DNA of 64,000 nucleotides from Phycisphaerae bacterium (GTDB lineage: Bacteria > Planctomycetota > Phycisphaerae > UBA1845): NCBI GenBank assembly GCA_029260165.1, contig JAJDDT010000009.1, positions 29,074-93,073 of the forward strand, written 5' to 3'. This document shows, in pieces, positions 1 to 64,000 of the stretch. A program made the position numbers and the translations under genes. The notes below the pieces were generated by a model, which saw only the letters and a list, made by a program, of their open reading frames with translations, did not search any database and was not told the DNA's origin. Numbering within the stretch: position 1 is the first letter of the stretch; every line of letters begins with the position of its first letter.

Positions 1-1199
1 CGGGCATCCAGGTGACCCAGGCGGTGGCGACCTGTCCAGCCAACTTCCGCGACGATGCCAAGCAGGCGTTACTTGAAGCGTTCAAACGCAACGGCATCAA
101 GGTCCTGCGGCTCATCCCCGAACCCACCGCCGCCGGGTACGCCTACGCCCTCGATCGTGGCGGCAGCAACAGTACGTTTTTGATCTATGACTTCGGAGGC
201 GGGACGTTTGACGTCTCCATCATCCGCCTTGAAGGAAGCCAGTTCACCGTGCTCAGCACGGAGGGCATCCCCACGCTCGGGGGCAACGACATCAGCCGTT
301 GTATCGAATCACGCGTATTGGATGACGTTGAGGCAGCCTGCGGTCGTCGACCCTGTCGTGAGGATGACGGACTCTTCTTCCTGGACCTCGACCAGCGTAT
401 CGAAACAGCCAAGATCTCACTGGGCAAACAAAAGGAAGTGCCCATCGTCGCATCGTTTGTTGGTCAGCAAACCATCGTCAAGATCACGCAGGTGGAGTTT
501 CATGCGAGTATCGACTCCTTGATCGGTCAGAGTCTGGATGCCACGGATCGGGCGATCGTCGCGGCGGGACTGACCATCGACGCTATCGACCGCTTGGTGA
601 TGGTCGGTGGGACCTCCCGCCTGCCGCACATTCAGGAGCGGGTCGCCGATCATACGGGATTGGTTCCACGTACGGACATTGATCCCGACAAGGCCATTGC
701 CTACGGTGCCGCGTTGGCATGTGTGGCGGAGATGGACAAGAACGGCCAGGCCGCCACGATCCACGGCCAGGTCATCCCAGCACCCGAATTGTTCGTCCAG
801 GATGTCACCGCCCATGACGTCGGTTGCTCGGCCCTCATACACGACGGTCCCAAGCAACGCCTTGTGAACGCAGTGATCATCCCCAAGAACACCGCCATCC
901 CTTGCCAGAAGACGGATCACTTCTACTTGGAGAGCGAGGAGCAAACACGGGCAAAGGTTGAGATCCTTCAGGGCGAAGGGCGTGCCAATCGCGACGATTG
1001 CCTGGTGATCGGCGAGATCATTCTGGACAACCTTCCGACCGAGACCGTTCAGTCGCAACGCATCTGTGTGCAATACACGATCGATGCCAACGGCATGGTC
1101 ACCGCCACCGCCACGGACAAGGTGAGCGGCATCAGTCGCACCGTATCGGTGGATTACAAAAAGGGTATTCATGCTCGCCAGCAGCCAGCCGCAGCTTAA
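1..1199 (+). CDS. Hsp70/DnaK-family ATPase, 5' end cut by the window edge; nucleotide-binding domain plus beta-sandwich substrate domain, no C-terminal helical lid
   Basis: The frame is open from nt 3. Hsp70 actin-fold motifs are present: IPEPTAAGYAYAL, LIYDFGGGTFDVSII, LVMVGGTSRLPHIQERV, DPDKAIAYGAAL. A DnaK-like beta-domain signature follows (ICVQYTIDANGMVTATATDKVSG). The ORF stops about 25 aa later, with no lid region. Confidence 0.85.
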   Translation, partial: GIQVTQAVATCPANFRDDAKQALLEAFKRNGIKVLRLIPEPTAAGYAYALDRGGSNSTFLIYDFGGGTFDVSIIRLEGSQFTVLSTEGIPTLGGNDISRCIESRVLDDVEAACGRRPCREDDGLFFLDLDQRIETAKISLGKQKEVPIVASFVGQQTIVKITQVEFHASIDSLIGQSLDATDRAIVAAGLTIDAIDRLVMVGGTSRLPHIQERVADHTGLVPRTDIDPDKAIAYGAALACVAEMDKNGQAATIHGQVIPAPELFVQDVTAHDVGCSALIHDGPKQRLVNAVIIPKNTAIPCQKTDHFYLESEEQTRAKVEILQGEGRANRDDCLVIGEIILDNLPTETVQSQRICVQYTIDANGMVTATATDKVSGISRTVSVDYKKGIHARQQPAAA

Positions 1200-1214
1200 T
1201 CGAAAGGAGCACAC

Positions 1215-1940
1215 ATGATGCAATCCATCTGTTATCCGACAATATCGCACTACGTCTCGGGATCGATCGGCACCATTTTGGTGCATACCATGGCAATGTT
1301 GGATCGCCTCGGACGTTTCATGGCTGATCCATTGGCACCGTCACGGGGTCGGCGTGCAAGCCATGAGGAGCGACAACACAACACGGCCGTGTTGGTCATT
1401 GATACGTCTGCATCGATGTCGGACGCCGACTGGCCGCCGTCGCGGCTGCGGGCCGCACAAGATGCCGCCAGAAAGTTCACTCGACGTCTGCACCGCGACT
1501 CGCCCGATACGCGTGTCGGGATCATCACCTTTTCCGGGACGGCTCGTGTGGTTGCAAAGCTCACACCCGCCGCCGACCTCGCCAGGCTGACAAGGAGCAT
1601 TGATTCCGCTGCAGTTGAGTCGTCCACCAACATCACCGCCGGTCTGCGTAAAGCAGAATCCCTGCTGAAACGTGTCGGCGGTCCGTGCCACATCATTCTG
1701 CTCACCGACGGTGTGCACTACGCCCGCCCACAGCCGCACAAGGCGGCATCGCGATTGCGGTCCGTCGGCACGCTGGAAACAGTAGGCATCGGTGGCTCAC
1801 CCGCAGACGTCGACGAGGAGCTTCTTAAGGAAATCGCCTCGGCAAGACCCGACGGATCCAAGCGGTACCGCTGGATCGGTGATGGCGAAGAACTGGTCAA
1901 GCACTTTGAGTGCCTCGCAGAAGGGTTGGTGAGACGATGA
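1215..1940 (+). CDS. von Willebrand factor type A (vWA) domain protein with an intact MIDAS motif
   Basis: AAAGGAG lies 7 nt upstream of the ATG, which is 15 nt after the Hsp70 stop. vWA motifs: VLVIDTSASMS (DxSxS), ITFSGTA, STNITAGL, IILLTDG. Confidence 0.8.
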   Translation: MMQSICYPTISHYVSGSIGTILVHTMAMLDRLGRFMADPLAPSRGRRASHEERQHNTAVLVIDTSASMSDADWPPSRLRAAQDAARKFTRRLHRDSPDTRVGIITFSGTARVVAKLTPAADLARLTRSIDSAAVESSTNITAGLRKAESLLKRVGGPCHIILLTDGVHYARPQPHKAASRLRSVGTLETVGIGGSPADVDEELLKEIASARPDGSKRYRWIGDGEELVKHFECLAEGLVRR

Positions 1941-2233
1941 TCATCGATCTATCCAGCATACTGCTGCTGCCGCTGGTCGTGCTCGCGTGGGCGATCGACG
2001 CGTATCTGTTTCTGCTCACCGTTCATCTAACCCTTGGGCGTAGGGTGACGGTTCCCGAACTGTCGGACTGGAAGCGATCGCTGAAGACGTTGGTGAATCC
2101 ACTCCCCACAAACGTCGCGAATCGCTTGTCTTCGATTCGACCCGATCTGCCCGGTTGGGTGTCATGGGCTGTCACCGTCATCAGCCTGCTCATCATGCGT
2201 CAGGTGTGTTTCGCTACCGTCGGGACTGCGTAG
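1937..2233 (+). CDS. small predicted 2-TM membrane protein (98 aa), hypothetical
   Basis: The ATG overlaps the vWA TGA (ATGA). Hydrophobic stretches are ILLLPLVVLAWAIDAYLFLLTV and WVSWAVTVISLLIM. The start was chosen by coupling rather than the upstream ATG at 1910. Confidence 0.5.
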   Translation: MIIDLSSILLLPLVVLAWAIDAYLFLLTVHLTLGRRVTVPELSDWKRSLKTLVNPLPTNVANRLSSIRPDLPGWVSWAVTVISLLIMRQVCFATVGTA

Positions 2234-2250
2234 CTGATTGAGGATTCATT

Positions 2251-2490
2251 GTGGCCGACCTGACCGTTCAACCGCTGCCGATCGTGATGACCACCGACGA
2301 GGTGGCATCGATCCTTCGCTGTTCGCCCGACTCGGTCAGGCGATACGTCTTCAGCCACCAGTTGGCTGCCATCCGAATCGGACGCGAACGTCGCTTCAGG
2401 GCCGAGGACGTGCTCGAATTCGTGGCTTCTCGCCCCCTGACCGCACGAAGTCGGGGGCGGAGGCCACGTCCCCAACGCCGGGGCCGCTGA
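2251..2490 (+). CDS. excisionase-family helix-turn-helix DNA-binding protein (Xis/AlpA-like)
   Basis: GTG start with GAGGA 7 nt upstream. The sequence MTTDEVASILRCSPDSVRRYVFSHQLAAIRIGRERRF matches the excisionase-type HTH pattern. It sits directly upstream of an integrase. Confidence 0.75.
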   Translation: MADLTVQPLPIVMTTDEVASILRCSPDSVRRYVFSHQLAAIRIGRERRFRAEDVLEFVASRPLTARSRGRRPRPQRRGR

Positions 2491-2536
2491 CACAGTGACG
2501 GCACGAAACAAGCAGTGACGCTTGTTTCGGTGTCAG
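2487..2536. repeat. long imperfect inverted repeat between xis and int
   Basis: A perfect 10-bp stem, cgaaacaagc (2504-2513) / gcttgtttcg (2520-2529), has a 6-nt loop. It is extended by ctgacac (2487-2493) / gtgtcag (2530-2536). CAGTGACG occurs twice (2492, 2512). No U-run follows on either strand. Confidence 0.8.
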
Positions 2537-2624
2537 AAAACCACATGAAGTGTCTTGATCGCAGGCACGCTTCGATCCATCGTCAAAGCCGTTGGTCACG
2601 AACCACCAACCGAGGACTGAAAAC

Positions 2625-3875
2625 ATGATCGCAACCGTCAATCTGCTGCACCTTCCCAAGAGACGAAGCCCGCACATCGTTCGTTGGTGGGGTGAACCTG
2701 ACCCTGAGACGGGAACCCAAAAGCGTTACGGTCGTTCGTTCATGACGATGACGGAAGCACGCAAGTTCTACGTCGAAAAGCAATCCGAGATGGATCGCGG
2801 CAAGCCCCGTGATCCCGTCGATGCCACCCTCGAAGAACTGTTCGCCGAGTTCGAGAAGGCACGTCTGTCGTTGTTGAGCTACGCCTCCAAGATCGGATAT
2901 CAACTCACGATCCAGCAAATGCTGGCCCAATTCGGACGAAATCTCAAAGTCAGACACCTCGAACGTCGTCACGCCGAGTCCTTCATCGCCACCCGCAAGC
3001 GTTGTGACGGACGTGCCGGTGAGCTCTCCCCGTGGGCCAGGGCTCGGCACCTGATTCACTGTCGTGCCATCTTCTCCGCAGCCGTCGAATGGGGCTACGC
3101 CGATGACAATCCATTTCGGGCGAACCGCTATGGTGGGAACTCACCACTTCGACTGCGGCCCAAGGGTCGGCCATGGCATCACATTACCCCTCGCGAGTTC
3201 ATGCGGTTGCTCCCACTGATTCCATCCGCACGACAACGTGCCGCCTACTGGTTTATGTACGGTTGTGGGCTACGACCGGGCGAGGTGTACAACCTCATGG
3301 TCACCAACGTCGATATCGAAATTCGACGGGTAGACGTCGTGAATCGATTGGGGTCGCCGGACATCCCGCCGTTTACGGTCAAAGCAGAGGGGCAGTCATC
3401 CGAGAGCAAGGAACGCAGCGTACCCATCCCCAACGCCGCCATCCCCGACATCGCGGACGCCATGAAGTTGGCGTTCAAGTCGGGCGGATTCCTCACGCTC
3501 ACGCCGCAGCGTTTTGAACGGGTTCAGCAGTACTGGCGACTCTGTCGGTCGAATCAGGGCTGGGGTGACCATGACTGGCGGCCATGGCAAAACCGCGACA
3601 TGATGAACAACATGCTCCGCGATGCCAAGAAGTACTTGAATCAAGCCGGCATCGAATTGTCGGCTCCCTTCACGCTCAACACGTTTCGCAAGAGCTTCGC
3701 CCAGAATCACGCCGACGCCGGAACACCGCCGCGTACGCTCGCCAAGCTGCTCGGACACGCGAATACGCGGGTGACCATGCAGTACTACAACCGTGTCACG
3801 GACGCGAATGAACGAGCGGCGGACGATGCCATGAATCGAATTCTGTCACCGAAACGAAGAGCGACGACCGCGTGA
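2625..3875 (+). CDS. tyrosine site-specific recombinase (phage-type integrase)
   Basis: The C-terminal catalytic region FRKSFAQNHADAGTPPRTLAKLLGHANTRVTMQYY has the HxxR...H...Y pattern, and RPGEVYNL is box I-like. ATG at 2625 with GAGGA 8 nt upstream was preferred to the TTG at 2592. Confidence 0.9.
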   Translation: MIATVNLLHLPKRRSPHIVRWWGEPDPETGTQKRYGRSFMTMTEARKFYVEKQSEMDRGKPRDPVDATLEELFAEFEKARLSLLSYASKIGYQLTIQQMLAQFGRNLKVRHLERRHAESFIATRKRCDGRAGELSPWARARHLIHCRAIFSAAVEWGYADDNPFRANRYGGNSPLRLRPKGRPWHHITPREFMRLLPLIPSARQRAAYWFMYGCGLRPGEVYNLMVTNVDIEIRRVDVVNRLGSPDIPPFTVKAEGQSSESKERSVPIPNAAIPDIADAMKLAFKSGGFLTLTPQRFERVQQYWRLCRSNQGWGDHDWRPWQNRDMMNNMLRDAKKYLNQAGIELSAPFTLNTFRKSFAQNHADAGTPPRTLAKLLGHANTRVTMQYYNRVTDANERAADDAMNRILSPKRRATTA

Positions 3876-3983
3876 TGGGCCTGGGCAATGCCGTGGTTAG
3901 AAGCGATGCATGCTCGAATGGAGCGAGAGATTCGCAGCATACGACAGGATCGTACGATGACGTTCTTGTCGCGAATGGCACGA

Positions 3984-4238
3984 TCAGGCTGATTGGCCGG
4001 TGTCGCCGGAACCAATCGGCGTCTGCTTGGAATTGTCCTTCGCTTCTTTTTCAAAATCATCAATCGCCTCTTGTGCATCCTCATAAACAGCATCCAAATC
4101 GGTGTAGTCGTTCGTTCGTTTTTCGACCACCATCGCCCACGTCATGAATTCCTCGCGAGTGCGGGGCTCTCGGCCAACGACAGTGGTGAAGTCCTCGTCG
4201 GTGATGTCGATGCGTTCAACCTCGTGTTTCCATTTCAT
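3984..4238 (-). CDS. small, highly acidic hypothetical protein (84 aa)
   Basis: GGAGGG lies about 12 nt upstream of the ATG. The protein is D/E-rich (DITDEDF, DLDAVYEDAQEAIDDFEKEAKD). Local GC is lower. Confidence 0.55.
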   Translation of the reverse strand: MKWKHEVERIDITDEDFTTVVGREPRTREEFMTWAMVVEKRTNDYTDLDAVYEDAQEAIDDFEKEAKDNSKQTPIGSGDTGQSA

Positions 4239-4545
4239 TGTTTGCGTTGTCCCTCCTTCTGAATGATCGTTGAGTCGCTGCCGGTCGAGTTGTTCCCTGC
4301 CCCGGATTGTTGCGAGCCTTCGACTTCTGCTCGTATCGAATGGTTTTTCATGAGGGAACCAAGTGGTTGGGGTTTATAAGATTTAGCGCGGTCAAAAATA
4401 GCGCTTCCAGAATACGTTTCGCCGAGACTTCACGAAGAAATCAAGCGAGATTCTGGTCAGACACCCAAACTGGACCAACTTCGCCAGCCGTTCGGGTGAA
4501 GGTTTTTAAGTGACAGCACCTTCCCCACGGGATGGACGTGCGACA

Positions 4546-4947
4546 ATGACCGAGCCAACCGTCAGGGTGATCATTGAAAAAGGAATCGCCAGAATAGAAG
4601 CGCTCACGGCGGACGCTGACGTGGAAGTGCGGGATTACGACGTTGAGCTTACCCCCGAAGACCACCCACACCTTTGGACCGATGAGAATGGACGTCGGTG
4701 CGCGCGGTACTTCGTCTCTGGAGGCACGAACACACCTCCCGCACGAAGCTACGCCGCCGGACTCGAGAAACTCGCCGCAGATATGGGAACCTTTGCAGGC
4801 GTATCGACATCTTTCTCACCCGCAGCGTCCGAAGATCTTCTTCATGTACTGACCGTAAACGGCGCGGATTTCTACTTCGGCACAGACGGTCGATACGACG
4901 GCTGGGGCAAGTCCATTCAGCGCAGCCACAGCCCACCAGATGCCTGA
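4546..4947 (+). CDS. hypothetical protein (alternative GTG start at 4510)
   Basis: The ORF has a protein-like composition (VRVIIEKGIARIEALTADADVEVRDYDVELTPEDHPHLW; NGADFYFGTDGRYDGWGKS). No family was recognised, and competing antisense ORFs are Arg-rich. Confidence 0.4.
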   Translation: MTEPTVRVIIEKGIARIEALTADADVEVRDYDVELTPEDHPHLWTDENGRRCARYFVSGGTNTPPARSYAAGLEKLAADMGTFAGVSTSFSPAASEDLLHVLTVNGADFYFGTDGRYDGWGKSIQRSHSPPDA

Positions 4948-5540
4948 ATCGCACGCGAACACACCGTGGTCGGCTCGTGCAACGACCGAACAATGCAATT
5001 TGCCTTTGTGGGTGAGCGCCTGCACGGGACTCATGCGCTCTTGTCGCCGAATCGCTCCAAATCGAGCATTTGCCACGCAGAATCAACGAACTGCCCGTGC
5101 GGTTCGACCCGCAAATCGCCGTTCGCGAACAGGCCCCAATGAATTTTGAGAAGCGAGATTCACAACTATTGGTGCGAGTCCCTCGCAAGACGAAACCACA
5201 CAACGCAACATATGTGAAGCCTCTGCACTCGCGTAAGTGACTTTCAGTTCAGGGGTTACACTTCGAGACGCCGCCGATCCTCGACAGGGTCAAGGGGCTG
5301 CCCAACGTTCACCGAGTTGGCGAATATGGCACGACGAATTTGCGGGGCGGGAGCGAGCCCGGCAATTGAGCGCGTCTTCGAAACTGACACCAGGACACCG
5401 CAAAAACGGGAGCGCCTGCATGTGCGGCAAGCGCTCTTCATCCTGAAACAGACACCAAACTGACACTTTTCGGGGTTTTTCGTGATTTCACCGGGACCGG
5501 CGAGAATCGTAACCTACTACCGGGCCAAGGGTTACGCGAA

Positions 5541-5614
5541 TGGGCGATACAGGACTTGAACCTGTGACCTCCTGCGTGTCGAGCAGGCGCTCTAGCCAAC
5601 TGAGCTAATCGCCC
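5541..5614 (-). tRNA. tRNA-Val (anticodon GAC by position) with an unusual C at position 33
   Basis: The reverse complement folds as a cloverleaf: GGGCGAT TA GCTC AGTTGGCTA GAGC G CCTGC TCGACAC GCAGG AGGTC ACAGG TTCAAGT CCTGT ATCGCCC A. The acceptor and D-arm (GGGCGATTAGCTCAG) are typical of bacterial Val tRNAs. Confidence 0.85.
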
Positions 5615-5707
5615 GGGTTGCGTCGTTGGCTGCGACGACCGGGCATCCTAACACCGCAGTCGAATTTTGCAATCTGTTGAATTCTCTCGAATTCGTGAAT
5701 CCCGCGG

Positions 5708-6757
5708 TCACCGGAATCCAACCTTGCCTGTGCCTCTGACGAGTTGGCCTATGATGGTTGCGTCCTCGTTCATGTCCTGGAGGTGTCTGACGATGTCGCC
5801 TGCGATGAATTCAGGCGTGACGATGACGAAGCCAACGCCCATATTGAAGACTCGGTACATCTCGTTTTCGGCGATGCCTTGGGATTGCAACAGGTTGAAA
5901 ACCGGGGGTATGGGCCAGGAGTTTCTGTTGATGACGGCGTCGCAGTTGGGGTTGATCACGCGGGCGATATTTTCACAGAGACCGCCGCCGGTGATGTGGG
6001 CCATTGCGGTGATGTGTTTGTTGGCGGTGAAAGTGGCCAACAGGTTGGTGATGGGTTTGACGTAAATGCGGGTGGGTTTGAGGACCGCGTCAGCGAGGGT
6101 TTCACCGAGTGCGTCGTGGTGTTGGTCGAGGTCGAGGTTGGCGGTGGTAATGAGTTTGCGAACGAGCGAGAATCCATTCGAGTGAATGCCGCTGGAAGGA
6201 AGGGCGATGATGGATTGTCCCGGTGCGGTCTTCGAGCCGTCGATGATTTTCGACTCGTCAACGATGCCGACGGAGAATCCGGCGAGGTCGAAACCGTCCG
6301 ATTTGTAGAGATCGGGCATTTCGGCTGTCTCGCCGCCGAGCAGGGCGCAATTCGCTTCGCGACAACCGTCGGCGATGCCCTCGATGATGGGGGCGAGCGT
6401 GTCGGGGGTGAGTTTGTGGGCGGCGATGTAGTCGAGGATGAAGAGCGGGGTTGCTCCGCCGGTCAGAAGGTCGTTGACGTTCATGGCGACGAGGTCGATG
6501 CCGAGGGAGTGGGACCGACCTGTCTGGATGCCGAGAATGATCTTGGTGCCCACGCCGTCGGCGCATGAGACGAGGACGGGGTTGGAGAAGGGTTGACCGG
6601 CGGGGTCTGTGAGTTTGAACAACCCCGTGAATCCACGGGGTTTGCTGATGACGCGGTGATCCTGCGTGGATTTGAGGGCGGACTGGATGCGGGTGATCCA
6701 TGCGTTGTTGGCGTCGATATCCACGCCGCTGGATTTGTAGGTGAGTTCGTCGGTCAT
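5708..6757 (-). CDS. purM: phosphoribosylformylglycinamidine cyclo-ligase (AIR synthetase)
   Basis: LTYKSSGVDIDANN..., GFTGLF, DGVGTKI and the rest of the sequence match PurM across the full length. The ATG at 6757 overlaps the purF stop (ATGA). Confidence 0.95.
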   Translation of the reverse strand: MTDELTYKSSGVDIDANNAWITRIQSALKSTQDHRVISKPRGFTGLFKLTDPAGQPFSNPVLVSCADGVGTKIILGIQTGRSHSLGIDLVAMNVNDLLTGGATPLFILDYIAAHKLTPDTLAPIIEGIADGCREANCALLGGETAEMPDLYKSDGFDLAGFSVGIVDESKIIDGSKTAPGQSIIALPSSGIHSNGFSLVRKLITTANLDLDQHHDALGETLADAVLKPTRIYVKPITNLLATFTANKHITAMAHITGGGLCENIARVINPNCDAVINRNSWPIPPVFNLLQSQGIAENEMYRVFNMGVGFVIVTPEFIAGDIVRHLQDMNEDATIIGQLVRGTGKVGFR

Positions 6758-8280
6758 CGGACGGGACTGGCGGAGGGTTCCATGGCGAATTTGTCGAATT
6801 TTTCGGGAACGGTGACGGGGTATTCTCCGGTGAAGCACGCGGAGCAGTACATCTCGGGTTTCATATTGACGCAGTTGAGCATGCCATCGACGGAGAGGTA
6901 GGCGATGGAGTCGACTTCGAGAACGCCGCGGATTTCGTCAACCGTTCGGTCTGTTGCGACGAGTCTGGATTTGTCGGGAAAGTCGATGCCGAAGTAGCAG
7001 CCGTTGCGAACGGGTGGGCTTGCCACGCGGAGATGAATTTCGGTCGCACCCGCGCGGCGGAGTTCGCCGAGCATGGCCTGGGTTGTTGTGCCCCGGACGA
7101 CCGAATCCTCAACGACGGCGAGTCGCTTGCCGCGGACGACGTTCTCGAGAACGCGGAGTTTCATACGCACCTGTTGTTCGCGCGTGGCTTGATCGGGCAT
7201 GATGAAGGATCGGCTGGTGCGAGGGGTGGTCGTGATACCACGACCGAATGGGATGTTCGTTGCACGACTGTAACCGATCGCGGCGCATCGGGCGCAGTTC
7301 GGGATGGCGATGACCATGTCAGCGTTTGCGGGGGCTTCGAGGGCGAGCTGTCTGCCCATGAGTTCGCGGACAAGTCGGACGTTTTGGCCGAAGATGTCGC
7401 TGGAAGGGTCGGCGAAGTAAACGTGCTCAAAGATACAGGCAGCGCCACGTTTCGGATTGGGTGGACCGATGCGTGCTGACGATCGTCCTGTTTTGTCAAG
7501 CGTGACGATTTCGCCCGGATCGACGTCGCGGATGTATTCGGCGTCGATAACGTCAAAGGCACAGGTTTCGGATGCGACGACGTATGATCCGTTGCCAAGC
7601 AGTCCGATGCACAGCGGGCGGAAACCGAGCGGGTCGCGGATTGCGACAACGCGGTCCGGGAAAAGAATGACGAGGCAGTAGGCACCTTGCAGAGATTTGA
7701 GGGTCTTGATTATTGCATCAGTGCTCAAGTCGTTTGCGGCGGCAAGCAGGTGGCCTATGATTTCGGTGTCGGAGGTTCCGTCGAACACGGTGCCCTGGTT
7801 TTCGAGTTTGCCGCGGATGGTGGTGGCGTTGGTGAGATTCCCATTGTGGGCAATGGCGATCGACGTGTCGCCAATCGTGAATTCCAGGGGTTGGGCGTTG
7901 CGGATGGAGCATCCGCCGGTGGTGGAGTAGCGGACGTGGCCTATGGCGTTTGGGTTCTTGATGGTCGTGAGATTGTCGGCGTTGAATACATCTGAGACGA
8001 GACCAACGCCGGCGTGTTTGCGGAGTGATCGACCGTTGCTGGTGCAGATCCCGGCGGATTCCTGGCCTCTGTGTTGCTGGGCGCGGAGGGCGAGGTGCGT
8101 GAGTGCGGCTGCGTCGGGATGGTTGACAATTCCAAAGAGTCCGCAGCTGTGTTTCGCGTCGCGCACGGCGTGTTGCCCTCGGTTTGGTTCCTGAAGCGTG
8201 GTTTGGTAACTGGAATGACAGTAGTCGGATGGTGTGGGAGCGTCAACGAAGCGTGGTCGTCTTCGCAGGTTGCCGGTCAT
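6754..8280 (-). CDS. purF: amidophosphoribosyltransferase
   Basis: CGLFGI...QHRGQESAGI is the N-terminal nucleophile Cys region, and the PRTase motif VVEDSVVRGTT is present. The start is uncertain: ATG 8280 overlaps the upstream gene by 38 nt, and a GTG at 8166 is an alternative. Confidence 0.93.
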   Translation of the reverse strand: MTGNLRRRPRFVDAPTPSDYCHSSYQTTLQEPNRGQHAVRDAKHSCGLFGIVNHPDAAALTHLALRAQQHRGQESAGICTSNGRSLRKHAGVGLVSDVFNADNLTTIKNPNAIGHVRYSTTGGCSIRNAQPLEFTIGDTSIAIAHNGNLTNATTIRGKLENQGTVFDGTSDTEIIGHLLAAANDLSTDAIIKTLKSLQGAYCLVILFPDRVVAIRDPLGFRPLCIGLLGNGSYVVASETCAFDVIDAEYIRDVDPGEIVTLDKTGRSSARIGPPNPKRGAACIFEHVYFADPSSDIFGQNVRLVRELMGRQLALEAPANADMVIAIPNCARCAAIGYSRATNIPFGRGITTTPRTSRSFIMPDQATREQQVRMKLRVLENVVRGKRLAVVEDSVVRGTTTQAMLGELRRAGATEIHLRVASPPVRNGCYFGIDFPDKSRLVATDRTVDEIRGVLEVDSIAYLSVDGMLNCVNMKPEMYCSACFTGEYPVTVPEKFDKFAMEPSASPVR

Positions 8281-9616
8281 CGACAGGTCCGGGTTCCCAC
8301 ATGGCGACGGTGACTGCGACGAAAATGGCGACGAATGGGGCGGTCAGATCAGGCGTTCGTGTGTATGAGAGGAGCTGGAAAAATTCGCCCAAACAGGCTG
8401 TCATTGTGACGACGGGGACGATCGCGACGAGGCGATAAGAGCGAGGTTTGGTGCCAATCGCCAGTCGCAGCAGGGTGGCCATCATTGCGAACTGCGTCAG
8501 GTATTCAGCCATGTCTGCCATGGCGGTGGAGAAGGGGCGGTGGAATTGTGCGGCCAGGGGCAGTTGGCGAAGACTGGCTGGTTGGATGTTGGTCCACGAC
8601 AGATCGAAAGGGGTCGCGCCGGCGACGAGCATGACGACGATCATGACGCCGCCCAGGGTCGCGAGAACGGGGCGCAACGGCAGCCGGGGGATTGGGTATG
8701 CAACCGCGACTATTGATGCACCGATAAATCCACCCGACAGCGCGGAAAACATATCCATGAGTTCAAATGCGTGTGACATGACGAAAAGTTGCAAAAGCTC
8801 AATGGTCAACGCGACGGCGAGGATTTCGACAAACGCGGTCGAGGCAGCCGCCCGTGGCCGACGGCGTTCAAAAATGATCTTTGACGGACGTTGGAATCTG
8901 ACGATCGTCGCGACAAAGCCGAGGACTGAGAACTGGACAGCATAGATGGACCAGTCAAACCATGCGGAAATCCTTGCGGCGGGCGTATCGAGCTGCGATG
9001 CCCATCCCGTCAGAGGCCAGAGGTTGGATTGCCTGAGCGACGCGCGAAGCTGGCTTGTCGAGGTGATGATGTCGAACGGAGCCAAATGATAGACAACAAG
9101 TCCGACGGCACCGGCGGCGGCGAGTTTCGTGAGGGGCTTGTGACGAACGGAACGGAGCACGCCGATGCGGACCGCCCGAACATATTGACCGTTGGCACCG
9201 AGGAGTGCGCCCAGAAATCCACCCAACGTGTTGTTGCAGACGTCGGTCCATGAGGATACGCGGATCGACATCATCGTCTGCACCCACTCGAAAGTAATCG
9301 ACGTGGCAAATACCAGGGTCGTCACCAACAGGACCAACCGAATTCGACGCGCTATGAAAACACGAGCCGATAATGCCAACAGAAATCCGAATGGAATATA
9401 GGCCAACAGGTTTGAAACGATATCCTGGGTTGGCGATCCACCCCATTGGAATAATCGCAGTCCGTACCAGTTTGCGGCACCGACCATCGGTACATTGAAC
9501 GAAAACGGCAGCAGACTGACCACGGCGATGCCGGCTGTGACGATCACTGTGCACCAGAGTATGGTCGGCGACCAGTCGTGCTCCCGGATGATTGTCTTTC
9601 CACGCAACCGCTTCAA
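8243..9616 (-). CDS. polytopic membrane protein with two VanZ-like repeats
   Basis: TTG start with GGAGGAGG upstream. About 12 hydrophobic segments. VanZ-like E..Q...D..N..G..G patterns occur twice (FEWVQ...SWTDVCNNTLGGFLGALLG; IELLQ...MDMFSALSGGFIGA). Confidence 0.7.
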   Translation of the reverse strand: MKRLRGKTIIREHDWSPTILWCTVIVTAGIAVVSLLPFSFNVPMVGAANWYGLRLFQWGGSPTQDIVSNLLAYIPFGFLLALSARVFIARRIRLVLLVTTLVFATSITFEWVQTMMSIRVSSWTDVCNNTLGGFLGALLGANGQYVRAVRIGVLRSVRHKPLTKLAAAGAVGLVVYHLAPFDIITSTSQLRASLRQSNLWPLTGWASQLDTPAARISAWFDWSIYAVQFSVLGFVATIVRFQRPSKIIFERRRPRAAASTAFVEILAVALTIELLQLFVMSHAFELMDMFSALSGGFIGASIVAVAYPIPRLPLRPVLATLGGVMIVVMLVAGATPFDLSWTNIQPASLRQLPLAAQFHRPFSTAMADMAEYLTQFAMMATLLRLAIGTKPRSYRLVAIVPVVTMTACLGEFFQLLSYTRTPDLTAPFVAIFVAVTVAMWEPGPVDDRQPAKTTTLR

Positions 9617-9782
9617 ATCTGCCTCCTCCCTGCATCATATGGCCCATGGTGTGGTCGGTGTCCAGTGCAAAAGAATGTGATTTTGCCTTTACGATGCGCG
9701 TCGTTCCGATAATCATGCTCCTGCTGAGCGAAACGATGAATCGCCGCGTTTTCGGGCGTGTGGAATCAAAGGAGCGTGCGGG

Positions 9783-10808
9783 ATGAAGGCATCAGTCATT
9801 CATGATTTTGGGACGCCGTCGGTGTTTTCTTATCAAGACGTCGCAACGCCCGACCCAACCGCCGGACATGTCGTCGTCAAGGTGGCTGCCTGTGGATTGA
9901 ATCGCTACGACCTCTACCTGCGAATGGGTGGGATCACGCGCGATATCAAAATGCCACACGTCATGGGCGCGGACATCACGGGAACCATCGCAGCCATCGG
10001 TGAGGGCGTCGAAGGATTTTCGGAAGGGCAACGTGTGATCGTCGCGCCCGGATTTCCGGTCGATCCGAACGACTGGGACCACGAGCCGATCAACCAGGCT
10101 CCAGGCTACGCGGTCACCGGGACGCATCAGTGGGGTGGATACGCTGAATATACCCGGATGCCGGCTCGGTTCATCATCCCCGACGAAACAGGCCTGCCAC
10201 AAGACGCGTTGGCCACCGTGCCGTTGTGCCTGACGACAGCCATGCACGCGGTCAAAACGCTCGGCGAGGTAGGCGAGCGGACGAGGGTGTTCGTCCAGGC
10301 TGGCGCGTCAGGCAGCGGGTCAATGTGCATTCAGGTCGCCAGGGCGCTTGGGGCGGAGGTCATGACAATCGTCGGATCGGAACCCAAGGTCGAGACCGCC
10401 CGATCCGTCGGAGCAGACCATGTGTTGCGACGTGGGATCGATGATCAGGTGCAACGCGTGCGGGAGTGGACCGACGGAGCGGGCGTCGACGTCGTGATCG
10501 ACAACGTCGGGTCCGAAGCGTTCCAGGCCAATATGGAATCGTTGCGTGTCGGCGGGATATTCGTGAATTTCGGTTTGGTCAGCGGATACCGCACGGAATT
10601 CAATCTGAAGAATTTCTTCTTCAGTCATCACATTCTCAAGGGTTCAATGATGGGCACCGGGCAGGAGTTGGCCGAGGGCCTGGTGCTTCTCAAATCAGGC
10701 AAAATCAAACCGGTTCTGGACAAAACATTTCCATTGCAGGACGCCGCAGCCGCACATGAGTACATCGAGTCGCGACAGGTCCGAGGGAACGTCGTGCTGA
10801 TACCGTAA
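9783..10808 (+). CDS. zinc-type alcohol dehydrogenase / NADPH:quinone oxidoreductase family (MDR superfamily)
   Basis: AAAGGAG RBS. GroES-like N-terminus (VVVKVAACGLNRYDLYLRMG) and a Rossmann region (VQAGASGSGSMCIQVARALGAEV). Confidence 0.85.
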   Translation: MKASVIHDFGTPSVFSYQDVATPDPTAGHVVVKVAACGLNRYDLYLRMGGITRDIKMPHVMGADITGTIAAIGEGVEGFSEGQRVIVAPGFPVDPNDWDHEPINQAPGYAVTGTHQWGGYAEYTRMPARFIIPDETGLPQDALATVPLCLTTAMHAVKTLGEVGERTRVFVQAGASGSGSMCIQVARALGAEVMTIVGSEPKVETARSVGADHVLRRGIDDQVQRVREWTDGAGVDVVIDNVGSEAFQANMESLRVGGIFVNFGLVSGYRTEFNLKNFFFSHHILKGSMMGTGQELAEGLVLLKSGKIKPVLDKTFPLQDAAAAHEYIESRQVRGNVVLIP

Positions 10809-10914
10809 ATTGACCGTACGGAGAAAACGAGGAACCAACCATGTGATCATGGATGCAGCTGAGGGTATCCCGTGGTGCGACTTTTGAAATTCAGATTTCG
10901 ATGGATTCTGTGAC

Positions 10915-12108
10915 ATGACGCTTCGACAGGTTGTTTTTCGGTTGATGTTGTGGGCGTTGGCATTTGCGGCGGTGGGGGGTGCGCTGGCGTCCTTGTTTCT
11001 GCGCGGTGATACGATTGGTCGTGTGATTGGGACGGGCGTGCTGATTTCGGTGGCGTGTGCCATGATGTTGCCCATTGCGCGGTTGGTCGAGAAGCCCGAC
11101 GGGCGATCGGCGGGGCTGGTCGGAATCGGCTTTATCGTGGCCGAGCTGATGGCTTCGCTCGCGTTGGTTTGGGACATTCCGCGAAAGCTCGGGGGTTGGC
11201 GTATCACGGACCGGGTGGCGATGGGTATGTTTGCATCGGCGTTGGGCGGGATTGCGATTGCGTCGATGCTTCGGTTGGCGGGGCGGCGTGAGAATCGGGC
11301 GGCGGGGATTTGGGGGACGTTTTTTGCGACGGTTGGCTGGGGCATCGGGATGGCGGGGGCCTTTGTGGGGCGGGCTCCTCAATCGGACCGGTTGTTTGGG
11401 ACTGCTCTTAATGTGGGACTGTGCGGACTGGTGTCGGCGGTTTGCCTGTTGGGTCGGACATTCCCGGGTGCGGGGATTATTCGCTGGATTGGTATCGCAT
11501 CGATCGCGATCGGTGGATGGCTTCTCGAGCGGGAGTTGTTGACTCATGGTGGGCATGGGCGTGGTTCATTTGTGGCGAGCGTGTATTTCCTGACCATCGG
11601 GGCGGCTGTGGCGACCCGTGTTCTTTTGGATTCGATCCAACTGCGCGAAGGGCAATCATGGTTGCGGCCGGGGGCGTTCTGGGGGGCGGTGGTAACCGGG
11701 TTGTTCGTGGATGTTCTCATGACGATGGACACCTATCGGGTTGGGTCGCGGACGACGACCGAACTGTTGACGCGCGTTTCCGGGGCGTCGGGGATTCTGA
11801 CCTGCTGCGGGATGTTGGCGATGCTGGTGTTGTCGCGGATGAACAAGCGTGTTGAGAGGCCCGCGGTGTTGTCGGAGTTGCGGTCTCTGGAGGTGATTTG
11901 TCCGGGTTGTGCGCAAAAGCAGGTGATCGATGTTGGCGGCGCGGTCTGTGAAAAGTGTGGATTGCGGATGCGCGTGGAAATCGCCGAACCCCGGTGTTCG
12001 CGTTGCGATTACCTCCTGTTCGGGCAGCGGTACGAGCGTTGTCCGGAGTGCGGGGACCCGGTGCGGTACGATGAAATGGCACGGATGGGTTGGGCGGGGG
12101 ATGGTTGA
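10915..12108 (+). CDS. multi-pass membrane protein with C-terminal double zinc-ribbon
   Basis: About 9 hydrophobic helices, followed by CPGC...CEKC...CSRC...CPEC. Confidence 0.6.
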   Translation: MTLRQVVFRLMLWALAFAAVGGALASLFLRGDTIGRVIGTGVLISVACAMMLPIARLVEKPDGRSAGLVGIGFIVAELMASLALVWDIPRKLGGWRITDRVAMGMFASALGGIAIASMLRLAGRRENRAAGIWGTFFATVGWGIGMAGAFVGRAPQSDRLFGTALNVGLCGLVSAVCLLGRTFPGAGIIRWIGIASIAIGGWLLERELLTHGGHGRGSFVASVYFLTIGAAVATRVLLDSIQLREGQSWLRPGAFWGAVVTGLFVDVLMTMDTYRVGSRTTTELLTRVSGASGILTCCGMLAMLVLSRMNKRVERPAVLSELRSLEVICPGCAQKQVIDVGGAVCEKCGLRMRVEIAEPRCSRCDYLLFGQRYERCPECGDPVRYDEMARMGWAGDG

Positions 12109-12232
12109 CGGGATTCGCGTTATGTCATTAACGAGCATAATCCCGTTCCACGGCGGGGGGGATGGCATTGCCTCGGCGGGACCGAACTTTCTTCCCGATC
12201 ACCGGGGCTGTGAAATTTTTCTTATTTTTCTG

Positions 12233-12261
12233 TTGAATCTCGACCGCATGATCGATAATAA
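12233..12261 (+). promoter_or_regulatory. candidate sigma70-type promoter for the ilv leader
   Basis: TTGAAT (12233-12238), 17-nt spacer, TAATAA (12256-12261), inside an AT-richer intergenic stretch. Pattern match only. Confidence 0.3.
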
Positions 12262-12277
12262 TGCGGGATTGCCCGTG

Positions 12278-12484
12278 ATGATGCGGGTTTGGATGGTTGA
12301 GAGTTTGGTGAGATTCATGCGTTCATTGGCCCACAACAGCTTTGGGACAGCCGGTACTGCTGAGGCGAGTGTTGTGCGCGCTGGAACCGTAGGTGTGGTC
12401 GGTACCCCGATCAGCCTCCTCCTTATTCTGGTACTTATTGTAGGTCGCGACATGCGACACGGGAGCAGCATGAAGCTCACCTAG
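12278..12484 (+). CDS. candidate branched-chain-amino-acid-rich leader peptide (68 codons from ATG 12278; shorter GTG/ATG starts are possible)
   Basis: The peptide ends ...VVRAGTVGVVGTPISLLLILVLIVGRDMRHGSSMKLT*. The run at 12410-12442 is 10 of 11 Ile/Leu/Val, encoded by CTT, ATT and GTA codons that look rare for this GC-rich genome. The stop lies 24 nt before a strong terminator and about 120 nt before ilvB. Confidence 0.45.
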   Translation: MMRVWMVESLVRFMRSLAHNSFGTAGTAEASVVRAGTVGVVGTPISLLLILVLIVGRDMRHGSSMKLT

Positions 12485-12507
12485 TCAGAAACCTGACTGA
12501 GAACTTC

Positions 12508-12548
12508 AAGCCGACGACCGTGTCAAAACGGTCGTCGGCTTTTTTTTA
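12508..12548 (+). terminator. rho-independent terminator / probable attenuator upstream of ilvB
   Basis: aagccgacgaccg (12508-12520), loop tgtcaaaa, cggtcgtcggctt (12529-12541): a perfect 13-bp GC-rich stem followed by T8-9. Confidence 0.8.
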
Positions 12549-12605
12549 TGCGTATGCACCGTCCCGGAACGGTGCCAAGGGCAATTTTGCAGAGGTATGA
12601 GGTAA

Positions 12606-14288
12606 ATGGCTGATCGAAGCGGGTCACAGGTTGTCGTTGACGCACTCGTGCAGGCGGGTGTTGATCTTGCGTTTGGGTACCCGGGCGGTGCGGTTTTGCC
12701 TCTGTACGACGTATTGTTGGGGTCGGGCGTACGGCACATCCTGACCCGCCACGAGCAGTCCGCCATCCACGCAGCCGACGGTTATGCGCGCTCGTCTGGA
12801 CGACTCGGTGTGTGTATTGCGACGTCGGGACCCGGTGCGACCAACCTGGTGACTGGAATTTGTACGGCGATGATGGATTCCACACCGGTTTTGTGCATCA
12901 CAGGGCAGGTCCCGTCACGGCTGATCGGAACGGACGCGTTTCAGGAAACGGACGTTTCCGGTGTTGTGACCGGAATCACGAAACAATCCTGGCTGGTCCG
13001 CAACGTTGACGAACTTCCGCAGGTGATGGCTGAGGCGATTTTCATCGCGACATCAGGTAGACCGGGACCGGTGTTGGTGGATATCCCCAAGGACGTATTG
13101 GTTGCGTCGACGGGAAAAACAAGTGTTCAGACGACATCGTTGCCTGGGTACGACCCGATGCCGGACTTCGATGGCAACGAGCTGGATCGTGCCCATCGAC
13201 TGCTCAAGGCGTCCAAACGTCCGGTGTGCATCGTGGGTGGCGGTTGTGGAATGTCGGGTGCGACCGAGCGGTTCCGACGCTGGTGCGCCGCGACGCAAGT
13301 CCCGGTGGCGACGACGTTGATGGGGATCGGGTGTGCGGGGCCTGACTACGCGGGCAGACTCGGGATGCCGGGGATGCACGGGCTTCGTCGTGCGAACCTG
13401 GCCATCAGCGATTGCGATTTGATTATTGCCATGGGAATTCGGTTTGACGATCGGGTGACGGGCCACCTGGAGCGGTTCGCCCCGGACGCAAGGATTATCC
13501 ACATTGACATTGACGCGGCGGAGATCAGCAAGATCGTTCCGGCGAACGTCGCGATCAACGGTGATCTGGACGCGGTCCTGCTGGAGTGGATGTTGCTGCT
13601 GGAATCGGACCCCGTCGAACCATTTGGACGGTGGCAGCGGGAAGCGATGGCGGTGGGCGACGGTTTGGAAACGGCGTCTGCGGCGGACTCGGGAACGATC
13701 GATTTTACCGAATTGTTGGACAGTCTGTTCGACATGATCGGGTCAGCGCCGATCGTTGCGACGGACGTGGGTCAGCATCAGATGTGGACCGCGCAGCGTG
13801 TTCGTCCGGACCATCCGCGAAAGTTTGTGTGTTCGGGCGGGCTTGGAACGATGGGATTCGGGCTTCCGTCGGCGATCGGAGCCCAATTCGCCAATCCGAA
13901 CGAAAAAGTGCTGGCTGTCGTCGGGGATGGCGGATTTCAAATGACCCTGGCTGAGCTTGCCACGGTTCGCCGTTGCAATCTACCCCTCAGGATTCTCGTG
14001 ATGGACAACAAGTATCTGGGGCTTGTGCGCCAGTGGCAGGAGATGTTTTTTGATCAGCGTTACAGCGCGGTGGACATGTCGGACAACCCCGACTTTGCGC
14101 GACTGGCGGGGGTCTACGGCCTTGGCGCGTTCACGCTTTCCGATCCGAACGAAGTGAATTCAACGTTGCAGAAATGGTGGCACTGTGATGGGCCTGCGTT
14201 GCTGCATTGTATTTGTCCTACGCAACAAAACGTCTTTCCCATGGTTCCCGCAGGCGCGGGTCTGGGGGACATGGTGGAGTCAAAATGA
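12606..14288 (+). CDS. ilvB: acetolactate synthase, large (catalytic) subunit
   Basis: GSQVVVDALVQAGVDLAFGYPGGAVLPLYD, the TPP-binding GLGTMGFGLPSAIGA...GDGGFQM region, and full-length resemblance. Confidence 0.95.
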   Translation: MADRSGSQVVVDALVQAGVDLAFGYPGGAVLPLYDVLLGSGVRHILTRHEQSAIHAADGYARSSGRLGVCIATSGPGATNLVTGICTAMMDSTPVLCITGQVPSRLIGTDAFQETDVSGVVTGITKQSWLVRNVDELPQVMAEAIFIATSGRPGPVLVDIPKDVLVASTGKTSVQTTSLPGYDPMPDFDGNELDRAHRLLKASKRPVCIVGGGCGMSGATERFRRWCAATQVPVATTLMGIGCAGPDYAGRLGMPGMHGLRRANLAISDCDLIIAMGIRFDDRVTGHLERFAPDARIIHIDIDAAEISKIVPANVAINGDLDAVLLEWMLLLESDPVEPFGRWQREAMAVGDGLETASAADSGTIDFTELLDSLFDMIGSAPIVATDVGQHQMWTAQRVRPDHPRKFVCSGGLGTMGFGLPSAIGAQFANPNEKVLAVVGDGGFQMTLAELATVRRCNLPLRILVMDNKYLGLVRQWQEMFFDQRYSAVDMSDNPDFARLAGVYGLGAFTLSDPNEVNSTLQKWWHCDGPALLHCICPTQQNVFPMVPAGAGLGDMVESK

Positions 14289-14563
14289 TGAAAATCCTTA
14301 CGTTTGCCCTGGTCCTTCGGCGCATGTCAGCGCTGACCAACGTGTTCATGCTCTGTCAACGACTTGGTGGAACGATGACCTACATCTCCGCCGCCGACGG
14401 GAGGGCCAACATTGTTGTGTCGGCACCTCAGCGATCAGCCCATCGCTTCGCACCGCAGTTGAGGAGGATCATGGACGTTCTCGAATTGATCGAACTGCAC
14501 GCGGCCGGCGTGAACGGTTCGGTGCGCGCGTCCGACGCGGAACCGGTGCGGTGTCGCGCATAG
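14285..14563 (+). CDS. ilvN: acetolactate synthase small (regulatory) subunit, short IlvM/IlvN-like ACT protein
   Basis: The ATG overlaps the ilvB TGA (ATGA). It is 92 aa. The ACT-like pattern ILTFALVLRR...ALTNVFMLCQRLGGTMTYISAA...ANIVVSA...QLRRIMDVLEL resembles E. coli IlvM. Divergent, so only moderate confidence. Confidence 0.65.
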   Translation: MMKILTFALVLRRMSALTNVFMLCQRLGGTMTYISAADGRANIVVSAPQRSAHRFAPQLRRIMDVLELIELHAAGVNGSVRASDAEPVRCRA

Positions 14564-14599
14564 AAGCTTGTTGAGAGGAAAGAAACAGGAGAGTTTGTG

Positions 14600-15733
14600 A
14601 TGAAAGTCTTGTACGACGTGGATTGTCGCGCGGAGGCGCTTGCGGGCAAGCGTATTGCGGTCATTGGGTTCGGGTCGCAGGGTCATGCCCATGCCTTGAA
14701 CCTTCGCGACAGTGGACATGATGTTGTTGTTGGCTTGCGCCCCGAGAGCCGTTCGCGCGTTTCAGCAGAGGCAGCCGGGCTGAAGGTTTATGACACGGCT
14801 GAGGCGGTTCGACGGGCCGATGTTGTGATGGTGTTGATTCCGGATGAGCTTCAGCCGGAAATCTACAGGAAGGATATCGGACCAAACCTGAAACCTGGGG
14901 CGGTGCTCGCGTTTGCGCACGGGTTCTGCATCCATTTCAAGAAAATCGTTCCAGAGGCTGGGATCAACGTATTCATGGTGGCTCCAAAGGGTCCGGGTCA
15001 CCTGGTTCGACGCGAGTACGAGAGCGGAAAGGGCGTGCCGTGTTTGCTGGCGGTGCATCAGGATCCGTCGGGAGACACGCGTGAGATCGGATTGGCGTAC
15101 GCATGTGGGGTTGGCGGCGGTCGCGTGGGGATACTGGAGACCACGTTTCGAGAAGAGACGGAGACGGACTTGTTCGGTGAGCAGGCTGTTCTGTGCGGAG
15201 GTCTTACGGAGCTGATTCGTGCGGGGTACGAAACGCTTACCGAGGCTGGTTACGCACCGGAGATGGCCTACTTCGAGTGTTTGCACGAGGTGAAGCTCAT
15301 CGTGGATTTGATTTACGAGCAGGGAATCACAGGGATGCGACACTCGATCAGCAACACGGCGGAATACGGCGATTTGACCCGCGGAAAACGCGTGATCGGT
15401 GAGGCGACCCGCCAATCGATGCGGAAGCTTCTGGTGGAAATCCAATCGGGTGCGTTCGCCGACGAATGGATGGCGGAGTGCGCGGCTGGCAAGGCGAAGA
15501 TGAAGGCAGCCGCTGATCGGGAGGCAGCGCACCCTGTGGAGCAGATCGGGCGGCAGCTTCGCGGGATGATGCCGTGGCTTATGGAAAAATCCCAGGCGGT
15601 TAATCGGTCCGCACCGCAGTCGCTTAATGGTGATGTTCCGTTCCCGTCCGCGCGGGGGTTGGATTACTGTTTGAAGATGACGAGTTCGCCCGCAACGCGA
15701 CATCGCGCTGGCGGAAAGCAGGGAGTTGGTTGA
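14600..15733 (+). CDS. ilvC: ketol-acid reductoisomerase (class I) with a ~45-aa C-terminal extension
   Basis: [34 protein letters not shown] Rossmann motif. A GTG at 14597 is also possible. Confidence 0.95.
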
Positions 15734-17326
15734 ATGAGCGACCGCATCTACATTTTTGACACAACGTTACGCGACGGAGAGCAGTCGCCAAGGGCAACGT
15801 TGGATGCGGAAGCCAAGCTGGAAATCGCGCATCAACTTGCTCGATTGGGTGTCGATGTGATCGAAGCTGGTTTTCCTGCAGCCTCACCGGGCGATCTGGA
15901 AGCGGTCAAATCTATCGCGGAGCACGTTGGTACAGCGAACGGTCCGACGATCACCGGCCTCGCCCGGACGACACGCGGCGATATCGACAAATGTTGGCAG
16001 GCGGTGAAGCCGGCGGTTCGGCCACGCATCCATACGTTCATCGCGACCTCCGACGTTCATCTCAAATACAAGCTGCAGATGAGCAGGTCGCAGGTTCTCA
16101 ATCGTACTGGTGAGATGGTGACGTACGCGCGTGGTTATTGCGCCGACGTCGAATTCAGTGCGGAAGACGCGAGCCGCACCGATCCCGTGTTTTTGCACGA
16201 GGTTCTTGCGGCTGCGATCGAAGCGGGTGCCACCACGTTGAACATACCCGATACGGTGGGTTACGCGCAACCTGCGGAGCTTGCCGAGATGGTTCAGCGT
16301 GTGATCGAGAACGTCTCGGGGATGGACCGATGTATTTTGTCCGTGCATTGTCACGACGATTTGGGGCTTGCTGTCGCCAACACGATGGCGGGTTTGCAGG
16401 CTGGTGCTCGGCAGGTGGAGTGTACGATCAACGGGATCGGCGAGCGTGCGGGCAATGCTGCGCTCGAGGAGATCGTGATGGCGTTGCACACTCGGGGGGA
16501 GTGGTATGGGCTGCACTCGGAGTTGGACACAACGCAGTTGACGCGAATCAGCCATCTGGTGGCGGCGAGAACGGGGATTTCCGTTCCGCCGAACAAGGCG
16601 ATTATTGGTGCGAACGCGTTTTCGCACGAAGCGGGTATTCATCAGGACGGTGTGCTCAAGCACAGTGCGACCTACGAAATCATGAGGCCTGAGACCGTCG
16701 GGCTGACGCAGAGTCGGTTGGTGCTGGGCAAGCATTCCGGGCGTCATGCCTTGCGAAAACGCCTTGAGGAAATTGGCTATGTCGAGCTAACCGATGATCA
16801 GACCGATCGCGCCTTCGCGCGTTTCAAGCAACTGGCGGACAAAAAGAAGACGGTGACCGAAGCCGATCTGGAAGCGTTGATTGCCGACGAGTTTCAGCAA
16901 CCTGAAGCGTTGTTCGTGTTGCACGGCGTGCATGTGTCGTGTGGTTCGCCGTCGATTCCCACCGCGAGTGTCTCGATCACGCTTCCCAACGGTGAATGCG
17001 AAACGCGTGCGTCGACCGGCAGCGGTCCCGTTGACGCCATCTTTTCTGCGGTGAATCAAATTGTTCGGGTCGAGGCGGAGCTGTTGGAGTATGTGGTGCA
17101 TGCGGTCAGCGGTGGCGTCGACGCGCTCGGGGAGGTGACGGTGCGGATTCGCGGATGCGGCGAGAACGCCCGGACGCTTAGCGGACACGGTGCCGATACG
17201 GATATTCTGGTGGCCAGCGCGAAGGCGTATGTGGCTGCCATCAACAAACTTTCGCGTGCACCGACGCCGGTTTGTTCGGTGTCCGGCAGCGATCTCAACG
17301 TTGAAACAGTGGCGGTTTCCTCATGA
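15734..17326 (+). CDS. leuA: 2-isopropylmalate synthase
   Basis: [28 protein letters not shown], and a C-terminal LeuA dimerisation/regulatory domain. The start directly abuts the ilvC stop. Confidence 0.95.
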
Positions 17327-18696
17327 AGATGACGTTGACGGAGAAAATTCTCGCTCGCGCGTCGGAGGTTTCCCATGTGATTCCGGGCGACAGCGCCATG
17401 GTCTCTGTGGATATTCTGATGACGCACGACGTGTGCGGGCCCGGCACGATCGGCGTGTTCAAGCGCGAGTTCGGTGAAGACGCTCGCGTCTGGGATCCCG
17501 AAAAACTGGTGATCATTCCAGATCACTACATTTTCACGTCCGATAGCCGCTCGAATCGCAACGTGGACATCCTCCGCGAGTTCGTGGCTGATCAGGGCGT
17601 GCGCTATTTCTACGACGTGATTGACGACGGCGGCGTGTGGCGTTTCGATCCGAACAAGAGCCTCGCTCTTCCGCAATACGGCGAGCAATACGCTGGGGTG
17701 TGTCACATCGCGTTACCTGAGAAGGGTCATACCCGTCCCGGCGAGGTGCTCGTGGGGACGGACTCGCATACCTGCACCGCTGGCGCGTTCGGCGAATTCG
17801 CCACCGGTATCGGAAATACCGATGCCGCGTTCGTTATGGGCACGGGCAGGATTCTGCTTCGAATACCGGAGACGATGTACTTTCGGCTGGTAGGTGAGTT
17901 GTCCGGAGGGGTCATGGCCAAGGACATCATTTTGCACATCATCGGCGACATCGGGTTCGACGGCGCGACGTACAAAGCCATGCAATTCGGCGGTGAAGGT
18001 GTTGCGGCGATGTCAATGGAAGATCGGATGACCGTCGCGAACATGGGCGTTGAAGCAGGGGCGAAGAATGCGGTGTTCGAGGCTGACGCACGCACGCACG
18101 CGTTTGTCGATGCGGCAGCTCAAGCCAACGGGACAGTGCGACCCTACGAGACAATCGAGCCTGACGTTGGCGCGCGATATGTGTACGAATCGACAGTCGA
18201 TCTCTCATCGCTCGAACCCACCGTGGCGATGCATCCGGACCCGAGCCAAAGGACGACAGCGCATGCGTGTCGCGACGTCAAGCTGGATCGCGCCTACATC
18301 GGGTCGTGTACGGGTGGAAAAACAGGCGATTTTGAAGCGTTCGCCCGCGTTGTGCGCGGCAAACGAGTGGTCATCGATACGTTTGGTGTGCCCGCAACGC
18401 CGCAGGTGGTCAGGGAGTTAAAGGCGACAGAGAACGGTGGCAGGAGTGCGTGGGACGTTCTTGTAGAGGCAGGGGTGAACATGACCGTCAGTGCCGGGTG
18501 TGCTGCGTGTCTGGGCGGTCCGTCCGACACGTTTGGCCGACTCAACGAGCCGCTGAGTTGCATCAGTACGACGAATCGTAATTTTCCGGGACGCATGGGA
18601 CACCCTGACGCACGCATTCATCTGGCTAGTCCGTACACGGTGGCCGCGTCTGCGTTGGCGGGTCACATCGCCGACCCGCGAGACTACCTGGAATGA
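17323..18696 (+). CDS. leuC: 3-isopropylmalate dehydratase large subunit
   Basis: ATGA overlap with leuA. Aconitase-family motifs: [27 protein letters not shown]. Confidence 0.9.
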
Positions 18697-19328
18697 TGAG
18701 GGAAGGAACTATTGTCGCTATGGAATGTGATGACGTGCAATCTGTGGGACGAAGGGACTGTGCAATGGACGATACGATCGTGGGAAAAGTTTATGTGGTG
18801 GGTGACAACATCGACACCGACCAGATCATTCCGGCGGAATATTTGTCGCTCGTTCCCACTATTCCGCAGGAGTACCAGCAACTCGGAACGTATGCGCTGC
18901 GCGGATTACCTGCAGATCAGTATCCACAGCGGTTGATGGAACCCGAGAGTGTGCGGTCGGACTACACCGTGATCATCGCGGGTCGCAATTTCGGTTGCGG
19001 TTCGTCACGCGAGCACGCGCCGATTGCGCTGGGGGCGGCTGGTATCCGCATCGTGATCGCCGAATCGTTTGCCCGGATATTCTTTCGCAACTGTGTCGCC
19101 ACCGGGGAATTGTACCCGATCGAATCCCAATACCGATTGTGTGACGATTTCAGGACCGGGGACAGGGTCGAGGTCAATCTGACCGCTTCGCAGCTTCGTA
19201 CCGATGGATCCGTAGCCATGTTCCCACTCAAACCGCTCGGTGAGGTCGAGGAAGTTGTCGCTGCGGGCGGATTGTTCGCGTACGCCCGTCGCAAGGGTTG
19301 GGTTCAACAACCGGCAGTGGTGTCATGA
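18693..19328 (+). CDS. leuD: 3-isopropylmalate dehydratase small subunit (start may be the internal ATG at 18765)
   Basis: ATGA overlap with leuC. GKVYVVGDNIDTDQIIPAEYL and GRNFGCGSSREHAP. Confidence 0.9.
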   Translation: MMREGTIVAMECDDVQSVGRRDCAMDDTIVGKVYVVGDNIDTDQIIPAEYLSLVPTIPQEYQQLGTYALRGLPADQYPQRLMEPESVRSDYTVIIAGRNFGCGSSREHAPIALGAAGIRIVIAESFARIFFRNCVATGELYPIESQYRLCDDFRTGDRVEVNLTASQLRTDGSVAMFPLKPLGEVEEVVAAGGLFAYARRKGWVQQPAVVS

Positions 19329-20917
19329 TCGAGCTATACGACACGACGTTGCGCGACGGCACGCAGGGCGAGGGTGTTTGCCTGACGATTCAAGACAAAC
19401 TGCGCATCACGTCGATGCTGGACAGTTTTGGGATGCACGTTATCGAGGGCGGTTGGCCCGGGTCAAACCCCAAAGATGCTGAATACTTCCGACGCGTCCG
19501 CACCATCAAGCTCAAGCACGCGCGGATCGCCGCGTTCGGCAGTACTTGTCGGCCATCGTTGTCACCCGGTGACGATCCGAACATCTGCGCCCTGCTCGAA
19601 AGCGAAGCGCCGGTGACGACCATCTTCGGGAAGGCGTCGACGAGGCACGTCGCGCGGGTCCTTCAAACCGATCTGAACAACAACCTGCGGATCATCGAAC
19701 AGAGCGTGTCGTTTCTCAGGGATCGCGGTCGCGACGTCATTTTTGACGCCGAACATTTTTTCGACGGCTACCTTAACGATCCCGATTACGCGTTGGCCAC
19801 GCTTAAGGCAGCAGTGGCGGGTGGGGCAAATACGATCGTGCTGTGCGATACCAATGGCGGGACGATGCCCTGGCAGATCGAGTCAGTCGTGACGCATGTC
19901 GCAAGCCTGATCAATGTTCGGTTGGGTATTCACGCACACAACGACGGTGGGTGTGCCGTCGCCAATTCGGTCATCGCCGTTCGCGCTGGCGCGACCCATG
20001 TGCAGGGCACCATGAACGGAATCGGGGAGCGATGTGGTAACGCCGATCTGTGCACTGTGATCGCCAATATCGAAATCAAGACCGACGAACGGGCGTTGCC
20101 TGTCGGCCAACTTTCCAGACTGACCGAACTCTCGCGCGGCGTGAGTGAAATCTGCAACGTCGCGCACGCAGGCAGTGCTCCATACGTCGGACGCAGCGCG
20201 TTCGCCCACAAGGGCGGGGTTCATGTGGCTGCGTTGCAACGGGAAGCGGGGTGTTATGAACATGTGGAACCCGAGCGGGTCGGAAACCGGCAACGGATTC
20301 TCGTGTCGGAACTTTCCGGCCGGGGCAACATCCGTCACCAGGCCGACAGAATCGGAATGCGCAATAACGACGACAACCGCAACGGTGTCGTGCTGTCGCG
20401 GATCAAGGAATTAGAGAACCAGGGTTTCGCGTTTGAAGCAGCGGAGGCATCGGTGGAACTGATGCTGCGACGCGAGGGACCAAATTATTTGCCGTTCTTC
20501 GAGTTGATCGATTTCATGGTGGTTGTCGAATGTCGCGAGGGCCGTGGACACCTGGCTGAGGCGAGTGTCAAGATTCGCTCGGGAGATCAGGTATTGCACA
20601 CCGCCGCAGACGGTGTCGGACCGGTCGGTGCTCTGGATACAGCCCTCCGCAAATCACTCGTTGAGAAATACCCCGCCGTCGACGGATTTCGACTGATTGA
20701 TTACAAGGTCAGAATCCTCGACGGAGGGAACGGGACCACTGCGATGACGCGGGTGCTCATTGATTCGAGCGATGGCGAAGACACCTGGAGCACGGTCGGT
20801 GCGTCGCGAAACATTATTGAAGCCAGTTGGCTGGCGCTCTACGACAGTTTTGAATACGGCTTGATGAGGGCTTACCTGGGACGTGCAAAATCGACGGCCT
20901 TGGCTGAATCTGCATGA
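19325..20917 (+). CDS. cimA: citramalate synthase-type (LeuA-related) enzyme
   Basis: ATGA overlap with leuD. IELYDTTLRDGTQGEGV, the GWPGSNPKD pattern and the C-terminal domain match the CimA-like branch rather than LeuA. The subfamily call is by eye. Confidence 0.8.
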   Translation: MIELYDTTLRDGTQGEGVCLTIQDKLRITSMLDSFGMHVIEGGWPGSNPKDAEYFRRVRTIKLKHARIAAFGSTCRPSLSPGDDPNICALLESEAPVTTIFGKASTRHVARVLQTDLNNNLRIIEQSVSFLRDRGRDVIFDAEHFFDGYLNDPDYALATLKAAVAGGANTIVLCDTNGGTMPWQIESVVTHVASLINVRLGIHAHNDGGCAVANSVIAVRAGATHVQGTMNGIGERCGNADLCTVIANIEIKTDERALPVGQLSRLTELSRGVSEICNVAHAGSAPYVGRSAFAHKGGVHVAALQREAGCYEHVEPERVGNRQRILVSELSGRGNIRHQADRIGMRNNDDNRNGVVLSRIKELENQGFAFEAAEASVELMLRREGPNYLPFFELIDFMVVVECREGRGHLAEASVKIRSGDQVLHTAADGVGPVGALDTALRKSLVEKYPAVDGFRLIDYKVRILDGGNGTTAMTRVLIDSSDGEDTWSTVGASRNIIEASWLALYDSFEYGLMRAYLGRAKSTALAESA

Positions 20918-20943
20918 GGCCCGCCGCCTTTTCGAGGACAACG

Positions 20944-22044
20944 ATGAACAAAAAAATTGCCCTGCTTCCCGGAGACGGTATCGGACCGGAGGTTGTTGCC
21001 GAGGCACGACGCGTGCTCGACGCGGTCGCCGACCGGTTTGGTTGCGAAATCCACTTCGTCGAAGGTCTGATCGGCGGTATTGCGATGGATCGGACCGGCT
21101 CACCATTTCCGCCCGAGACGATTGAGCTTTGCCTTCGGTCTGACGCGATCTTGTTGGGCGCGGTCGGAGGACCCAGGTGGGACGATCCATCCGCAAAACT
21201 GCGCCCGGAGCAGGGCTTGCTTCGTCTGCGCAAGGAACTGGGATTGTTTGCGAATCTGCGTCCCGTACGCGTACATCCCGCATTGGCTGCTTCAAGCCCG
21301 CTTCGCGCGGAGCTTCTCGAAGGCGTCGATTTGCTGGTCGTACGAGAATTGACGAGCGGGATCTATTTCGGCGAGCGAGGACGACGCAATGATTCAAACG
21401 ACGAGCAAGCCTACGACACGATGATCTATTCCGTCAGCGAAATAGAGAATATCGTCCGCCTCGCCGCGCGACTGGCCCGTTCGCGACGTGGCAAACTAAC
21501 GTCCGTGGACAAAGCCAACGTGCTGGAAGTATCGCGGTTGTGGCGCACGACGGCCGACCGCATACTCAAGGATGAATTTCCCGACATCGATGCGGAGCAT
21601 CTCCTCGTGGACGCCGCGTCGATGCACCTGATCCAGCGACCAGCCGACTTCGATGTCGTCGTGACCGGAAACCTGTTCGGCGACATCCTGACGGACGAAG
21701 CCTCGGTGTTGGCTGGATCAATGGGACTGCTGCCGTCGGCTTCTGTCGGCGAGAGCGGACCCGGATTGTACGAACCGATTCATGGATCGGCTCCGGATAT
21801 CGCAGGTTGCAGCATCGCCAATCCCATCGGCATGATTCTCAGTGCAGCCATGATGTGTGCCGAATCACTCCGTTGGCCTGAAGCTGCCTCCTGCATCGAG
21901 TCCGCCGTCGATCATGTGATCCGAAGTGGTGCACGAACGTTGGATATCAGGCGGAAGGGCGAACCGGTGGTCGGCACGACCGAGATGGGCGGGCGAATCG
22001 CAGACGCCGCAAAATCGATCGACGTTGCGACGTCGGCGGCATGA
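20944..22044 (+). CDS. leuB: 3-isopropylmalate dehydrogenase
   Basis: KIALLPGDGIGPEV, NLFGDILTDEASVLAGSMGLLPSAS. Confidence 0.95.
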   Translation: MNKKIALLPGDGIGPEVVAEARRVLDAVADRFGCEIHFVEGLIGGIAMDRTGSPFPPETIELCLRSDAILLGAVGGPRWDDPSAKLRPEQGLLRLRKELGLFANLRPVRVHPALAASSPLRAELLEGVDLLVVRELTSGIYFGERGRRNDSNDEQAYDTMIYSVSEIENIVRLAARLARSRRGKLTSVDKANVLEVSRLWRTTADRILKDEFPDIDAEHLLVDAASMHLIQRPADFDVVVTGNLFGDILTDEASVLAGSMGLLPSASVGESGPGLYEPIHGSAPDIAGCSIANPIGMILSAAMMCAESLRWPEAASCIESAVDHVIRSGARTLDIRRKGEPVVGTTEMGGRIADAAKSIDVATSAA

Positions 22045-22051
22045 TAAAAAT

Positions 22052-23740
<1,689 letters not shown>

Positions 23741-23788
23741 TCTATAGGGATGATCAAACGCGAGCCATTATTCGTCCGCGGGCGTTCC

Positions 23789-25303
23789 TCAACGCGCGGT
23801 CAGGGGTGGTCGGGGAAGATCGCCTTCGCCCCTTGTCGCCAGTTGTGTCGAACCCATGAGATATCGATCAACGCCACACGCCGCGTCACGCCCTTCAGCA
23901 ATCGCCCACACGACCAACGATTGACCACGACGTATGTCTCCGCAGGCGAACACACCATCGACACTCGTCCTGTACATCTCGTCCGCCTGAACACACCCAC
24001 GTTGATCCAGTTGTACGCCGAACTGACCGATGATTCCGTCCGTTTCCGGGCTTACGAATCCCATCGCCAACAAAACGAGGTCCGCAGGCCAGCTCTTCTC
24101 AGAACCCGGAACCGTGCACATCCTGGATCCCGATCCATCCCCCGAAGGCTGCCAATCGACCGCGACGGCCTCCAGGCTTTTGACCCGACCGCGATCGCCG
24201 TTGAATCGGTTCGTCAGGATATTCCAGTGACGCTCGCAGCCCTCCTCGTGCGAACTGCTCGTGCGCAATTTCGCCGGCCAGTAAGGCCAGGGCTGATGAT
24301 CGGGGCGACCCTCCGGAGGTTTGGCGAGAAGCTCGAACTGCGTCACGCTCGCCGCCCCTTGTCGCGTGCTTGTGCCGACGCAATCCGATCCGGTGTCGCC
24401 ACCGCCGATGACGATCACATGTTTGTCCCGCGCGACGATATCCGCTCGATCGTCGCTGAACCACCAACCCCCATCGCACCACGCGACCGACTCACCAGCC
24501 ACCCGCCTGTTCTGTTGTGGCAGGAAGTCCATAGCCAGATGCACGCCGTCCAGCTCCCGACCGGGAATCGCCAGATCGCGTGCTTTTGTTGCCCCAACGC
24601 ACAACACAACGGCATCGAACTCATCGACGAGTTGGTAGGCTGTTACGTCCACGCCAACGTTCACACCAGTCTTGAAAATGACTCCCTCAGCCATCATCAA
24701 CGCCAGCCGACGATCGACGACCGATTTCTCCATCTTGAAATCGGGAATGCCGTACCGCAAAAGACCTCCGATTCGATCTGCTCGTTCAAACACGGTGACA
24801 AGGTGGCCAGCGCGATTCAACTGCTCCGCGCACGCCAAACCCGCCGGTCCGGACCCGACGACAGCCACGCACTTCCCCGTTCGCTTCGCGGGCGGTCGCG
24901 ACGTGATCCATCCCGATTCAAACGCCCGCTCGATGATCGACCGCTCGATGTTCTTGATCGTCACCGGTAGCTCATTGATCCCCAACACACACGCTTCCTC
25001 ACAAGGAGCGGGACAGACGCGACCGGTAATCTCGGGAAAGTTGTTGGTCGAATGAAGCGCCGCAATCGCTCGCTGCCAATCGTTCTGATACACGAGGTCA
25101 TTCCAGTCGGGAATGACGTTGCCCAGCGGACATCCCGTGGTGCAAAAAGGCACGCCGCAGTCCATGCAGCGAGCGCCCTGCTCCTGAAGCGTGGTCACCG
25201 GAAGCGGGATGCGAATTTCCCGATAGTGTTTGACACGCTCCGCGGGCGAGAGGTCCGCGGGAACCTCGCGTGAATACTCCATAAATCCCGTCGTCTTACC
25301 CAT
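23789..25303 (-). CDS. gltD: glutamate synthase (NADPH) small subunit
   Basis: [10 protein letters not shown] start, [27 protein letters not shown]. The ATG overlaps the gltB 3' end by 8 nt. Confidence 0.9.
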
Positions 25304-28300
25304 CGGATGACTCCACAACCTCAAAACCTGATGTGTCCGGCGCTTGGTCGCGACGCGAAACCGAGCGATTTTCAAGCAACACGCGCTTGTAGTCAGTTGG
25401 CATGACCTTTACGAACCGCGCCAGATACTCGTTCCATTCGTCGAGCACACGACGACCCACCGAGCTGTCCGTACAGGCGACGTGCGCCTCGATCAAACCG
25501 CGCAGCTCAGCCACGTCGTCAGGCTCCGCGATCGTCTCCAGTTCAACCATGTCCTGGTTGCACAGGAATTGTTTGAATTCACCCGTCTGATCGAAAACAT
25601 ATGCGATTCCTCCGCTCATGCCCGCCGCAAAATTCCGACCCGTCGATCCAAGCACCACGACCCGTCCGCCCGTCATGTACTCGCAACCGTGGTCCCCGAC
25701 CCCTTCCACCACCGCCCGCACGCCGCTGTTGCGAACGCAAAACCGCTCGCCCGCAATGCCCCGGATGTACGCCTCTCCGGACGTCGCGCCATAGAAAGCA
25801 ACGTTCCCGATCAGAATGTTCTCCTCAGCCACGAACGTCGACACCCTCGGTGGATAAATGATCAGCCTGCTGCCCGAAAGACCCTTGCCATAATAGTCGT
25901 TGGCGTCCCCCTCGATTTCCATGGTCATCCCACGCACCGTAAACGCCCCGAAGCTTTGACCCGCACTTCCACGAAATTTGAAATGAATCGTATCCTCGGG
26001 CAAGCCGGTCGACCCATACCTGCGCGTCACCTCGCTCGCCGTCATCGTCCCCACCGTCCGATTCGTGTTGCGAATCTCCAATTCTGTGTGCACACGCTCG
26101 CCGCGCTCAAGCGCGGGTTCAGCCAGTTTCAACAATTTCCGAGCGTCCAGCGTTTGATCAAGTCCGTGATCCTGCGGCTGCTGACAGTAGGCCCCGACGT
26201 TTTCAGGGACGTCAGGCCTGTGGAGAATCGTACTCAGGTCCAGTCCGCGTGCTTTCCAATGATCGACCGCCTTTGAAACCTCAAGCTTTTCCACACGACC
26301 CACCATCTCCTGAACGGTCCGTAACCCCAGCGACGCCATGATCTCCCGCAGCTCCTCAGCCACCAGAAACATGAAGTTGATCACATGTTCCGGTTTTCCC
26401 GCGAATTTCTTCCTCAACTCCGGATCCTGCGTCGCAATCCCAACCGGACATGTGTTCAAATGGCACTTGCGCATCATCACGCACCCGGATGCAATCAACG
26501 GGGCCGTGGCAAACCCAAACTCCTCAGCTCCCAACAAACACGCGATCGCCACGTCCCGACCCGTTCGAAGTTGACCGTCCACCTCCACCACGATTCGACT
26601 TCGCAGATCGTTCATCAGCAAAACCTGATGCGTCTCAGCCAATCCAAGCTCCCACGGAAGCCCCGCGTGCTTGATCGACGTCAACGGAGAAGACCCCGTT
26701 CCACCATCGTGACCGCTGATCAGCACCACGTCAGCCTTACCCTTGGAAACACCCGCCGCAACGGTTCCAACACCAACCTCCGAGACCAGTTTGACGTTGA
26801 TCCGGGCATGTGTATTGACGTTTTTCAAATCATAAATCAGCTGAGCAAGGTCCTCGATCGAATAGATGTCATGATGCGGCGGAGGCGAAATCAAGGGCAC
26901 ACCGGGTGTCGAATGACGTGTGCGCCCGATCCAGTCGTTCACCTTATGCCCAGGCAAATGACCACCCTCACCGGGCTTGGCTCCCTGCGCCATCTTGATC
27001 TGCAACTCGTCAGCGTTCACCAGATACTCGCTGGTCACACCGAACCGACCGGACGCGACCTGCTTGATCGCGCTGCGCATCGAATCACCCTCAGCCAGAT
27101 TCTCCGCAGCCCACGGGGACAACTCCGCCAACTCCTTGCGACGCGGATCGCCGTTGAAAAACGGCTTGAATCGAATCGGATCCTCCCCGCCCTCTCCAGT
27201 GTTGCTCTTCCCACCGATTCGATTCATCGCAATGGCCAGATTCGAGTGCGCTTCAAACGAAATGGAACCGAACGACATCGCGCCCGTCTTGAAACGCCTG
27301 ACGATTTCTCTCGCAGGCTCGACCTGATCGACCGGGATCGATTCCCCTTCAGTCACGAACTCGAACATCCCGCGCAGCGTAGCCAATTGCTTCGAATTTC
27401 GATTGGCCAACTCGCTGAACTCCGCAAAAGTCGTCGGACAATTGCCTCGAACCGCCTCAGCAAGCTTCATCAACGCCGCGGGATTGGCTTGATGATATTC
27501 CCCACGACGTCGCCACTGATACCGACCCCCACCCTCGATACGCGCATCCCCCTCCGCCGCACGCAGTGGGTAACCACTCCGGTGACGCGTCGCGCACTCC
27601 GCCGCCAGAACATCGAGACCAACCCCTCCGATCCGCGAAGGCGTGCCCGTGAAGTACCGTTCGATCACCTCCCCATTCAGCCCGACCGCTTCAACAATCT
27701 GTGCCCCGCGGTAACCGTCAAGCGTGGAAATACCCATTTTGGACATCACCTTGATGACACCCTTCTTGACAGCCTTGATGTAATTCTGCTCGATCTGATC
27801 GAAACTCAAACCCTCTTCCAGCCGCCCCTTCCCATGCATATCCGCCAGCGTTTCAAATGCCAGATACGGATTGACCGCGCCGACCCCATAAGCCAACAGC
27901 ATCGCAAAATGATGCACCTCCCGAGGCTCAGCCGATTCAAGAACCAACCCACACCGCGTGCGCGTACATTCTCGAATCAGGTGATGGTGCACAGCCGCAC
28001 ACGCCAGCAGCGCGGGCATCGCGGCGTACTCGGAATTGACACCGCGATCCGACAATATCAGCGTAGAGCATCCCTCTCGAACCGCCGCGTCAGCCGCCTC
28101 ACAAAGCTCCTCAAGAGCGTCGCGAAGCGCGTCACCCCCACCGTCCACGCAAAAGAGTATCGGGAGCGTTGTAGACCGAAGGATACCCTTGCTGCAATTC
28201 CGGATTCGTTCCAGATCGCGGTTGTTCTGCACGAAATCCTCGACACCCAGTTGACGACAGTGCAGCTCCGTCTCTTCAAACAAATCCGCTTCAGGGCCGA

Positions 28301-29966
28301 TGTTCGTCAACGTCGAAACGACCAACTCCTCGCGGATGGCATCCAGCGGAGGGTTCGTCACTTGTGCGAAAAGCTGCTTGAAGTAATCGTACAACAGCGG
28401 CGCATGCTCGCTCAAAACCGCCAGCGGTGTGTCGGTCCCCATCGATCCGATCGGCTCTACTCCGGTATTCGCCATCGGCGCGAGGATGAGTCGCAGGTCC
28501 TCGCGCGTGTATCCAAACGCTTTCTGCCGCGTCACCAGCGTATCAAAATCGTTCCCCGCAAACTTCGCCGGCTCCGGAAGATCATCCAGACGCACCATGT
28601 TGCGATCCAACCACACCCGGTAGGGTTTCCGCGCGGCAAGTTGCTCCTTGATTTCCTCATCCGGAACAATCCGCCCCGCATCCGTGTCCACGAGAAACAT
28701 CCGCCCAGGCTGCAACCGCCCCTTGAATTCAACATTCGCCGGGTCGATATCAATCACCCCGGTCTCGGAGGCCATCACGACGTAACCGTTCCTGGTCACC
28801 GTGTAACGCGACGGACGCAACCCGTTGCGATCCAACACCGCCCCAATGACCTTTCCATCCGTAAACGGAATCGACGCGGGACCGTCCCAAGGCTCCATCA
28901 TGCACGAGTGGTATTCATAAAACGCCCGCTTCGCGTCGCTCATCGTCTCATGCGATTCCCAGGCCTCGGGGATCAACATCGCGATACAATGAGGCAACGA
29001 TCTGCCCGTGTGGTAAAGCAACTCGACCGCGTTATCCAGAATAGCCGAGTCGCTGGCATGGGGGGTTGCGATTGGAAGAATCTTCGCAATGTCCTCACCG
29101 AACAACGGCGATTTGAAAAGCCTCTCGCGCGCGTGCATCCAGTTCACATTTCCCCGGAGCGTGTTGATCTCCCCGTTGTGGCACAAAAACCGGAAAGGTT
29201 GAGCCAACCCCCACGTTGGAAACGTGTTCGTGCTGTAGCGTTGATGGACCATCGCCAAACCCGACTTGAGCGATGGATCCGTCAAATCGGGATAGTAAGG
29301 CTCGACCTGCGCTGACAGCAGAAGCCCCTTATAGACCAGTGTATTCTGCGACAGGCTGGCAACATGAAAACACTCGTCGCCGTCCAGACGACCCTCGCGA
29401 ACACCCCGTTCCATCACCTTGCGGATCACATAAAGTCTGCGCTCAAACGCGTCATCGTCTCGGACACCCCCACCCCTGCCTATGAATATCTGTCGGATGA
29501 CGGGTTCACCCGCGCGCGCGATCCGACCGATCACCGAACGATCACGCGGGACATCGCGCCAACCCAGCAGTTCCTGACCCTCCTCGCGCACCACCGCCGC
29601 GAACATCTCCTCGATCGCGCGACGCCCGGCGGGGTCAGCCGGTAGAAAAACCTGCCCGATCGCGTATTCGTGCGGGTCCGGCAGTCTGATCCCGACATCG
29701 CAGGCGACGTTTTGCAGAAACTCGTGCGGCGTCTGAATCAGGATACCGCACCCGTCACCCGTCTCGGGGTCGCACCCGCAAGCCCCGCGGTGTTCGAGGT
29801 TGCGCGCAATCTCGAGCGCCTTCTCGACGATATTGTGAGACCGAACCCCGTTCAGACTCGCGATAAACCCCGCACCACACGCCGCGTTTTCAGTGTCCGG
29901 GGCGTATAAACCCCGTTTCGTGTTGTTTTCGTGTCTGGTGCGCATCATAAAACCATAGCCGGGCAA
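25296..29966 (-). CDS. gltB: glutamate synthase large subunit
   Basis: About 1550 aa. N-terminal amidotransferase Cys (ACGAGFIA), an FMN domain and a C-terminal GXGXG beta-helix domain. An alternative ATG lies about 6 codons downstream. Confidence 0.97.
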
Positions 29967-30333
29967 GCGAATTGCCCACTTTCACCCACCGTTCCTGAAG
30001 AACGGCGGTCCTATACGTTAATAAGGAGTACGAGTACCAGGCAGTGAATGAGTGCCGGTGTGAGACAGCCCCGTATCTGCACCGAACGCACCCCCGCCCC
30101 TTGCGTGAACAAGGTGCGCGTTACGGGCGACCGGGTTGGCACAAACAGACCGAACATACCGACAATGTAGCGGCTCACCACGCCAAACGCAAGGAAAAAG
30201 TCCGATTCGACAATCGCGACGGTCAACCCACGGTTGACCCATGCGCTGCCGGACCGTACGATGCCCCGCCTCCGAGGGGAGTCGCGCGTTGCGATGGCGC
30301 CTTTGGGTGAGTACAGCAAGGAACCCGACCTCA

Positions 30334-30561
30334 GTGGCCAAGACCGAAGCAATCGAAGTTGAAGGCATCGTCCTCAAGGCGCTCCCCAACGCCATGTTCC
30401 TCGTCGAACACGATTACGGCGAGGAAAAGCATGAAGTCCTCTGCACCATCGCCGGCAAGATGCGGAAATACTACATCCGCATCCTTCCGGGCGACCAGGT
30501 CACCGTCCACCTCTCACCCTACGACCTGAACCGAGGTCGCATCGTTTACCGAAAGCGCTGA
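30334..30561 (+). CDS. infA: translation initiation factor IF-1
   Basis: GTG start with AAGGA about 11 nt upstream. [24 protein letters not shown]...[30 protein letters not shown] matches IF-1 throughout, at about 75 aa. Confidence 0.9.
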
Positions 30562-30851
30562 CGTTCACCCGCCGAGAAGCCGAGAAGAACCCCTGCCAGC
30601 CGTCTGGTTCATGGCCGCAGGGGCCTGTCGATTGGGGCGAAGCATCACGCTCGTGATCAGGTTGCCGCTGCCGCGATGGAACAGCAGGTCAACGTTGCGC
30701 TCACGCGGAACAACGACCTGCCACACGGTTTTTTGTGCCCGCCGATCTTGTCATGCACCTTGTGTTCGCGATGTCTCCGTAAAACCCTTGCCACACCCAT
30801 CCACACGCGTTAGCCTCAACGGTTTGCCGAATTTCGACCGAGGAGCATCGC

Positions 30852-32207
30852 ATGCCCACCCGAAACAGCAAACCCACCCTCAAACAGCTCAAACAGAATT
30901 TCGCCGACGTCCACCCGCCCCTCACACCCGACGAAGCCATCACCGAATCATCACGCTGTTTGTTCTGCTACGACGCACCCTGCACCCGCGCCTGTCCGAC
31001 CCACATCGACATCCCCAGCTTCATCCGAAAAATAATGCACAAGGACAACGTTGGTTCTGCCGGAACGATTCTCGATTCCAATATTTTCGGAGGCTCCTGC
31101 GCCCGCGTTTGTCCAACCGAAGTCCTCTGCGAAGGGGCCTGCGTCGACAACACGATGTTGAATGCCCCAGTGCAAATCGGCAAACTCCAGCGATTCGCAT
31201 GTGACACCGCCCACGACCAAAGCTTCAACTTCTACCAACCAGGCCCCGACACAGGACAACACGTCGCCATCATCGGCGCGGGACCCGCCGGGCTGACCTG
31301 TGCCCACGAACTCCGCAAGAAGGGACACCGCGCTACCGTCCACGAAGCCCGATCCGTCGCAGGTGGACTCAACACCCTCGGCATCGCGGCTTACAAAATC
31401 ACCACCGAATTCGCCCTCACGGAAGTCGATCGCATTTTGCATCTAGGCATCGACCTGAAACTGAAATCACGCATCGACGGTGCCAAACTCGCCAAACTCC
31501 TCGACTCCCACGATGCTGTCTGCCTCGCCGTCGGTTTGGGAAACACCGCCCCCCTCAACATCCCCGGCGAAGACCACAAAGACGTCATGGAATCCCTCGA
31601 ATTCCTCTTCCAGACCCACACCAAACCGCTCAACAAGTGTCGCATCGGCAAGCATGTCGTCGTCATCGGTGGAGGCAACACCGCCATCGACGCAGCCAAC
31701 GCAGCCATCCGCCTCGGTGCAGAATCAGTCACCATCGCCTACCGACGAGACAAACAATCCATGCCCGCTTTCGACCATGAATACGAATTCGCCCTTGCAA
31801 GCAACGTTGATTTTCTCTTCAACGCCAAGCCTAAGCGATTCATGACCAAGGCGGGCAAGGTGACGGGTTTACGCTGCACTCGAACGCGATTGCAAGGCAA
31901 GGGTCGAAACGCCAAACTCGTGTCCGTCCCCAACAGCGACCACACCATCCCCGCCGACTTCATCGTCAAAGCCCTGGGACAGGAACCGCTGCTCGACCTG
32001 CTCAAATCCGTGCCCAAACTAAAAATCAACAGGAAAAACCGAATCGTCGTGGACCAGACCACCGGCGCGACGAGCGTCAAAAACCTCTTCGCCGCCGGCG
32101 ACTGCCAGGCAGACACCATGGAAGAAGTCGTCAACGCCGTCCAAAGAGGAAAAATAACCGCCGCAGGCATCCACGCGATGCTCACAGAAGGCTCGCCGGG
32201 CAGATGA
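30852..32207 (+). CDS. preT: NAD-dependent dihydropyrimidine dehydrogenase subunit PreT-like (GltD-family flavoprotein)
   Basis: SSRCLFCYDAPCTRACPTHIDIPSFIRKI, VAIIGAGPAGLTCA. It is paired with a PreA-like gene downstream. Confidence 0.8.
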   Translation: MPTRNSKPTLKQLKQNFADVHPPLTPDEAITESSRCLFCYDAPCTRACPTHIDIPSFIRKIMHKDNVGSAGTILDSNIFGGSCARVCPTEVLCEGACVDNTMLNAPVQIGKLQRFACDTAHDQSFNFYQPGPDTGQHVAIIGAGPAGLTCAHELRKKGHRATVHEARSVAGGLNTLGIAAYKITTEFALTEVDRILHLGIDLKLKSRIDGAKLAKLLDSHDAVCLAVGLGNTAPLNIPGEDHKDVMESLEFLFQTHTKPLNKCRIGKHVVVIGGGNTAIDAANAAIRLGAESVTIAYRRDKQSMPAFDHEYEFALASNVDFLFNAKPKRFMTKAGKVTGLRCTRTRLQGKGRNAKLVSVPNSDHTIPADFIVKALGQEPLLDLLKSVPKLKINRKNRIVVDQTTGATSVKNLFAAGDCQADTMEEVVNAVQRGKITAAGIHAMLTEGSPGR

Positions 32208-32761
32208 TTCGTCAACCGCAGAAGAATCCATCGAATCGTATCAAAACGAATGTAGCGTCACCCCTTGTGGGTGGCGCGATCGCTCACCGCTCTAAGAGGC
32301 TCAAGACATGGCGAAAGAGCAAATCCGTTCGGCTGCCTGAATTCGATTACAAATCACATGTACCGTACCACATCATCGTCTGCACCAGGAACCGTCAACA
32401 ACCGTTTGAAGACCAAACGCTCGCCGAAATGGTCTGCGAACAGGTTGTCGGCACTTGCGACCGCGTCAATGCCTGCCTCGGCGCGTTCTGCCTGATGCCC
32501 GATCACTTACACATGCTGATTTCCCCGGACGAGAACAGGTTGTGCTTGTCAGACATCGTAGGCCAATTCAAGGGAAAAATCACGAATCTAAGCTGGGCGC
32601 TCGGTTGGAAGGGGTAGCTATGGCAACGCCGTTTCTACGACCACATTATTCGTCACCATGAGGGCATCGCGACTGTGGCACAATATGTCTACGACAATCC
32701 GGAACGCGCTGATCTGAGCGAAGACTACGCGTATCGCCATATCGATGGTGACTTGTTATGA
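32204..32761 (+). pseudogene. REP-associated tyrosine transposase (RAYT / IS200-family HUH Y1 transposase) interrupted by an in-frame TAG at 32615-32617
   Basis: The HUH motif (PDHLHMLI) lies before the stop. In the same frame after the stop comes LWQRRFYDHIIRHHEGIATVAQYVYDNPERADL, which contains the catalytic-Tyr motif, ending at TGA 32759-32761. The N-terminal 25 codons are translated REP sequence, so the true start is unclear. Confidence 0.75.
32251..32278. repeat. REP-like palindromic element, left copy flanking the RAYT gene
   Basis: tgtagcgtcaccccttgtgggtggcgcg. It is the reverse complement of the copy at 32827-32854 with 2 mismatches, and contains a tcaccc/gggtgg hairpin. Confidence 0.75.
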
Positions 32762-32826
32762 GACCTGCGTGTTCGGAGGTTCAACTGCCCACAATGTGTG
32801 ATAACACGCCCAGCCCCCAATGCCAC

Positions 32827-32854
32827 CGCGCCGCCCACAAGGGGCGACGCTACA
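32827..32854. repeat. REP-like palindromic element, right copy (inverted) flanking the RAYT gene
   Basis: cgcgccgcccacaaggggcgacgctaca. It lies between the RAYT stop and the preA RBS. Confidence 0.75.
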
Positions 32855-32872
32855 GAATCTGAGGACCACCCC

Positions 32873-34279
32873 ATGATCGCTCCAAAATCAAACGGCCAAC
32901 CAAACCTCGCCACCGATTTCTGCGGTATCAAATCGCCAAACCCGTTCTGGCTCGCCAGCGCACCACCCACCAACTCAGGCTACCAGATCCGACGCGCCTT
33001 CGACGCGGGTTGGGGCGGCGCGGTGTGGAAAACGCTCAACCACGACCCCATCGTCAACGTCTCATCCCGATACGCCGCCGTTGACTACGACGGGCGAAAA
33101 ATCATAGGCCTCAACAACATCGAGCTGATCACCGACCGAACACTCGACGTCAATCTCAAGGAAATCGCCGAAGTCAAACGCGACTACCCCGACCACGCGC
33201 TCATCGTCTCGCTCATGGTCGAATCAAAACGCGAAACCTGGCACGACATCGTCAAACAAACCCAGGACACCGGTGCAGACGGCATCGAACTCAACTTCGG
33301 CTGCCCGCACGGCATGAGCGAGCGAGGCATGGGAGCAGCCGTCGGACAGGTCCCCGAATACTGCTGCATGATTGTCGAATGGGTGAAAGAAGCCGCCCAA
33401 ATCCCCGTCATCGTCAAACTCACACCCAACATCACCGACATCCGCCTCGCAGGTAGAGCCGCCAAAAAAGGCGGAGCCGACGCCGTCTCACTCATCAACA
33501 CCATCAACTCCGTCATGGGCATCGACCTCGACACCCTCGCACCCAAACCCGCCGTCCGTGGCAAGGGATCACACGGCGGATACTGCGGACCCGCCGTCAA
33601 ACCCATCGCCCTCAACATGGTCAGCCAGATCGCAACCGACCCCGAAATCAACCTCCCCATCAGCGGCATCGGCGGTATCCAGGCCTGGCAGGACGCAGTC
33701 GAATTCATGCTTCTCGGATCAACCTCCGTTCAGGTCTGCACCGCCGTCATGCACTACGGCTTCCGAATCGTCGAACACCTCATCAGCGGCATGACAAACT
33801 GGATGGCTGAAAAAGGATTCCAATCCACGACCGACTTCATCGGAAAATCCTCCCCACTCCTCACCAACTGGAGCGACCTCGACCTCAGCTACAAAGTCGT
33901 CGCACAAATCGAACCCGAAAAATGCATCAACTGCGGACTATGCTACATCGCCTGCGAAGACGGCTGCCACCAGTCCATCAACATCGAATCCGTCACCGAG
34001 AAAGAATTTCTCAAACGCACACCGTCCGCAAAAGATCGCGTCTTCACCTCAGGCAACAACCAATACACCCACGGAGCAGGCGACGGTTACGTCAACATCT
34101 TCACCATCAATCAGGACACCTGCGTCGGTTGCAACATGTGCTCGCTCGTCTGCCCCGTCCAAGGCTGCATCGACATGAAGGAAATCGACACCGGCAAACC
34201 CTCAATGACCTGGCGCCAATACCAGGCCCTCCTCGCCGAAGGAAAAATCGACCCCATCCAACCCCCTGAGCATGTCTGA
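32873..34279 (+). CDS. preA: dihydropyrimidine dehydrogenase subunit PreA-like (DHODH-fold plus two 4Fe-4S ferredoxin motifs)
   Basis: GAGGA RBS. FCGIKSPNPFWLASAPPTN, ELNFGCPHGM, and C-terminal CINCGLCYIACEDG and CVGCNMCSLVCP. The start is set at the ATG downstream of the REP rather than at 32798. Confidence 0.85.
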   Translation: MIAPKSNGQPNLATDFCGIKSPNPFWLASAPPTNSGYQIRRAFDAGWGGAVWKTLNHDPIVNVSSRYAAVDYDGRKIIGLNNIELITDRTLDVNLKEIAEVKRDYPDHALIVSLMVESKRETWHDIVKQTQDTGADGIELNFGCPHGMSERGMGAAVGQVPEYCCMIVEWVKEAAQIPVIVKLTPNITDIRLAGRAAKKGGADAVSLINTINSVMGIDLDTLAPKPAVRGKGSHGGYCGPAVKPIALNMVSQIATDPEINLPISGIGGIQAWQDAVEFMLLGSTSVQVCTAVMHYGFRIVEHLISGMTNWMAEKGFQSTTDFIGKSSPLLTNWSDLDLSYKVVAQIEPEKCINCGLCYIACEDGCHQSINIESVTEKEFLKRTPSAKDRVFTSGNNQYTHGAGDGYVNIFTINQDTCVGCNMCSLVCPVQGCIDMKEIDTGKPSMTWRQYQALLAEGKIDPIQPPEHV

Positions 34280-34328
34280 TTTTCACGCAGGGGTGTATGA
34301 CAGTTTGGGCGGCCCGGCGTCGGGCAGG

Positions 34329-34909
34329 TCAACGTGACGCTTGCGCGGAACAATGACCGGCACCACGGTTCGTAACGACTTTCAAACGTCTGCGGATCAG
34401 GCTGATACCGGCGAAAAGAAGGAGACAGGTCCCAGGCTCGGGGACGGCGACGAGGGTCAGAATGTGGCTGCCATCGTCGGTCGGGACGAAACCAAAGTTC
34501 CCGTCGCCAAACGTGTTTTTCCCATCGCCGAACAGTAATTGGAATTCGCTGCCTTCAGAAACCGACTCGTCGATAAGGATATTCAGCGACGCCAGATCGA
34601 CGGTCTCGCCTTGAGGCAGTGCAAATGGCCCCGCAAAGGCCACAGCCTGCGGGTCGGGCAAAACAGGAAAAGGAAAACAGCCACCTGGTTCGCAAGGGAC
34701 CGGTACCCATGCCCAACTGGACAACGTCACCTCATTGGCAGCGCTGTTGCCAAGCCCGGTGAAATCGATAAACGTCAAGCCACCGCCGTCGTTTGCGGAT
34801 CGTCCACACCGACAGCACCCTCATACGTCAACAGCACACCACCGCGCGCAACGGCTCCGGTCGACAGGCAGGCGACAAACCCCAACGACAAACGCAACGT
34901 CTGATTCAT
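34329..34909 (-). pseudogene. PEP-CTERM-anchored secreted protein paralog, apparently frameshifted
   Basis: GGAGAGAG RBS and ATG at 34909 open a 44-codon signal-peptide ORF (MNQTLRLSLGFVACLSTGAVA...) that stops at 34775-34777. The remainder (..LTFIDFTGLG...VPEPGTCLLLFAGISLIRRR) continues in a different frame. It is homologous to the two neighbouring paralogs. Confidence 0.6.
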
Positions 34910-34959
34910 GGTTCTCTCTCCCACGAAGTGTCAGATGATTTGTAACGCCCGTCATAATA

Positions 34960-35556
34960 TCATCGCCGCCGAAATCGTCCAAACCCGAACAAACCCGCAC
35001 AGGCCAACAGACCCAGGGTCGCCGGTTCCGGAACCACACGGAATTTGCCCCGTTCGGTCCCATCCCTGATCGGGACGAATTCCTTGGTCGCATCCACTAT
35101 TTGAATCGGGTCACCGAACAGAATGTCCAGCTCAGTCCCGACGGGCCGGTCGATCATGAGATCAACCGTCGCGACCGCGACCGTTTTTCCCTTGGAAAAG
35201 GTCAACAAATCGCCAAACGCGACCGCCTGCGGATCGGGTAACCCCGTCGTGAACCATTCATTCCTGTCGTTGATCACCTCGGGAAGCCACTGCCAGTTCA
35301 AAACGCTGACATCCTTCGGCAGGTTGAACTGGAAGCCACTGAAGCTGATCTGACGTATCGCGTTCCCGCCAAAACCAACCACCCCGTCATTCATGAGGCT
35401 GATCATGACCGACACAGCACTCCCGCGCTCCAGTTCGATCCGACCGTCTCCGCCGACAAAACCCCCAGCCACGGGTTCATAGATGATGATGGCCTCTGCA
35501 AGGGCAACCGAATGCATGAGGCACAACAGCCAGAGAAACATCCAGGGACGCTTCAT
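34960..35556 (-). CDS. PEP-CTERM sorting-domain secreted protein
   Basis: GAGGGA RBS. Signal peptide MKRPWMFLWLLCLMHSVALAEA. C-terminus VVPEPATLGLLACAGLFGFGRFRRR. Confidence 0.8.
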   Translation of the reverse strand: MKRPWMFLWLLCLMHSVALAEAIIIYEPVAGGFVGGDGRIELERGSAVSVMISLMNDGVVGFGGNAIRQISFSGFQFNLPKDVSVLNWQWLPEVINDRNEWFTTGLPDPQAVAFGDLLTFSKGKTVAVATVDLMIDRPVGTELDILFGDPIQIVDATKEFVPIRDGTERGKFRVVPEPATLGLLACAGLFGFGRFRRR

Positions 35557-35836
35557 GTTTTCCCTCTCTCTCACGACGTTCGCGCGGACGCCCCAACCGT
35601 CGGCGGACGTTGCCAAACGACAACCCCTCCCAGGCTTGCGATGCGGAATGCGCGCGCGAGCGTTTGCTTCTTTCCCTCGTATTCGACACGATCGCCTCCC
35701 CAACGATCAGGCCGAACTCCCCACCAGGACCGTGCTCTCAATCTGCCCGGGTGAAATCCATCGATAGTGTCAGCCCTGTTCGTGGTCGATGTCGCCCGTC
35801 GGTTTCATCGCAAGGCCAATGTATCGTGATGTGAAC

Positions 35837-35869
35837 AAAAAAAGGGGGCCCGCACTCGTGCAGGCCCCC
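35837..35869 (-). terminator. rho-independent terminator after the PEP-CTERM gene 35907-36536
   Basis: Minus strand reads GGGGGCCTGCAC..GTGCGGGCCCCC followed by T7. Confidence 0.75.
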
Positions 35870-35906
35870 TTTGATTCGCTATGTACGATTCGCGTCGGTT
35901 GCCAAA

Positions 35907-36536
35907 CTAGGCTTTGCGACGACGAACAGCAGCCAACCCACCAAAGCCGAGCAATGCCAGTGTGGCAGGCTCGGGAACGACGCGGAAGTTAGCAACCTCA
36001 GTGCCGTTGTCGGTCGTGACGAAACCGAAGTTGTTGTCGCCGAAGGTCGTGGTACCGTTGCCGAACTGCAGCGAAAACGTAGCTTCGCCAGCGGTCAAAG
36101 GCAAGCCCGTGTACGCGACGGTCAGAGTCGCAAACTCTGCTGCCCCATCGGTGGGGACGGGAGTAGGACCGGCAAAGGCCGCTGCCTGCGGGTCCGCAGC
36201 ATTGTTGTTCGTATCAAAAAGTCCGGTCGTCGCGAAAAGATTTTGATTGTCGGCATTGGGAAACGTCCAGACCCAGTCAGAAAGAGCGACGCCCGCCGGA
36301 GCACCCGTGTGCAGACCCGCGAAATCGATCAGCGTAAAACCATTGCCGGCAATACCGACGTTGTCATGTGCACTGACAACCAGGTTGATCGACGCAACGC
36401 CGTCAGAATTATCGATGAGAATCTCACCGGCGGGATTCGCACCATCGCTACCGACGTAGCTCAGGTCAATGTCAGCACGGACACCTGCGGTCACAAGACC
36501 GACAACAATCAAGGAAAAAAACGCACGTTTTAGCAT
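35907..36536 (-). CDS. PEP-CTERM sorting-domain secreted protein
   Basis: GGAGG RBS. Signal peptide MLKRAFFSLIVVGLVTAGVRA. C-terminus VVPEPATLALLGFGGLAAVRRRKA. Confidence 0.85.
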   Translation of the reverse strand: MLKRAFFSLIVVGLVTAGVRADIDLSYVGSDGANPAGEILIDNSDGVASINLVVSAHDNVGIAGNGFTLIDFAGLHTGAPAGVALSDWVWTFPNADNQNLFATTGLFDTNNNAADPQAAAFAGPTPVPTDGAAEFATLTVAYTGLPLTAGEATFSLQFGNGTTTFGDNNFGFVTTDNGTEVANFRVVPEPATLALLGFGGLAAVRRRKA

Positions 36537-36992
36537 TTCAAAAGCCTCCATCTCTCCATTTATCCAGTGCGCGGATCCGGTCGGAGCCGCGCTCCGTGTT
36601 CCGCATGAAACCAAAAATAAACTGTTCTGTTCTGTGAGCAGTCTGCCCCGGTCGGGACAGCACAACCCTCTCCCAATAATCCCCGCTTTCGCGGTACGCT
36701 TGCTTCCTTCCCCAAACACCAGGCTTGGAACCTGTGTCACGCTCGATGGAAAAACGCACCGACAGACGCGCCGATCAGGTTCCATCAACATCCGTTTTTC
36801 AAAAGGGTTTCGATCAGAAGCGAGGTCTCTCTCTGCTCCGATACACCCCTTACGTCTCTCTCCGGGCGACACCAAACGACATTCCAGTTGTCGTCGCCCA
36901 ACTCTCTTTTCTTCCCGCACTCTCTCGTTGCGGTGCGTGCGGGGCATTCCGCGAGGAACACCCCGCCACCGCGGTATCTCATTGTACCCGAT

Positions 36993-38288
36993 CTACGGGC
37001 GTGATTCCAGTACTGACTGCAAATTCCATACCTGGCTCGCCGGTGGTGAAACACCGTTGAACAACTGCCGGAAAACGAACAAATCAATGGCAGAGACGGT
37101 TCCGCTTCGATCCATGTCGATGAGATCCGCCTCGGTCACGCCATCGCACGCAAGAGCGGGAACCGTTCCGTTGTTCAGCAACGCACGGTAAGCAAACAAG
37201 TCGATCGGCGAGGTATCGCCACTCTGATTCACATCACCCGGCAGGAACGCGATGTCGATGCGGTCCTCCTCGTCAACACTGCCGAGGTTGCCGGCGTCGG
37301 TGATCGCGTTGTCGCACAGGTCCTTGACGTTGGCTTTGATGGTTGTCCAGTGCTGCAGCGGGATGACCTGATCCAGCGTGATCCGCACCGACTGCTCATC
37401 ACCGGCACCTCCGAGAATATCGACAGCCATGATACCCGGTGTCACCGCTCCACCCGACGTCGTAACAACGAAATCGGCGGCGGTAACGGCCCCATCGTTC
37501 ATGCTCTGAACCGGCTCGCTGAAAGTCATCACGATTTCGGTCGGGCCGTTCAATTCCGTACGCGGATCAATGTACCCCGAGCAGGGGACGGTGATCGAAT
37601 TCAATTCGCCACCCGCCAGAATCCGCGGCGGAATTGTTTCACAAGCGCTGACTGCAATCGCCAACTCGCTGCCAATCGCAGCATTCACGGCGTCCACCGC
37701 GTAGAAGGTACCGTCGAAACCGGTAATCGCGTTTGCGTGCAGACTGCCCGCCTTGATCCGGAGGGTATAAACATCGCCGTCTGCCGCGTCACCGGGAATC
37801 ATGAACCCCATGCCCGCACCGGCAGTGAAAAGCGTCACAGAGGAACCGAGGCCGACATTCTCAACGACCGCACCAGTTGGGAACGGCTCGAACGGCTCCG
37901 CGTTCGGATCGTTGTTGATGGTGTTTTGACCGCCGCCGGCCTGAATGAGATCGTCGCCGACAACCGTTCCTGTGGGATCGATGCTGTAACCGAGTGGGGC
38001 GAAGAACGAATCGACCGCAGCACCGGTTTGCATCGTCAGACCCGTCCCGAGATTCACAGGTCCGGCCGGGCCGATCAATTCGAGATCGATCGAGAAGAAG
38101 GCGAGGCCCATATTCCCGGCCGTCGTCTGAGTAAAGATGCCATTGATGTCAAACTCGATCGTCTCGCCCGCGGAAGCGGTGGCATCACCATTTGTGCGGA
38201 CGATATCTGCCTGAAACGTATCCTGAGCCATGACCGCGCCGGTCAAAGCCAGTGACAACACGAGTGTACTTGCGACGGAAGCTTTCAT
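36993..38288 (-). CDS. secreted protein with C-terminal dockerin-like (paired EF-hand) module
   Basis: GGAGG RBS. Signal peptide MKASVASTLVLSLALTGAVMA. C-terminus DVNQSGDTSPIDLFAYRALL ... DMDRSGTVSAIDLFVFRQLF. Confidence 0.7.
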   Translation of the reverse strand: MKASVASTLVLSLALTGAVMAQDTFQADIVRTNGDATASAGETIEFDINGIFTQTTAGNMGLAFFSIDLELIGPAGPVNLGTGLTMQTGAAVDSFFAPLGYSIDPTGTVVGDDLIQAGGGQNTINNDPNAEPFEPFPTGAVVENVGLGSSVTLFTAGAGMGFMIPGDAADGDVYTLRIKAGSLHANAITGFDGTFYAVDAVNAAIGSELAIAVSACETIPPRILAGGELNSITVPCSGYIDPRTELNGPTEIVMTFSEPVQSMNDGAVTAADFVVTTSGGAVTPGIMAVDILGGAGDEQSVRITLDQVIPLQHWTTIKANVKDLCDNAITDAGNLGSVDEEDRIDIAFLPGDVNQSGDTSPIDLFAYRALLNNGTVPALACDGVTEADLIDMDRSGTVSAIDLFVFRQLFNGVSPPASQVWNLQSVLESRP

Positions 38289-38855
38289 GCTACCTACCTC
38301 CAATGAAAAGCGGAGCAATACGAATGAACCAGGTTTCCCGATAAACACGACGTTTCGGAAGGATTCCCGCGTTCGGATACGATCCCCATCGTGTTGCGAC
38401 GACAATCGTACTCAGCAGATCCCTCAGGGTCAAGGATGCACGCCGTTATCAGTCACTGTTATCGGCGACGGCTGACGACGCATGTCAGCCAATCCCAGCG
38501 TCCTTGTAGCCTGATTATACCTAGGAACGACCCGAGGGGGGCTGTCATTGCTCAATTGCGTGCTCAAACACGATATCAGGCAGGACTTTCTCTCCCCTCG
38601 TCTCCCTTCTCCGCCTCATTTATATCGAAGCGGACGGGCTGATTCAAGCCTGAAATTGAGATTTTTTAGGTAAAATTGACGGTCGTAACGTTTTTTGTGA
38701 CAGTGGGTTATGGCGACTGGTCAGCCATGGTCCGATATCAGCCGCGTCCTGTGGGATTGGTGAGGAACGTCCCTGCGATTTCACATCTTCCGCTTGACCG
38801 CGTCGCCGGTCTGAGCCGACAGATGGAAGTGTGCGGTAAACGCCTTATAATACAA

Positions 38856-38888
38856 GACGTTATGTGCGGTCGAGCGGATTCGCGATGG
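38856..38888. repeat. 33-nt direct repeat, copy 1 (upstream of ubiB)
   Basis: gacgttatgtgcggtcgagcggattcgcgatgg. 31 of 33 positions are identical to the copy at 39013-39045. Confidence 0.8.
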
Positions 38889-39012
38889 TGGAGCCAGTAC
38901 GTTTGGTGCTCGTCGTTTGATGGTTGGGTGGCCCATGGCTTTGGCCGTGGGGGAGTCGAATCCCAGCCAGCCATAGAGTCCCCCACCTCTGAAGAGGTGG
39001 GCCACCCGTCGG

Positions 39013-39045
39013 GACGTTATGTGCGGTTGACCGGATTCGCGATGG
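39013..39045. repeat. 33-nt direct repeat, copy 2 (upstream of ubiB)
   Basis: gacgttatgtgcggttgaccggattcgcgatgg. It lies 157 nt downstream of copy 1 and falls in a different reading frame of ORF 38676-39059. Confidence 0.8.
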
Positions 39046-39071
39046 CGAAAACAGCCTGAGAGGTTCATTTT

Positions 39072-40772
39072 TTGGCCCTGAGCATCACCCAGATCACCCA
39101 GAGCGTTCAGAACCTGCAGCGGTTGCAGCACATCGCGCGCGTGCTGACGCAGCATGGTTTCGGGCATGTGGTTGAGCGGATGGATTTGGGGCGGTTCGTG
39201 CCGTTGTGGCTGAAGCGTGGATCGGGTACTGACCGGTCGGGGCCTGCGGACGGGCAGTTGGGTCGGCGGCTGACGCGGGTTGCGAATGATCTGGGACCTG
39301 TGTTCGTGAAACTGGGGCAGATGTTGGCGACCCGACCTGACGTGGTGCCTGCGGACGTGCTGGATGATCTGTCGACGTTGCAGGACCGCGTTGAGCCTTT
39401 TGATTCGGAGCATGCCAAACGGATCATCGAGGGGGAGTTGCGTCAATCCGTGGGTGATGCGTTCGCCGAATTTGATGACAAACCCATCGCGGCTGGCTCG
39501 ATCGGGCAGGTTTACCGCGCGAGGTTGCATGACCGTCGCAGGGTCGTTGTGAAGGTGAAGAGGCCCGGGATTGAGTCGGACATTCGTGCGGATTTGAATC
39601 TGTTGTCGTGGTTGGCGGACGCGATGGAGCGGTGGATTCCGGAGTCGCGGACGTACAAGCCCACGGTGCTGGTCGAGGAATTTGAACGCACGTTGATGCG
39701 CGAGCTGGACTATTTGTTCGAGGCTGCGACGACGGCGAGGATGCACGGGTTTTTCGCGGATGAGGAGGGGATCGAGACGCCTGATGTGATCTGGTCGCAC
39801 ACGTCGTCGGAGGTGTTGACGTTGTTGGCGGTCGAGGGTGTGAACATTGATCAAGCCATCAGGTCGAACGGTCGGACGCTGGACCGCAAGAAGCTGGCGT
39901 TGCGGTTGGCGGAGCTGTATTTGAAGCAGTTTTTCGAGCTTCGGACGTTTCATGCGGATCCGCACGCGGGTAACATTCTTGTGAATCCGCCGGATCGAAT
40001 CGGGCTGATCGATTTTGGGCAGATCGGGGTGATCAGCGATGAGTTGGCGGGTCATTTGCTGATTCTGATGTTGGGTACGGTGAATCAGGATCCGGAGATT
40101 ATTGCCGACGCGCTGACGGAAATGGGGGCGTCGACAAAGGGGACGAATCGTCGTCAGTTAACGCGCGATGTGCAGTCGCTGTTGAGCAAGTATGTCGGTC
40201 AGCCCATGTCGCGGGTGTCGATGACGGCGGTTTTTACGGAATTTGCCGAGGTGGTGCGTCGCAATGAGATCGTCGTGCCTCGTGATGTGTTGCTGATGTT
40301 CAAATCGTTGGCGACGGTTTGGGGGGTGGCGTTGCGGCTTGACCCGGATCTGGACATTGCGGAAATCGTCAAGCCGAAAATTCGGGGGTTGTTGCTGAGT
40401 CGGTTTTCGCCGAAGCGGGCGTTGCGTGTCGGTAGTGTCACCATGTGGCATTTGTTGGGTTTTTTGAAGTCCGGTCCGCAACAATTGCGTGAAGTGTTAC
40501 AGCAACTTTCGTCGGGGCAGTGGCAGGTCAATATTCGCCACGAAAATCTGGATAATCTGGGACGGGAGCTGGATCGGGCGAGCAACCGTTTGTCGTTTTC
40601 GGTCGTCATTGCAGCCATAGTTGTCGGCAGTTCGTTGATGGTGACGGCTGACCCGACGCTGATGGTTTTCGGTCTGCGGTTGCAGTCGCTGGCGATGGTG
40701 GGGTATCTGATAGCAGGGGTACTGGGACTGGGACTTTTGTGGGCGATTTTTCGAAGCGGCAGGCTGTCATAA
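39072..40772 (+). CDS. ubiB: ABC1/UbiB-family atypical protein kinase
   Basis: LGPVFVKLGQMLATRPDVVP, IAAGSIGQVYRA, HADPHAGNILV, and two C-terminal TM helices. TTG start assumed. Confidence 0.88.
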   Translation: MALSITQITQSVQNLQRLQHIARVLTQHGFGHVVERMDLGRFVPLWLKRGSGTDRSGPADGQLGRRLTRVANDLGPVFVKLGQMLATRPDVVPADVLDDLSTLQDRVEPFDSEHAKRIIEGELRQSVGDAFAEFDDKPIAAGSIGQVYRARLHDRRRVVVKVKRPGIESDIRADLNLLSWLADAMERWIPESRTYKPTVLVEEFERTLMRELDYLFEAATTARMHGFFADEEGIETPDVIWSHTSSEVLTLLAVEGVNIDQAIRSNGRTLDRKKLALRLAELYLKQFFELRTFHADPHAGNILVNPPDRIGLIDFGQIGVISDELAGHLLILMLGTVNQDPEIIADALTEMGASTKGTNRRQLTRDVQSLLSKYVGQPMSRVSMTAVFTEFAEVVRRNEIVVPRDVLLMFKSLATVWGVALRLDPDLDIAEIVKPKIRGLLLSRFSPKRALRVGSVTMWHLLGFLKSGPQQLREVLQQLSSGQWQVNIRHENLDNLGRELDRASNRLSFSVVIAAIVVGSSLMVTADPTLMVFGLRLQSLAMVGYLIAGVLGLGLLWAIFRSGRLS

Positions 40773-41001
40773 TCAATGATTGCAGGGTGGATTGAGTGGT
40801 TACAGTAGCCGTTGTTATTGGTGTTTATTGCACGTCATGCGGGTTGGATTTGTGTGGTTGTGACAAGATTACAGTGGTGCCTGATGGCGGCGGAGTGATC
40901 GGACGGATTGGCATTTTTTTTCTCAAGTTTACGGCATCTTTGTTTGATCTTCGGGTTCGGGAAACCTATATATGTGGTGGAAGCTGTCGTGTCCCCTTTT
41001 G

Positions 41002-41044
41002 AAGCCCCGTGACTCTCCCCCGAGTGTCACGGGGCTTGCTTTTT
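41002..41044 (+). terminator. rho-independent terminator
   Basis: aagccccgtgac (41002-41013), 12-nt loop, gtcacggggctt (41026-41037), then tgcttttt. Confidence 0.8.
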
Positions 41045-41324
41045 GCGCGGATCTGCTGGGACCGATAGTTTTGGCATTTCAAATCACCTGTTCGTGGGTG
41101 CGCATTGGCTGACAGGTTCGTGGCTGGGTTTCAAGCCGTCGTGGCTGATGCGCGTGAAAATCGTGTTTCGGGCTTTCACAAGCTGCTGTTGATGGTCGAT
41201 AATCCAGTGTGGGGCTTTTGCGGGTTGGGATGGTGTTTTCGGACGCATTCCGCGCTTGCGGGAAATTGGCTGCGGACGTACCGTGGTTGTCTGGATCAGC
41301 GGTCTGGAAGGGCGGAGATCGATC

Positions 41325-42251
41325 ATGCTGCGACGACTGATGAGTTTGGCCATTGTGCTGGGGTGCGTGTCGCCGGCTTCTGCGGGTTTGTTCGAGGAGG
41401 TGGCGGACGGGTTGCGGTTTTCGGGATTTATTCTCGATGCTGACTACAACCGTCTGACCGATTCGACAAGGGCGGTGGCGGCTGCGAATTTTCAGGGGAA
41501 CAACATTGATTTCGGTGTCTTCGACATCGCGGTCAATGGTCCGGTCACGTTGGCGGTGGAGGAGCACTTCCGTGGCGTGCCTGAGTTGAGCTTCACGTTG
41601 AGCACGGGACTGACCACGGTGAATCCGAACGGGGATCTGGCAATTGGTCCTGCTCAGCCTTTGACATATCTGCTGAACTTCGATTCGGGAACGAGCGAGA
41701 CGACGATCAACGGGAATTTCCTTTTCGATACGCGGGTGAACATCAACCAGTTCGGCAGTTACGATTTCAGGTTTGCGTTTTCAAATCGTGAGACGACCAC
41801 GGTGCGGGGGCGGTTTGATGCGGCGGACGGTTCGACGCTGGATTTCGATTTCGGTCCGATCGACGTCGAGGGGAATGTTTTCGCGGATTTGCTGGCAGCG
41901 GTGACGGATCCGATTTTTCAGGCGACGGGGTTCGAGAACATTTTTGCACAATTCAGCGGGCAGGTGCTTCGGCGTCAGGAGAACGACGCGTTTTTGTCGG
42001 ATTTGCAGGCGAGGCTGGAATCCGGTGGTCTGCTCACCGAGCGTGAGGCGGCGGAGTTGACGGCTCGGTCGGTGGTGGCGTCGGTGCTGGGTGATCCATT
42101 TGCGGATGAGACGTTCATTGCGGAAGCGTTGGCATCTTTTGAGGAGTCGGCGGTCGCGGGGGCGAGCAGTTTTCAGGTTCCCGAGCCTGGGGCGGGGCTG
42201 CTTCTTGCGGGGTTGGTTTTGTCGACGGTGCGTCGTCGTCGGGTTCGTTAG
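41325..42251 (+). CDS. PEP-CTERM sorting-domain secreted protein (family distinct from the 34.3-36.5 kb paralogs)
   Basis: Signal peptide MLRRLMSLAIVLGCVSPASA. C-terminus FQVPEPGAGLLLAGLVLSTVRRRRVR. Confidence 0.8.
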   Translation: MLRRLMSLAIVLGCVSPASAGLFEEVADGLRFSGFILDADYNRLTDSTRAVAAANFQGNNIDFGVFDIAVNGPVTLAVEEHFRGVPELSFTLSTGLTTVNPNGDLAIGPAQPLTYLLNFDSGTSETTINGNFLFDTRVNINQFGSYDFRFAFSNRETTTVRGRFDAADGSTLDFDFGPIDVEGNVFADLLAAVTDPIFQATGFENIFAQFSGQVLRRQENDAFLSDLQARLESGGLLTEREAAELTARSVVASVLGDPFADETFIAEALASFEESAVAGASSFQVPEPGAGLLLAGLVLSTVRRRRVR

Positions 42252-42306
42252 AACGGGTTCACCACAAACTGTCGGCTGGGGCGAATCGACGTCGGTCGGT
42301 TTTCCC

Positions 42307-42357
42307 GTCACCCACAAGGGGTGACGCTACAGAAAAATGAACGGGTGACGCTGCAGA
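42307..42357. repeat. third REP-like hairpin copy plus an adjacent tandem half-copy
   Basis: gtcacccacaaggggtgacgctaca (42307-42331) forms a perfect 7-bp stem, gtcaccc/gggtgac. gggtgacgctacagaaaaatg is then repeated as gggtgacgctgcagaagaatg from 42343. Confidence 0.7.
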
Positions 42358-42368
42358 AGAATGGTCGC

Positions 42369-42397
42369 TTGCCGATTTGGGGTTGAGGCGGTATACC
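42369..42397 (+). promoter_or_regulatory. candidate promoter for tRNA-Ala
   Basis: TTGCCG, 17-nt spacer, TATACC, ending 16 nt before the tRNA 5' end. Pattern match only. Confidence 0.3.
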
Positions 42398-42412
42398 GTT
42401 GCACAGATCGGC

Positions 42413-42485
<73 letters not shown>

Positions 42486-42575
42486 TTTTCATTTCCTTGA
42501 CTGATCCGTGTTTTGAATTGTGAACTGTGTTGGGTGGTTGGGGTTCGCGCGGGGAAAATCGGTTATGCTGCGCCG

Positions 42576-44954
42576 ATGAGACGGTGGCGGTTCATTTTGG
42601 TTGTTGCACTGTTGTGCTGCTCCTGTCGCAGGACGGAGGAGGAATCGTCATCGAGCCGGACTGCGGACGAGTCGCCTGCTGACAATTCCAAATCGGTTGA
42701 TTCCAGCCCGGACCTGTCAAAGCTCATTCACGTCACGAAGGGGGCGGCTGCGGGGTATGTGGGGCAGCAGGTTTGTTACTCGTGCCATGCGGATATTTTC
42801 AGGACGTATCAGAAGACGGGGATGGCGAGGTCGTTTTTCAGGCCCACGGTGGCGAACGTTATTGAGGATTTTGAGACGGGGTATTTCTATCACGAAGCCT
42901 CCGGTCGTCACTATGAGATGACCCTCAAGGATGGTCGGTTTCTCGTCACGCGGTATCAGAGCGATTCGGCGGGCGTGCGGATCAACGAGTGGCGGCAGGA
43001 GGTTACCTGGGTGATGGGTTCGGGGAATCACTCCCGGGGTTATTTGTACCAGACAGCGTCCGGGGAGTTGTTTCAGATGCCCGTTGCGTGGTATACGCAG
43101 GCGTCGTCGTGGGGGATGGCACCGGGGTATGACCATGCGGGGCACGATGGTTTTTCCAGGCCTATCACGAGGTCGTGCATGTTTTGCCACAACGCGTATC
43201 CGGAGGTGGCGACGGGCAGCGACATGTACGGTCAGCCCGATTTGTTTCCGACGGACATGCCGGAAGGGACGGGTTGCGAGCGCTGTCACGGTCCGGGAGC
43301 GGAGCATGTCCGGGTTGCGACGGATTTGGGGTCGTCGCCGGAATCGATTCAATCGACGATTGTGAATCCGTCGCGATTATCGCCGGGCCTGGCGAACGAT
43401 GTCTGTATGCAGTGCCATTTGCAGCCGACAAGCAAGCTGACGAGTTTCATGCGGAGATTCGGGTCGGCCGATTATTCGTATCGACCGGGTCAGCCATTGT
43501 CGGACTATATGGTGCATTTTGATTTTGAGACCAATGGCGATGACGGAGAGCGATTTGAGATCGATTCGGCGGCCTACCGTATGCGACAGAGCGTCTGTTT
43601 TGAGAAAAGCGGTGGGGCGTTGACGTGCATCACCTGTCACGATCCGCACTACAAGGTGCCTTCCGAGGAGGTGGGTGATTATTTTCGCGCGCGGTGTTTT
43701 ACCTGTCATGCCGAGGACGCGTGCAGAGTCGATGCGATGAGCGACGACGGCGGGACCGATGGCCGGAGGATCGACGGTGGGCATAGGGCGGGAGGTGATT
43801 GCATTTCGTGCCACATGCCGAAGCGTCGGACGGATGATGTGATTCATGTGGTGATGACGGATCACAAGATTGTTCGACATCGACCCAGGCGGGATTTGTT
43901 GATGGGGTTGGCGGAGACACCGTCGCCGGAGGCGAGGCGGACATTTTTCTACGATGTGGATCGCGCGCCGACGGAATCGGCGGACCTGTATCTGTCGCTG
44001 CCGGAGGTGCGGGACGGGGTCTCCGGGGCGATGGAGCGGATTGCGACGGCGGTACGGGCGGGTGACGTTCGTCATGTGGAACCTGTGTTGGAGCTTGCGT
44101 CGGCGGCGTTGACGGCGGGCGATGTGTCGATGGCGGCGGAGGCGTTGGGGGGTGTTGGTGAGTCGACCAATGGGTTGCCGTTGTATCACGCGTTGTTGGG
44201 GGCGATGAAGGGGGCGGCGGGGGACTGGGCTGGGGCGAAGGCGGCGTTTGAAAAGGCATTGAAACTGTCGCCGAATCATTCAACGGTTCGTTACAACCAT
44301 GCGACGGCGGCGATGAAGACGGGTGAGTTGGATGTGGCGGAGGCGGGCTTGAGGGAAACGATTCGGTTGCGTCCCGCGCACGCCAAGGCGCATTTCAATC
44401 TTGGGAATGTCTACGTCAGGACGGAGCGGCTGGTGGAGGCGGTGGGGGCGTTCGAGAAGGCGGCGGCGGTTGATCCGAATTATCGGTCAGCCTACTACAA
44501 TGCCGGGCTGGCACGGAATCGGTTGGACGACGAGGCGGGTGCGATTCGTATCTGGCGGACCGGGGTGCGACGTGGGGTACCGCATCGCAGGATGAATTTG
44601 AAGCTTGCGATGGTGTTGATGACGGCGGAGGATGAATCGTTGCGTGATGAGCGTGAGGCGTTTACATGGTCCATGGCGGCGATGATGCAACGTGACGATG
44701 CTGAGGCGCGGATCGTTTTGGCGGCTGCGATGCTGCTGAACGACCGGGCGGCGGAGGCGTTGTCGATGGTGGAACCGTTGGCGGTGGGTGATGGCCAGGT
44801 GGATGCCCTCCTGATCGTGGCGATTGCGAGGAATCGGCTCGGCATGGATGGTGCTCGCGATGTGTTCGCGCGGATCGTTGAGCAGGCAGGTGATCGTCCG
44901 TTGCGTCGCAGGTTGATGAAGATGGCGCGGGAAAGTTTCGACGGAAGTGAGTAG
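42576..44954 (+). CDS. multihaem c-type cytochrome (7 CxxCH) fused to a C-terminal TPR domain; probable lipoprotein
   Basis: Haem motifs: CYSCH, CMFCH, CERCH, CMQCH, CITCH, CFTCH, CISCH. N-terminus MRRWRFILVVALLCCSC. C-terminal TPR-like repeats (AHFNLGNVYVRTERLVEAVGAFEKAAAVDPNY...). Confidence 0.85.
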   Translation: MRRWRFILVVALLCCSCRRTEEESSSSRTADESPADNSKSVDSSPDLSKLIHVTKGAAAGYVGQQVCYSCHADIFRTYQKTGMARSFFRPTVANVIEDFETGYFYHEASGRHYEMTLKDGRFLVTRYQSDSAGVRINEWRQEVTWVMGSGNHSRGYLYQTASGELFQMPVAWYTQASSWGMAPGYDHAGHDGFSRPITRSCMFCHNAYPEVATGSDMYGQPDLFPTDMPEGTGCERCHGPGAEHVRVATDLGSSPESIQSTIVNPSRLSPGLANDVCMQCHLQPTSKLTSFMRRFGSADYSYRPGQPLSDYMVHFDFETNGDDGERFEIDSAAYRMRQSVCFEKSGGALTCITCHDPHYKVPSEEVGDYFRARCFTCHAEDACRVDAMSDDGGTDGRRIDGGHRAGGDCISCHMPKRRTDDVIHVVMTDHKIVRHRPRRDLLMGLAETPSPEARRTFFYDVDRAPTESADLYLSLPEVRDGVSGAMERIATAVRAGDVRHVEPVLELASAALTAGDVSMAAEALGGVGESTNGLPLYHALLGAMKGAAGDWAGAKAAFEKALKLSPNHSTVRYNHATAAMKTGELDVAEAGLRETIRLRPAHAKAHFNLGNVYVRTERLVEAVGAFEKAAAVDPNYRSAYYNAGLARNRLDDEAGAIRIWRTGVRRGVPHRRMNLKLAMVLMTAEDESLRDEREAFTWSMAAMMQRDDAEARIVLAAAMLLNDRAAEALSMVEPLAVGDGQVDALLIVAIARNRLGMDGARDVFARIVEQAGDRPLRRRLMKMARESFDGSE

Positions 44955-44959
44955 CGGTA

Positions 44960-45547
44960 TTGGCGGACTGGTCGATCGACACGTTGCTGAAGTTGTGGCC
45001 TGCGGGGCTGACCGGGGTGGGTTGCCTGGTCCTTGCCGCGATGGCGGGGGGTTTGATCGTAGGTCGGGGCGAAGGGGGGTTGTCGCGGTTTCTGCGATGG
45101 TGGGTGGTCGATGTGGTCTTGCCGATGATCCGTTCCCGTTCGGGTGTGGTGCGGGCGGTGGTGATTTTCGTCAACAACGCGGTCATTTGTGCACTTCTGG
45201 TTTCGCTGGGACGATGGGGTTGGCTGGTGTGGGTTGGGCTGATTGTCGAGGGGATGACGCTGGGCGGGTCGGCGATGCTGCTTTCGGATTGGGCAGAATC
45301 GGAGGATTTATGGAATCCTGAGCAGACCGACCGTGGCATGCGTCGGGTCCGGGTCGGTTTCGTGCTGAACATGCTGGAGTTGCCAGCCATTGGTTTGTCT
45401 GTGGCGGTAGGTGTGGGACAGTCCTTTTTTGGATCTGTCGTGAGTTCGGGACAATCCTGGTCGATATTTGCGATATGCGTTGTTCCGCTTCTGGTGCTGG
45501 CGGCGGCTGGAGAGTCGCTTTGGATTGGTGCGGGGCCTGGAAAGTGA
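44960..45547 (+). CDS. hypothetical multi-pass membrane protein
   Basis: TTG start 6 nt after the upstream stop. About 5 hydrophobic helices. No family recognised. Confidence 0.5.
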   Translation: MADWSIDTLLKLWPAGLTGVGCLVLAAMAGGLIVGRGEGGLSRFLRWWVVDVVLPMIRSRSGVVRAVVIFVNNAVICALLVSLGRWGWLVWVGLIVEGMTLGGSAMLLSDWAESEDLWNPEQTDRGMRRVRVGFVLNMLELPAIGLSVAVGVGQSFFGSVVSSGQSWSIFAICVVPLLVLAAAGESLWIGAGPGK

Positions 45548-45575
45548 TTTTTGTGCTGTTGTGTGAGAGGAAAAA

Positions 45576-47036
45576 ATGAAGCGTCAACCACCGACCGTCC
45601 TGCGCCGAGCCGAGCAGTTCATGTCCGACGACCGGCGTGTGATCACGCGGCAGTTTATCCCCGGCGATGAGGATCGAATTCGCCATGTGATTGATCGCGT
45701 ATTGGGATTCACGGAGGAACAGGCGGCCTCCCAGCTAACCGAGGTTGTGCGTGATTTCGGTGCCCGTCATCGGAAAATCGAAGCGGTCTTGGAGGACCAC
45801 TTCAAAGCGGTCGAGCACTGCCTGAACGGGAAGGATGTCTCCGGAGTGCGACGGAAGCTGATCGGTGCGTTTTTCACTCAGGAGTACTCGATCGAGTCGG
45901 CTGCGTTGTTTAACCCGTCGATCGTGCCTCATCCGGACCAATCGGGTGTTCCGGAGGGGAACGTCCGGTTCATCATGAGCCTGCGTGCGACGGGTGAGGG
46001 TCATATTTCGTCGATTGTTTTTCGCACGGGGATGATTTATCCGTCCGGGAGAATGGTAGTTGATACGGTCAGTCCGTACGTTGCGATGGAGAAACCCGAT
46101 CCGACGGCGAGGCTTCCGAAGAAGGAGTTTTTCCACAAGCTGATCGAGATGGGTGCGTACAGCGATACTGCGGGGGAGATTCTGGACGCCTTGCCGGACG
46201 AATTTGATGTTTGTTGTCTCCAGAAAACGATCGACGAATTGCGTGGTCGCCGACGTCACGATCCTGCTTTTGATGAGGCGGCTGAGCACATGTTGTGGTT
46301 GGCGCGTTCGTCCCATCACCTGACGTTTCCGGGCGACTGTCCGACGTCGGAAATCGTTATTTTTCCGGTGACTGAGAACGACAGCCGGGGGATTGAAGAC
46401 GCGCGGTTTGTGCGTTTCGAGGATGATGACGGCAAGGTGACCTATTACGGTACCTACACAGCGTACAATGGATTTCGCATTCTGCCGGAGTTGTTGGAGA
46501 CGCACGATTTTCGCAAATTTACGTTTGTTCCGCTCAACGGGAAATTCGTTCAGAACAAGGGGATGGCGCTCTTCCCGCGCAAGATCAACGGTGATTACGG
46601 AATGATCGGGCGCCTTGATGGTGAAAATCTGTACATGATGACCTCGTCGAACGTGCGTTTCTGGAACACGGCTGTGCAGCTTCGTGGGCCCAAATTCCCA
46701 TGGGAGTTGATCCAGATCGGCAATTGCGGGTCACCGATCGAGACGAGCGAGGGGTGGTTGCTGCTGACGCACGGGGTCGGGGCGATGAGGCGTTATTGCG
46801 TTGGGGCGGCGTTGCTCGATCTGGATGATCCGTCGCGGGTGATTGCCTATTCCACCGATCCGATCATGATTCCCAACGAGCGTGAACGCGAAGGGTATGT
46901 GCCGAACGTCTTGTATTCCTGCGGGGCGATGATTCACAACGATCAGTTGATTATTCCGTATGCAATGGCTGATTCTGCGACCAGCGTCGCGACGGTTGCG
47001 GTCGACGAATTGCTGGATTATTTGCTCGATCGCTGA
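45576..47036 (+). CDS. glycoside hydrolase family 130-like (beta-propeller glycosidase/phosphorylase) with an N-terminal extension
   Basis: GAGAGGAAAAA RBS. IEDARFVRF..DG.YYGTYTAYNG, NKG.ALFPRKING.Y, GWLLLTHGVG and YCVGAALLDLDDPSRV resemble GH130 (PH1107-related) proteins. Confidence 0.75.
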   Translation: MKRQPPTVLRRAEQFMSDDRRVITRQFIPGDEDRIRHVIDRVLGFTEEQAASQLTEVVRDFGARHRKIEAVLEDHFKAVEHCLNGKDVSGVRRKLIGAFFTQEYSIESAALFNPSIVPHPDQSGVPEGNVRFIMSLRATGEGHISSIVFRTGMIYPSGRMVVDTVSPYVAMEKPDPTARLPKKEFFHKLIEMGAYSDTAGEILDALPDEFDVCCLQKTIDELRGRRRHDPAFDEAAEHMLWLARSSHHLTFPGDCPTSEIVIFPVTENDSRGIEDARFVRFEDDDGKVTYYGTYTAYNGFRILPELLETHDFRKFTFVPLNGKFVQNKGMALFPRKINGDYGMIGRLDGENLYMMTSSNVRFWNTAVQLRGPKFPWELIQIGNCGSPIETSEGWLLLTHGVGAMRRYCVGAALLDLDDPSRVIAYSTDPIMIPNEREREGYVPNVLYSCGAMIHNDQLIIPYAMADSATSVATVAVDELLDYLLDR

Positions 47037-47152
47037 TTTTCTTTCCGAATCCGGTCGCGGATCGGTCCTTCCTTTTGATATGATGTTTGCGGGTGGTTGG
47101 CTGCGTTTGCGGTCGAGCCAGGTGGTTTGCAATCAACACACGGGCGGTTTCC

Positions 47153-50100
47153 ATGCAAAAGTTCCTGTTGTCCGGGGTTCTGTTTTTCAGCTTGTCTGCG
47201 GTCACGTCGGCGGTGGATGACCCGGGCGATCCTGAATTCGTTCCCGACAGGCTGATCGTTCGGTTTGAGCCGCTGGCGGTGGATGATCCGACGGCTCGCC
47301 GTCCGCAGATTCCGGGCGAGCGACGAATCCGATCCATTGTGCGATCGCGTTCTGATTCCGTGCGTGTCGATGGTGCCCATCAAATCTGCGTTGTTGATCT
47401 GGTCGCAGGTAGTAATGTGCGCGGGTTGGCTGATCAGGTGTCGCGGATGCTCGGGGTTCGCTACGCGGAGCCTGACTATATTCTGCGTGCGGACGACGTT
47501 GTGCCGAATGATGAGCGATTCGGCGATCTGTGGGGACTGGAGAACGACGGTGTCAACGGTGTTTTGGCCGACGCGGATATTGATGTGACGCAGGCGTGGG
47601 ATGTGACGACCGGATCGAGTGATGTTGTTGTGGCGATCGTTGACACCGGCATCGATTTTTCTCACCCGGATTTGCAGGACAACCTGTGGGTCAATCCTGG
47701 TGAATCCGGCGACGGACGTGAGAATGACGGGATCGACAACGATGGCAATGGCTACGTTGACGACGTGTTTGGTTACGATTTTCTGAGGGATGATTCCGAT
47801 CCGTCCGACTCGAACAGCCATGGAACGCATGTGGCTGGTACGGTGGCGGCGGTTGGGAACAACGGTATTGGTGTAACGGGGGTGTGCTGGTCGTCGCGGA
47901 TCATGGCGTTGCGATTCCTGGGGCCGACAGGGAATGGCCCGACGTCAGCGGCGGTGGAGGCGATCTACTACGCGATTGACAACGGCGCGAAGATTATCAA
48001 CAACAGTTGGGGAGGGCGGGCATTCAGTGCGTCCCTGGCGATTGCGGTGGGGGCGGCGGACGACGCCGGCGTGTTGTTTGTCGCAGCGGCAGGAAACGGG
48101 GGCGACAACATCGACGAGACGCCTCACTACCCGGCTTCGTATATACGGGACAATGTTATTTCGGTCGCAGCCACGACGAGCGAGGATATCCTCGCGGGGT
48201 TCTCCGGGTTTGGGCGGACCAGCGTGGACCTCTCAGCGCCGGGGACGAGCACCCTGAGCACGACCCCACCGTTTGTGGCGGGTTTTTCGGAGGACATGGA
48301 AGGAACGCAACTGTTGATGGTGCCGATGACGTTGATCGAGGAGGGTGATACGGGATTCTGGGGTGTGGTTGAGTCAACGTTTGGTGAGGCGTTGGCGATT
48401 CGATCCGACGTGCAACAGTCGTCACCTTATTCAGCCGATGTATCCGCCTATCTGGTCACGCCGCCGATGGATACGCGTGCTCTTCGGGGACTGACGGTCC
48501 GTTTCGACTATCGCTACGAGATCGACCCGAGCGATCTGTTTACGGTTGAGGTATGGGATGGAAGCGAATGGATGGTCATCTTCAGTCGGTCGACTGCGGG
48601 CAATTTCTTCGAGTCGTTCTTCTCGACATCGCGCGATCTGGAGCGTTTTCGCAACGAGGCGATGCGCATCAGGTTTGGCTGGAGCACGGACGATGTGGAC
48701 AACGACGCGTTCGGAATTGAGCTGGACAACCTCTCGATTCAGTACATTGGCAACGACTACGAAGCAGCCAACGCGTACGGATTGAAAAGCGGGACATCCA
48801 TGGCGACGCCGCACGTTTCGGGGGTGGCTGCGTTGCTGTTGTCGTATCAGCCCGACATGACGGTGCGTGAATTGAAAGAGCGTATTCTGTTTGGGGGTGA
48901 CGTGCTCCCTTCGCTCGCAGGGGTCACTGTTTCGAGGCGACGGTTGAACGCGATCGGAGCGTTTGAGTATGTCGGACCGTTGTGCTTGATAACGCCGGCC
49001 GGTGGAGAACAGTGGGACGTTGGTCAGACGTATCGGATCGAGTGGGACTGCATCGGTTGTTTCGTTTTCCCGGTGGACGTATCGCTGTTTCAGGGGGGGC
49101 AGTTTGTGCGTGTGTTGGAGGAAGGGTTCCCGTCTCGCGCGTACATTGACTGGACGGTGCCGAACGACATTCCGAATGGTGGAGGCTATCGGGTACTTGT
49201 GGAAGGGGAAGCGCAGTTTGCAATAAATCAGCAGGCGTTCACGGTGTTCCGATCGACTGTCTATGTGGATGCCAATGCGCTCGGAATGAACGACGGATCA
49301 ACGTGGGACGATGCGTATCAGGATTTGAATACGGCCATGGCGGACGCGATTGACGGTCAGTCGTTGTGGGTCGCAACGGGGGTCTATTTCCCGGCGGAGG
49401 AAACCGAGCCGGGGGATTCGCGATCCGCTTCGTTTTCGTTGCGTGACGGTTTGAAGTTGCATGGCGGGTTCGCTGGTGGTGAGACCAGTCTCGACGAGCG
49501 TGACGTGGTCGCGAATCCGACCGTGCTCAGCGGTGACCTTGCGGGGGATGATGGAATCGGCGGTGTGAACCACGCAGAAAATGCGTATCACGTCGTGACG
49601 GCGGACGGTGTTGACGCGTCGGCTGTCCTGGACGGATTCGTGGTGACCGCAGGTGCGGCAGACGGAGCGTTTCCGCATGAATTGGGCGGGGGGATGACTG
49701 CTACCGGTGGTGGGGATCCGACGGTACGGCGATGCGTGTTTGTCGATAACCGTGCGCGGATCGGCGGAGGCGTTGGGCATCGCGGTGGACAGTCGCAGTT
49801 GATTGATTGCGATTTTGTGGCGAACGAGGCAGAAACTGAAGGTGGGGCGATTTGGAACGCGATCAATGTCACGCCCATGATGCTCAGGTGTCGTTTTGCC
49901 GGAAATCAAGGTAGGTTTGGCGGTGCGATCGCATGGCAGCAGTTTGCCGACACCGTGATCCGCGGATCGGTTTTCGTGGGGAATGTGGCAGACGAGGCTG
50001 GCGGTGCGATGCGGATGAACAATATGAGCGACCAGCAAATCTCGCGTTGTACGTTCGCAGACAATCGCGCGCCACGCGGTGCGACCATGGCGCTCGATAC

Positions 50101-50899
50101 GGGGTTGAACGAGTCCGCCAACGTCGCGATGTCGAATTCGATTCTGTGGAATAACGCTTCCGAGTCCGAAAACGGTGCAAGCGAAGAACTGTCGTTTTTC
50201 AACACGCCACCCACCATTGACTATTCCTGCGTTCAACTCACATCCGAACAGTTTGAGGGCGTTGGGACGGTTCCGTCCGATCCGGGATTCGTCACGATCC
50301 CCGGAGGCCAATGGTCGGCGGTCCCTGTTTACGATGCTGCGCGCCTAATGACCATATTGACCGATGAGGGGGCTGACTGGTCCGTTGGTGAGCTTCGCGG
50401 GCGATTTATCAATCCCGACGTCAGCCAACCTCGATATTGGGTTGTGGCTGACAATGGCGCGAACAGCGTTACGGTATGGGGCGATTTGCAGGTCACAGGG
50501 TCGATCGGATCGTCGTATGAGATTTTCGACCATCATCTGGCGGTCGGTTCCCCCTGCGTAAATGTTGGCGATCCGTCATTCGGCGGCGAAAATGCTGATC
50601 TCAACGATGAGAATGTCGATGGCGAGAACCTCGACCTCGATGGCGACGATCTGGTCGGTTGTCGCGTCGATATGGGTGCGGACGAATCGGCGGCAACACA
50701 ACGGGCCGGTGATTTCAGCGGGGATGGATTTGTCGGATTGACGGACTACCGGTTTTTCCAGATTTGCATGGGTGCGGGGCAGGTGGCCGTGGAGTGGGGT
50801 GATGCCTGTCTGTGCGCGTTCGATTTTGACGATTCCGGTGATCTGACCCTTGCAGATTTTTCCGCGTGGTCTGACGCTGTCGAAGCTGACAATCCCTGA
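47153..50899 (+). CDS. large secreted subtilisin-like (S8) serine protease with beta-helix repeats and a C-terminal dockerin-like module
   Basis: Signal peptide MQKFLLSGVLFFSLSAVTSA. Catalytic triad contexts VAIVDTGID, HGTHVAGT, GTSMATPHVSG. C-terminus DFSGDGFVGLTDYRFF ... DFDDSGDLTLADFSAW. Confidence 0.9.
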   Translation: MQKFLLSGVLFFSLSAVTSAVDDPGDPEFVPDRLIVRFEPLAVDDPTARRPQIPGERRIRSIVRSRSDSVRVDGAHQICVVDLVAGSNVRGLADQVSRMLGVRYAEPDYILRADDVVPNDERFGDLWGLENDGVNGVLADADIDVTQAWDVTTGSSDVVVAIVDTGIDFSHPDLQDNLWVNPGESGDGRENDGIDNDGNGYVDDVFGYDFLRDDSDPSDSNSHGTHVAGTVAAVGNNGIGVTGVCWSSRIMALRFLGPTGNGPTSAAVEAIYYAIDNGAKIINNSWGGRAFSASLAIAVGAADDAGVLFVAAAGNGGDNIDETPHYPASYIRDNVISVAATTSEDILAGFSGFGRTSVDLSAPGTSTLSTTPPFVAGFSEDMEGTQLLMVPMTLIEEGDTGFWGVVESTFGEALAIRSDVQQSSPYSADVSAYLVTPPMDTRALRGLTVRFDYRYEIDPSDLFTVEVWDGSEWMVIFSRSTAGNFFESFFSTSRDLERFRNEAMRIRFGWSTDDVDNDAFGIELDNLSIQYIGNDYEAANAYGLKSGTSMATPHVSGVAALLLSYQPDMTVRELKERILFGGDVLPSLAGVTVSRRRLNAIGAFEYVGPLCLITPAGGEQWDVGQTYRIEWDCIGCFVFPVDVSLFQGGQFVRVLEEGFPSRAYIDWTVPNDIPNGGGYRVLVEGEAQFAINQQAFTVFRSTVYVDANALGMNDGSTWDDAYQDLNTAMADAIDGQSLWVATGVYFPAEETEPGDSRSASFSLRDGLKLHGGFAGGETSLDERDVVANPTVLSGDLAGDDGIGGVNHAENAYHVVTADGVDASAVLDGFVVTAGAADGAFPHELGGGMTATGGGDPTVRRCVFVDNRARIGGGVGHRGGQSQLIDCDFVANEAETEGGAIWNAINVTPMMLRCRFAGNQGRFGGAIAWQQFADTVIRGSVFVGNVADEAGGAMRMNNMSDQQISRCTFADNRAPRGATMALDTGLNESANVAMSNSILWNNASESENGASEELSFFNTPPTIDYSCVQLTSEQFEGVGTVPSDPGFVTIPGGQWSAVPVYDAARLMTILTDEGADWSVGELRGRFINPDVSQPRYWVVADNGANSVTVWGDLQVTGSIGSSYEIFDHHLAVGSPCVNVGDPSFGGENADLNDENVDGENLDLDGDDLVGCRVDMGADESAATQRAGDFSGDGFVGLTDYRFFQICMGAGQVAVEWGDACLCAFDFDDSGDLTLADFSAWSDAVEADNP

Positions 50900-50956
50900 T
50901 CTGTTCCGATAATCGAAGAGGCTGGTGCAACGGGTTTCGTGGTCGGGTCGCGTTGG

Positions 50957-50985
50957 TTGACGTTGCTGCGGGCAATTACTATGGT
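50957..50985 (+). promoter_or_regulatory. candidate promoter for tRNA-Glu
   Basis: TTGACG, 17-nt spacer, TATGGT, about 50 nt upstream of the tRNA. Pattern match only. Confidence 0.25.
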
Positions 50986-51037
50986 ATCGACACGTTGTGG
51001 ACGGCGACCGGGCGCGATGCCGTCTGCACACGAAAAG

Positions 51038-51110
51038 GCCCCCATCGTCTAGCGGCCTAGGATATCAGGTTCTCATCCTGAAGACACGGGTTCGAGTCCC
51101 GTTGGGGGTG
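51038..51110 (+). tRNA. tRNA-Glu (anticodon CTC)
   Basis: GCCCCCA TC GTCT AGCGGCCTA GGAT A TCAGG TTCTCAT CCTGA AGAC ACGGG TTCGAGT CCCGT TGGGGGT G. There is a G1-U72 wobble at the top of the acceptor stem. Confidence 0.9.
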
Positions 51111-51136
51111 TTTGGCGTTTGACCGATCATTGTGTT

Positions 51137-51170
51137 CAGCGGAGCAGTTTTCGTGGCTGCTCCGCTGTTT
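51137..51170 (+). terminator. terminator hairpin after tRNA-Glu
   Basis: cagcggagcag (51137-51147) / ctgctccgctg (51157-51167): a perfect 11-bp stem followed by ttt. Confidence 0.7.
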
Positions 51171-51354
51171 CCGTGTGACGCCCATGGTGTCCCGACGAAT
51201 CGAGATCGCACCCGTTTGACCGATAAATCCGGTGGTATTGTGACTACAATTTGTTGTCGCCGTGTGGGACGATCGCGTGGAAAAAATGACGATACACCAT
51301 CGGGGTTCCGGCGGCTGACTGCGTCGCCCCATTGATATTCACAGGAGTAGTCGA

Positions 51355-52743
51355 ATGCGTATCCTCGGATGTCTGATATCGATCTGGATGGCTGTCGGTT
51401 CGCCGGTGGCGGGCGAGGGGTCAACCCCGGACACGCTCGAACAGGCGTTGGAAAAAGCCAAAGCAAAGCGGGCGTATGTCGTTGTTGCAATCTATGACAA
51501 CGATTGCGAGGACTGCCGACGATTCGACAACGAAACATTCCCTGACGACCGCATCGTTGACTGGCTCGACAAGCGGGGCGTTCTGGTGCGGGTCAACCGC
51601 AGCGAAGAAGCGGGGAAAGCGGTGGCTGAAAAATACAGGATCAGCGATGTTCCATCGATTCTGATTCTGTCCAGCCACGGGCGTGTTCTGGGGGTGCAAC
51701 CGGCCTTTGTACCGCCGTTGAGGCTGATGCTCCGCCTGGAGGCGGTGGTCAACAGCAGGAACATTCGATCAAAAAAGGGTGTCCTTGATGCGTGGGCGGG
51801 ACAGGATGTGGTGCTGGCCGCCGTGGACCGTGCGAAGATATTTGCCAGGGAGGGCAGGCTTGAGGAAGCGCACGTCGAAATCAACTGGGCCATTGATCAC
51901 AGCGCCGCCAAAAGCCCACTGTTCCAGGTGAAGCATCTCGCCGAGCTGATGTCGGTGTACGCGACGATCGCAAAGCAGCATTCCCCTGCGATGGAGGAGT
52001 TGAAAACACGCTTGCGTGTGGCTGATCGCGCGGTTGTGCGATCCAGACGCAGCCAAACCTACGAGATGTATTTCATCCGCGGCGGATATCGATCGCTCGA
52101 GCAACCGGAAAAAATCGTCGATATCTACGACCGCGTGAAACGCATCACACCCGACGGTGTCAACGTTGCAGCCTTCAGGCAGCTCATTTACGCCGAACTG
52201 CTCGACGCCCAGCGGTATGACGAGCTGATGTACACCGTGGATGACGGTGCGGACGTCGATCTGTTTCTCGAAGAAGCCCGCAAGACGCGACGGTCTCCGG
52301 AAAGCGTCAGATTTACGCTGGCTGCCCGATATGAGATTCTTCTCGGACTGGCCCGATTCGATGACGCCAAAATACTGGCAGACAAACTGGTCGCCTATGC
52401 AGACACACCCGCCACACTTGTGTCGCTCGCAGAGGCCGCCTATCGCAGCGGCAGATCGACCCATCACGATGTCCATCGAACGACGCAGGCATACGAAACG
52501 ACGGGCGGCAGGAATGCAAATGTCGCCACCGCGCTGGCTTACCTGTTGGCGAGTCGTTCATCCTCACCCGACAAAGCCATCAAGATTATCAACGACACCA
52601 AAGAGAAAGTTGAATCCGACACCGCCGTCGCAAGGCTCGACAAGTGTCTGGCTGACATTCAATCGGGCAACATCCGCATGGCTGCCATGACCAGACGCGA
52701 GCCGATCAAGCCGAAATACCCACACGGAAAGCGGAAGTATTAA
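51355..52743 (+). CDS. secreted thioredoxin-fold protein with a helical-repeat C-terminal domain
   Basis: AGGAG RBS and a signal peptide. A thioredoxin-like segment (AYVVVAIYDNDCEDCRRFDNE...YRISDVPSILIL) carries a CxxC motif. Confidence 0.65.
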   Translation: MRILGCLISIWMAVGSPVAGEGSTPDTLEQALEKAKAKRAYVVVAIYDNDCEDCRRFDNETFPDDRIVDWLDKRGVLVRVNRSEEAGKAVAEKYRISDVPSILILSSHGRVLGVQPAFVPPLRLMLRLEAVVNSRNIRSKKGVLDAWAGQDVVLAAVDRAKIFAREGRLEEAHVEINWAIDHSAAKSPLFQVKHLAELMSVYATIAKQHSPAMEELKTRLRVADRAVVRSRRSQTYEMYFIRGGYRSLEQPEKIVDIYDRVKRITPDGVNVAAFRQLIYAELLDAQRYDELMYTVDDGADVDLFLEEARKTRRSPESVRFTLAARYEILLGLARFDDAKILADKLVAYADTPATLVSLAEAAYRSGRSTHHDVHRTTQAYETTGGRNANVATALAYLLASRSSSPDKAIKIINDTKEKVESDTAVARLDKCLADIQSGNIRMAAMTRREPIKPKYPHGKRKY

Positions 52744-52762
52744 CAACGTCCCCGACGATGGC

Positions 52763-53908
52763 CTATCTGCTCAACGGCCTGGGAACCGGTGTTCGGTCGT
52801 GAAGCAACGCAAGGATGGACATAGCTGTCCCATAGTTTCGCGATCGTGCGAATACGCGATCGTTCCACGTTCCATCCTCGTCGCGCGTGCGCCCCAGCTT
52901 TTCATCGAACCTCGTACGCTCGCGGGCACGATCAGGCTCGGGGAGCATCTCGATCGCCTGGGCTGCGTACCGATGGGCGAAGTAGAAGTAGTACGGTGCA
53001 ATGCCATACGGCGGGACATGCGTTCCGTTCTGCTTGCGACGTTTTTCCAGCTCGTCCCAGTGCTCGTGAAATGCGTCAATCGCCGTCTGAATCGATTCCT
53101 GCGAACCATGTCCCAGCAGAAGCAACGTTGTCTCGCAAAGCGGTGAACGACCGATGGACCCGGGCACCTTCGCACGGGTACTCCTGCGACGGGGGGAATC
53201 GGAGGTTCCGCTGTAGTGAAAAGCGCCATTGGATTCCCTGCTCGATTCAAGCACATTTCGGGCGTTATCAAAAACCTCGTTTGAAACCACCACACCCTGC
53301 GCGCGAGCGTAGAGCAGCGACTGCACAACCGGTGCGGTCACAAACGACGCGTGACTCCGGCGCGACGCGTAATTCCAGCCACCGTCCTCAAGCTGTTCCG
53401 CCACCAGTGTCGTCGCCAGTTTGCTTACCCATCGCTCGATCTCGTCAGCCCGTTTGCCCGCTCGATTTTGCTCCAACAGGTGACAGAAGAATTGCAAAGC
53501 GTAAGCCTGTCCCCAAACGCGGACGTCGTAGCGACTCACCAGACTCTCCTGCATGAGCGAATGATCAAGGTGCGCGAGGATGTACTCGATTCCCCTGGAC
53601 ATCGCCTGCTGCGATTTGACATTGTCCCTGTCCGCAGCCAACAGCAATGCCTCGCACGCGATCGCGGTTCCGCCGACACGATACCCCACGGGAATCTCAC
53701 CACCAACACGGTACACGCCCTCATAAGGCCACATCCCGCCTTCCTCCTGAATCGAGACGAGTTGGTCGATCGCGACGTCGATCAATGTCGCATTCGCTCG
53801 CTTGGCGGGGTCGTTTGGGGTCTCAGGATTACGCGACGGTTGTAGACAGGCTGTATTCAGTGTGATCGCCACGATGAACAGCCACCCGATGATTGATGTT
53901 GTTTTCAT
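52763..53908 (-). CDS. secreted prenyltransferase/terpene-cyclase-like alpha-alpha toroid repeat protein
   Basis: Signal peptide MKTTSIIGWLFIVAITLNTA. Repeated Q..DGGW-type motifs: QEEGGMWPY, QLEDGGWNY, SNGAFHY, DEDGTWND. Confidence 0.65.
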   Translation of the reverse strand: MKTTSIIGWLFIVAITLNTACLQPSRNPETPNDPAKRANATLIDVAIDQLVSIQEEGGMWPYEGVYRVGGEIPVGYRVGGTAIACEALLLAADRDNVKSQQAMSRGIEYILAHLDHSLMQESLVSRYDVRVWGQAYALQFFCHLLEQNRAGKRADEIERWVSKLATTLVAEQLEDGGWNYASRRSHASFVTAPVVQSLLYARAQGVVVSNEVFDNARNVLESSRESNGAFHYSGTSDSPRRRSTRAKVPGSIGRSPLCETTLLLLGHGSQESIQTAIDAFHEHWDELEKRRKQNGTHVPPYGIAPYYFYFAHRYAAQAIEMLPEPDRARERTRFDEKLGRTRDEDGTWNDRVFARSRNYGTAMSILALLHDRTPVPRPLSR

Positions 53909-53923
53909 GGCTGAGACCGTAAC

Positions 53924-53957
53924 AAAAAAAGCCCGAAGCGGGTAGCTCCGGGCTTTT
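53924..53957 (-). terminator. rho-independent terminator after the FG-GAP gene (hairpin flanked by A7 on one side and T4 on the other)
   Basis: gcccgaagc (53931-53939) / gctccgggc (53945-53953). The minus-strand RNA ends in U7. It starts 25 nt past the stop at 53982. Confidence 0.7.
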
Positions 53958-53981
53958 GGAAACCTGTTTGATCCTGTGTCG

Positions 53982-55775
53982 CTACGACGCGACGACCACT
54001 GTGCGGCGGTTGAACACAATCGTGCCCGCCGTCAACACGAGCAGTGTCATCACGACAATGCCCCACTCGGAAACCGTCGGAATCACAGGCACACCGTTGA
54101 GCGTGATGTTGATCGCGTAGTCACCGGTTTGCGACGCGACAAACGACACAACCTCCTCAACGCCCACCGTGCCGCGATCAGACGTGTCGACCAGCGTCCC
54201 GTTCGGATTGCGAACCTCGAGGGTATAGTCGCTCGCCGAACTGAGAATAATCGCCACGTTTGCACCGGAAGGAATCGACGGCAGCGTGTAGGAATCAGTC
54301 GTTCCGCCGGCAGCCGACGGTCCCGAGGCAGCGCTCGCCGCCGCCGGAGGAACCGTACCATGGGCGATGGCTTCGATCGTGTACGTCGATGCCCCGACCG
54401 TGCCGTTGATGGCGACCGGATCGTTGTTGTAGATGACCGGCAGCGTCGAACCCTGAACGCCTTCGTCCAGAGGCGTCGTCGGCTCGTTCAGGTACAGGAA
54501 CTCACCGCCGAATCCACCGATCAGCAGGTCGTCATCGAAATCATTGTCCACATCAATCGCGGCTGCGTGCCAACCCCCCAGAGTCGATCCATTGGGAAAC
54601 GACGCAGGTGTCCAGTCGACAAAGTTGAGCGCGCCACCAAAGCTGCAGTTGCGAAGCAGTGTCGGCCTGCCCGACTCCTTCATCACGAAAATGTCAAGGT
54701 CGCCGTCGCCGTCGAAGTCGGCGATCGTGGCTTTGCGGGATGTCTGCGACGTGACCGACGACGGAAGACTCGAAAACGTGGAAAAGGTTGCTTTGTTGCT
54801 GATGTCCAGCCCTGTGTTGATCTTGATTATATCGCCGGTGGGATTTGTTCCGTTCGACCAGTAGATATCCTGATCCCCGTCGCCATCGAAATCTCCGGGC
54901 TCCATCGAGTTTTCATTGGACCCTGCTGAACCGAGCGACTGCGAGCTGTTCGTGTATCGGTAGTCGCCGACGCCCGATCCTGCGTTCATGTTGTCGTTGT
55001 AGTAAATAAAGTTTGAGTCAAATATCTCGTTGGAAATGAGCAGGTCCAGCTTTCCGTCACCGTTCATGTCAGCCGCTGCAACATCAACCGTGTAGTCCCC
55101 GTCCGCGGGCACCATTGTGCCGGTGACCTCCGTAAACTGCCCAGCGACAGCCGCCGGGTTGTTGAAATACTGCGTATCCTGAGAAGGTCCGGGATAGTTG
55201 CCAACGTACAAATCGAAATCGCCGTCGTTGTCCGCGTCGATCGACACACCGCTGCACGCCGCTCCGCCGGTGCTGAGACCAAGTCGCGTCAGACCCTCGT
55301 CGACAAATGTGCCGTTGAGCTGCTGAATGTAAATCTTGGTCCGACCAGCCTGCCCCCCTGAGTTGCTGTCGTTGACAACGATGATGTCCATCATCCCATC
55401 CATGTTGTAGTCGCGCAGGAACCCGCTGCGTGTGACATCCGAGTTGGCGAATCCGGGAATAACCGGCGCCCCGCTGACCTCGACGAGACCAGTCGTGCCC
55501 GATTCAATGAGGTCATTTCGATAGAGCTTGTTGCGGCGTGCTCCAAAGTCGTCCTGTGCGTTGGCCACCAGAACGTCCAGATCACCGTCGTTATCATAGT
55601 CGGCGATTTCGACTTCCTTCTCCCCGTCACTAACACCAGCCAACGATGACACAGAACCGCTGCTGTCCACGAAATGCAACGCGCCACCACCACCAGCCTG
55701 GACGGCTGCACTCAACCCGCCCACAACCAGGGCAACCAACGCAACAATCGTTCCACTCGAACACTTTCGATGCAT
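53982..55775 (-). CDS. FG-GAP/VCBS-repeat (integrin-alpha-like beta-propeller) protein with an IPTL-CTERM-type sorting tail
   Basis: Signal peptide MHRKCSSGTIVALVALVVGGLSAAVQA. Repeated DxDxDGDxD loops (DYDNDGDLDVLV, DADNDGDFDLYV, DMNGDGKLDLLI, DFDGDGDQDIY, DFDGDGDLDIFV). C-terminus IPTVSEWGIVVMTLLVLTAGTIVFNRR. Confidence 0.8.
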   Translation of the reverse strand: MHRKCSSGTIVALVALVVGGLSAAVQAGGGGALHFVDSSGSVSSLAGVSDGEKEVEIADYDNDGDLDVLVANAQDDFGARRNKLYRNDLIESGTTGLVEVSGAPVIPGFANSDVTRSGFLRDYNMDGMMDIIVVNDSNSGGQAGRTKIYIQQLNGTFVDEGLTRLGLSTGGAACSGVSIDADNDGDFDLYVGNYPGPSQDTQYFNNPAAVAGQFTEVTGTMVPADGDYTVDVAAADMNGDGKLDLLISNEIFDSNFIYYNDNMNAGSGVGDYRYTNSSQSLGSAGSNENSMEPGDFDGDGDQDIYWSNGTNPTGDIIKINTGLDISNKATFSTFSSLPSSVTSQTSRKATIADFDGDGDLDIFVMKESGRPTLLRNCSFGGALNFVDWTPASFPNGSTLGGWHAAAIDVDNDFDDDLLIGGFGGEFLYLNEPTTPLDEGVQGSTLPVIYNNDPVAINGTVGASTYTIEAIAHGTVPPAAASAASGPSAAGGTTDSYTLPSIPSGANVAIILSSASDYTLEVRNPNGTLVDTSDRGTVGVEEVVSFVASQTGDYAINITLNGVPVIPTVSEWGIVVMTLLVLTAGTIVFNRRTVVVAS

Positions 55776-55985
55776 AAACCAATCCCTTCTTTCTCGCTGT
55801 TCCGACGGAAAGTGGTAGACAGACACACCCTCACCACCGACCTGACAGGAGACCCGCCGGAGGGCGTAGCGTATCAAAATCAGCCCGCGAGCAGGCAACA
55901 TTATCGCACCTTCGCGAATGAAAAATCTAACCGATAATGCAATTCGGCCAAAAACTACAATATCACTGTATTGAGGCTGGGCAGA

Positions 55986-56996
55986 TCAGGATTTACCCCT
56001 GTCGTGGAACGACATGACCTTTTCGACTTCCTCCGTACTCCCAATCAGCAGCGGCGTGCGCTCGTGAAGGGCGTCAGCCCGTTTGTCCAACAGGCGTTCG
56101 TTGAAATCCCAGGCAGCTCCACCCGCCTGCTCGGCAATAAACGCGAGGGGGTTGGCTTCGTATAGAAGTCGCAGTTTGCCCTTCGGGTTCTTCCTGGTGG
56201 GCGGGTAAAGAAAGACCCCGCCCTTGAGCAACGTGCGATGAAAATCAGCCACCAGCGATCCGATGTAGCGCTGTCCGTAGCCATTGTGTTTCGTCCAGTC
56301 GAGGTACTTTTGGACCGGATCGGGGAACGAATCGTAGTAGGCTTCGTTGACGCTGTAGGTCTTGCCGCTGGTCGGCATCTGGAGGTGCTCGGTGTGCAGT
56401 GTAAACGCACCGATCGACGGATCGAGTGTGAACAGGTGCACGCCCTGACCCGTGGTGTACACCAACACCGTGCTGCTGCCATACACGACGTAGCCAGCCG
56501 CAACCTGATACGATCCGCGTTGCAGGATGTGCGGGAGGGTGCCCTCGGACTCGTCAATATCCTCGCGGCAACGCAGTACGGAGAAGATGGTCCCGATGGT
56601 TACGTTGACGTCGATATTGCTCGATCCGTCCAGCGGATCGAACAGAATGATGTACTTCCCACCGGATCCGGGTGATTTCACGATCGTCGGTTCGTCGTCC
56701 TCTTCGGAGACCATGATTCCGACGATGTCGCGGTATCCGAGCACGCGAAGGATCGTCTCGTTGGCGACGATGTCGAGCTTCTGCACGACTTCGCCCTGTA
56801 TGTTTTCGGTTCCGAGTTCGCCCAACACCCCGGCAATACCCGCGCGACGAACATAGGACTCGATAATACGCGTCGCCAGGGTAATGCCCGAAAGAATCCA
56901 GGTGAGGTCTCCCTTGGCTTCGGGAAACGCACGTTGTCTTTCGGCGATGTGCTGAACGATCGTGATGATCGGTCGGGTCAATGGCTCGCGGCTCAT
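55986..56996 (-). CDS. fbp: fructose-1,6-bisphosphatase class 1
   Basis: GEVVQKLDIVANE, SEEDDEP, FDPLDGSSNIDVN, YGSSTVLVYT, GGVFLYP. Confidence 0.95.
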   Translation of the reverse strand: MSREPLTRPIITIVQHIAERQRAFPEAKGDLTWILSGITLATRIIESYVRRAGIAGVLGELGTENIQGEVVQKLDIVANETILRVLGYRDIVGIMVSEEDDEPTIVKSPGSGGKYIILFDPLDGSSNIDVNVTIGTIFSVLRCREDIDESEGTLPHILQRGSYQVAAGYVVYGSSTVLVYTTGQGVHLFTLDPSIGAFTLHTEHLQMPTSGKTYSVNEAYYDSFPDPVQKYLDWTKHNGYGQRYIGSLVADFHRTLLKGGVFLYPPTRKNPKGKLRLLYEANPLAFIAEQAGGAAWDFNERLLDKRADALHERTPLLIGSTEEVEKVMSFHDRGKS

Positions 56997-57075
56997 CGAA
57001 TGGTGTCCTGTTCAGGGATCAACTCGGTTTTCAGACCAGAAAAGCAGCCTACTCACTCGACCTCTCTCAGGCAAC

Positions 57076-58878
57076 CTAACGCGGACGCTGCTGGTGGAAC
57101 ATGTCCAGATACGCTTGAATCTGCGGTTGATTCGGCGCGATCTTGTCGGCGTCGCTCATGACCGTGATGGCATCATCGATTCGCCCGGATCGAAAATAGG
57201 CATCGCCCAACTCGATTTTTACCTGCACGTTTTCGGGCAGAAGATCAGCCGCCTTTTCAAGATGAACGACGGCTTTTTCGTAATGCCCCAACCGACGGAG
57301 ATTGCCGCCCAGGTTGAAATGTGCGGTCGCATTGTCAGGGTCCAGCTCCAGGACCTGCTCGAGTGTTGCGAGGGCTTCGTCCACCTTGCCCTGGCTGAAC
57401 CGAAGCCTGACCAGTTCGTTCAGGATGTTCATTGATTCCGGAGCGATCGCCAACGCCTCCTCAAGGTACGTCTCTGCCGGTACATCTTCATGACGGAAAT
57501 AGTGGTAGGACGCCAGCCCCACCTTGATCTGTGCCCAGTCGAACAGTCCGTACGCGTCAACCACCATAAAATGGTCGTAGCTGCTCTTGATGATGTCATC
57601 CTGATTGGGCAACGGGTTGTGTGACGTTCGCAAATGCTGATTGCGATAGTGCTGGCCCAAATGGCGATGATACTGAATGAATCCACAATGGGCAGTGAAT
57701 ATCACCCAGCAAAGACCGATTGCGGAGAATGCGTATCCGCTCGTCGCCATTCTGCCCGCTGTTTTGAGTTTCAGGTTCTGAATGCGCACGGTTGGTTTGC
57801 GAATCATCGCCCAAAGCCGAAAACAAAGGAACGCTGTCAGCGCCCCAAGTGGTAGTGCCATGAGAAACGGCGGACCGCCATAAATCCCGCGAAAAGACAC
57901 CATGGCTGCCAGAAAAATGACCAGAAACACCACCTCCGCCCCGAGCGACAGATCGTAGTATTTCCTGGGTTTGGATTGCCCGGTGAGTTTCTTTTTCAGG
58001 CTTGGCTTCGTGAAACCGAAGTACAGCGCATCGTTGGGACAGACGCTCACGCAGTCCATGCACTTCATGCACCCCGGATCCACCACCATGCCATAATGTT
58101 TGACCTCTTCATGAACGCGCACGTTTGAGGTACAGGTGGCTGTGCAGTGTCCGCATTGCTCGCACGCATCGGTCACCAGAATCCTGCCGGCTGACAACTT
58201 GTCGATCGGTGCGAAAAATCCGCCATACGGACACGAATAGGAACAAAACGCCTTCGACCCCAGGAAGTAGACAGCCACGAATCCGCAGGCAATCACCGTC
58301 AGCACCGAAAAAACAGGTCCCGGAAATGTTTTCCAATACTCCGTCGTCATCAGATGATTCGAGAACCCCGGAAAAGGGTTGACCAGTTCCGGAAGGAATA
58401 CCCGCGCAAACGTCGGCCAGAGGAACATGTAAACAGCCGCCCCAAACGGAATCCAGAGCATCAGTCGCGAGCGAAAAGGCTGAGGCTTGATCCCGATCCT
58501 TTTCATCAGCCACGCGCAGAGGTCCTGATAGGCAAGGAGGTGACACCCCCATCCACAGAAGAATCGTCCGAAAATCGCGACCGACATCATGGCCACGAGA
58601 AAGAAAATCGCCCCCGCGTTTAGCTCGCCATTTCTCAACGTGTACATGGTTTCGGAGGGTTCAACCGGCGACAGGGTTTTGCCCGCGTACAAATAGTGCC
58701 CCAGATGGGCAATCATCAGCACATGCACTGCCGTGAGCGATATCGCCCGCCACCTGCCCGACCGGGATTTTCGGATTTTCGACGGCTTGTTCGTCCCAAG
58801 CACCGGCAACGGCAGGCTGCCCGGTTTTTTCGTACCGTCGCAGTGCCTCTCGGTCGCAGTCTGCCCTTCGCGTGTCAC
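57076..58878 (-). CDS. NapH/MauN-like 4Fe-4S-binding polytopic membrane protein fused to a C-terminal TPR domain
   Basis: FFCGWGCH, CSYSCPYGGF, CEQCGHCTATC and CMKCMDCVSVCP, about 8 TM helices, and TPR repeats at the C-terminus (AHFNLGGNLRRLGHYEKAVVHLEKA...). Confidence 0.75.
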   Translation of the reverse strand: MTREGQTATERHCDGTKKPGSLPLPVLGTNKPSKIRKSRSGRWRAISLTAVHVLMIAHLGHYLYAGKTLSPVEPSETMYTLRNGELNAGAIFFLVAMMSVAIFGRFFCGWGCHLLAYQDLCAWLMKRIGIKPQPFRSRLMLWIPFGAAVYMFLWPTFARVFLPELVNPFPGFSNHLMTTEYWKTFPGPVFSVLTVIACGFVAVYFLGSKAFCSYSCPYGGFFAPIDKLSAGRILVTDACEQCGHCTATCTSNVRVHEEVKHYGMVVDPGCMKCMDCVSVCPNDALYFGFTKPSLKKKLTGQSKPRKYYDLSLGAEVVFLVIFLAAMVSFRGIYGGPPFLMALPLGALTAFLCFRLWAMIRKPTVRIQNLKLKTAGRMATSGYAFSAIGLCWVIFTAHCGFIQYHRHLGQHYRNQHLRTSHNPLPNQDDIIKSSYDHFMVVDAYGLFDWAQIKVGLASYHYFRHEDVPAETYLEEALAIAPESMNILNELVRLRFSQGKVDEALATLEQVLELDPDNATAHFNLGGNLRRLGHYEKAVVHLEKAADLLPENVQVKIELGDAYFRSGRIDDAITVMSDADKIAPNQPQIQAYLDMFHQQRPR

Positions 58879-58991
58879 GATACGATCTCCACCCCGGGGC
58901 GGCGGGTTGTTTGAGTCTCAACGGTTGGCCCGTAGAATGATCCCATGACCAGCGGATTGTATCACATGCCCCGTATCCTCACAGGCACCCG

Positions 58992-61322
58992 ATGCAGGGG
59001 CGGGGCGAAAAGATGAGCGAATCAGCACCCGATCCCCGGGAATCCGTCGAACAGTGTCTCGATGACCGATTGGCTGAGCACCCGATGCTCGAGAGGCGTA
59101 TCTATCGCCAGCTTCTGGTCGCGTTGCACACGCGGGACATCGTCTCAATCGACAGAATCAACGGAGAAGCACGCGAAAAGGCGGGAATCACACCACACGT
59201 CTCAAACGATAATCCCAACGCCCCCGCGGACCACCGCATGGACGACGCCCATCTTCGGATCGCCAACGAACTGATTCGCGAATACGCCTGCAAAAACATG
59301 ACGGTCGCCCAGGTGGAGGATCTCGTCAATCTCGTCCACAAACGTGAGGAAGCCCAGAGCCTGGCCGAGGTCGCCAACCTGCCTTCCGTCTCCTTTCGAC
59401 TGCTGGTGGAACGACTGCGAAGATTCACCTCGTTGCCCCTCGGTGAAACACGTGTCGATCCCTCGGAAATGTATGGTGTGCGCGCAGCGCTCGCGCGACA
59501 TTTCATCAGCGACGACCTGGAATTTATCGGCGTTGCCAAGCACCATCTCCGCGTTCGCGACTATGACGACCTGACCCGACGCATCATCGGCAGTGATGCC
59601 AACATGGGACGCATCGGCGGAAAAGCGGGTGGCATGATCCTTGCCCACCGTGTCATCCACAACGCCGACCTCAACGCCGGCGCCGATCTCCCCATCACGA
59701 TCCCCGAATCCTACTACCTCCGCAGCGACGTCATCGACCAGTTTCTCGAACTCAATGGCCTGTCCCATTACCACAATCAGAAATACAAGGATATTCAGGA
59801 GATAAAGAACGAGTATTCGCTCATCAAAGGCGTATTCCGAAACTCCTCGTTTCCCGTCGAAATTGTCCACCAGCTTCGATCCCTGCTCGAAACAATCGAC
59901 AACGACCCACTCATCGTGCGATCGTCAAGCCTGCTCGAGGATCGCATGACCTCCGCCTTCAGTGGCAAATACGACAGCATCTTCGTGCCCAATCAGGGAC
60001 CGCTCGAAGTCAGGCTTCGTGCACTCCTCGGTGCCATCGGGGAGGTTTACGCGAGCACGCTGGGACCGGATCCGATTCTCTACCGCAGAAAACACCAGCT
60101 CATCGATTACGTCGAGGAGATGGCCATCCTGATCCAGCGCGTGGTGGGCAAGCGCGTCGGCAAATATTTCATGCCCGTTTTCGCGGGTGTTGCATTTTCA
60201 CGAAACGAGTATCGCTGGTCACCACGCATCAAGCGCGAGGACGGTTTCGTCCGCATGGTCATGGGACTCGGCACGCGCGCCGTCGATCGTGTCGGCGGCG
60301 ACTATCCCCGAATGGTCGCCCTCGGTGCCCCCACCCTCAGACCCGAAAACTCCCCGACCGAAATCCTCGCCCGCGCCCAACGCACCATCGATGTCATCAA
60401 CCTCGAGGAAAACACCTTCGATTCCATCACGCTCCCGCAATTGCTTGAATCCGCCGGCAGCATCCCCATGCTCGACAAACTCGTGTCCATTCATCGCGAT
60501 GGTGAACTCTACAGCCCCGCCGGCAGGTTCATCTCCGATCCACCCGAAAAACTCAGCATCACCTTCGACAAGCTTTTGAACGAAACGTCGCTCGCCGAAC
60601 GCATTCAGCAAGTTTTGCGACACCTGGAAACCGCCTTCGGGCGACCCGTCGACGTTGAGTTCTGCTGCGACGGCGAAAAAATGTACATGCTGCAATGCAG
60701 AGGGCAACACCAGGCCGCCGACATCGGCAGGGTCGAAATCCCGGAAGACATCCCACAGGATCGAGTCATCTTCTCCGCCAACAAATATGTGCGAACCGGC
60801 CGAGTCTCCAATATAGAATACATTGTTTACATCAATTCACGCATCTACAACAAAATCGATACCAATGATCGCCGCCTCGCCATCGCACGCGTCGTCGGAC
60901 GGGTCAACGCCGCCCTCGTCGGCAGGGAATTCATCCTCGCGGGTCCGGGTCGATGGGGCACGACCGACATCCGCCTGGGCGTTCGCGTCAGCTACGCCGA
61001 CATCAACAACGCCCGTATGCTGATCGAAATCGCCCGCGAACGTGATGGCCTCGTGCCCGAGGTCTCCTTCGGTACCCACTTTTTCCAGGACCTCGTGGAG
61101 GACGACATCGCCTACCTGCCGCTCTACCCCGACAAGCCCGACTACGTGTTCAACGATGATTTTTTCAACCAGACACCCAACGTGCTCGAAACCATTTCAC
61201 CGCGAGACGCCGATTTCGCAACGGAAGTTCGCGTCATCCATGTGCCGGCGGTGGCGGGTGGAAAACTCCTCGAAATCGCGCTGGATGGCGAAACCGATCG
61301 CGCGATCGCCTATCTGAAATAA
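58992..61322 (+). CDS. PEP/pyruvate-binding-domain protein (PpsA/PPDK N-terminal ATP-grasp-like); alternative ATG at 59013
   Basis: LIVRSSSLLEDRMTSAFSGKYDSIFV is the hallmark motif of the PEP-utilising-enzyme nucleotide-binding domain. No phosphohistidine swivel or PEP-binding TIM domain was recognised. Confidence 0.75.
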   Translation: MQGRGEKMSESAPDPRESVEQCLDDRLAEHPMLERRIYRQLLVALHTRDIVSIDRINGEAREKAGITPHVSNDNPNAPADHRMDDAHLRIANELIREYACKNMTVAQVEDLVNLVHKREEAQSLAEVANLPSVSFRLLVERLRRFTSLPLGETRVDPSEMYGVRAALARHFISDDLEFIGVAKHHLRVRDYDDLTRRIIGSDANMGRIGGKAGGMILAHRVIHNADLNAGADLPITIPESYYLRSDVIDQFLELNGLSHYHNQKYKDIQEIKNEYSLIKGVFRNSSFPVEIVHQLRSLLETIDNDPLIVRSSSLLEDRMTSAFSGKYDSIFVPNQGPLEVRLRALLGAIGEVYASTLGPDPILYRRKHQLIDYVEEMAILIQRVVGKRVGKYFMPVFAGVAFSRNEYRWSPRIKREDGFVRMVMGLGTRAVDRVGGDYPRMVALGAPTLRPENSPTEILARAQRTIDVINLEENTFDSITLPQLLESAGSIPMLDKLVSIHRDGELYSPAGRFISDPPEKLSITFDKLLNETSLAERIQQVLRHLETAFGRPVDVEFCCDGEKMYMLQCRGQHQAADIGRVEIPEDIPQDRVIFSANKYVRTGRVSNIEYIVYINSRIYNKIDTNDRRLAIARVVGRVNAALVGREFILAGPGRWGTTDIRLGVRVSYADINNARMLIEIARERDGLVPEVSFGTHFFQDLVEDDIAYLPLYPDKPDYVFNDDFFNQTPNVLETISPRDADFATEVRVIHVPAVAGGKLLEIALDGETDRAIAYLK

Positions 61323-61349
61323 ACCAACGGACGAAAGGGAACACCCAAC

Positions 61350-62966
61350 ATGACAACAAACCGAATCACGGCTGTTTCGGCGTGCATCGGCGCAATCTGT
61401 TTCGTCAGTTGTATCCCAACGATCCCGAACGGAACCATCGTTCCACCCGATGCGCCGGATACCGACGACACGAACACGAACGAAACATCGTCGTTGCAGG
61501 GGTTGCTGTTTGCCGACAGAAGCCTGCTCATCCGCGGCGATGCGCAGGAATCAACCGCCTTCGTGACCGCAGAATCGTCGGTCTGCGCGACGTTTCTGTG
61601 GCGCGTCTGCACCGCCGACGGCGATCAGCCCTGCACCCCGTCACGCGAAACGCAGGCACGCGCGTTGCTCGAATTTGCGACCCCCGACACCAGCGAGGTC
61701 GGCACCCGAAGCACGCTGTCCATCGAGCGCATCCTCTCCGACCCCGGCGCTGCCGGTACCGAACTGATTGTCGAGGTCGAAATCACCGCTGCCAATGACA
61801 GCCAGGGATGCGTCGAATCCGCCGACATCGGCGAGACCACCATCGAAGCCATCACCCTCCGCGTCATCCGTCCTGACGAACCGTTGACCGTTTCGCTGAC
61901 CGCTCCGCAGGGAATTCAGGTCAGCCCCGGCGGAACAACCACCCTGATCGCCCGAATCTCCGGGGGGAGACCCTTCACCGGTCAGCCACCCCAAACCTGC
62001 AGCGGCTTCGGACTTCAATCCCCACCCAATTCCGGCGATCCATACACCGTCGTTTGGAACGTCAACGACGCAGCCCTGACCAGTGTGCCCGTGATGCTCG
62101 ATTTCGAAGCAACCTGCCTGACCGACGACGATGGCGTGACAGTGGCTGAGGGAACCTACGCCGCTCCGGTCGCCACCGGCATTGTCCTGATCTCGATCGA
62201 GGTAACAGACGAGAGCGGAAGTCGCGTCACCGAATCCCTGTCCATCAACGTGGGTTCCAACGCCTCGCTGACCATCACCCAGGCCTCCGCCGACAATCTG
62301 CAAATCGCGCCGGGCGCTACGACCGATCTGCAGGTCTCCGCGCAGGGTGGAACCCAACCCTACACCATCACCTTTTCGATCGACGAGGGTGCTCTTGACG
62401 GGCGGTTGTCGGTCCCAGGATCATCATCAGGTAATCCCGCAGTGGCCAGTTGCACGGGCGTCGTCTCGGGCGAAATATGCACCGCCACCTACATCGCCAC
62501 CAGCGATCAGACCGGCGGCGACACCGTCTTTGTCACCGTCACCGACAGCGTCAACGCAACCGCCTCCACGACCATCCCGCTCATCGTGGCTTCACAGCAA
62601 ACCCTCTCGCTCAGCGCCAACACCGGGTCACCCGTGATCAACGAGGACGACGGTACGACCAGCGTGACAGCCACCGTGTCCGGCGGAACCCTGCCATACA
62701 CCGTCTGCTTCGTAGTCGAAAGCACCGCCATTGGTCTGGTTGTGGATTTGAGCAACGTTGCGGGCTGCGACACCATCGGCACGCTCACCAACTGTACCTG
62801 CATCGATTCGTTCAACAGCGGATCGACGTTTGCAACCGCCATGCGCACGCTCGACGCTGTCGATGGTGTGGGCGGTGCCACCGTGCGTGTTCAGGCCAGC
62901 GATGCCGTTGGCGCGGGATCAACCGTGTTCGTATCCGTTGACGTCAGTCCATTCACCTCCAACTAA
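61350..62966 (+). CDS. probable lipoprotein with three Ig-like repeat modules
   Basis: AAAGGGA RBS. N-terminus MTTNRITAVSACIGAICFVSC. The recurring module ends at ISGGRPFT, AQGGTQPYTITF and VSGGTLPYTVCF. Confidence 0.6.
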   Translation: MTTNRITAVSACIGAICFVSCIPTIPNGTIVPPDAPDTDDTNTNETSSLQGLLFADRSLLIRGDAQESTAFVTAESSVCATFLWRVCTADGDQPCTPSRETQARALLEFATPDTSEVGTRSTLSIERILSDPGAAGTELIVEVEITAANDSQGCVESADIGETTIEAITLRVIRPDEPLTVSLTAPQGIQVSPGGTTTLIARISGGRPFTGQPPQTCSGFGLQSPPNSGDPYTVVWNVNDAALTSVPVMLDFEATCLTDDDGVTVAEGTYAAPVATGIVLISIEVTDESGSRVTESLSINVGSNASLTITQASADNLQIAPGATTDLQVSAQGGTQPYTITFSIDEGALDGRLSVPGSSSGNPAVASCTGVVSGEICTATYIATSDQTGGDTVFVTVTDSVNATASTTIPLIVASQQTLSLSANTGSPVINEDDGTTSVTATVSGGTLPYTVCFVVESTAIGLVVDLSNVAGCDTIGTLTNCTCIDSFNSGSTFATAMRTLDAVDGVGGATVRVQASDAVGAGSTVFVSVDVSPFTSN

Positions 62967-62979
62967 CAAGGGCAACAAC

Positions 62980-64000
62980 GTGACCCTGCTGATAACATCA
63001 ATCGCCGCTGAAACCACCGATGACATGCTGAAACGCGCCAGGGAAGCACTTGAACGCGGGGCAGATGCGGTTGAACTGCGACTCGACACATTGAAGTCAA
63101 ACCAAAGCGTGACCGGACTCGCCAAGGCGCTGCCCACCGCCACATGGATCGCCACCTGCCGATCCAACAACGAGGGCGGACAATCCAGCGAACCGGCTGA
63201 ACACCGCGTCTCCACGCTGAAAAGCGTCAGCCTTCCCGGTGATGGGTTTGTCGATTTTGAATATCGCGACTGGAAAAATTCCACCCTTGCCCGACACGAT
63301 CTCGGTCAACTGTCGCTGATCCTTTCGTACCACGACTTCGCCGGTCCGCCCGACAACCTCGATACTCTTATTGCTGAAATGACGGCTGACCCGCAATCGA
63401 CGGTGGTCAAGATATGTTGGCAGGCGAGAGATATCATGTGCAACTTCAAAGCCCTCGATATTTTGCGGTGCGCGGAGAAAGACACCGTCGCGATTTGCAT
63501 GGGTGAAGCTGGTTTGATGTCGCGCGTTTTGGCGAGAAAATTCGACGCGTTTGGGACGTTTTGCGCGCTGGACGAGTCAAGTCCCACCGCGCCAGGCCAA
63601 CTGACGCTGGACGAGATGAAAAAACGGTATCGTTGGGACGATATCGAGTGTGGAACACCATTTTACGGCGTGATTGGAAACCCGGTCGCTCATTCCCTTA
63701 GCCCGAGACTTTTCAACGACCTGTTCGCAGCCAACCGCATTCCCGGTGTTTATCTGCCATTGCTGGTGGAACCGACGTATGAATGTTTCGCGGCGTTCAT
63801 GGACGAATGTCTGGCGTGTGACTGGCTTGATGCCAGGGGGTTCAGTGTCACGTTGCCACACAAGGAACATGCCTGGCGATACCTTGGGGATCGTGTTGAT
63901 CCGCCGGCGGACGTGATGGGGGCGGTGAATACGATCCGGATTGAGGAGGGCGAGGTTTGGGGTTGCAACACGGACGCGCCGGCTGCGGTGGATGCGCTCT
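62980..64000 (+). CDS. aroDE: bifunctional 3-dehydroquinate dehydratase (type I) / shikimate dehydrogenase; 3' end beyond the window; not in the supplied ORF track
   Basis: Hand translation from GTG 62980 is open to nt 64000. AroD-I motifs: GADAVELRLD, LILSYHDF, VVKI, MGEAGLMSRV. These are followed by AroE motifs: YGVIGNPVAHSLSP, FSVTLPHK, GAVNT, GCNTD. Confidence 0.85.
   Translation, partial: MTLLITSIAAETTDDMLKRAREALERGADAVELRLDTLKSNQSVTGLAKALPTATWIATCRSNNEGGQSSEPAEHRVSTLKSVSLPGDGFVDFEYRDWKNSTLARHDLGQLSLILSYHDFAGPPDNLDTLIAEMTADPQSTVVKICWQARDIMCNFKALDILRCAEKDTVAICMGEAGLMSRVLARKFDAFGTFCALDESSPTAPGQLTLDEMKKRYRWDDIECGTPFYGVIGNPVAHSLSPRLFNDLFAANRIPGVYLPLLVEPTYECFAAFMDECLACDWLDARGFSVTLPHKEHAWRYLGDRVDPPADVMGAVNTIRIEEGEVWGCNTDAPAAVDAL

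Follow-up and report, generated by a model that had tools for sequence, protein, structure and literature searches.

Hsp70 is usually regarded as a generalist folding machine that has a lid and works together with a J-protein and GrpE. At the left end of the window (the whole 64,000-nt stretch of Phycisphaerae DNA analyzed here), an earlier note had described an Hsp70 gene without a lid, packed against genes for a vWA protein and a small membrane protein and followed by an excisionase/integrase pair. The locus raises the question of whether these genes form a chaperone system of their own, what kind of DNA carries them, and what they might do there. Positions 1 to 2233 very probably hold the downstream end of a cassette of five genes that forms the constant part of compact, integrase-bearing elements lying next to tRNA genes in bacteria of the PVC group. 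The features of the window are collected in Table 1.

Table 1. Features at the left end of the window and their supporting evidence
Feature	Position	Strand	Evidence
3' 1197 nt of lidless Hsp70 gene	1..1199, reading frame 3..1199	+	Pfam HSP70, identity to P0001
Ribosome-binding site AAAGGAG, 5 nt before vWA start	1203..1209	+	sequence
241-aa cytosolic MIDAS vWA protein with conserved N-terminal amphipathic helix, ATG start 1215	1215..1940	+	Pfam VWA_2 3e-20, VWA 1e-19
98-aa two-TM protein (TM2)	1937..2233	+	two hydrophobic segments, homologues
Excisionase-family HTH (Xis-like), 79 aa, GTG start 2251	2251..2490	+	HTH_17 5e-13, TIGR01764 5e-11
Perfect 10-bp inverted repeat, 6-nt loop, between xis and int	2504..2529	.	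sequence
Tyrosine integrase	2592..3875	+	Phage_integrase 7e-18, phrog_1 integrase 2e-42
84-aa ORF between int and tRNA	3984..4238	-	54% aa identity to L001 14248-14508
145-aa ORF	4510..4947	+	tblastx 46-56%; kept beside 71%-identical integrase in L051
tRNA-Val(GAC), 3' end toward integrase	5541..5614	-	ARAGORN, Rfam

The Hsp70, vWA, and TM2 genes

The window holds 398 aa of the Hsp70 (residues 106 to 503 of a 503-aa protein), ending in ...YTIDANGMVTATATDKVSG followed by 22 aa and TAA. A database protein, P0001 (503 aa), is identical to it, so the first 105 residues lie off the left edge. Pfam HSP70 matched the fragment at an E value of 1.7e-66 over profile positions 132 to 503 of 599, and PF00012 matched the full-length protein at 3e-83. 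Because the profile match ends at 503 of 599, there is no sequence corresponding to the lid. The absence of a helical lid, claimed from the fragment, thus holds for the whole protein and for its family: the C terminus falls at DnaK residue ~516 in 89 of 105 Hsp70 family members, and full-length alignment, proposed as a check for a divergent lid, left no sequence from which one could be formed. The AF2 model (pLDDT 91) consists of the nucleotide-binding domain (NBD) and the β-type substrate-binding domain (SBD) only, with strands 369 to 487 docked on the NBD, no helix beyond residue 492, and the last 11 residues disordered. Its best structural match was ATP-state DnaK (TM 0.85), and in sequence and fold together DnaK and HscA matched best. 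Lid-truncated DnaK/BiP structures (PDB 5obu, 7a4u, and 9blu) were among the fold matches; these are laboratory truncations that comprise the NBD and SBD-β without SBD-α.

The Hsp70 can be aligned with residues 4 to 508 of Escherichia coli DnaK at 30% identity, and its β-sandwich SBD, joined by a hydrophobic linker, corresponds to DnaK 389 to 508. The earlier note credited the gene with full NBD motifs; the phosphate-2 motif DFGGGTFD, EPTAAG, and GGTSRLP do lie within the window, but the N-terminal DxGTT belongs to the off-window part. Equivalents of the catalytic residues D8, K70, E171, D194, T199, and D201 were invariant in 104 to 105 of the 105 family members, and the residues of the substrate pocket depart from DnaK in a conserved manner (I401C, V436A, and A429E). 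As read from its sequence, the Hsp70 is an ATPase-competent, dedicated, and naturally lidless form shared by its whole family, and not a canonical DnaK.

The vWA gene begins 15 nt beyond the Hsp70 stop codon. This gap, the ribosome-binding site, and the MIDAS motif had all been recognized in the sequence and were found again here, with DTSASMS at vWA residues 63 to 69. In a 46-sequence family alignment, D63, S65, T138, and D165 were invariant and S67 was conserved in at least 90% of the members. The AF2 model showed a generic vWA fold (pLDDT 86.6). In the amphipathic helix at residues ~25 to 36, which is basic/hydrophobic in the window (...MAMLDRLGRFM...), the hydrophobic positions were 70 to 100% conserved. 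The family is large, with 595 representatives at 50% identity (E ≤ 1e-30), some of which are long multi-vWA proteins.

The vWA TGA (1938 to 1940) overlaps the TM2 ATG at 1937 in an ATGA, and TM2 homologues begin at the same Met. Here, too, the 98-aa two-TM ORF, its overlap with the vWA stop, and the xis/int pair 17 nt further on agreed with the earlier description. TM2 had zero Pfam, NCBIfam, or PADLOC matches; its homologues occupy the corresponding position in L001, L002, L004, L010, L014, L052, and other loci. The K/R-rich loop of ~45 aa between the two helices suggests that this loop is cytoplasmic. In relatives, an ATGA overlap also couples the genes for another small membrane protein (TM1) and a GrpE-like protein. 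The invariant Hsp70 catalytic residues together with the MIDAS motif point to a working, dedicated Hsp70 machine rather than a housekeeping operon, and this machine is probably membrane-tethered, to judge from its gene arrangement.

Recurrence of the cassette and its upstream genes

The order of the complete cassette in relatives is TM1 (two TM segments, ~75 aa), a GrpE-like exchange factor, the lidless Hsp70, the vWA protein, and TM2. It recurred in 5 of 5 contexts selected through Hsp70, in 43 loci selected through the vWA protein from GTDB species representatives, and in 3 of 3 contexts selected through the HerA-like ATPase described below. Frequencies among the vWA-selected loci were counted where enough flank was available: Hsp70 lay immediately upstream of the vWA gene in 30 of 34 loci, a GrpE-like gene was present in 26 of 30, a HerA-like ATPase in 20 of 26, and a tyrosine integrase within 6 kb downstream in 23 of 31 (L015 carries a large serine recombinase in its place). 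A small ORF with at least two TM segments followed the vWA gene in about 34 of 43. Since the same order is shared by dozens of independent contigs, the arrangement is more than chance, and the non-canonical Hsp70-vWA-membrane module proposed earlier proved to be a conserved one.

The hosts belong to several PVC phyla and to Hydrogenedentota. The divergence of Hsp70 correlated with that of the vWA protein (rho 0.56), whereas the integrases were on average only ~23% identical. Several MAGs carry two or three diverged copies of the cassette, and in three ~85%-identical copies the similarity breaks off sharply at the same left boundary, past which the DNA is unrelated.

The module had been described as cut by the left edge of the window. 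Upstream partners do exist in relatives, but the module is larger than was visible: besides TM1 and the GrpE-like gene, most relatives carry a further upstream set of four genes, encoding a small TM protein, a Cys-rich protein, a HerA/FtsK-like ATPase, and a small protein of ~140 aa. The relatives of this ATPase include HerA, FtsK, and, at lower similarity, the packaging ATPase STIV B204; in related loci, it has a C-terminal wHTH with a weak MarR-like match. The ~140-aa protein carries a D...ExE...K motif and is possibly nuclease-like. The elements span no less than 8.5 kb with ~12 genes, and each encodes at least five small membrane proteins. For the present locus, the upstream genes would lie beyond the left edge of the window, which itself does not contain them; their presence on the source contig is suggested by a HerA-like protein, P0338, recorded on what is probably that contig.

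The cassette and the HerA gene set are separable, as their swapped order in L015 indicates. The cassette is kept without the HerA set in, for example, L001/L007 (the closest relative), and in L039 two caspase/TPR proteins lie immediately upstream of GrpE-Hsp70-vWA, where caspases replace the HerA set. L004 adjoins a DISARM-like SNF2/PLD/DUF1156 set. Among the neighborhoods, TPR proteins occurred only in L014 and L039.

The presence of an upstream GrpE-like gene bears on the idea that this is an ordinary housekeeping grpE-dnaK operon placed beside an integrase by chance, with a lid that has simply diverged. A search for grpE and dnaJ upstream had been suggested as a check, and it was half positive: the GrpE-like proteins scored above the Pfam cutoff (29.9 and 27.4 bits versus 25.8), but the gene is divergent and element-specific, and no DnaJ or ordinary chaperone operon accompanied it. 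No J-domain occurred in the neighbor families, and a search for the HPD motif across the element families was negative; the sole exception, which is not a J-domain, is an HPD that six members carry in a conserved loop of the vWA protein. The housekeeping explanation could also appeal to DnaK and HscA as the best matches of the Hsp70. It is scarcely credible, as the low identity to E. coli DnaK is matched by an NCBIfam DnaK equivalog score of 223 to 225 bits for the window fragment against cutoffs of 648 and 822, the protein stops where the lid would begin, translation of the vWA and TM genes is coupled, and several MAGs hold two or three copies, each by an integrase and a tRNA gene. The housekeeping explanation is thereby already contradicted.

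Integrase, tRNA gene, and probable right end of the element

The Xis-like protein is 82% and the integrase 81% identical to the counterparts in L001. The integrase would be 427 aa from the TTG at 2592 or 416 aa from the ATG at 2625, and homology makes the latter start more likely. The 84-aa ORF downstream of int is also kept in L001; neither it nor the 145-aa ORF had a Pfam match. The tRNA-Val(GAC) gene is probably where the element integrated and where it ends on the right, and the housekeeping gene purM begins at 5708. Because the tRNA lies 1.67 kb from the integrase, the tRNA link is weaker in the window than in related loci, where a tRNA was found within 650 nt of the integrase in 17 of 27 cases, 8 of the 17 overlapping the 3' end of the int ORF. 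Twelve tRNA types occur next to the elements, counting the more distant tRNA-Val of the window. Taken over the window and its relatives, a recombinase and an excisionase at one end, a tRNA 3' end facing the integrase, and different sites or several copies are the marks of tRNA-targeting integrative elements.

The earlier note left it open whether the module was cargo of a mobile element or a neighbor of one at a hot spot. The tie to the element stands, but the cassette is not a chance neighbor of xis/int: it is the constant part, present in all three HerA-selected contexts, none of which had other cargo where the cassette lies. In 12 loci, a search for att direct repeats across 10 to 16 kb upstream revealed no copy of 10 to 11 nt or more from the tRNA region, and none was found in the window, where the left end is off-edge. 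The left limit of the element, and hence its gene content, is consequently provisional.

The missing att repeat would also suit an integrated element that is decaying and no longer functions in this genome, and decay does occur elsewhere, in L041 (vWA alone), L034 (a fused SBD-vWA ORF), and L055 (a frameshifted Hsp70). For the present locus this is very improbable: all five ORFs visible in the window are intact, the ribosome-binding site and overlaps are preserved, the catalytic and MIDAS residues are intact, and the GC content has ameliorated to the host level.

Candidate roles of the Hsp70 machine

The explanation we favor, with rather less than even confidence as a whole, is that the cassette is an element-borne conflict system with an exclusion or abortive-type defense role. 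It would be modeled on MoxR-vWA systems, with Hsp70/GrpE taking the place of the AAA+ chaperone. The gene overlaps TM1/GrpE and vWA/TM2 suggest that TM1 pairs with GrpE and the vWA protein with TM2, which would hold the exchange factor and the vWA protein at the inner membrane. Hsp70 would cycle ATP with its private exchange factor and, since no J-protein is encoded, would have to use host DnaJ or none. Lacking a lid, it may act as a fast clamp on part of a folded partner. As client, the N-terminal basic/hydrophobic helix of the vWA protein is the strongest candidate; this client role is read from the conservation pattern, as the tethering is from the gene overlaps. Hsp70 might thereby control whether the MIDAS site binds an acidic ligand, which could belong to a target or to the TM2 loop. 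The small membrane proteins and, in other loci, HerA/nuclease-like or caspase proteins would form the output.

MoxR-vWA "ternary" and related NTPase-chaperone/vWA conflict systems, with mention of Planctomycetes, were described by Kaur, Burroughs, Iyer & Aravind 2020 (PMC7159879), and pairs of NTPase chaperones with vWA proteins as well as Hsp70-GrpE themes occur in the predicted conflict systems of that study. The cassette resembles MoxR-vWA systems in combining an ATP-driven chaperone and a MIDAS vWA protein in one operon, with extra small or effector parts, in variable or mobile regions. It differs in its ATPase, which is not a MoxR AAA+ protein but an Hsp70 supplied with a private GrpE, and in its partners, which are small TM proteins. 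No MoxR, AAA_3, or AAA_5 was found among the called neighbors in 11 annotated contexts, and no VMAP or EAD-type effector domain was detected. GAP1-N2 GTPase systems (PMC7159879) share a dedicated Hsp70 with its own GrpE in a non-housekeeping operon and, in a sister theme, a standalone vWA protein. However, a GTPase lies at their center, accompanied by FNIII/DnaJ or TPR proteins, and their hosts are mainly actinobacteria and firmicutes; the annotated cassette neighborhoods contained no GTPase or J-domain.

The extended operons of type III-A CoCoNuTs (Bell et al. 2024, PMC11090510), with Hsp70-like NBD/SBD proteins, MIDAS vWA proteins, FtsK/HerA ATPases, D-ExK nuclease-like proteins, and membrane proteins, use the same domain vocabulary, including a lidless Hsp70-like NBD/SBD and membrane or glycine-zipper proteins. 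Their Hsp70-like domains have degenerate ATPase motifs, whereas those of the cassette Hsp70 are invariant and come with GrpE. No McrB/McrC (DUF2357), HEPN, CARF, or TerY-P kinase/phosphatase was found in the annotated contexts. In MADS defense, mad6, mad7, and mad8 are together mandatory in the authors' model (10.1101/2023.03.30.534895). The only counterparts here were the HerA-like ATPase for mad8 and Xis for mad1 (2e-9), with no methylase, mad6, or mad7.

The conflict reading draws on these NTPase-chaperone/vWA, Hsp70-GrpE, and CoCoNuT parallels and on the PADLOC mad8 matches of the HerA-like ATPase (1e-14 to 2e-7), and the caspase/TPR neighbors in L039 and DISARM-like neighbors in L004 were counted toward it. 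In PADLOC-DB 2.0, no family matched Hsp70, the vWA protein, TM2, or the GrpE-like protein at E ≤ 0.01. Against a conflict role, no other part of the element is as constant as the cassette, and such constancy is a trait of backbone (life-cycle) genes rather than of typical defense cargo.

A conflict or exclusion role is favored over transfer or assembly, with a life-cycle function only somewhat less likely: the cassette and the HerA/FtsK-like wHTH ATPase may move or package element DNA at the membrane. Such a machine might serve TraB-like transfer of double-stranded DNA or capsid-less vesicle or plasmavirus-like morphogenesis, with Hsp70 as the assembly or translocation motor, as in closterovirus Hsp70h; these variants are conceivable rather than probable. 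The invariance of the cassette argues for this function, with the same order and strand in all HerA-selected contexts, as do the frequent HerA-like gene, its packaging and translocation kin, the small membrane proteins, and the multiple copies at different tRNAs in several MAGs. Moreover, besides xis and int, no replication, relaxase, type IV secretion system (T4SS), or capsid gene was recognized in the element, so its propagation functions must lie among these genes. On the other hand, relatives were not found in the IMG/VR, plasmid, or phage records searched, an excised or circular form was not observed, and the cassette persists without the HerA set or in swapped order.

Two known entities invite comparison. 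AICEs such as pSAM2 carry int-xis and an FtsK-like TraB with a wHTH, and the PVC elements resemble them in being compact, in having int-xis beside a tRNA 3' end, in encoding small membrane proteins, and in occurring in several copies per genome; in relatives of the window locus, there is also an FtsK/HerA-type ATPase with a weakly matched wHTH at its C terminus. Unlike in AICEs, no Rep, Nudix, or Kor was recognized, and att repeats were not found in the 12 loci searched. To our knowledge, an Hsp70/GrpE/vWA cassette has not been described in tRNA-integrating islands or AICEs, and no description of the five-gene cassette was found in the literature. Closterovirus Hsp70h adjoins a small hydrophobic protein and serves assembly and movement, not general folding. 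By analogy only, it too is an Hsp70 homologue encoded by a mobile genetic entity beside a small membrane protein, but the virus is a eukaryotic RNA virus, the C-terminal domain of Hsp70h differs, and there is no GrpE or vWA protein. In a more speculative version, which we consider unlikely, the cassette would be the hallmark module of unrecognized compact PVC-specific elements whose transfer from cell to cell, or whose formation of membrane-based particles without a capsid, is driven by an Hsp70 motor of their own. That motor would comprise the lidless Hsp70, the private GrpE, the vWA protein as adaptor, and the small membrane proteins with the HerA/FtsK-type wHTH ATPase.

It is improbable that the cassette is a maturation chaperone, beneficial cargo without any conflict, in which the vWA MIDAS delivers a metal or subunit and Hsp70 drives insertion into a membrane complex, as in MoxR-vWA or CoxE/ChlD. 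Weak vWA similarity to CoxE, BatA/B, and chelatase-type families, the membrane association of the cassette, and an ATPase-competent Hsp70 with its own exchange factor are consistent with it. However, no conserved client enzyme or metal-transport gene lies nearby, the neighbors are mobile-element genes, and multiple copies per genome with tRNA/integrase linkage are atypical of such a factor.

In the present cassette, an Hsp70 that naturally lacks a lid and has a GrpE of its own, without a J-protein, is hard-wired to a MIDAS vWA protein and to small membrane proteins. If the cassette is a conflict system, Hsp70 would join the chaperone ATPases used as immune switches (MoxR and McrB-linked Hsp70-like proteins), and its catalytic cycle, being intact, is open to assay. 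A role in propagation of the element would define a new kind of bacterial mobile element, and if the motor reading is true, prokaryotes would have their counterpart of the closterovirus Hsp70h strategy in what would be the first bacterial element to depend on a self-encoded Hsp70 system for its propagation. In both cases, the cassette provides a minimal Hsp70-nucleotide exchange factor-client system that is genetically isolated, and it is a marker of mobile DNA in PVC-group bacteria, whose mobilome is poorly known.

Gene content at the left end of the window and beyond its edge

The left end of the window holds the 3′ part of a cassette that in relatives comprises five genes, encoding a small two-TM protein (TM1), a GrpE-like protein, a lidless Hsp70, a vWA protein, and a second small two-TM protein (TM2). 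The truncated Hsp70 matched profile positions 132 to 503 of 599 of Pfam HSP70 (E = 1.7e-66), and its ORF stops 22 residues after ATDKVSG. The earlier note credited this ORF with full NBD motifs, which was correct except for the phosphate-1 motif; this motif is missing from the window, where the first 105 codons lie off the edge, and is present in P0001, a 503-aa database protein identical to the window Hsp70. The vWA gene with its DTSASMS motif, 15 nt after the Hsp70 gene and behind AAAGGAG, the overlap of the vWA TGA with the TM2 ATG, and the excisionase/integrase pair 17 nt farther on were all found as described in that note. A resemblance of TM2 to YggT was considered and dropped, as Pfam gave no match.

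Coordinates of features in the window and in related loci (L numbers)
Feature	Location	Strand	Remarks
Hsp70, 3′ part	3..1199	+	frame open to left edge; 398 aa
Hsp70 C-terminal end	1140-1196		family-conserved
vWA protein	from ATG 1215	+	241 aa; DTSASMS; direct reading
TM2	from ATG 1937	+	98 aa; two hydrophobic helices; overlapped by vWA TGA
HTH_17/excisionase-family gene	2251..2490	+	begins 17 nt past TM2
Inverted repeat	2504-2529
Tyrosine integrase	2592 (ATG 2625 likelier) to 3875	+	profile matches
84-aa ORF	3984-4238	-	conserved beside L001 integrase
145-aa ORF	4510-4947	+	conserved beside L051 integrase
tRNA-Val(GAC)	5541..5614	-	3′ end toward integrase
purM	from 5708		housekeeping; beyond tRNA-Val
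AAA-type ATPase	L001 7578-8981	-	467 aa
Peptidase_M48 pair	L006/L012 983-3970
Peptidase_M48 pair	L053 2953-5802
Peptidase_M48 pair	L054 5249-8168
Swapped gene sets	L015 10938-15726
SBD-vWA ORF	L034 9218-10564		448 aa
Caspase-domain region	L039 4169-7260
Split Hsp70	L055 12217-13729		393 aa + 121 aa
Integrase-overlapped tRNA	L010 12846-12921
Integrase-overlapped tRNA	L012 13752-13827
Integrase-overlapped tRNA	L025 13496-13569
Integrase-overlapped tRNA	L030 13310-13385
Integrase-overlapped tRNA	L033 12964-13036
Integrase-overlapped tRNA	L035 4150-4226
Integrase-overlapped tRNA	L047 5344-5432
Integrase-overlapped tRNA	L053 17529-17613

A perfect 10-bp inverted repeat (CGAAACAAGC / GCTTGTTTCG) with a 6-nt loop was located in the 101 nt that separate the stop codon of xis from the start of the integrase gene. 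Since it has no T-run, a regulatory or protein-binding site is likelier than a terminator. Promoter and terminator scans of positions 1..5800 were uninformative. The two ORFs between the integrase and tRNA-Val had no match in Pfam and could be either element cargo or host DNA.

Five contexts retrieved via Hsp70 homologues (52 to 86% identity) all contained the same cassette: TM1 (~75 aa, two TM segments), whose gene overlaps or abuts that of the GrpE-like protein (~220 aa; Pfam GrpE scores of 29.9 and 27.4 bits against a cutoff of 25.8), followed by Hsp70 (~503 aa), vWA, and TM2 (~98 aa). By BLAST across the loci, each member forms a family. An ordinary grpE/dnaJ flank, the outcome against which the earlier note had weighed its proposal, was thus found only in part in these relatives, with a GrpE-like gene present and a J-domain absent. 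The only HPD motif among the conserved neighbor families lies in a conserved loop of the vWA protein in six members and does not belong to a J-domain. Because no J-domain is encoded, the flank supplies a private exchange factor and does not represent a grpE-dnaK-dnaJ operon. A housekeeping operon is excluded, and the proposed non-canonical Hsp70-vWA-membrane module, whose gene order recurs across relatives, stands.

The Hsp70 and vWA families

P0001 aligned with Escherichia coli DnaK over residues 4 to 508 with 30% identity. When 105 full-length members of the family were aligned with DnaK, the C-terminus fell at DnaK position 516 in 89 and within positions 511 to 518 in all but two. An AlphaFold model built from 42 sequences (pLDDT 91, pTM 0.89) consisted of the NBD, an all-beta SBD (369-487), and a disordered 11-residue tail, and its closest superposition was with ATP-state DnaK (TM 0.85, rmsd ~3 Å). 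The absence of a lid noted earlier was confirmed, and a divergent lid was excluded because the termini and the model leave no residues to form one. The equivalents of D8, K70, E171, D194, T199, and D201 were kept in 104 to 105 of the 105 members; the substrate pocket and arch carry the family-wide changes I401C, V436A, and A429E, and the J-domain contact positions R167 and N170 are variable. From sequence and model, the family Hsp70 is predicted to be ATPase-competent and allosterically normal without a lid. A dead remnant is an unlikely explanation of the cassette, as is a maturation-chaperone role. The C-terminal end (...SVDYKKGIKPKxKPxAA) is conserved across the family, though modeled as disordered, and could be a docking motif in a position comparable to that of the eukaryotic EEVD tail.

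For the vWA protein, a database search returned ~77 clusters of 215- to 250-aa proteins down to an E value of 2e-18, below which the matches fell abruptly to BatA-type proteins. Searched with a profile, 1.84 billion representatives yielded 595 matches at E ≤ 1e-30, some of them long multi-vWA proteins; of the 150 matches listed, ~125 were single-domain proteins of ~220 to 250 aa. The MIDAS residues D63, S65, T138, and D165 were invariant in a 46-sequence alignment, with S67 kept in at least 90%, and the protein is predicted to be MIDAS-competent. The model (pLDDT 86.6) had a generic vWA fold. Ahead of this fold lies an Arg-flanked helix (window protein residues ~18 to 36), whose hydrophobic positions are 70 to 100% conserved and which is followed by a variable linker.

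Conservation and mobility of the element

A vWA profile scan of one genome per GTDB species yielded 43 loci. By record title, the hosts were Phycisphaerae, Sedimentisphaerales, Thermoguttaceae, "Ca. Kuenenia," and other Planctomycetota, together with Verrucomicrobiota, Kiritimatiellota (Pontiella), and Hydrogenedentota; a few MAGs were probably mis-binned. Loci were annotated with family-built HMMs and unbiased clustering, and counts refer to loci with enough flank. Hsp70 lay immediately 5′ of vWA in 30 of 34 loci, and a small ORF with at least two TM segments followed vWA in ~34 of 43, so that the Hsp70-vWA-TM order is co-conserved. A GrpE-like gene was present in 26/30 loci, and a tyrosine integrase was found downstream within 6 kb in 23/31 and within 2.1 kb in 21/31.

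Clustering revealed a second conserved group, the HerA set, upstream in 20 of 26 loci. It encodes a TM protein of ~60 aa, a Cys-rich protein of ~140 aa, a P-loop ATPase of ~560 aa, and a second protein of ~140 aa, in which G, H, D, and E-x-E are invariant and a K is near-invariant (≥90%). Among the relatives of the ATPase are HerA (PDB 4d2i, E = 4e-10), other HerA/DUF87 proteins, and FtsK; the ATPase also has a weak MarR-like match at its C-terminus and matches PADLOC mad8. The D...ExE...K protein is possibly PD-(D/E)xK-like, as judged from its residue pattern; PDB and Pfam profile searches for nuclease folds were non-significant (Cas4, 0.17; Hjc, 0.81). The Cys-rich protein was considered as a DnaJ-like zinc finger and rejected, having neither CxxCxGxG nor HPD. 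The full 12-gene set occupies 8.5 kb in L052, whose Hsp70 is 77% identical to that of the window and whose ATPase is 61% identical to the HerA-like protein P0338. Since P0338 apparently comes from the same source contig, the window's element probably also carries the HerA set, which is absent from its closest relative, L001. Three contexts were picked via the HerA-like ATPase alone; all three held GrpE-Hsp70-vWA-TM2 in the usual order, and both that extended far enough held the HTH_17 gene and integrase. Thus, the cassette behaves as backbone and not as swappable cargo.

The cassette belongs to a mobile element. The link proposed earlier is supported by the integrase (23/31), by a tRNA gene within 650 nt of it in 17 of 27 loci having an integrase and enough downstream DNA, and by multiple copies, with two or three in several MAGs. 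One MAG contained three ~85%-identical copies with a common sharp left junction ~45 nt before the first gene and unrelated DNA beyond. Twelve tRNA types were represented in the family (Met, Glu, Arg, Ser, Thr, Lys, His, Asp, Phe, Pro, Tyr, and, in the window, Val, 1.67 kb from the integrase). In 8 of the 17 tRNA-adjacent loci, the 3′ end of the integrase ORF reaches 11 to 89 nt into the tRNA gene, which lies on the other strand; the element-supplied tRNA 3′ end therefore also encodes the integrase C-terminus. Hsp70 divergence tracks vWA divergence (Spearman 0.56) and mean integrase identity is only 23%, which indicates a conserved Hsp70-vWA core with fast-changing or exchanged recombinases.

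Direct repeats of the tRNA region were found upstream neither in 12 loci nor in the window, and inspection of L054 by hand revealed no att sites; the left limit of the element is undefined for this reason. On the right, similarity with more distant relatives ends at the integrase stop codon, and two small ORFs past it are common only to the nearest relatives. The element is not set off by GC content. Metagenome sampling from the integrase side gave two short loci only, with no upstream DNA. No vWA relatives were found in IMG/VR or PLSDB, phage records contained only generic DnaK/HscA (~30% identical), and PHROGs had no match for vWA, TM2, the GrpE-like protein, or the upstream genes of L002.

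Several loci depart from this layout. In L015, the two gene sets are swapped, with GrpE-Hsp70-vWA coming before the HerA set, and the tyrosine integrase is replaced by a large serine recombinase. In L001, a divergently oriented ATPase with a weak PADLOC PDC-S01 match (0.003) replaces the HerA set. A Peptidase_M48 protein (664 to 692 aa) and a protein of ~280 to 300 aa are found together immediately to the left of the element at three distinct loci and may be its variable left arm; L018 holds a homologue of the latter. The split Hsp70 of L055, in an otherwise complete element, indicates a frameshift or assembly error. The single ORF of L034 joins an Hsp70 beta-SBD (Pfam HSP70 405-512) to vWA without an NBD, downstream of PAS/GAF and response-regulator genes; this ORF is either what a deletion left behind or a natural fusion, which would hint at contact between SBD and vWA. 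L039, from the isolate Pontiellaceae bacterium B12227, has no integrase and carries a pair of Peptidase_C14 (caspase) proteins, of which one has TPR repeats, directly upstream of GrpE-Hsp70-vWA; at the corresponding place in Pontiella sulfatireligans (L041), the vWA gene alone remains. TPR proteins lie downstream in L014, and L004 adjoins an SNF2/PLD/DUF1156/DUF3780 set.

Proposed mechanism and role

The TM1/GrpE and vWA/TM2 gene pairs have tight or overlapping junctions. We infer that TM1 would hold the exchange factor, and TM2 the vWA protein, at the membrane. The lidless SBD may grip a segment of a folded partner; the N-terminal helix of the vWA protein, which resembles a DnaK-type hydrophobic core with basic flanks, is the leading candidate. 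ATP cycling would then gate engagement of a target by the MIDAS. This target may be the TM2 loop, which is rich in K/R and commonly has an acidic residue in ...LV(D/E/N)PLP....

As reported previously, NTPase-chaperone and vWA pairs and Hsp70 and GrpE themes recur in predicted conflict systems (PMC7159879), and type III-A CoCoNuT operons combine Hsp70-like NBD/SBD, MIDAS vWA, FtsK/HerA ATPases, D-ExK-like proteins, and membrane proteins (PMC11090510). On the basis of these parallels and of the L039 and L004 contexts, a conflict or exclusion system is our tentative choice for the role of the cassette. A function in the life cycle of the element, which we consider somewhat less likely, would fit the invariance of the cassette and the lack of recognizable replication, transfer, or capsid genes besides xis/int. 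No description of the Hsp70-GrpE-vWA-TM arrangement was found in full-text literature, and PADLOC had no model for the window's Hsp70, vWA, or TM2. The cassette lacks the features that define MoxR-vWA, GAP1-N2, CoCoNuT, TerY-P, and MADS but is similar to them in logic. Because of this likeness, it is classed as a variant of the NTPase-chaperone/vWA kind, carried on PVC integrative elements of a family that is apparently undescribed.

Follow-up and report, generated by a model that had tools for sequence, protein, structure and literature searches.

A predicted Ile/Leu/Val leader-peptide attenuator ahead of the ilvB operon in Phycisphaerae

Features of the gap before ilvB

The window, i.e., the whole 64-kb stretch of DNA that was analyzed, contains an operon led by ilvB and preceded by a gap of about 500 bp (Table 1). 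Annotation pipelines leave this gap blank or place a hypothetical protein of 44 to 60 aa in it. The best relatives of the window's IlvB were from Phycisphaerae, with up to 72% identity. The order ilvB, small gene, ilvC, leuA was kept in 11 relatives; the exception was locus L091, in which leuA comes immediately after the small gene. The gene upstream of the gap (10915 to 12108) lies on the same strand as the leader described here, whose reading frame is open back into it.

Table 1. Features of the leader and of the downstream operon (window coordinates)
Feature	Position	Strand	Details	Basis
Sigma-70-like promoter of leader and operon	12233-12262	+	-35 TTGAAT, 12233-12238; -10 TAATAA, 12256-12261; 17-nt spacer	Promoter scan; motif conserved in relatives
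Leader ORF	12317-12484	+	55 codons plus TAG, MRSLAHNSFGTAGTAEASVVRAGTVGVVGTPISLLLILVLIVGRDMRHGSSMKLT	Translation; most likely start
Regulatory-codon run	12410-12442	+	ATC AGC CTC CTC CTT ATT CTG GTA CTT ATT GTA (ISLLLILVLIV)	Statistics, minor codons, conservation
Small "1:2" hairpin	12444-12458	+	GUCGC 12444-12448 with GCGAC 12454-12458; about -4 kcal/mol	Minimum-energy folds
Antiterminator, long imperfect hairpin	12456-12524	+	3' half is the terminator 5' arm plus loop	Folding, relatives, covariation
Antiterminator outer helix	12456-12462/12518-12524	+	7 bp	
Antiterminator inner pairs	12465/12515, 12466/12513, 12468-12469/12510-12511	+		
Antiterminator inner helices	12471-12475/12504-12508, 12477-12478/12501-12502	+		
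Antiterminator apical hairpin	12482-12499	+	12482-12488 with 12493-12499; contains leader stop TAG (12482-12484)	Folds; near-identical in L081
Intrinsic terminator (attenuator)	12508-12547	+	Stem 12508-12521/12528-12541 (AAGCCGACGACCGT/ACGGTCGTCGGCTT), loop GTCAAA, T8 12540-12547	14-bp stem and T8
ilvB (acetolactate synthase large subunit), first regulated gene	12606-14288	+		Pfam TPP_enzyme_N, TPP_enzyme_M, TPP_enzyme_C
Rest of operon	14285-20917	+		Pfam assignments
Small gene at ilvN position	14285-14563	+		66% identical to L081 counterpart
ilvC	14597-15733	+		Pfam
leuA	15734-17326	+		Pfam
leuC	17323-18696	+		Pfam
leuD	18693-19328	+		Pfam
Second LeuA/CimA-like synthase	about 19298-20917	+		Pfam

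The promoter-like pair in the gap, already pointed out in an earlier note on this DNA, was present and is one of just two promoter-like sites within 4 kb. The scan tool read the same site with AATAAT (12257 to 12262) as the -10 element and an 18-nt spacer. A T-rich tract precedes the promoter, and transcription would start near 12269. Of the first 10 loci compared, at least 8 had a (g)TTGnnn-N17-(cga)TAAWAn motif ahead of the leader, including L081, L083, L085, L086, L087, L088, and L090, in which it is at the same place.

The frame that ends at the TAG reads ...VVRAGTVGVVGTPISLLLILVLIVGRDMRHGSSMKLT before the stop. ATG 12317 is most likely the leader start, as judged from its sequence context: GGTGAG lies upstream, and the codon aligns with the sole ATG of the L081 leader. 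Alternative in-frame starts lie at 12278, 12281, and 12293. The leader peptides of the window and L081 share the pattern ...(D/H)N..(L/F)..(S/A)GT. Toward the 3' end of the ORF, the reported cluster of Ile, Leu, or Val at 10 of 11 codons was borne out. None of 3,000 dinucleotide shuffles of the gap reached this count (maximum, 9), and the run is the sole 11-codon window with at least 10 such codons across the six reading frames of the 64 kb. The preference for A/T-ending codons in the run was likewise real. Both Val codons are GTA, which makes up 3.3% of the Val codons in eight neighboring genes, and GC3 was 0.45 in the run versus 0.68 in the neighboring genes. CTT and CTC each account for 15 to 16% of the Leu codons in these genes.

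The terminator had been described as a perfect 13-bp GC stem followed by T8-9 before ilvB. The terminator was present, with T8 and 58 nt to the ilvB ATG, but its stem consists of 14 perfect pairs, 9 of which are G-C (about -27 kcal/mol). It is the sole strong terminator with T6 or more on the plus strand of the window; the two strands together hold four. None of the other strong terminators (beginning at 33469, 35843, and 53930) looks like a second attenuator; two follow gene ends and one lies inside an opposite-strand gene.

Conservation of the leader in related loci

The comparison set comprised 13 loci, i.e., the window and 12 ilvB loci of the Phycisphaerae clade whose IlvBs are 56 to 72% identical to that of the window; three near-sister pairs are among them. 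In a full-length IlvB scan of genome contigs for further close relatives, the matches listed were only IlvBs of other phyla with no more than 50% identity, and these were used as the outgroup and control set. With an alignment of the clade-specific C-terminal part of IlvB, the matches listed among metagenome contigs included two close ones (L092 and L093), both starting inside ilvB and thus without the leader.

In all 13 loci, the same plan was found: a long ORF with a C-terminal Ile/Leu/Val run, a terminator, and ilvB. This bears on the reading in which the terminator simply marks the end of transcription of the upstream gene and the promoter-like site and ORF arose by chance. The shared strand and the open frame in the window fit that reading, but the terminator begins about 400 nt past the stop of the gene. 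In addition, the upstream gene is a different one in each of the 12 relatives and lies on the opposite strand in five (L081, L083, L085, L091, and L174), so that the same leader and terminator stand behind unrelated genes and the terminator does not belong to a neighboring gene, a relation that the earlier note had listed as one that would refute the attenuator. Together with the conserved promoter motif and the uniqueness of the run in 64 kb, these data make the reading barely credible.

An in-frame leader ORF of 38 to 70 codons was present in each locus, and the conservation of the run, a point raised in the earlier note, extended to 13 of 13 loci including the window. The runs are 11 to 16 residues long. 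Ile, Leu, and Val account for 137 of their 195 residues (70%), and F, M, W, Y, and C are absent from all of these positions. Codon choice in the runs was skewed to minor codons (GTA, ATT, and CTY), with a mean relative frequency of 0.22 versus 0.43 expected, and 27 of the 44 run Val codons are GTA. From the last run codon to the antiterminator strand, the distance is 12 to 16 nt in all 13 loci, and a terminator of the form GCCGAC...GTCGGC-T6-8 lies 35 to 170 nt upstream of the ilvB ATG in each. The parts, their order, their spacing, and their conservation were in this way shown in silico and by comparison.

The near-sister loci were 73 to 93% identical in nucleotide sequence from the run to the T-tract. 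By comparison, identical codons were used at only 34 to 56% of conserved IlvB residues, and the N-terminal leader part and the spacer after the terminator were only 24 to 53% identical. As far as such comparisons indicate, selection acts on the nucleotides from the run to the T-tract.

These data also bear on the view that the ORF is a true gene, with a terminator of its own, for a small single-pass membrane protein, in which case the run would be the transmembrane helix and ilvB would be expressed independently. The ORF is indeed long for a leader peptide, it was annotated by gene callers in three relatives (L088, L090, and L091), and the run is hydrophobic over 11 to 16 residues. Nevertheless, we consider this view very unlikely, given the restricted residue composition of the runs and the selection of minor codons. 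Even in sister loci, the N-terminal two thirds of the ORF shows 28 to 53% nucleotide identity, whereas the run and the RNA downstream of it are kept at synonymous positions. Complementarity and covariation link the 3' end of the ORF to the terminator arm, and the promoter scan gave no promoter-like site for ilvB in the 58 nt between the terminator and its ATG. Searches of Pfam at E values up to 10 gave no match for the window peptide or the peptides of eight relatives, and in NCBIfam there was none for the window peptide and only chance matches well below the cutoffs for two relatives. The Serratia IlvL control scored 70 and 75 bits in the same searches (PF08046 and NF007744).

Antiterminator and proposed mechanism

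When the window RNA was folded with the terminator 3' arm withheld, the antiterminator appeared with an energy of -32.6 to -33.3 kcal/mol. The earlier note had seen only 5-bp antiterminator pairings, a view that did not survive the finding of this extended hairpin. The hairpin agtcag-aaac-ctgact over the stop codon (12483 to 12498), also described there, was present and lies within the antiterminator apex. The 3' strand of the 1:2 hairpin overlaps the antiterminator strand by 3 nt, and an analogous hairpin was found directly 3' of the run in relatives; since the hairpin is weak, its role in the model is putative. Separately, the full-length minimum-energy fold paired the SD/ATG region (12306 to 12321) with 12468 to 12481; this pairing had no obvious complement in L081 by eye and is not claimed here.

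In equilibrium folding of the window with a stalled ribosome, the terminator was still favored (probability, 0.96; -51.8 versus -33.3 kcal/mol), and with a ribosome mask it was favored in 9 of 13 loci at any ribosome position. The switch would therefore have to be kinetic. Kinetic control is accepted for classical attenuators. Because equilibrium folding cannot show such a switch, it was replaced by folding of only the RNA already present before synthesis of the 3' arm. With the ribosome in the run, this RNA reached -15.6 to -35.9 kcal/mol (-20 to -36 kcal/mol in most loci), and 55 to 100% of the terminator 5' arm was paired. With the ribosome at the stop, structure of just -0.4 to -8.8 kcal/mol was left. 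When the masking model was applied to the known Serratia ilvG leader (+12 mask, last run codon), its antiterminator was not reproduced, which marks the assumptions of the model as crude; the model was thus not used to argue for the absence of an antiterminator anywhere.

Whether a mutually exclusive antiterminator can form had been left unproven by the earlier note. One of the same design could form in 13 of 13 loci, and RNAalifold on truncated sequences recovered its outer helices from the alignment. The antiterminator strand paired more strongly with its cognate terminator 5' arm than with noncognate ones (mean, -20.9 versus -16.5 kcal/mol), and the z score of the cognate pairing against shuffles was negative in all 13 loci. 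For the window taken singly, the modeled support was marginal: its cognate duplex (-17.7 kcal/mol) ranked first of 13 in its own row, with a z score of -1.67, and was matched by 15 of 300 shuffles. Across the alignment, 91.9% of antiterminator cells were paired, versus 83.9 ± 1.7% in shuffles and 29 to 39% with the partners slid. Five of the eight antiterminator pairs were changed on both sides, versus 0.9 expected, and none of 500 shuffles had as many; because of the three near-sister pairs, these covariation statistics rest on few independent lineages. Three terminator pairs also showed compensatory changes.

In silico, the locus thus has the features of the attenuator class: a leader ORF after a promoter, a cluster of cognate codons, a terminator, and an antiterminator whose formation depends on the ribosome position. 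Very probably, the element is a leader-peptide attenuator of the ribosome-mediated type, by which read-through into ilvB-ilvN-ilvC-leuA-leuCD is adjusted to the availability of charged Ile, Leu, and Val tRNAs. The leader-peptide attenuation proposed in the earlier note is therefore supported; the tests of the upstream gene, of run conservation, and of the antiterminator each failed to refute it.

In the proposed mechanism, transcription would begin at the promoter and the leader ORF would be translated behind the advancing RNA polymerase. When BCAAs are scarce, a ribosome would be expected to stall in the ten minor Ile/Leu/Val codons and to cover about 12 to 15 nt downstream, including the 5' strand of the 1:2 hairpin, while the nucleotides from 12456 on would remain free. 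This free strand could then capture the terminator 5' arm as it emerges, which would give the antiterminator; no terminator would form, and polymerase would enter ilvB. When BCAAs are plentiful, the ribosome would proceed to the TAG in the antiterminator apex, where it must melt the apical hairpin. Its footprint at the stop (about 12467 to 12497) would also melt the inner helices, which engage the terminator 5' arm in its lower part (12501 to 12515), and the outer 7-bp helix lies beyond that footprint. The terminator stem and T8 would then form, and transcription would end at about 12547. With no translation, the 1:2 hairpin and the terminator would be predicted to form, leading to termination too. 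The distance from the start codon is about 93 nt to the run and about 230 nt to the T-tract. As this leader is unusually long (55 codons), tight coupling probably needs polymerase pausing.

Family searches and comparison with known systems

A ppGpp-type riboswitch is known before some ilvB genes. The leader could be a translation-independent RNA switch, such as a riboswitch of that type, a T-box, or the target of a protein antiterminator, with the ORF incidental. A conserved terminator/antiterminator pair is also typical of riboswitches and T-boxes, and the leader folds better than shuffles (z = -4.3). However, Rfam 15 at the gathering threshold, which includes T-boxes, ppGpp and other riboswitches, and ilvB motifs, gave no family in the window region or the 12 relatives. 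Moreover, conservation is lowest upstream of the run, which is where an aptamer would be expected, and all 13 loci have kept an open frame with a pathway-cognate codon run although their sequences have turned over. An RNA switch is thus highly improbable.

With E values up to 10, nothing but three generic weak matches was obtained for the window in Rfam. RF02744 (gathering score, 88) gave 12.3 bits (E = 0.96) over 12430 to 12542, compared with 202.5 bits for the Serratia control. The Rhizobiales sRNA family Atu_C4 (RF02499; gathering score, 80) gave 32.4 bits (E = 7e-4) over 12482 to 12546. This match would fit the idea that the leader transcript, once terminated (about 280 nt, or only the 3' part with the two hairpins), acts mainly as a trans-acting sRNA, instead of or besides the cis attenuator. 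Attenuator-derived sRNAs do exist, e.g., rnTrpL of Sinorhizobium (PMC7968998). The match, however, covers only a generic hairpin and terminator and falls far short of the gathering score, and the Atu_C4 identity was dropped as subthreshold. Nothing points to a target, and an sRNA would leave the codon run and its spacing unexplained, so that a mainly trans-acting role has very little probability.

The leader is unusually long in the whole family (38 to 70 codons) and has a separately conserved 3' two-hairpin RNA, as a side observation that recalls rnTrpL and peTrpL of Sinorhizobium. A wider reading would make the leader bifunctional, combining cis attenuation with a trans-acting RNA of about 280 nt or a peptide, and/or would take the attenuator as genomic evidence that translation closely follows RNA polymerase in Planctomycetota; we regard this as speculative and rather unlikely. 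The cell plan of Planctomycetota and the separation of transcription and translation in them are debated, and a predicted attenuator would be indirect evidence for coupled transcription-translation in Phycisphaerae cells.

Very little has been charted of how genes are regulated in Planctomycetota. The literature that was searched contained no account of a leader-peptide attenuator from Planctomycetota or Phycisphaerae, which, together with the family searches, agrees with the suggestion that the device is undescribed in PVC-type genomes; similar devices before ilvB are common in other phyla. The attenuator reading accounts for the seemingly empty gap before ilvB and offers the Phycisphaerae leader family as a testable regulatory element, potentially a BCAA-responsive promoter-leader cassette. 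Existing knowledge of how attenuation works is unchanged by it.

Among known systems, the enterobacterial ilvGMEDA leader (ilvL, PF08046/NF007744; RNA RF02744, "Rev39_5p_UTR") is similar in having Ile, Leu, and Val codons mixed within a single run, in its intrinsic terminator just before the acetolactate synthase gene, and in the selection of alternative hairpins by the ribosome position. A leader of this type was plain in the Serratia, Xenorhabdus, Buttiauxella, and Budvicia loci. Its peptide has 32 aa, compared with 55 aa in the window and 38 to 70 codons in the Phycisphaerae family, and there is no detectable homology in peptide or RNA. Unlike in ilvGMEDA, the stop codon of the window leader lies at the apex of a single antiterminator hairpin that is long and nested, and the phylum and the operon content (ilvBNC-leuACD) are also different. 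The ilvBN (ivbL) and leu (leuL) leaders of Escherichia coli belong to the same mechanism class, and ivbL likewise precedes ilvB. In contrast to the window leader, ivbL senses just Val and Leu and leuL just Leu, and their peptides have 32 and 28 aa; no Pfam match linked the window peptide to either. Rare CUA codons are used in leuL for sensitivity.

In actinobacterial ilvBNC attenuators, a uORF rich in BCAA codons is followed by a terminator with antiterminator logic (PMC10272879, PMC11857589, PMC1262725). In the Corynebacterium ilvB-II motif and the three-hairpin model of C. glutamicum, the leader precedes ilvB-ilvN-ilvC, as it does here. These Gram-positive systems differ in having a short uORF and a different RNA sequence family, and the Corynebacterium attenuator, unlike the predicted window leader, has experimental support. 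The ilvB-OMG and Leptospira "ilvB" motifs, which were found computationally upstream of ilvB, have been reinterpreted as attenuators with uORFs rich in BCAA (plus Thr) codons (PMC10272879). The ilvB-OMG supplement text that was searched carried no Planctomycetes or Phycisphaerae label and no resemblance to the window leader.

ORFs with an Ile/Leu/Val run also stand directly before ilvB in Acidobacteria (L008, L032, L066, and L007), a spirochaete (L076), and Sphaerobacter (L061), and before ilvB in metagenome contigs L154, L152, L094, and L143; a terminator follows in most of these loci from other phyla. A covariance model trained on the Phycisphaerae family scored its training loci at 45 to 80 bits and all others at no more than 26 bits, and in 174 loci plus the window it found no members beyond the training loci. 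By this measure, the leaders of other phyla are analogous devices and not detectable members of the Phycisphaerae family. The occurrence of such nonhomologous equivalents in Acidobacteria, a spirochaete, Sphaerobacter, and metagenome contigs suggests that an attenuator before ilvB has been invented many times. As modeled here, the Phycisphaerae leader operates in the manner of the ilv attenuators of enterobacteria and actinobacteria, yet it forms a family of its own that no curated collection covers.

The leader ORF and its Ile/Leu/Val run

All the elements named in the earlier note were recovered on reading positions 11900-12800. The ORF ahead of ilvB ends in a dense run of Ile, Leu and Val codons, as the earlier note had claimed. 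None of 3,000 dinucleotide-preserving shuffles of the gap reached 10 of 11 such codons (shuffle maximum, 9), and the run was the sole such 11-codon stretch across the six frames of the 64-kb window. Its mixture of Ile, Leu and Val codons fits an operon making all three amino acids. ATG 12317, with GGTGAG upstream, is the likeliest start in the window and gives a peptide of 55 aa; it is homologous to the sole ATG of the leader at the related locus L081, and ATG-start leader peptides of the window and its relatives span 38-70 aa.

The bias of the run toward A/T-ending codons was borne out. GC3 was 0.45 in the run versus 0.68 in eight neighbouring genes; GTA, used twice in the run, made up 3.3% of the Val codons of those genes, CTT and CTC 15-16% each of their Leu codons, and TTG, their commonest Leu codon, did not occur in the run. 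Across loci, GC3 was 0.22-0.56 for run codons versus 0.57-0.88 for ilvB, the mean relative frequency of run codons in the cognate ilvB was 0.22 versus 0.43 expected, and 27 of 44 Val codons in the runs were GTA.

The promoter-like pair described earlier was recovered by a promoter scan, which placed its second element at AATAAT 12257-62, 18 nt from the first; it is one of 2 such sites in the 4 kb scanned. Of the first 10 loci, at least 8 carried a (g)TTGnnn-N17-(cga)TAAWAn promoter-like motif 200-290 nt 5' of the leader stop.

Features of the ilvB leader region (window positions)
Feature	Position	Strand	Remarks
Promoter-like pair	TTGAAT 12233-38, TAATAA 12256-61	+	read from sequence
Leader ORF	stop TAG 12482-84	+	tail ...VVRAGTVGVVGTPISLLLILVLIVGRDMRHGSSMKLT, then stop
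Run ISLLLILVLIV	12410-42	+	10/11 Ile/Leu/Val codons
Small hairpin right after run	12444-48 / 12454-58	+	predicted; analogue of classical 1:2 structure
Antiterminator hairpin	12456-12524	+	predicted fold, -32.6 kcal/mol
Outer helix	GACACGG 12456-62 / CCGUGUC 12518-24	+	predicted fold
Single pairs	G12465-C12515; C12466-G12513	+	predicted fold
Pairs	GC 12468-69 / GC 12510-11	+	predicted fold
Helix	UGAAG 12471-75 / CUUCA 12504-08	+	predicted fold
Pairs	UC 12477-78 / GA 12501-02	+	predicted fold
Apical hairpin	12482-99	+	predicted fold; holds stop codon
Intrinsic terminator	stem 12508-41, T8 12540-47	+	GTCAAA loop; about -27 kcal/mol
ilvB	12606-14288	+	downstream of leader
92-codon gene	14285-14563	+	ilvN position; overlaps ilvB stop (ATGA)

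Genomic setting and conservation among relatives

The 92-codon gene is followed by ilvC, leuA, leuC, leuD and a second LeuA/CimA-like synthase. It had no match in Pfam, neither ACT nor ALS_ss_C, and none among PDB sequences; it was 66% identical to its L081 counterpart, and all 12 relatives carried a gene of 79-97 aa at this position. Its product is probably a regulatory subunit of acetolactate synthase that has diverged strongly.

In a search of 5.8 billion sequences, the nearest IlvB was at most 72% identical to that of the window, and the named neighbours among the nearest matches were Phycisphaerae or Phycisphaerales. Some 64 IlvB clusters form the clade, at 56-72% identity; all other sequences fall at 50% or less, which leaves a gap between the two groups and places the window in a Phycisphaerae-type planctomycete. 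Two IlvBs inside this otherwise Phycisphaerae clade (P0063 and P0064, 56% identical to the window's) were labelled Blastocatellia/Acidobacteriota MAGs, which points to either mis-binning or horizontal operon transfer.

The upstream region of ilvB was compared with those of 12 distinct relatives, whose IlvBs were spread over the clade. In all 12, a gap of 430-750 bp precedes ilvB. It holds an ORF with a terminal Ile/Leu/Val run and, beyond the ORF, a strong terminator (GCCGAC...GTCGGC-T6-8), from which 35-170 nt remain to the ilvB ATG. The ORF tails, each closed by a stop, included ...IGVLLPLVLIIVSRVQRREGGMKLT, ...GLISLVSILIISPLRASGYGERF, ...LLALVLVVLLIISPLEGSGIGL, ...IILVELISVLVSVLLLSHRKRRER, ...LPLVIISVVLLR, ...VIGITVIIAISEEGGAASGS, ...LRLVLVLLISRERRPGCGATVIET, ...HLVLLVLSVLLLILRGRSGEAPGR and ...VSLVLAALVVIPLRRCGDPSA. 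The genes upstream were mutually unrelated (among them a radical-SAM enzyme, an Mpo1-like protein, a PPIase, a YjgF-family protein, a peptidase, an ABC transporter and TerC) and lay on the opposite strand in 5 loci. Thus, the terminator goes with ilvB, and its assignment to the upstream gene, which the earlier note had raised against its own proposal, is contradicted.

Between sister loci, nucleotides from the run to the T tract were 73-93% identical, above the share of identical codons at conserved IlvB residues (34-56%) and above the N-terminal leader part and the post-terminator spacer (24-53%). Selection therefore acts at the nucleotide level, both on the run and on the RNA after it. A small membrane protein encoded by the ORF is contradicted by this synonymous-site conservation, by the poorly conserved N-terminal part, by covariation of the ORF end with the terminator, and by the composition of the run, which is unlike that of transmembrane helices: over the 15 codons up to and including the last run codon of each of the 13 loci, 137 of 195 residues were Ile, Leu or Val and none was F, M, W, Y or C. 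From these comparisons, the leader ORF appears to have the role of a sensor rather than that of a protein.

Terminator and predicted antiterminator

The terminator and its distance of 58 nt from the ilvB ATG stood as first described, while the stem, put at a perfect 13-bp GC stem with T8-9, has 14 perfect pairs, 9 of them G-C. The full alignment of 13 loci has this terminator as its consensus fold, with 3 compensatory pairs. With strong canonical terminators defined by T6+ and -14 kcal/mol or stronger, 4 were found on both strands of the 64-kb window, this being the sole one on the + strand; such terminators seem sparse in this genome. Of the other three, two follow the ends of genes (35843-, 53930-) and one is inside an opposite-strand gene (33469-).

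A stalled ribosome was represented by folding the RNA that begins 12 nt beyond the last codon of the run and stops where the terminator loop ends, the 3' arm being not yet made. Only 5-bp candidate antiterminator pairings had been seen earlier; here, a long nested hairpin of -15.6 to -35.9 kcal/mol was predicted in 13/13 loci, in which the end of the ORF supplies the 5' strand and the terminator 5' arm the 3' strand. With the ribosome at the stop codon, the antiterminator was lost, the predicted residual structure being -0.4 to -8.8 kcal/mol across the 13 loci. In the window, such a ribosome would mask about 12467-97 and free the lower terminator arm, the terminator state then being modelled at -35.4 kcal/mol. 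The run ends 12-16 nt before the antiterminator strand in all 13 loci, which would place the start of this strand just beyond what a stalled ribosome covers. The 3' strand of the small hairpin after the run overlaps the antiterminator strand.

Duplexes between each antiterminator strand and its cognate 5' arm averaged -20.9 kcal/mol versus -16.5 for non-cognate pairs, and all 13 beat their own shuffles (z -1.3 to -5.3; for the window, z -1.67 and rank 1 of 13 in its row). RNAalifold on the truncated sequences alone returned antiterminator helices (GCGGG/CCCGC, CGG/CCG). In the truncated alignment, 91.9% of cells were paired versus 83.9 ± 1.7 in column shuffles (0/500 reached this) and 29-39% when the partners were slid. 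Both-side changes occurred in 5 of 8 antiterminator pairs versus 0.9 expected (0/500 shuffles), in a sample of 13 sequences that includes three sister pairs and from which the tested structure itself was derived.

A ribosome stalled in the run would hold the 5' arm in the antiterminator, and one at the stop would leave the lower arm free. At equilibrium, the terminator state of the window (-51.8 kcal/mol, probability 0.96) is far more stable than the antiterminator (-33.3 kcal/mol); therefore, the attenuation decision would have to be kinetic, which is the accepted view for trp-type attenuators.

Two further elements were observed. The motif (A)ACYTSAA(A)C recurs 5-12 nt before the terminator in the window (12499-12511) and in L083, L085, L088, L089 and L090 (for example, GAACTTCAAGCC, AACTTGAAACC, ACCTTGAAACC and AACCTGAACAT), and is the 3' strand of the middle antiterminator helix in most loci. 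At locus L172, it is kept but unpaired in the predicted fold and may thus have a second role, for example, in pausing or in binding a factor. In the full-length minimum-energy fold, the SD-like GGUGAG and AUG (12306-12321) pair with GCAUGAAGCUCACC at the ORF end (12468-12481), which could shut off re-initiation on finished leaders; no obvious complement of the SD/AUG region was found by eye in L081.

Relation to known attenuators

None of nine Phycisphaerae leader peptides matched Pfam, and NCBIfam gave nothing for the window's peptide and, for two relatives, no more than chance matches below threshold; Serratia IlvL, as a control, scored 70 and 75 bits. A riboswitch, T-box or protein-dependent switch is very improbable, as no Rfam family came near threshold and the would-be aptamer region is the least conserved part. 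Equally hard to credit is a trans-acting sRNA, for which the sole support is a 32-bit match to Atu_C4 (gathering score 80). RF02744 scored 12.3 bits on the window versus 202 bits on the Serratia ilvG leader. This family, named "Soft rot Enterobacteriaceae Rev 39 5'UTR", matched Serratia plymuthica (L005, 2680-2982) exactly at the ilvGMEDA leader encoding IlvL (PF08046) and thus describes the classical ilvG attenuator, only differently named.

A covariance model built on the Phycisphaerae loci scored 45-80 bits on those loci, and nothing else in the roughly 1.1 Mb scanned exceeded 26 bits; it found no second copy in the 64-kb window. Within the sampled loci, the family appears limited to the Phycisphaerae IlvB clade. 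Ile/Leu/Val-run ORFs that are not homologous to it are found immediately before ilvB in Acidobacteria (L008, L032, L066, L007), a spirochaete (L076), Sphaerobacter (L061) and unassigned metagenome contigs (L154/L152, L094, L144, L143/L102/L153), most followed by a terminator (for example, MDSVKTIVNPVRIAIIIGIIIIPCHIGSG, MLRDLLVVVVLLSREPSVRRR and ..ILLIIILKE, each before a stop). These mostly appear to be uncurated attenuators, and such equivalents are common.

The finding is real, and the attenuator interpretation of the earlier note holds: parts, order and spacing match a classical four-segment ribosome-mediated attenuator, as far as sequence and predicted folds indicate. The leader would work like a classical ilv attenuator outside all curated families. 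As far as the literature and family libraries searched show, the family was previously undescribed, in keeping with the note's remark on PVC-type genomes. Its closest analogues are the ilvGMEDA and ilvBN leaders of enterobacteria, actinobacterial ilvBNC attenuators (PMC10272879, PMC11857589, PMC1262725), the ilvB motif of Leptospira and the ilvB-OMG motif (PMC10272879), and the ilv-leu leaders of Staphylococcus and Listeria (PMC5794164, PMC5864092). What sets the Phycisphaerae family apart is a long leader peptide together with one nested antiterminator hairpin that carries the stop codon close to its apex.

Follow-up and report, generated by a model that had tools for sequence, protein, structure and literature searches.

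The stretch of DNA analysed here, 64 kb in length and referred to throughout as the window, comes from a host in Planctomycetota/Phycisphaerae and carries a small unit between the dihydropyrimidine dehydrogenase genes preT and preA. This unit is best explained as a REPtron (a RAYT gene with two inverted cognate REPs) inserted at the preT-preA junction, whose RAYT has recently been inactivated by a nonsense change, and we give this reading a probability of roughly three in four. REPtrons and RAYT inactivation of this type are both already known, and the case is a fairly ordinary one that leaves the current understanding of the mechanism unchanged. REP/RAYT systems have been described mostly in Proteobacteria, and for Phycisphaerae a canonical class-2 REP/RAYT/REPIN system, tagged with GTAG, is documented by this locus and its relatives.

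In the proposed course of events, the cassette, a putatively single-copy RAYT with its cognate REP on either side in inverted orientation, would have entered the 3' tail of preT immediately 5' of preA, reshaping the final preT codons and leaving both dehydrogenase genes intact, and it is probably co-transcribed with them. By analogy with the enzymes of E. coli and Stenotrophomonas, an intact RAYT would recognise the REP hairpin in single-stranded DNA and bind to it, its WQ...R residues would read the 5' GTAG, and its catalytic Tyr would cut and rejoin the DNA, spreading REPs and REPIN doublets round the chromosome. A single nonsense change, from AAR or CAG to TAG, would cut the protein off after the HUH motif; this truncation would cost it the residues that contact GTAG as well as the catalytic Tyr, and the gene is therefore regarded as a probable, recently inactivated pseudogene. 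REP mobilisation should then have ceased, barring a second RAYT elsewhere in the genome, and a repaired RAYT would be expected to bind or cleave single-stranded GTAGCGYCRCCCCTTGTGGGYGRCG.

The preT gene (30852..32207, plus strand), taken from the list of open reading frames, encodes the 451-aa small subunit of NAD-dependent dihydropyrimidine dehydrogenase, which matches Pfam Fer4_20 and Pyr_redox_2 and is 82% identical in amino acids to the preT product of the related locus L004 and 91% identical to P0136. The preA gene (32873..34279, plus strand) encodes the 468-aa large subunit, matching Pfam DHO_dh and Fer4_21 and 88% identical to its L004 counterpart; NCBI and JGI call its homologues PreA. 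The TGA stop of preT (32205-32207) shares bases with the ATG at 32204 in the RAYT frame, the overlap given in a preliminary description of this DNA. A spacer of 19 nt (32854..32872, plus strand) separates the right REP from the preA ATG and contains GAGG, which is likely the preA ribosome-binding site. The preA start, ATGATCG (32873-32879), echoes ATGAT(T)CG at 32204-32211; this direct repeat is real but short, and a target-site duplication is not claimed.

The N-terminal part of the RAYT lies in an open reading frame at 32204-32617 including the TAG (32204..32614 sense, plus strand), as identified by translation, Pfam Y1_Tnp and homologue alignment, and its conserved core begins near 32315. 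A leader of 48 nt (32204..32251, plus strand), open in the RAYT frame, runs from the overlap of preT stop and ATG (AGATGAT) to the GTAG of the left REP; alignment with L004 shows that its length is kept there and its sequence is not. Inspection of the sequence between 32204 and the conserved core found no in-frame ATG, so that the sole ATG-initiated reading does cross the left REP, as had been proposed. An in-frame GTG at 32267-32269, in the left-REP loop, is a possible alternative start; judged from the sequence, the start codon may be either ATG 32204 or GTG 32267, the choice being uncertain. The HUH motif H-L-H occupies 32504-32512, within DHLH at 32501-32512. Beyond the TAG the C-terminal part (32618..32761, plus strand) continues in the same frame, as described earlier, and ends at TGA 32759-32761. 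It contains WQ at 32621-32626, the equivalent of E. coli R104, and a candidate catalytic Tyr at 32684-32686, the first Y of YVYDNP, which aligns with Y115 of E. coli TnpA-REP in a profile alignment with PDB 4ER8. All of W94, Q95, R104 and Y115 of 4ER8 thus align 3' of the TAG, and the first three contact GTAG in E. coli TnpA-REP (PMC6006769). Because LWQRRFYDH and YVYDNP stand 3' of an in-frame stop, they fall outside the predicted product.

Family searches were run on the repaired RAYT, with the TAG masked. Pfam Y1_Tnp (PF01797) spans the TAG from model position 3 to 120 of 121 (E = 2e-15), an end-to-end match that agrees with the HUH gene reported between the repeats. The repaired RAYT reaches 80.7 bits on NCBIfam REP_Tyr_transpos (NF047646), a small margin over the cutoff of 80, which intact homologues, scoring 64-77, fall below; on NCBIfam transpos_IS200 (NF033573) it scores 40.4 bits, under the cutoff of 55. 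Its best relative of solved structure is 4ER8, E. coli TnpA-REP (E = 6.8e-10), with further PDB matches, on the IS200/IS605 side, to 2XM3, 2FYX and 2F4F. These sequence comparisons support a protein of RAYT type (TnpA-REP, class-2 Y1 HUH) rather than of IS200 type, and tblastn finds one copy within the 64-kb window. Planctomycetes are placed by the survey PMC6006769 only in class 3 (NHVH, W[TA], Y...EQ); assignment to that class was ruled out because its motifs differ from those of the window RAYT.

The in-frame TAG (32615..32617, plus strand) lies between the two catalytic motifs, as first described, with the HUH motif 5' and the GTAG-contact residues WQ/R and the catalytic Tyr 3'. It aligns with a variable residue of the motif GWxG-x-LWQxRFYDH, occupied by K, K, P, T, R, R, Q and G in eight intact homologues. 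None of these eight (32-57% identical to the window RAYT) has a stop in this column, and the syntenic RAYT of L004 reads AAA at the codon. Conservation amounts to 51-64% on the 3' side of the TAG as against 37-59% on the 5' side, with no downstream decay, and the lesion is considered recent because conservation of the C-terminal part has not fallen behind that of the N-terminal part. On the sequence evidence the TAG is best read as a recent nonsense mutation or a base-call error, not as recoding. A search for the exact product in an independent assembly, with P0001, the edge-started partial product 32249-32617 and the GTG-started product, gave no match.

An intact gene carrying a base-call error would equally show no decay 3' of the TAG. 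The RAYT might be intact in the organism, with a TAG that stems from faulty assembly or consensus calling, or from a minority variant, of a metagenome-assembled genome (MAG), and this we consider unlikely. The contig is MAG-like, P0001 being found on a single NCBI contig of 95,879 nt. Substitution errors are rare in a short-read consensus at normal coverage. All invariant residues 3' of the TAG are kept without excess divergence, and a single base change would restore a sense codon, as the AAA of L004 illustrates; yet naturally interrupted RAYTs exist, with in-frame stops in 2 of 80 distant relatives among the matches listed in a metagenome scan, and with frameshifted copies in Neisseria. An independent Logan assembly of SRR15505517 agrees at every base with the flanks of the gene in the window (3.4 kb and 4.4 kb), which speaks against an assembly error; the Logan contigs end at both REPs, so this comparison covers the DNA outside the TAG-bearing stretch.

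A functional TAG, at which low-level readthrough or suppression would yield a little full-length RAYT and so throttle REP mobilisation, is highly improbable. The frame 3' of the TAG is open and fully conserved, and the TAG is directly followed by C; in E. coli, stops with C in this position terminate weakly. The TAG is nevertheless conserved in none of the eight homologues, the syntenic one included, and it serves as a normal stop codon here, closing 8 of the 33 long open reading frames of the window. None of the three tRNAs in the window (tRNA-Val, tRNA-Ala and tRNA-Glu) has the CUA anticodon of a suppressor, and folding revealed no RNA structure 3' of the TAG (z = +0.49). Of the two outcomes envisaged in the preliminary description, fresh inactivation is thus favoured, because no homologue has the stop, TAG is an ordinary terminator, no structure follows it and no decay lies downstream, and readthrough has gained no positive evidence. 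A parallel to the preferred reading of a recent nonsense change is found in Neisseria gonorrhoeae and N. meningitidis, where a single-copy RAYT, as the window RAYT putatively is, is interrupted by a premature stop, with the REP/REPIN family persisting; there homopolymer tracts have shifted the frame and decay of the REPINs is documented, whereas the window lesion is a nonsense substitution, and Bertels and Rainey proposed the Neisseria frameshifts as a reversible on/off switch, a point in favour of a functional TAG (bioRxiv 10.1101/2021.07.10.451892).

The 28-nt inverted repeat originally reported proved slightly longer, a repeat search giving arms of 33 nt (32251-32283 and 32822-32854) that are 88% complementary. 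The 20-22-mer REP core has three matches in the window (0.00 expected from 100 shuffles), and folding shows each arm to consist of GTAG followed by a stem of 8-9 bp and a 5-nt loop, with a compensatory change of A-T to G-C between left and right REP. A covariance-model scan of the window returned exactly three copies, each at E ~1e-10. The left REP (32252..32276, plus strand; 48.8 bits, E = 1.3e-10) has its GTAG at 32252-32255, a stem of 32256-32263 with 32269-32276 and a loop at 32264-32268, and folds as DNA with -10.1 kcal/mol. The right REP (32829..32853, minus strand; 47.4 bits, E = 2.9e-10) is inverted, its minus-strand GTAG lying at 32850-32853. The third, solitary REP (42306..42330, minus strand; 47.3 bits, E = 3.1e-10) is intergenic, 3' of the open reading frame of a PEP-CTERM protein and 5' of tRNA-Ala, and has a truncated direct partial copy beside it at 42344-42358; apart from this singlet with its partial copy, the window has no REP outside the flanking pair, and no REPIN doublet.

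The same REP is found in more than 111 genomic stretches, mostly from Phycisphaerae (MAGs), and it is shared across phyla, with Paralcaligenes ureilyticus DSM 24591; the scan of genome contigs covered other genomes, and for the window's own genome the REP count covers the 64 kb. Many REPs in the related genomes form +/- doublets (REPINs) with starts 38-40 nt apart. Their stems covary, pair 13-25 being AU in 43 sequences and GC in 24, and pair 11-27 being CG in 26, UA in 25 and UG in 13; the covariation score was reached by 0 of 500 shuffles. The preliminary description of a REPtron-like unit is accordingly borne out by the RAYT-type protein and by inverted GTAG hairpins that occur also away from RAYT genes, in the window and in many genomes. 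A promoter/terminator scan and a search of Rfam gave no signal and no match, respectively, over background.

The hairpins at the ends of IS200/IS605 elements lie on the same strand and are not inverted. That the unit is an ordinary insertion sequence of this type, with the 28-33-nt repeats as its terminal inverted repeats, is scarcely credible, since a protein of the Y1_Tnp superfamily, the HUH/Y1 catalytic fold and a coding sequence with hairpins at its borders, both shared with IS608 and ISDra2, and close relatives lacking the unit at the same site are set against an IS200 score under the cutoff where the RAYT model reaches its own, a Y motif YVYDNP (class 2) instead of Y..ENQ (Table 1 of PMC6006769), inverted flanking hairpins, one copy of the 660-nt unit and its gene within the 64-kb window, and repeats dispersed without the gene, with a lone copy at 42306 and, in many genomes, doublets that enclose no gene.

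Among known systems, the REPtron of the window resembles the Group 3 REPtrons (Quentin subclass 2.5; for example Stenotrophomonas maltophilia REPtron Sm, PMC8266576), with which it shares a GTAG abutting an 8-bp stem, a small loop, the motifs DH[LF]H, WQ and Y..xNP, a protein of about 150-160 aa and inverted REPs around tnpA, a likeness that rests on motifs rather than on subclass HMMs. It differs from them in its 5-nt loop, in YVYDNP in place of YI[VI]ANP, in the TAG-interrupted gene and in its host, subclass 2.5 being listed for xanthomonads and pseudomonads. E. coli TnpA-REP (RAYT, YafM, PDB 4ER8; Group 2) aligns at the HUH motif, W94/Q95, R104 and Y115, and GTAG-tagged REPs are common to both; the E. 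coli REPs, unlike those of the window, are imperfect palindromes of greater length that are arranged in BIMEs. Subclass 2.2 has WE and YIHYNP (Table 1 of PMC6006769) where the window has WQ and YVYDNP, and identity is low.

Comparison of homologous loci supports the insertion between preT and preA that had been suggested, and clarifies the spacing of the two genes: in four relatives (L200, L203/L204, L201 and L202) preT and preA are adjacent without an insert, and L004 carries an uninterrupted RAYT at the junction where the window has its own. The nonsense copy and this intact orthologue, which lies in GCA_028289375.1, form a natural pair in which to ask whether REPs decay after RAYT loss. The right-flank spacer of L004 retains TGCGAGGTAA, which equals the preT 3' end of the empty-site locus L200 (0 of 300 shuffles); alignments in search of the ancestral end of preT within the window's left spacer, or of a target-site duplication, were non-significant, matched by 76 and 144 of 300 shuffles. 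The stretch GGGACCACAAGTCCC in the empty site of L200, considered as a REP remnant, was judged a chance resemblance.

In the preT/preA tree, ((window +, L203 -), (L004 +, L200 -)) with outgroups - (+ denoting presence of the insert), the two + alleles have a derived arrangement in common, with a 451-aa preT, the AGATGAT overlap of stop and ATG, and 48 nt to the GTAG, and the two - alleles share another, with a 454-aa preT, GCGAGGTAA, then 4 nt and the ATG. The two syntenic RAYTs are 54% identical, no closer to each other than to non-syntenic ones (55-57%). To account for this interleaved presence and absence of the insert on the flanking-gene tree, the whole REP-RAYT-REP cassette may tentatively be seen as a discrete unit that is acquired, lost or swapped at one specific junction. 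Under this doubtful reading, site-specific insertion or clean loss would have happened repeatedly, or recombination would have replaced one allele by the other; any of these, if true, would be evidence for RAYT gene movement, against the statement of 'no evidence of tnpAREP mobility' (PMC8266576), and the pattern at this operon junction is a small, concrete lead on whether RAYT genes move. Flanking-gene DNA is 71-75% identical among the compared loci and synonymous sites are saturated, so that dN/dS is unsuitable here.

In L004, L005 and L002 the same REP adjoins RAYTs just 54-57% identical to the window RAYT, and L004 and L005 also have the arrangement of a RAYT flanked by inverted REPs. A REP conserved across hosts with RAYTs about 55% identical offers natural variants, with stem covariation, for the study of RAYT-REP recognition. 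Among more distant RAYT relatives from metagenomes, at most 42% identical among the matches listed and used for base rates only, inverted repeats 18 nt or more in length flank 36 of 69 loci among the matches listed, many of them GTAG hairpins.

The unit lying between preT (30852-32207) and preA (32873-34279) is a canonical REPtron, a RAYT (TnpA-REP-type Y1/HUH transposase) bracketed by inverted REPs, from an under-described phylum, and its RAYT appears to be freshly inactivated. The sequence features and the main interpretation of the preliminary description were upheld; its inverted repeat was recovered by a repeat search as two arms of 33 nt (32251-32283 and 32822-32854) that are 88% complementary. 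Folded as single-stranded DNA, each flanking copy consists of GTAG followed by a 9-bp stem with a 5-nt loop, and between the two of them an A-T pair is exchanged for G-C, a compensatory change. Matches to the REP core, a 20-22-mer, number three in the 64-kb window, where shuffled sequence gives an expectation of 0.00, and a covariance model built from the 68 distinct copies described below likewise recovered exactly three copies there (E about 1e-10 for each) with no other credible match. The third full copy (42306-42330) is intergenic, near tRNA-Ala. Private terminal repeats of an ordinary insertion sequence were therefore rejected, as this copy stands between genes, away from the RAYT, and REP recurs elsewhere. 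In an independent Logan assembly (SRR15505517), one contig (L001, 100% identical to the window over 3,394 nt) stops inside the left REP and another (L119, matched by its exact preA product) starts inside the right REP, at window positions 32277 and 32829, both contigs otherwise being identical to the window; such breaks are of the kind expected where a repeat is multi-copy. The inner 0.6-kb piece forms a separate contig. A truncated direct partial copy, GGTGACGCTGCAGAA, lies at 42344-42358, 24 nt from the solitary REP, an arrangement unlike the inverted doublets of related genomes.

A scan with GTAGCGYCRCCCCTYGTGGGYG, covering one genome per species, placed REP in more than 111 other stretches among the matches listed. 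The majority of the listed matches are from Phycisphaerae or Planctomycetota MAGs, and many are +/- doublets, 38-40 nt from start to start, which is the REPIN arrangement. No RAYT of the window family is encoded at the listed loci. Stem pairing reaches 98% over 68 distinct copies; pair 13-25 occurs as AU in 43 sequences and as GC in 24, pair 11-27 as CG in 26, as UA in 25 and as UG in 13, and none of 500 shuffles reached the covariation score. A near-identical REP, TGTAGCGCCACCCCTTGTGGGTGGCA, recurs among the listed matches in Betaproteobacteria of the Alcaligenaceae, with at least 13 loci in Paralcaligenes ureilyticus DSM 24591 and four in a Candidimonas MAG (23 copies in the loci examined), and single matches were listed in Chloroflexota, Fervidibacter and Solirubrobacterales; by our own estimate, chance would give about one match over the whole collection. 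These Alcaligenaceae and other non-planctomycete matches are at loci L012, L019, L033, L037, L040, L041, L044-L046, L052, L053, L055, L059, L065, L066, L069 and L082. That so similar a REP is shared between phyla suggests that a REP/RAYT system was transferred or that RAYTs converged on one specificity.

The gene between the repeats, earlier described as IS200/RAYT-type, is a RAYT. Masked for its stop, it matches Pfam Y1_Tnp over model positions 3-120 of 121 (E = 2e-15), and the repaired protein, with the TAG replaced, scores 80.7 bits against the NCBIfam REP_Tyr_transpos model (cutoff 80). Identity as an IS200/IS605 transposase was rejected (40.4 bits versus a cutoff of 55). In its motifs, DHLH / WQ / Y..DNP, the protein agrees with class 2 in Table 1 of Quentin et al., subclasses 2.5 and 2.2 being nearest, and disagrees with class 3, which these authors reported from Planctomycetes. 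As claimed, the ORF (32204-32617) begins with an ATG overlapping the preT TGA, crosses the left REP and ends at an in-frame TAG (32615-32617), beyond which the frame continues for 47 further codons to a TGA (32759-32761). With a profile of the window RAYT and eight homologues, the best solved relative is E. coli TnpA-REP (PDB 4ER8), whose catalytic Y115 aligns with the first Tyr of YVYDNP (32684-32686). Its W94, Q95 and R104, reported to contact GTAG (PMC6006769), align with LWQ...IIR, directly 3' of the TAG. Since these residues all fall after the TAG, the predicted product would retain the HUH motif (32504-32512, + strand), which lies upstream of it, and would lack the GTAG-reading residues and the nucleophile.

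Recoding of the TAG was the alternative to inactivation in the preliminary description. No suppressor tRNA was found in the window, which encodes three tRNAs (for Val, Ala and Glu), and the RNA 3' of the TAG is no more stable in its fold than shuffled controls (z = +0.49). TAG is an ordinary terminator here, ending 8 of the 33 long ORFs in the window. None of the eight homologues has a stop at that column, which is variable (K, K, P, T, R, R, Q, G), and the syntenic orthologue in L004 (GCA_028289375.1) has AAA. Identity to the homologues is 37-59% before the TAG and 51-64% after it, the same pattern as among the homologues themselves. Taken together, the variable column, ordinary TAG use, unremarkable folding of the 3' RNA and undecayed C-terminal part favour a single, recent nonsense change, or an error in base calling, over recoding. 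REPIN decay has already been documented both after frameshift-derived premature stops in RAYTs and after loss of the whole gene, with examples from Neisseria, E. coli and Pseudomonas (bioRxiv 10.1101/2021.07.10.451892).

Six homologues (P0002-P0007) are intact, 160-186 aa long and 51-57% identical to the window RAYT. REP adjoins the RAYT in all three homologous loci read (L002, L004 and L005), in inverted copies on both sides in L004 and L005. The third, L002, from a complete Phycisphaerales MAG (CP070744.1), represents another layout within this REPtron family, with a REP doublet upstream (4871-4895, +; 4962-4986, -), the ATG of P0002 lying 3' of REP, and no REP found within 5 kb downstream. 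Of the more distant metagenome relatives, 69 have enough flanking DNA, and in 36 of these the RAYT lies between inverted repeats 18 nt or longer, many of which are GTAG hairpins; an in-frame stop interrupts 2 of 80.

Between REP and the conserved core, the window, L004 and L005 all lack an in-frame ATG. The long ORF of each crosses REP in the same frame (peptide NVA[SP]PLVGG) and has an in-frame GTG in the REP loop; were this GTG the RAYT start, the REP hairpin would cover the start codon. The starting ATG of the 160-aa homologues aligns with ATC in the window. The ORF through the left REP begins at or near the upstream gene stop (window 32204-32280; L004 5001-5075; L005 5001-5060).

The preT and preA neighbours have the expected Pfam domain make-up, and their homologues are called PreA in public sources. 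Ordered by preT/preA identity, the relatives give ((window, L203), (L004, L200)), (L201, L202). In L004 the corresponding junction holds an intact RAYT, and this locus shares with the window the AGATGAT stop/ATG overlap and the distance of exactly 48 nt from ATG to GTAG, of unconserved sequence; the REPs are conserved, whereas the surrounding spacers have fully diverged. That the cassette is an insertion was upheld by L200, sister of L004, and L203/L204, closest to the window (preT 91% identical), which lack it: their 454-aa preT ends in ...GCGAGGTAA, followed by 4 nt and the preA ATG. In the outgroups preT and preA overlap. Sequence to the right of the L004 insert still includes TGCGAGGTAA (10/10 bases; 0/300 shuffles as good); the cassette therefore landed in the last preT codons, which left preT with a changed tail and a different stop. 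Presence and absence are interleaved among these relatives, which calls for a single gain with two losses, for two separate gains at one point, or for an exchange of alleles. At 53.8% identity the two syntenic RAYTs resemble each other no more closely than non-syntenic pairs do; the RAYT identity matrix is star-like, which, with the four taxa compared, may reflect saturation or real incongruence. A direct repeat, ATGAT(T)CG, brackets the cassette (window 32204-32211 and 32873-32879; L004 5001-5007 and 5672-5678), its left copy providing the preT stop and its right copy forming the start of preA. Its small size argues against calling it a target-site duplication, and IS200-type transposition is not known to produce these.

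The flanks of the pair (window 25296-32207 and 34329-35703) were compared with L004, L200 and L203, where preT-preA lies within a pyrimidine-degradation cluster, with an amidohydrolase upstream in L004 and L203, and with CN-hydrolase, xanthine/uracil permease and then an Aminotran_3 gene (L004) or an unannotated gene (L200) downstream. Upstream of the pair the window has gltB and infA, and downstream it has genes for PEP-CTERM proteins, so the neighbourhood is rearranged in its lineage. Several window ORFs (34960-35703, 34329-34778, 41256-42251) have PEP-CTERM-like sorting tails, for example VPEPATLGLLACAGLFGFGRFRRR, and two ORFs downstream of preA show faint or weak PEP_exosort_dom matches in the Logan annotation of the same genome (L119).
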